From Desulfurococcaceae archaeon (GTDB lineage: Archaea; Thermoproteota; Thermoprotei_A; Sulfolobales; Desulfurococcaceae), in assembly GCA_038888155.1 (NCBI GenBank), contig JAWAJB010000033.1, positions 1 to 11,632 on the forward strand: 11,632 bases of DNA, read 5' to 3'. The translations under genes and the position numbers were made by a program. Below, one piece after another: positions 1 to 11,632 of the stretch. Each line of letters opens with the position of its first letter. Positions within the stretch are counted from its first letter, which is position 1. Under the pieces are notes generated by a model. It worked only from the letters and a program-made list of their open reading frames with translations, searched no databases and was not told where the DNA came from.

Positions 1-2
1 TC

Positions 3-254
3 GGCGCGACGGTGTACCTCTTCGGGAGCTACGCGAGGGGGGACCACACGCTTGAGAGCGACGTCGACGTGGTCGTCGTGTGCGAGCGCTTCGAGGGCAT
101 GGAGTACGCGGAAAGGGTTGCGCTCGTGAGGTTGAAGCTGCCGCGGGAGTTTGGCTTCGACATAGTAGCCCTAACGCCCAGGGAGTTCAGCGAGAGATCG
201 GGGCGCGCCTTCTTCAAGGAGGTTTCGAGGTACTGGATCGAGATCAAGCCGTAG
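3..254 (+). CDS. Minimal nucleotidyltransferase (MNT, pol-beta superfamily), 5'-truncated by window edge; probable antitoxin of a HEPN-MNT pair
   Basis: Frame is open from base 3 (GATVYLFGSYARGD...ESDVDVVVV). It has the GS and DxD catalytic motifs and a later FDIV strand typical of MNTs. The GTG at 12 is probably internal. No HEPN partner is visible in the window. Confidence 0.9.
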   Translation, partial: GATVYLFGSYARGDHTLESDVDVVVVCERFEGMEYAERVALVRLKLPREFGFDIVALTPREFSERSGRAFFKEVSRYWIEIKP

Positions 255-262
255 CGCTCCGC

Positions 263-280
263 GGGGTGCCGCGGCACCCC
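263..280. repeat. Perfect 18-bp GC-rich palindrome just after the MNT stop (possible hairpin or binding site)
   Basis: GGGGTGCCGCGGCACCCC equals its own reverse complement and starts 9 nt after the TAG. Function is not determinable from sequence. Confidence 0.6.
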
Positions 281-377
281 TCCCGGTGAGCCCCGCCAGC
301 TCCAGCCGCAGGGAGCCCGCACGAGCACGCGAGCCTGCCCTCAACCCTGCAAGTTGTAACGGTCTCCCCGCGGTCAA

Positions 378-386
378 GCTTAAGAT
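378..386 (+). promoter_or_regulatory. Putative TATA-like box for the aspartic protease gene
   Basis: GCTTAAGAT is the main AT-rich patch about 23-31 nt upstream of ATG 409, a spacing consistent with archaeal leaderless transcripts. Confidence 0.4.
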
Positions 387-408
387 CGCGCGCGTCAGCG
401 AGCTGGTG

Positions 409-663
409 ATGGGGGCCGCCGTAATCCCCGTTAAGGTCAGAGCCAGGGGCGAGGTGGTGCTCAGGGCTTCAGTCGACACGGGCTTCTACGGCGACTTGAT
501 CGCCAGGCCCGAGGCTGTCGAGGGGGCGGGCGTCGAGCTGAAGCACGAGAGGGTGAGGGTGCTGCCCGACGGTGGCAGGGTGAGCGTGAAGTACGGGGTA
601 GGTGAGGTCAAGATCGAGGGGATGGTGACCGCCGCGGACGTGGAAGTCTGGGAGGGGTTGAAG
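409..663 (+). pseudogene. Clan AA (retropepsin-like, AF_0612-type) aspartic protease, N-terminal fragment interrupted by the island
   Basis: MGAAVIPVKV...ASVDTGFYGDL...RVLPDGGRV...VEVWEGLK has the catalytic DTG and a flap-like LPDG. After K85 the ORF runs into unrelated sequence (QRIVPLKRKRL..., stop at 717) and lacks the hydrophobic-hydrophobic-Gly motif. ATG 409 (or GTG 406) is preferred over the ORF-track start at 286. Confidence 0.75.
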
Positions 664-667
664 CAGC
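662..667 (+). repeat. Left copy of the 6-bp direct repeat AGCAGC at the island junction
   Basis: Identical AGCAGC at 10643-10648, in the same codon phase relative to the two protease fragments. Confidence 0.5.
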
Positions 668-1210
668 GAATTGTTCCTTTGAAGCGGAAGCGGCTGAGGG
701 TTTCCTCGCCGGGTTAAACGACAGCGGTGCTGTTAAGAGTCCCCTTGGAATATAAGTGTTGATGCTCAGGCTTCTTCCAACTGAGATAACATCATGAGAG
801 ATAATGTTGTCGAGGATAAACCCTTAGTCTTCGTTCAGGATGAAAGGAATGAATCGTTTGGGATGTTAAAGTAGGGCAGCTGATGGTTGTGAACTCTGGA
901 AATGTTTTAGTGGAGTCTTGACGGTAGTGAAAACGAGCCTAAAGGTTAGGATGTAAACTGAGGAATGATAGTTGTACGAAATTGGATGCTAGAAGACAAC
1001 ACAGTTAGAGTGTACGGGAAGAACCTGAGAATTGTGAGGATCATCAGTGACACGTGATCAAGGACACGAACGGAGTCTAGCTAAACTCCTTTACTAACAC
1101 GCGAATCTGTGGCAATTAGATTCAACCGCTATTCCTAACGAGGCTTGTGCGCAGGGTCGAGTATACCCTCATCGCTTGATCGGCTTACGGGCTGCGTAGG
1201 GCGTTAGTGC

Positions 1211-1233
1211 TTACATGCGACGTTCGTATGTAA
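1211..1233. repeat. Imperfect inverted repeat with 10-bp arms
   Basis: TTACATGCGA-CGT-TCGTATGTAA. The arms pair 9/10, and the mismatch would be a G-U pair in + strand RNA. Confidence 0.45.
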
Positions 1234-1673
1234 TCCTCTCCATCGATAGGGCAACGATTACCAACCGAAACGGAACGATAAAGATGCTTGGAGCTGGTAT
1301 ACGGATAGCAACTCACCAAGATGCTCAGCTTCACTACTGAAAAGCCCGTTGAAGCTGTCTAGGCCTGTGATGCAACGTGAAAGTTTCAAACAAGGAGGAG
1401 CCTGAAGTTGGCTGGTACATAGACAGAACCATAGCTGCCGTATAGCTGACTCCAATATCCTACGAAGACTTCTTCAACATGTACGCCTTCGACTATCACG
1501 AAATGAAAAGAGAACCTACTTTACGTCGCTAACCTTCAAAGCCGACAGCCCAGCTGCTTATGTCGCGTGATGAAACAGTTCCGATGTATACGTAAAGAAA
1601 TACATTGGCTTAATCTTATCGTATGAGTTCGCTGTAACTCTTAACCTTTACGCTTTTCTTCGCGGTATGCATT

Positions 1674-4595
1674 TTAAGTCTTTGTTACATTTTCCACATG
1701 TAAAAGTTGCATTTTAAGGCTCTGAGCTTTCTCTGGGTTTCTAATTATTTTGAAATTGTTAATAGAGTGAAGGCCAGAGAGATTCTGGCTCGTCTCTACT
1801 ACTATTTCATCGTCTATTATAATTAACTTATCATGCCTTTCTCTTATTGGATAGAGGTTAACCCCAGCTTGGCGAAGTAAATTTTCATATCTTTTTATAT
1901 TTTCTTCCCGCGTTAAAAGCGTTACCTGAATACCGCGTTCCACCACCTTTTTTAAAGCTTTAATTCCTTCATCATCTACGTAGGGAGATAGCACTACGAT
2001 TTCCCTCCTTGCTATTCTGAAGAGGGGATCGATAAGCTTCCAGCCTCTCCCGTATATCGTCTCCTGCCCTGACAATGCCTTCAGAACCCACATGACAAGG
2101 TTCCTGGATGTTTCTAGATTCTGAGTTAATGGACTTATGCAACCTTCGTCCAGCACCACGCACATAGTGCAACCATCTATGCAGTGAATGATGCTCATGT
2201 AATCCCTAACTATCGTGTCTAAGTGCCTTTGCAGCTTCGTATCATTCGTGATGCTGAGGGATGTTAAAACATCTTTTAAGGCATTGGACAGCACTAAATA
2301 ATACGTAAACGTTGGGACATCCATTACAATGTTTTGATCTACTAGATAGTTGTACCATTTTTCTTGCAGCTCTTCCGCAACCATTCTCAGAAGCTTCGTT
2401 GAGCCATCAAGCCTCTTGCTTATTTCGGTTAGGGTACGCTTCTTGTATTCGATTACCTCTTGCTCATGCTGATTTAGGCTCCTCTCCATAAAACTCATGA
2501 AGCTTTCGATCATTTGCTGGTAGGAGCCAAAGTAACTCAGCGCATGATCGGGCAGATCTATGACGCCATAGGGGCTATTCTCAAAGACTATAATCACAAG
2601 CTCATCATTTTCTCCATCGATAAAGCTCAGGTATGACAGATTCGCAGGTTCTATCTCCAAACTATTTGAGATATATGAGTAGAAAAGATGCGCTAACGTA
2701 TGGCCGAGCACTTCAAGAAGGTAGTTTATGAACTTTTCGATCAGAGATTCATCTTGTTTAATCTTTTGGTAGAATTCAGATATTTTTTTAGCTAATTTCT
2801 TTTTCTTTAGTTGAAGTATTCTTAATTGATAGTGTCCTTTACCTGTTAGATAGTAGTACATGAACTTAGATAGGAGGAGTTTATCAAGAGTAATCGAACG
2901 CTCCTTCTCGCCGACTACAAGCTTGACTCTTGGCTTAGGCGTAACGCTTTCATCAATCAATTCGGATAAAATAGCCTTCACTAGTGATAGTGGTAGACTA
3001 AAACCGATAGCATTAGTGCTGTATAATTCCTTAACTATAGGCTTCTCAAATTTTACTCGTACCAGGTTACCGAGAGATACTACAGTTGGCATGAACCATT
3101 GCGCTCCAACAATGTACTCAATGATTCGAATCCCATTACCTACTACCGGTGTAAACATCCCATTTGCTTTTTCATGTTTTAGACCCCTGCCTAGCACCTC
3201 TCTCTTTGATTCCACGTAAACTTTGGGGAATAATCTTCTCGATCTCGACCAATTTGGGCACTGCCCCGATCCTCTTTTTTGAAGAAAACTTCCGACATAA
3301 CAGTCTCTCATGAATGGACACCTGAAATCATATGGGTCCGTGGACATCGCATACCCTCTGTAGCAATACCAGACATAGCCAAGATCATTCACCCTGTAAG
3401 CTCTCCGCTTCAGCTTGCTCATCTGTTCAGCGTACTCTTTTTGTATTTCTTGGACTATCTGAGTGATATCAGCTTTCCTTTTAGCTTGCCATGATCGTAG
3501 CCTATTAAAGAGTTTCTTTGAACCATATTTAATCCATAAGTTACGGACCCCTCTAGGCCTTGCTGCTACGTTTGTTTTATCATCCTCTAAGATTATCTCG
3601 AGGTAAATCTCGTTAAGTTGATCGTTATGCATAAGGTTAATCGTTTCAACCTCAATAAGTCTCACACTATGAACCTGTTCTTCAGCATTCCCCCTTATAA
3701 CTACCTTATTCCGATCAGTAAAGGGGGCACCGGTAAATCTTACATTCTTTGAGGCGATAAACCACACGTTGCTGCCTATAATACCATTTACTTCGTCATG
3801 TATAGGTTCAAACGGGGGATACCTCATGAAAAGGACATCAAGGGGAAGCCTGTTTCTATCCTCGTCTACCTCAACCGGCTTTCCAGTAATTCTGAACGAT
3901 ACTTCTTGAGTTTGCAGCTCTCCTGAAATGCTCCGCAGTCCTGTCAATTGAGATATAAGTTCATGAACCCAAATGCCACTCCACACTAGCTCCTTCAGAA
4001 ATTTTGCAATATAAATAGCTCTCTCATGACTACTTAGAACCTTGCTCTGCAGTAATTTTTTAGACTCATCTCTTAATACATCCAAACAATTCGATATACG
4101 TTGACATTCTATATTAACATCCTCCAAAGATCTTAATGCGTTAGATACCTCATCAAACTTGCTGTAGGACTTGATTCTGTTTAACAGACTCTTAAGTTTG
4201 TTCATTGTGTTTTCGCAATCATCAATCAAAATAGAGAGACTTTCGTCAATAAGTCCAATGAGATTATTACTTTGTGATTTCACAACCGAGAATGGATCTG
4301 AATTTAAATAAAATATATTTAAAATATTTCGTATTTTTTCATTAAATCTATTGAAATATTCCATAAGATCACTTGATATACTTTTAACTTTTGCTGATTC
4401 AGGAATTTTTTCTAGTTCTTTTAAATTATCTACTAACTTTAATAATTTATCATTTAATTCAGAATGTATATAATCAAGAGCTCGGAATAAGCTGCAAAGA
4501 CTATCGGCTAAATCTAGATCGCTTTCTTCATCTAAGAGCTTTATTACTTCGCTAATCAAATCTTCGATTCTATTGATTTTATTTACAACTTTCAA
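1674..4595 (-). CDS. 973-aa fusion: N-terminal coiled-coil/helical region, DUF1998 (MZB-like Zn domain) and C-terminal PLD-family nuclease (DrmB+DrmC-like, or DpdJ C-terminus + DpdK-like)
   Basis: HTLAHL (H632), FENSPYG and C805-IDG-C809-TM-C812-x6-C819...N...SR fit DUF1998. IVVLSPYVD...GIQVTLLTR...H921-D-K-LIII-D928...TSQNL is a single HKD PLD motif. The TTG start follows an SD-like GGGTGAT. Confidence 0.85.
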   Translation of the reverse strand: MKVVNKINRIEDLISEVIKLLDEESDLDLADSLCSLFRALDYIHSELNDKLLKLVDNLKELEKIPESAKVKSISSDLMEYFNRFNEKIRNILNIFYLNSDPFSVVKSQSNNLIGLIDESLSILIDDCENTMNKLKSLLNRIKSYSKFDEVSNALRSLEDVNIECQRISNCLDVLRDESKKLLQSKVLSSHERAIYIAKFLKELVWSGIWVHELISQLTGLRSISGELQTQEVSFRITGKPVEVDEDRNRLPLDVLFMRYPPFEPIHDEVNGIIGSNVWFIASKNVRFTGAPFTDRNKVVIRGNAEEQVHSVRLIEVETINLMHNDQLNEIYLEIILEDDKTNVAARPRGVRNLWIKYGSKKLFNRLRSWQAKRKADITQIVQEIQKEYAEQMSKLKRRAYRVNDLGYVWYCYRGYAMSTDPYDFRCPFMRDCYVGSFLQKRGSGQCPNWSRSRRLFPKVYVESKREVLGRGLKHEKANGMFTPVVGNGIRIIEYIVGAQWFMPTVVSLGNLVRVKFEKPIVKELYSTNAIGFSLPLSLVKAILSELIDESVTPKPRVKLVVGEKERSITLDKLLLSKFMYYYLTGKGHYQLRILQLKKKKLAKKISEFYQKIKQDESLIEKFINYLLEVLGHTLAHLFYSYISNSLEIEPANLSYLSFIDGENDELVIIVFENSPYGVIDLPDHALSYFGSYQQMIESFMSFMERSLNQHEQEVIEYKKRTLTEISKRLDGSTKLLRMVAEELQEKWYNYLVDQNIVMDVPTFTYYLVLSNALKDVLTSLSITNDTKLQRHLDTIVRDYMSIIHCIDGCTMCVVLDEGCISPLTQNLETSRNLVMWVLKALSGQETIYGRGWKLIDPLFRIARREIVVLSPYVDDEGIKALKKVVERGIQVTLLTREENIKRYENLLRQAGVNLYPIRERHDKLIIIDDEIVVETSQNLSGLHSINNFKIIRNPEKAQSLKMQLLHVENVTKT

Positions 4596-4600
4596 ACAAC

Positions 4601-4607
4601 ATCACCC
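4601..4607 (-). promoter_or_regulatory. SD-like GGGTGAT overlapping the helicase stop codon
   Basis: Minus strand reads AAT GGG TGA TGT TGT TTG AAA. GGTGA is the canonical archaeal SD core and lies about 6 nt before the TTG, suggesting translational coupling. Confidence 0.55.
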
Positions 4608-6842
4608 ATTTATTTCTTTTATCTCTACAAGAATATTGTTCAAAAACTCCTTAATCTCATTGATGTCATTCAACCTTTTTCTGCTCGCATACGTGTGCTC
4701 CCCCTTCAACGCGAGGGAAGCTATAGCTTCAACGAGTTTTCTACGATCCTCTATCTGAGGATTACCCTGTGTGACAAAAAGCCTGAAACTTGCGCTGGGT
4801 TCCAGGTTCAAAAGCGACTCCGAGTAAGCCTTATCATAGAGGAGAAACGCCTCTGAGATTGTTGCTCTTGCAAGGATTATTCCTAGGACGGTTCTCATGG
4901 TTTTAATGCTGCGTCCCCCCCTGCCAAGCCGCTGTAGCAGCGATATGGGGTTCTCTAAGCCAGAGTTCAATATGAAAGTTACACCTCCGTAATCAACACC
5001 CAACTCGAGAGATGAAGTGGAGAGGGCAACCAAATTTTCATCACTTTTCAGCCTGCTTATGTTCCGAGTCCTTTCACTCACATCTAGCTCGCTCAACATG
5101 AGAACCAGCCTATTTTCGAGCTCGCTGCACAGCTCTAATCTCTCTACTTTCCGTCGAACCTCCGCTCTGAGCTGTGGTGGGATGTAGTGCCAATAGCAGA
5201 ATGGATCTGTCGCACTAAGCTCAGGGCTTAGATGGTCTTTCGGCTCACCTAGTGACAAGTTGTTTAAGAAACCACTGCGTACGCGCTTAAGCTCCCTGAT
5301 GTTATTAACAAAGAGAACACTCTGTATAGCTGGTGTTGAACGGTATTTTTCTTTGCGCAGCGCAAAACAGTAGCTAAGGAATGTTGTAAGAACGAGCCAA
5401 AGCTGACAGTATGTGTTCCAGGAGAATAGCGGGTTCATGCTGAAGAGACCTAGTAGAACCAGTCTCCTCCCAGATATCGCATTCTCACCGTGAATCTTAT
5501 CAACATCATTGTAGCTGATTACCTGAAGTTGATCCTTAGGCACGTCGGTCAGCTTTGAGGCAAAATCGTCTGGTTGAGGAATAGTCGCTGATGAAAGGAT
5601 TATACGTAGGTCAGCTTCACCTTTTTGTGAAGCCCTCCTCACGTATCGCACTATGTCGAGTAGAGCGTTGAAAAGCCCCCCTCCTAAACCCTTGTATTCG
5701 TGTGCTTCATCAATCACGATGAGTTCGACTTCACTCATTGTTCTTACGTTAACGTCACTTTGGTTACTATCCATCAGCCTTATCTCAAGGGACCATGGGT
5801 TAACGGCTATAATGTCGGCTTCTGCGGCTTGTTCACGTGTTGCTTTTATAAAATCGAAAGAAGTTTTACAACTATTGCAGACAACTGTAAACTTTCCATT
5901 CTGGAGCTTTAAAATTAGCTTATCTGTACAGATCGGGCACGTAGTTCCACGGAAAACCAAAGCAGCTTGCCTAGCGATTTCCCTTTGAAGATCGATTTGC
6001 CGTGGAGTATCACCATCTCTTATGGCAAAATTGAAGGTAACATTATGATTCGAAGATATATAGAGGAGCTTGATAATGCGGTTTGCTTGATCCACTGTAA
6101 GAGCCTTCCTAGGATATATGAGTAAAACCCTGCTAGCTCTACGGTGAATATACCGCTGCTTCATGAGCCACGCTAAAACGTATGTCAGGAAGATCTCCGT
6201 TTTTCCACTCCCCGTCGGAGCCACCAGAACATAAGCGCTTTTTCTGGACCTTAGAAGCTCGCTCAACGCCAACGCTTGATATGCATCAAGGTAGGGAACG
6301 AACTGCCCCGCTATACGCATAAACAATAAAGCCAGATCCGCACGCCCCTTGAAGAATTGGTATATAGTTTTCACTAAGTCACTATACGCAGGATAAAGTG
6401 GATCATCGGTTTCTAGAGAAGCTTGAGGGTTAAATGGTATTCGTCTATCATTTTGGGTTGGCGTTTTCACAAAGTTGAATGCCAGTTTCGTGGAAATGAG
6501 GTAGCTGGTCGTATCGTATGCTGTTCGAATCTCGGAACTTCTACAAAGCACATCCATATGAAGACTTCTGTACCCTAGCTCATCATCGTCCGTCTCGAAA
6601 GATCCACTGAGAGGTATCAAGAATCCCCTTTCCAGCAACTCATTGAAGATCTGCTGAGCATCTCTGCCGAAGTCACGTGCTAAGAATCTGATAATGTCCT
6701 CCTTGTGCACTGTGTACCTAGGTTCGCTTATGGTATACCATATTCCTTCTTTCACCGATTTTTGATTTACCGCACGGGGGATCTCAAGCTGTGTAATTAT
6801 CTGATGATAGGCCCTGGTCAGCTCTTCTTCATTCATTTTCAA
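4602..6842 (-). CDS. SF2 DEAH-box helicase with C4 Zn-finger insert (DpdJ/DrmA/YprA-Hrq1-related group); true start may be ATG 6836
   Basis: Q motif LDAYQ, Walker A APTGSGKT, Ia YPRKAL..DQ, DGDTP, II DEAH (5700-5711), III SAT, IV LFVNN, V STSSLELGVD and VI QRLGRGGR are all present. C302-x2-C-x16-C-x2-C325 is inserted in RecA1. Confidence 0.92.
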   Translation of the reverse strand: MKMNEEELTRAYHQIITQLEIPRAVNQKSVKEGIWYTISEPRYTVHKEDIIRFLARDFGRDAQQIFNELLERGFLIPLSGSFETDDDELGYRSLHMDVLCRSSEIRTAYDTTSYLISTKLAFNFVKTPTQNDRRIPFNPQASLETDDPLYPAYSDLVKTIYQFFKGRADLALLFMRIAGQFVPYLDAYQALALSELLRSRKSAYVLVAPTGSGKTEIFLTYVLAWLMKQRYIHRRASRVLLIYPRKALTVDQANRIIKLLYISSNHNVTFNFAIRDGDTPRQIDLQREIARQAALVFRGTTCPICTDKLILKLQNGKFTVVCNSCKTSFDFIKATREQAAEADIIAVNPWSLEIRLMDSNQSDVNVRTMSEVELIVIDEAHEYKGLGGGLFNALLDIVRYVRRASQKGEADLRIILSSATIPQPDDFASKLTDVPKDQLQVISYNDVDKIHGENAISGRRLVLLGLFSMNPLFSWNTYCQLWLVLTTFLSYCFALRKEKYRSTPAIQSVLFVNNIRELKRVRSGFLNNLSLGEPKDHLSPELSATDPFCYWHYIPPQLRAEVRRKVERLELCSELENRLVLMLSELDVSERTRNISRLKSDENLVALSTSSLELGVDYGGVTFILNSGLENPISLLQRLGRGGRSIKTMRTVLGIILARATISEAFLLYDKAYSESLLNLEPSASFRLFVTQGNPQIEDRRKLVEAIASLALKGEHTYASRKRLNDINEIKEFLNNILVEIKEING

Positions 6843-6861
6843 CTATTTTCGTGGGATTAAC

Positions 6862-6878
6862 TAAATAAAAATTTTTTG
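6862..6878 (-). promoter_or_regulatory. Putative BRE/TATA promoter for the helicase and DUF1998/PLD genes
   Basis: Minus strand reads CAAAAAATTTTTATTTA, an A-rich BRE followed by TTTATTTA ending 26 nt before ATG 6836. Confidence 0.55.
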
Positions 6879-6928
6879 CCAAGATTAGTTTTAAGGCCTC
6901 CTTAATTCTCCATCGAAGCTGAGAGCCC

Positions 6929-8389
6929 CTACATGATGTATCCAAGGGCAAATTTTGTCGCTAGATTCAGGTTCATGCTGAACGCTCTAGCCCAAACGTA
7001 AGAATAATCCCTTAACTTACAATAAATCTTGCGAAGAGTTTGATCTTTTTCAAACATTGTAATAAGCTCAAAGTCTATATTTATATTTTTTCCTTCAGCT
7101 TTTGAAATTATATCTATTATATTCCAAATCGATTTAAATATTTTATCTGTAGGAATATTATCTAAAGTAGCCATGGTAATCAAGGGAGGAGAAAGATAAT
7201 ACTTGAAACTCTCGCGCAAATAGAAGAATTCTTCGAGAGGGGATGAAAAAACATCGATAGTTTGACTCTGTAGTAGATTTTCAGCTCTTGACCTGTGAAC
7301 GATTCTTTGTATTTCGCTTAGAAAGCCGCTTCTTGCACGCTCAAAGGATTTTACATCACAACATAGCGCTGGGTAAATCTCTCTTCGACGTTTCCCGTCT
7401 AAATTAACTCTCCAAGGCTCTCCCACTACAGCCGCTATCTCAACGTCAAAAGGAATGGAAAGTTCTGAGTACACAAGAAAGTACCCACGATTTAGATTAA
7501 ACGGATAGCTCAGTAGGTAGGGATGGTCCCGATCGTTGAAAATAAAGATACCAGAAAAATAAGCTATTAGATCATTATTTTTTAAGGAATAAAAAAGATG
7601 CGTAAAATCTCCAAACTTCTGATCGAGAGGAATGGCTATGGGGAACGGGCCTATTTCCGAAAAATGAAAGTTGCTACTGATTGGTGTACAGCTTATTAAG
7701 TTACCTTTTATGATTGCTACCCTAATCCATTCTTCAGAAATATTTAATTTTTTCACTTCCATGCTTCGCGAGTAAAGATGAACAAGCACGGCTGATGGAG
7801 ATGCCCATGCGCGAACATCGGATCCGTTAGAGACATAATGGTATGCAAACATTGAAAGAGGTGAAGGTATTACTGCAGAAATATTGCGCCTAAAAGTTAT
7901 AGCATAAGGCCTTATCAAACCCAGAAAAGCACTAATACACAATTGAAGATTACTCAAATTCTCGCTTTCTATCTTGCCGAAGGTTACGAATGAGCCTAGC
8001 AGTTCCTCTGCGATCTGTGTTGCATCTTCTCTACACCTTTGTAGTTTTTCAAATTTAAATGAATCCCTCTCATCAAGTCTACCTACGTTTCCAGAGAATC
8101 TAATAGCCCTTATGACACCAAGCTCTGGGAATATCACAGGAAAATAATTAATTAATGTTCGGTATACATCGTACCCTAAACTATCTTTAATTAGAAAACT
8201 ATGCCATAGCTTAAATGAATAGCGGGGGAAAGGTCGCAAACCGTGTACTACCGTACTACCAACGTGCCTCTCTATCAATTCATCAATGATTTTAGACACA
8301 GATATGACATAGCTTGATGTCTTGTTCAACGTCTCTAGCGCTGCATTGAGACCACTTCCGTAATTTGTAAGCATGGGACCGGGATTCAT
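6929..8389 (-). CDS. Hypothetical protein, 486 aa, no recognised motif
   Basis: Long ATG-started ORF in AT-rich DNA, co-oriented with and 86 nt upstream of the helicase. It is aromatic-rich with no obvious signal peptide. Confidence 0.8.
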   Translation of the reverse strand: MNPGPMLTNYGSGLNAALETLNKTSSYVISVSKIIDELIERHVGSTVVHGLRPFPRYSFKLWHSFLIKDSLGYDVYRTLINYFPVIFPELGVIRAIRFSGNVGRLDERDSFKFEKLQRCREDATQIAEELLGSFVTFGKIESENLSNLQLCISAFLGLIRPYAITFRRNISAVIPSPLSMFAYHYVSNGSDVRAWASPSAVLVHLYSRSMEVKKLNISEEWIRVAIIKGNLISCTPISSNFHFSEIGPFPIAIPLDQKFGDFTHLFYSLKNNDLIAYFSGIFIFNDRDHPYLLSYPFNLNRGYFLVYSELSIPFDVEIAAVVGEPWRVNLDGKRRREIYPALCCDVKSFERARSGFLSEIQRIVHRSRAENLLQSQTIDVFSSPLEEFFYLRESFKYYLSPPLITMATLDNIPTDKIFKSIWNIIDIISKAEGKNINIDFELITMFEKDQTLRKIYCKLRDYSYVWARAFSMNLNLATKFALGYIM

Positions 8390-8414
8390 GTATTAGCGTT
8401 TTATTTTACTTTTT

Positions 8415-8425
8415 CTCTTTAAGCA
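8415..8425. promoter_or_regulatory. Candidate shared TATA element in the 55-bp divergent intergenic region
   Basis: CTCTTTAAGCA reads TTTAAG on + (27 nt before TTG 8445) and TTAAAG on - (about 30 nt before ATG 8389). Confidence 0.4.
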
Positions 8426-8444
8426 ACACTCATAAACTAGAATT

Positions 8445-10280
8445 TTGTATATCGGTTGTGTGCTTCTAGACTCGCTCCCGGATATGGTTGTAGCGAAAGC
8501 TGTTGAGTTGTCTTCCCGTGAAAAAGCAAGGCGCTTACCGATCCATATGGTCCACAGGTGGTGGTCACGTCGGTTTGCGGCTGTCTACAGGATGCTCCTC
8601 GCAGCCTATCTTTACGACGATGCTGAAACGATCCTTCGCGCTATCGAAGAACCCTGGACGATGCGTTCTAAGGCGAGGGGAAGGGTCTTCTTTGAGCCGA
8701 TGATGGGTGGAGGCACGGGCCTAGCGGAGGCTGTGCTCGCCGGCTGGGATGCTTACGGAGTAGACGTGAATCCCGTCGCTGTCCTCGCGGCGAGAGCGAG
8801 CTTATTCATCGCCGCCAAGGGTCTGCCCAGCGACTTCGAGAGGACGGTTACAGAGATCCTCGATGCAGCTTTCTCTAGCGTAAGGGAGCTGTGGAGTTAT
8901 AACGGCGGCATCGTCTGCCACATCTTCGTCTCTCGGGGTAAAGCTCCTACATGGCTGTCCTTTAACAGGGGGAGGCTCGTCCTGTTATGCCCCAACTGCT
9001 ACACGATCTTCGAGAACGATAGCAGTCCCACCTCCTGCCCCTCGTGCGGTGATAGGGTGGAAGCCTCCATGGAGCCCGTTATCGATCTGCCACCGGGTTT
9101 ACCGGAGGAAGCGCCGAACTGGAGGGCTTTCGCCATCGAATTGAGGGTATTGAGTAACGAGCGTTGGAAGAAGAGCTACGTCAGCGCCGTAAAGGACCCA
9201 CAGCTCTGCAGATGGCTCTCAATTACAGCCGCGGTAGCCCGCGAGAAAGCGGTCACAGCAGTGGAGGCCATTAAGGAAGTTTTGGAAGTAGAGGAGCACG
9301 ACCGTCTCTGGCGCGCGGGGATTAACTACTCGTATGAGCTGTTTACCCCGAGGCAGTTAGTCAGCTTTCAAGCCTACGCGAGAGCTGCGCGAAGGTTCGA
9401 GAGGATAAACCCAGCGTTGCTCGCCGCGGCAGCGAGCGAAGCCGCAAAGAGCTGCTGTCTGCTCGCCAAGTGGTACCCTAAGCTGGGCGAGATTGTGCCG
9501 GCTGGAGGGGTGAAGGCACACTGGGTTCCCGAGTACACTGCAGCAGCAAACCCCTTGGCCCACGCTGGGCTAACCCCCCTCGCGAGAGGGGTTATCGCAT
9601 CTTCTCTTCGAGCGCAACTGCGTGCTAACCGGTATGTCCAGAAAGCAGGCGGCCCCAGCCGCGCGAAATGGGTTGCAGCCACAGGCGACGCGTGTGAAGC
9701 AGCCCTTCCTAGTTCCATAGACCTGGCGGTCTTAGACCCGCCGTACGGGAGAGTGAAAAGCTACGCTTCGCTGAGCGCACCCCACTTCTACGCCCTGAAA
9801 CTCTTTGAAGCAGCAGCGGGGCTCCAGCTTACAGACCATATAGCGCTCAAAGATGTCGAAGCCCGCGAAGCGACGCCGAGGACGAGCACCTTCCACCAGG
9901 TGATCGAGCGCATAGCCGAGAGAGTGGCCGTGCGCTTGAGGGAGAAAGGGCGAATCGTGCTCATGTATAACGCATTAGGCTTCGAAGAGTGGGTGAAAAT
10001 GCTTAGCGTTTTTAGAAACATGAACCTCCACCCCCAAGCTGTGTACTGGGTGCTCGGCGAACCCCCGAGTGGCATCACCACCTCAAGGCTTAAGGGGATG
10101 CACCTCATCGTCTTCGCTAAGAAGCCACAGGCACAAGTGCACATCGTCTACGATGAACCATTACACTCAGCGGAACGGATAGCAAATTTGAACGAAGAGC
10201 TAGAGGGGCATGCGAACAGAAACTTGATACGTGCGCTAAAGCAGATCTATTCTGTCGTGCCCGGATATGAGATCTATTAA
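8445..10280 (+). CDS. DUF1156-type amino (probably N6-adenine) DNA methyltransferase
   Basis: N-terminal REK..R.PI...HRWWSRR is the DUF1156-like signature. Motif I is FFEPMMGGGTG and motif II is GVDVNPVA, followed by a CPNC...CPSC Zn ribbon and catalytic DPPY (9735-9746). Motif I precedes motif IV with a long intervening region. Start could be TTG 8445 or GTG 8460. Confidence 0.88.
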   Translation: MYIGCVLLDSLPDMVVAKAVELSSREKARRLPIHMVHRWWSRRFAAVYRMLLAAYLYDDAETILRAIEEPWTMRSKARGRVFFEPMMGGGTGLAEAVLAGWDAYGVDVNPVAVLAARASLFIAAKGLPSDFERTVTEILDAAFSSVRELWSYNGGIVCHIFVSRGKAPTWLSFNRGRLVLLCPNCYTIFENDSSPTSCPSCGDRVEASMEPVIDLPPGLPEEAPNWRAFAIELRVLSNERWKKSYVSAVKDPQLCRWLSITAAVAREKAVTAVEAIKEVLEVEEHDRLWRAGINYSYELFTPRQLVSFQAYARAARRFERINPALLAAAASEAAKSCCLLAKWYPKLGEIVPAGGVKAHWVPEYTAAANPLAHAGLTPLARGVIASSLRAQLRANRYVQKAGGPSRAKWVAATGDACEAALPSSIDLAVLDPPYGRVKSYASLSAPHFYALKLFEAAAGLQLTDHIALKDVEAREATPRTSTFHQVIERIAERVAVRLREKGRIVLMYNALGFEEWVKMLSVFRNMNLHPQAVYWVLGEPPSGITTSRLKGMHLIVFAKKPQAQVHIVYDEPLHSAERIANLNEELEGHANRNLIRALKQIYSVVPGYEIY

Positions 10281-10642
10281 AGCAGTTCTTCGTAACGTAA
10301 GATAAATCAATAAGTAAAGCTTTACGCACGTGCAATCAAATCTATTTGTTAAAAAAGGTTTTACTAATTTCATGAACTATAGATATTCTCTAAAGTATCA
10401 TACTATAACATACTCCTAACTTTTATTCTAGAAAAGTAACATATCTTTTCTATATACATTTGTTTAAAATTTTATTAATTCAACATTTTGTTATAGAATC
10501 TTGCCAATTCAAGGATTCAGGAGCTGCAAGATGTTTCGCCTTACGATTAAGCTCCATTGATCGATACGCTCGATCCCATTGGTTAACTCGGCCGCGATAT
10601 TAACACTGCTCAAGGCACCCTAGGTATCCATACTAAATTTCG

Positions 10643-10648
10643 AGCAGC
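10643..10648 (+). repeat. Right copy of the 6-bp direct repeat AGCAGC at the island junction
   Basis: Matches 662-667 and coincides with the switch back to GC-rich DNA. Confidence 0.5.
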
Positions 10649-10677
10649 TGGAGAGGGTGGAGCTGTACCTGCTGTGA
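10645..10677 (+). pseudogene. Probable C-terminal tail of the interrupted aspartic protease
   Basis: CAG CTG GAG AGG GTG GAG CTG TAC CTG CTG TGA encodes QLERVELYLL*. It has host-like codons and resembles the ending I recall for AF_0612-type proteases (...DP.TG.LE...LYLL). Confidence 0.6.
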
Positions 10678-10811
10678 AGCAGGAGTCCGAGACCGCAGCT
10701 GGGGTGCGCTGCCGGCGGGGTTGACGAGCGGCGCGAGGAGCCACGCTCTTCGATCACTCTATGCTGGTAGCTGCTCGAGAGCCGGGCGCTGAGACGCTAC
10801 GCTACCTTCCT

Positions 10812-10831
10812 TGCACCTACCTCTAGGTGCA
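10812..10831. repeat. Perfect inverted repeat with 8-bp arms
   Basis: TGCACCTA-CCTC-TAGGTGCA, intergenic. Confidence 0.45.
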
Positions 10832-10905
10832 CCCGGGCTTTACCCATGCACCAGCCGGGAGCAGCCTCGGCGAGGGTGCTTTACAGGCTCTGAGGCTACG
10901 CTGGC

Positions 10906-10919
10906 GCGAAGTTTATTAA
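10906..10919 (+). promoter_or_regulatory. BRE + TATA box for the RHH gene
   Basis: GCGAAG-TTTATTAA ends 25 nt before ATG 10944, in otherwise GC-rich DNA. Confidence 0.7.
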
Positions 10920-10943
10920 CGGTGGTAAAAAGTATTACAGAGT

Positions 10944-11207
10944 ATGACCACTGTTAAGGTGAGTATAAGCCTCCCGGAGGATCTCTTGAAGAGGGTGGAC
11001 GCCCTCTGCAGGCAGCTGAAGATGTCGAGGAGCGAGTTCATAGCGAGGGCTCTGGAGGAGAAGCTGAGGGCGGGCGAGAAGGGCTCCAGGTACCCCACGG
11101 TTTTGTGGAAGCTGAGCACGACCGGCTACCTCAGGCTTAGGTCCCCGCGGCTCCGCGGCAGGTCGATCAGGGAGGGGTGGATCGTCGAGGAGGTTGAAGA
11201 GGGGTAA
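10944..11207 (+). CDS. Ribbon-helix-helix (CopG/MetJ/Arc family) DNA-binding protein
   Basis: MTTVKVSISLPEDLLKRVDALCRQLKMSRSEFIARALEEKL is a classic beta-strand plus two helices with SRSE. Confidence 0.9.
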   Translation: MTTVKVSISLPEDLLKRVDALCRQLKMSRSEFIARALEEKLRAGEKGSRYPTVLWKLSTTGYLRLRSPRLRGRSIREGWIVEEVEEG

Positions 11208-11632
11208 GGATCAGCTACCTCTACGCCGAGGACGGTTACACCGATCGCGGGGAGAAAATACCGGATGTTCCGGTCGTCTACCTCGCCGTTAGGGTGGGCA
11301 GGCGCCGGGCGCGCGGGCCAGCAATCATCGACACGGGCTTCGACGGCGGCATCTACGCTAATTTAGAGATCGCGAGGATGTTCGAGGGGGTTGAGCCGGT
11401 GGACAGGGTTCTCTTCGAGAACCCCCTCTACGGTGCCTCCGAGTTCGAAGTATACGTGGCGGAAGCCTCCCTCTACCACGGCGCCAGCCGCGTGGACCTC
11501 GGCAAGGTCAGGGTCTACATCCCCACCGAGCCGGAGCTCCTGACAGGAGAGGTACTGGTGGGCAGAGAGCTTCTGAACAGCAAGGTGAAGACGCTGACAC
11601 TCGACATGCTAGAGAGGAGAGTAATCCTCGAG
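11204..11632 (+). CDS. Clan AA (retropepsin-like) aspartic protease, runs off the 3' end; start codon anomalous
   Basis: Not in the ORF track. The frame reads VRISYLYAEDGY...PVVYLAVRVGRRRARGPAIIDTGFDGGI...EVLVGRELLNSKVKTLTLD..., with both the DTG and LVGR motifs. There is an in-frame TGA at 11195, and the first canonical start is GTG 11294. Confidence 0.8.

Follow-up and report, generated by a model that had tools for sequence, protein, structure and literature searches.

A predicted methylation-linked helicase-nuclease cassette of hyperthermophilic archaea that follows the plan of DISARM with different parts

We describe four genes of a Desulfurococcaceae archaeon that we read, with a probability of roughly 60%, as a methylation-linked helicase-nuclease defence cassette of hyperthermophilic archaea, predicted to follow the plan of DISARM with different parts. 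The cassette, which is conserved among archaea of hot springs, looks like a compact, unnamed relative of DISARM; bacterial DISARM is known as an anti-virus system, and the function of the archaeal locus is one that we infer. Little has been charted of how archaea resist viruses other than by CRISPR, and for DISARM the mechanism is still debated, notably the roles of the nuclease and of methylation. In the cassette, nuclease and helicase partner share one covalent chain, an arrangement that argues for PLD cutting as an integral part of this branch; a relative even has helicase, partner and nuclease in a single chain. The cassette also brings in a new component, a 486-aa protein family with no relatives detectable outside such cassettes, and as a whole it would give structural biologists and biochemists a thermostable complex of simpler make-up.

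Organisation of the locus

The genes lie in a window of 11,632 nucleotides, which is the whole stretch of DNA that was analysed. The sequence-only reading had described three genes on the minus strand and a methylase that diverges from them across 55 bp, and the coordinates read from the open reading frames (ORFs) agree with it exactly:

1674-4595, minus strand: 973-aa fusion of helicase partner and nuclease
4602-6842, minus strand: 746-aa helicase core
6929-8389, minus strand: 486-aa protein of a small new family
8390-8444: AT-rich divergent intergenic region of 55 bp between the 486-aa gene and the methylase gene, with TATA-like runs spotted by eye only
8445-10280, plus strand: 611-aa DNA methyltransferase
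662-10643: strain-variable island of about 10 kb, candidate limits placed by the joint of 661 to 10644 and a step in GC content

No gene for an SNF2 protein, DUF499 protein, C5-methylase or TGT/DpdA lies in the window, as had been claimed. The short region 8390-8444 is the probable site of both promoters, although this is a prediction.

The island takes in all four genes and two ORF-poor spacers (718-1673 and 10281-10943). Contigs with the joint of 661 to 10644 come from three runs, each of a different study, with depths at the joint of 133, 610 and 15 against about 8, 109 and 5.5 inside the island in the same runs, the sides of the joint being short (30-67 nt) and the joined form diverging from the window past 10710. 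The island looks strain-variable. Metagenome contigs of other studies bridge 632-9788, 7725-10685 and 7014-8788, so that the junctions are independently spanned. A repeat search of the window found no terminal repeats bounding the island, and tRNA and Rfam scans of the window gave no match. The sole flank-to-flank repeat (473-493 and 11328-11348) falls within two paralogous ORFs. A few short contigs of an RNA run (X12) lie inside the island; contigs from RNA libraries do not show transcription.

The helicase and its partner-nuclease fusion

The helicase carries the following features:

6836, minus strand: ATG, the likely true start of the gene (start read)
6198-6221, minus strand: Walker A (A208-T215)
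5868-5939, minus strand: Zn-ribbon insert
5700-5711, minus strand: DEAH (D378/E379/H381)

By sequence, we assign this protein to the YprA family of SF2 helicases, with a RecA1/RecA2 core, intact ATPase motifs and an affinity to YprA, DrmA, DpdJ and DruE. It matches Pfam DEAD (5e-19), ResIII and Helicase_C, and all 25 members compared keep Walker A, D378/E379/H381, SAT and motif VI unchanged, in keeping with the DEAH helicase proposed earlier. Among PADLOC models, it matches DpdJ (1.7e-24, over about 260 of 1487 positions) and, partially, DrmA (1.5e-14), while the NCBIfam model for DpdJ (NF041067) gives 69.5 bits against a cut-off of 800, so that the protein falls short of the DpdJ equivalog. 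Its best matches among PDB sequences are a 2108-aa DEAD/DEAH helicase (9tu7) and YprA (6znp). An MZB or Cys-cluster region is absent from the 746 residues, and the architecture is that of a motor core without the usual C-terminal canopy (OB-connector-DUF1998).

As in DISARM, the partner, here DUF1998-like, is encoded separately: the helicase gene stops, and the partner gene begins 6 nt further on with a TTG codon. In one other genome (G104), a single ORF of 1677 aa corresponds to a helicase homologue (E 4e-78) and a partner homologue (E 2e-30). The fusion, for which an AF2 model reached a pLDDT of 83.4 and a pTM of 0.84, can be divided as follows:

3936-4595, minus strand (aa 4-218): N-terminal helical bundle
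about 2736-3923, minus strand (aa about 225-620): beta-rich/Zn/long-hairpin region
2139-2183, minus strand: 4-Cys cluster (C805-C819) of a DUF1998-like region that also has H632/H636
1677-2063, minus strand (aa about 845-966): PLD nuclease, with its HKD motif at 1812-1835

The nuclease domain is the best defined of these. PLDc_2 matches residues 862-941 (E=1.2e-8, 35.3 bits against a cut-off of 27) and is found in 19 of the 19 fusion members, all of which keep H921, K923, D928 and N938. A Foldseek search of the whole model against the PDB had Nuc (1byr) and Zucchini at the top among the matches listed, aligned through the PLD domain only, with an E of 2e-5 and a TM(target) of 0.68 for 1byr. 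Thus, with an HxK(x)4D motif and a PLD fold, the domain is of the Nuc/Zucchini type, and the nuclease that had been read from the letters holds.

For the DUF1998 label, the evidence is divided. The H-x3-H and 4-Cys motifs are invariant across the fusion family, and MZB is carried by 9 of the 10 Atlas rows of structural neighbours of the fusion; hhalign against archaeal MrfA-like MZB aligned the Cys cluster only, over some 45-50 residues (P=1.3e-4 and 2.7e-4, probability 41-53%). Pfam MZB (PF09369), on the other hand, matches nothing in the window at E<=1 and none of 19 close and 14 distant relatives of the fusion (0/33), the PADLOC model for DrmB does not match the fusion, and a profile of the fusion family found only PLD and coiled-coil noise among PDB sequences. 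The earlier label therefore stands for the motifs, the hhalign alignment and the Atlas rows and not for a family match, and we would speak of a DUF1998-like region; its union with a PLD domain in one polypeptide of 973 aa is as had been described. By its architecture, the fusion would supply the helicase canopy in trans, as DrmB does for DrmA, and given that the putative canopy, the 4-Cys cluster and a terminal PLD occur in one protein, it would be an analogue of a DrmB-DrmC fusion. In sub-group B of the related loci, the position and size of separate 162-181-aa genes suggest a fission of the N-terminal bundle; their identity with the bundle was not borne out by hhalign (probability 15%).

The methylase

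Three features mark the divergent gene:

8697-8717, plus strand: motif I
8988-9050, plus strand: Zn ribbon
9735-9746, plus strand: DPPY

Residues P85, G88-T91, D431-P-P-Y434 and W39/W40/R43 are invariant in 25 members, and the constancy of motif I and DPPY upholds the claim of a DNA methyltransferase. From these motifs, an N6-adenine enzyme is the probable prediction. Its more precise placement as a DUF1156-type enzyme fared less well, being founded on matches below threshold: Pfam DUF1156 gives 16.7 bits against a cut-off of 24, and NCBIfam DUF1156_antiphage (NF042963) gives 3.8e-6 and 25.3 bits against a cut-off of 1000. PADLOC returned MTase_II (3e-7) and DUF1156_MTase (0.007), with no match to DrmMI or DrmMII, and among the 25 methylases, Pfam UPF0020 matches 22, MethyltransfD12 11, N6_N4_Mtase 6 and DUF1156 4. 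What speaks for the placement are colinear motif patches common to the methylase and a canonical DUF1156 methylase of 1011 aa, and the protein is probably a compact, divergent relative of the DUF1156-type N6/N4 methylases.

The 486-aa protein

The fourth gene had been called an orphan, and it still falls in no known family: the protein matches nothing in Pfam, PADLOC (E<=0.1) or NCBIfam, and none of 30 members of its family has a recurring Pfam match. Only 51 representatives were found at E<=1e-3 in 1.84 billion proteins. An AF2 model (pLDDT 86.8, pTM 0.88) is rich in beta strands and ends in a helical bundle; Foldseek found nothing for it at E<=1e-3, the best matches being OB-fold ssDNA binders in the PDB and BFVD. 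The model bears a faint resemblance to tandem OB folds of the SSB/RPA/LEF-3 kind. With genes of 405-424 aa in sub-group B and locus L004, hhalign gives a probability of 92.7% (E 4e-7), while sub-group C loci L003 and L006 do not have the gene. A Cas8-type large subunit, put forward by the Atlas language model (0.91-0.93), was rejected: Cas Pfam families match 0 of 30 members, PADLOC none, and the Foldseek lists hold no Cas8. The Atlas structure rows for this protein were disregarded because the model behind them has a pLDDT of 0.27. A predicted complex with residues 1-225 and 840-973 of the fusion scored 0.00, which speaks neither for nor against binding.

Recurrence and co-evolution

All four genes are present as called ORFs in 36 of 54 related loci, and a 37th (L029) is complete when its open frame is read for the fourth gene, which ORF calling had missed there and in L027. 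With the exception of L003 and L006, the incomplete loci run into a contig end, and the methylase is found in every one of the 54 loci that is long enough to show it. There are at least five gene orders, with constant gene content, and a second full copy of the cassette lies elsewhere in the bin, on contig C57. In a set of 25 complete, non-redundant loci, the pairwise identities of the helicase, the PLD fusion and the 486-aa protein correlate at r=0.96-0.97. Those of the methylase correlate with the other three at r=0.91-0.94 without two loci (L022 and L026) in which the methylase is replaced by a distant paralogue, not simply absent, and at 0.69-0.74 when these are counted in. The four genes form one unit that recurs and co-evolves; co-occurrence of the methylase with the helicase and PLD genes had been set beforehand as the test of a single system.

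The cassette is rare: out of 200 other genomes of the order, no more than 6 have a relative of the fusion at E<=1e-9; in the genus of the window, there is a strong match in one genome only (G000) and a weak one in another (G130, E 8.6e-4). In one locus (L021), a canonical DUF1156+DUF499 system adjoins the cassette. Rarity and patchiness, this defence neighbour and the strain-variable island would together make for a defence-like distribution. Carriers named by the sources of the searches include Thermofilum adornatum, Ignisphaera aggregans and Infirmifilum uzonense, in the last of which the longest contig with the protein in question measures 1,611,988 bp. These are cultured species, which would make methylome and genetic tests feasible.

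Proposed mechanism and alternative explanations

In the mechanism that we favour, the methylase would mark host DNA, as its motifs suggest, and the PLD nuclease would be tethered to a translocating motor through the fusion, instead of acting as a separate DrmC. The active site of Nuc-type PLD nucleases is built from two copies that pair, and by that precedent two copies of the fusion would have to pair. By analogy with DrmAB, as presented in PMC9142583, the complex might load on invader ssDNA or on DNA with a 5′ overhang, translocate with ATP and cut DNA that does not bear the host mark. The 486-aa protein would be the family-specific fourth subunit; our best, low-confidence guess from the model is a sensor or adaptor that binds ssDNA through an OB fold. 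PMC9142583 also describes DrmC as dispensable in DISARM and methylation as not the sole self/non-self cue, so the analogy may not carry over. A bolder version, which we hold tentatively and place below even odds, is that of a distinct, unnamed class of YprA-helicase defence confined to hyperthermophiles, in which the nuclease would ride on the canopy, a new OB-fold family would sense the ssDNA of viral or plasmid replication and license cutting, and self DNA would be shielded by a co-inherited, paralogue-replaceable, compact DUF1156-like adenine methylase.

Among other explanations, it is conceivable, if unlikely, that the locus holds two separate things: a three-gene helicase-nuclease module that recognises structure alone, and a methylase with another restriction function or none. 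A solitary methylase subfamily (about 30% identity) occurs in 5 genomes with no helicase or PLD genes within some 10 kb, so that such methylases can work alone, and in the window the GC content of the methylase gene is 0.568, against 0.38-0.45 for its partners, with a similarly strong contrast in several GC-rich loci. The methylase is also swapped in L022 and L026, and DISARM can restrict phages without methylation sites (PMC9142583). Nevertheless, a separate methylase would not be expected in every locus of sufficient length or to co-diverge so closely with the module, and where it was lost, a paralogue replaced it, its place being kept through five gene orders. A quite unlikely reading is that of selfish addiction, in which a restriction-modification-like pair mainly stabilises the island of about 10 kb and has no antiviral role. 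It would suit the patchy distribution, an island apparently present in a minority of the population, and the toxin-antitoxin-type genes in its flanks (a nucleotidyltransferase and an RHH protein), but neither integrase nor transposase nor terminal repeat was found in the window, searches of IMG/VR viral contigs and PLSDB plasmids yielded no relatives, and the molecular mechanism of this reading is in any case shared with the defence reading.

A role in housekeeping DNA repair, as a helicase-nuclease of the MrfA/MrfB type, is very improbable even though the helicase is kin to YprA/MrfA, given that the same genome has a canonical MrfA-like gene of 764 aa with a true MZB match (58 bits) on contig C1; several families have that type of gene almost throughout (59 of 151 genomes), whereas the cassette is rare, linked to a methylase, and equipped with a PLD nuclease in place of an exonuclease. 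Least credible of all is a Dpd-like 7-deazaguanine marking of DNA. DpdJ is the best single helicase match in both PADLOC and NCBIfam, but the latter is far under its cut-off, the place of a transglycosylase or preQ0 gene, not found in the window or among the neighbours of the 54 loci, is taken by a methylase, and the 4-Cys cluster that canonical Dpd has lost (PMC12458937) is kept here.

Comparison with known systems

No PADLOC or NCBIfam model of a named system matches over its full length, the best matches of the four proteins being partial, and the likeness to DISARM and Dpd seen in the sequence-only reading is borne out. The DUF1156-DUF499 systems, termed “BREX-related” in PMC12839542, have a DUF499 ATPase that the cassette does not, and the methylase of the cassette is shorter, at about 600 aa against about 1000, and falls far short of the NF042963 cut-off. 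With MrfA/YprA (PDB 6znp), the cassette shares the helicase family and, by prediction, a 4-Cys Zn domain that follows a beta connector, but MrfA is a single chain whose partner is the exonuclease MrfB, with neither methylase nor PLD. In common with Dpd, the cassette has a helicase that is nearest to DpdJ models and is paired with a PLD nuclease, which in Dpd is DpdK. In DpdJ, however, the canopy is fused and, in canonical Dpd, the 4-Cys cluster is lost (PMC12458937), whereas in the cassette the predicted canopy is split off, the cluster is kept and a methylase is present; DpdA/B/C, transglycosylase and preQ0-pathway genes were found neither in the window nor among the conserved neighbours of the 54 loci.

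The closest parallel is DISARM, which we take, from PMC9142583 and PMC12458937, to consist of DrmA, DrmB and DrmC with either DrmD and DrmMI or DrmE and DrmMII. The two have in common a YprA-family core encoded apart from its partner, which is of the OB-connector-DUF1998 kind in DISARM and putatively so in the cassette. Each also has a DNA methylase, a PLD nuclease and an additional gene whose role is not known, and a consistent split of helicase and partner has been described within the DISARM branch only (PMC12458937). Bell et al. 2025 mention “uncharacterized DISARM-like classes”, and the cassette may already be among them. They differ in that partner and nuclease form one polypeptide in the cassette, with an added N-terminal helical bundle, and a stand-alone DrmC was not found, the fused PLD giving 12.2 bits against 133 for NCBIfam DrmC_I and 0.005 for PADLOC DrmC. 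The methylase is compact and DUF1156-like, while that of DISARM is PglX-like or C5; there is no SNF2/DrmD gene, the fourth protein matches no DrmE model, and the PADLOC models for DrmB, DrmE, DrmMI and DrmMII have no match in the four proteins. Sub-group C (L003, L005, L006 and contig C13 of the same genome) combines an Eco57I-like methylase, an Lhr/BrxHI-like helicase, a YprA-like helicase, a PLD fusion and a short methylase. Its PLD fusion (23-25% identity), helicase (about 30%) and short methylase are homologous to those of the cassette; in contrast to the cassette, it has genes for another large helicase and for a large type IIG-like methylase but not the 486-aa gene, and its helicase and PLD proteins score better to DrmA (8.7e-33) and DrmC (1.9e-12).

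Genes of the cassette and their products

A sequence-only reading of this DNA had proposed an undescribed, restriction-like archaeal defence system, and the four long open reading frames on which it rested were found exactly where they had been placed:

1674-4595, minus strand, fusion of a helicase partner and a PLD nuclease, 973 aa
4602-6842, minus strand, helicase, 746 aa
6929-8389, minus strand, 486-aa protein
8445-10280, plus strand, methylase, 611 aa

The TTG start of the fusion gene lies 6 nt from the helicase stop, the gap between the divergent 486-aa and methylase genes is 55 bp and AT-rich, and the ATG at 6836, consistent with the family consensus, is the probable helicase start. No SNF2, DUF499, cytosine C5-methylase or transglycosylase (DpdA) gene lies in the island, as had been claimed, or elsewhere in the window.

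We searched the four proteins against Pfam, PADLOC and NCBIfam. The proposed helicase matches DEAD, ResIII and Helicase_C in Pfam and retains every ATPase motif; its best matches among defence models, both partial, are DpdJ (1.7e-24) and DrmA (1.5e-14), and a Zn ribbon (C302, C305, C322, C325) is inserted in its RecA1. The proposed PLD nuclease domain was likewise recovered in the fusion protein (PLDc_2, 1.2e-8, residues 862-941), for which the AlphaFold model is good (pLDDT 83.4, pTM 0.84); Foldseek neighbours of its PLD part include Nuc (1byr) and Zucchini.

Features along the 973-aa fusion protein (residues)
4-218, five long helices (AlphaFold model)
231-358, beta-rich part (AlphaFold model)
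C411, C426, C432, C446, Zn site
481-535, two very long beta hairpins (AlphaFold model)
H632 and H636, invariant, in a helical part
653-672, strands, followed by a helical insert
C805-D807-G808-C809-C812-C819, invariant cluster after the helical insert
847-966, PLD fold (AlphaFold model)

This layout appears to match the OB-connector-DUF1998 "canopy" of YprA helicases, which is a separate gene, DrmB, in DISARM, according to Bell et al. (PMC12458937). Direct evidence for DUF1998 is modest: MZB, the Pfam model for DUF1998, matched none of 33 fusion proteins, but the Cys cluster, and it alone, aligned in hhalign comparisons with 30 archaeal MrfA-like C-termini (P = 1.3e-4 and 2.7e-4). MZB-bearing clusters also appear in 9 of 10 rows of ESM Atlas structural neighbours, one neighbour being an archaeal PLD cluster with MZB in 27% of its members, which is a lead rather than a test.

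The 611-aa protein matches generic methylase models in Pfam, PADLOC and NCBIfam. Its motif I lies near the N-terminus and its DPPY motif, which presumably points to N6-adenine, 340 residues further on, with a Zn ribbon between. As to the DUF1156 type ascribed to it, an invariant W-W-x-x-R patch lies at the DUF1156 position and there are patches colinear with those of a canonical 1011-aa DUF1156 methylase (BLASTP E = 0.015 only); DUF1156 is sub-threshold both in Pfam (16.7 against 24 bits) and in NF042963, the NCBIfam model of DUF1156 antiphage methylases (25 against 1000 bits).

No Pfam, PADLOC or NCBIfam model matched the 486-aa protein, whose family counts no more than 51 representatives (E<=1e-3) in a set of 1.84 billion proteins. 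Its confident model (pLDDT 86.8) retrieved nothing at E = 1e-3 or better from two Foldseek libraries; the best matches in both, above that value, are the tandem OB-fold ssDNA binders RPA, SSB, LEF-3, HIN and PriB.

Co-inheritance of the four genes

With a probability of about 0.9, we regard the cassette as one co-inherited four-gene unit. Relatives of the fusion protein form 33 further clusters, whose source-given names include Thermofilum, Infirmifilum uzonense, Thermofilum adornatum, Ignisphaera aggregans and one Caldisericum bin, and we fetched 54 loci around them (L-numbers; 7 genome and 47 metagenome), labelling ORFs with tblastn and with HMMs iterated from the four proteins of the window. 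The sequence-only reading had named failure of the methylase to co-occur with the helicase and PLD genes elsewhere as what would refute a single system. The four-gene set recurs, as ORFs in 36 of the 54 loci (some of them duplicates) and also in L029, where the frame of the fourth gene is open although not among the called ORFs. In the incomplete loci other than L003 and L006, a contig edge adjoins the missing gene; the last bases of L020, for instance, encode the methylase's first 134 residues. Removing identical copies left 25 complete cassettes, window included. Gene content is constant across loci, whereas order varies.

Gene order in the cassettes
Methylase divergent, upstream of helicase: most loci
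Methylase downstream, same strand: L013, L015, L017, L021, L037
Methylase upstream, same strand: L022, L023, L026, L029
Methylase downstream, opposite strand: L041, L045, L046
486-aa gene first: window, L008, contig C57 of the window's own bin

Among the 25 cassettes, the pairwise identities of helicase, fusion and 486-aa protein correlate at r = 0.96-0.97, and those of the methylase with the other three at 0.69-0.74, or 0.91-0.94 without L022 and L026, values that are descriptive only, since pairs drawn from related loci are not independent data points. Beside three typical genes, L022 and L026 carry a distant paralogue of the methylase (21-22% identity); the methylase has therefore been replaced there, not lost. 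The 486-aa protein evolves fastest of the four: its pairwise identity averages 0.30, against 0.38 for the fusion, 0.43 for the methylase and 0.49 for the helicase.

A complete genome of the window's order, G104, carries one uninterrupted 1677-aa ORF (C1; L120:5392-10425) that joins homologues of the helicase (29% identity, E 4e-78) and the fusion (24%, E 2e-30), followed by a 453-aa gene and then a methylase homologue; its HKD motif is unusually spaced, with six residues before the Asp, not four. For the helicase/fusion partnership, this single ORF is a stronger argument than the direct DUF1998 evidence.

The methylase query matches 18 other genomes. Helicase or PLD genes adjoin the homologue in G187 (at a contig end), G104, G127, G166, G057 and G054, whereas it stands alone in G116, G051, G177, G153 and G135 (L114, L115, L116, L118, L119), where a solitary subfamily of ~600 aa, ~30% identical to the window's methylase, occurs without helicase or PLD genes. 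Directly upstream of it on the same strand in L114, L115 and L118 is a 339-345-aa gene, which could be a different restriction partner.

Related cassettes

Fusion relatives at E<=1e-9 occur in 6 of 200 genomes from other species in the order, none above 29% identity, and neither viral contigs nor plasmids yielded any cassette relative. In sub-group B (L049-L052, G057), the fusion has 748 aa and lacks the N-terminal bundle; a separate helical gene of 162-181 aa precedes it, and comparison of this small gene with the bundle showed no clear homology. The 405-424-aa genes adjoining the fusion in this sub-group and in L004 are distant homologues of the 486-aa protein (hhalign probability 92.7%). 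Sub-group C (L003, L005, L006 and contig C13 of the window's bin) has as extra genes an Eco57I-like methylase of 1006-1170 aa and an Lhr/BrxHI-like helicase; its proteins match DrmA (8.7e-33) and DrmC (1.9e-12) better than the window's do, and it forms a bridge from the window's cassette to class-1-like DISARM and ARMADA layouts. Next to the L021 cassette, the stretch L021:4-4703 encodes a DUF499 ATPase (3e-101) and a canonical DUF1156 methylase of 1011 aa (PF06634 1.6e-9), which give that cassette a defence-island context.

Genomic setting

The cassette is surrounded by the following:

3-254, 286-717, 10944-11207 and 11294-11632, small flank genes or ORFs
718-1673 and 10281-10943, ORF-poor spacers (GC ~0.45) between cassette and GC-rich flanks

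Scans of both spacers for tRNAs and Rfam families gave no match. Two genes of toxin-antitoxin type lie in the flanks, one for a nucleotidyltransferase (NTP_transf_2, 6.5e-11) and the other for an RHH/CopG protein (2.6e-10). After each comes one member of a pair of paralogous ORFs; the pair shares a D-T-G motif and a 21-nt repeat and has no match in Pfam.

DNA nearly identical to the window is present in hot-spring metagenomes from several studies. Contigs from three studies other than the window's possible source cover 632-9788, 7725-10685 and 7014-8788, so the step from the AT-richer genes to the GC-rich methylase did not arise in assembly. A GC gradient runs through the cassette on GC-rich backgrounds (window 1674-10280; L009, L015, L016, L017, L024, L028), from the methylase (GC 0.57-0.66, GC3 up to 0.80) to the PLD fusion (~0.38-0.40), with the helicase and 486-aa gene between. 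It is present despite the co-divergence of the four genes; gene-specific composition constraints or different amelioration rates are possible causes.

In three runs, one from each of three studies, contigs join 661 straight to 10644, and their depth is 3 to 17 times that of the ~10-kb island (candidate limits 662-10643). The island thus seems to be a strain-variable insertion, present in a minority, that breaks the 3' end of ORF 286-717. The sides of this joint are short (30-67 nt), and past 10710 those contigs are unlike the window. Contigs of two runs depart from the window at 9792, within the methylase gene, with depth rising over 9792-9871; something more abundant in the same communities has part of this sequence in common. 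Short contigs from metatranscriptome run X12 (3198-3390, 6010-6249, 7533-7816, 8129-8319, 8544-8827), with 0-12 differing letters each, fall on all four genes and are no more than a hint of transcription, DNA carry-over being possible.

The window is contig C33 in full (11,632 bp). Its bin, G000, looks like a mixture: the 134 contigs total 2.42 Mb, whereas other genomes in the genus have 1.3-1.5 Mb, contamination is 6.4% and contig GC is bimodal. Besides the sub-group C system on C13, it contains a second copy of the whole cassette on C57, 42-62% identical. GC in the flanks of C33 (0.61-0.65) lies above the 99th percentile of the bin (0.534), which suggests possible mis-binning of this contig.

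Comparison with known systems

A full match to a named system, which the sequence-only reading had said would remove its novelty, did not turn up: the PADLOC and NCBIfam matches of the four proteins all miss the model cut-offs. The cassette is not Dpd, because it lacks deazaguanine genes, and it is not a DUF499 system. In literature on archaeal DUF1998 and PLD proteins, on DUF1156 and on DISARM gene fusions, we found no description of the four-gene set, which the supplements of Bell et al. may list; the closest statement, in that paper (PMC12458937), is that many uncharacterised classes fall within the DISARM-like clade. Like DISARM, the cassette combines a split YprA helicase, a PLD nuclease, a methylase and one unknown gene, and by analogy it would, on paper, work like DISARM; unlike DISARM, it departs from that system in nuclease, methylase and auxiliary genes and falls below all model cut-offs (PADLOC, NCBIfam). 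We lean, with some reserve, towards the full model of a DISARM-like cassette acting by the inferred mechanism. The cassette itself is a real, single system and a DISARM-like variant.
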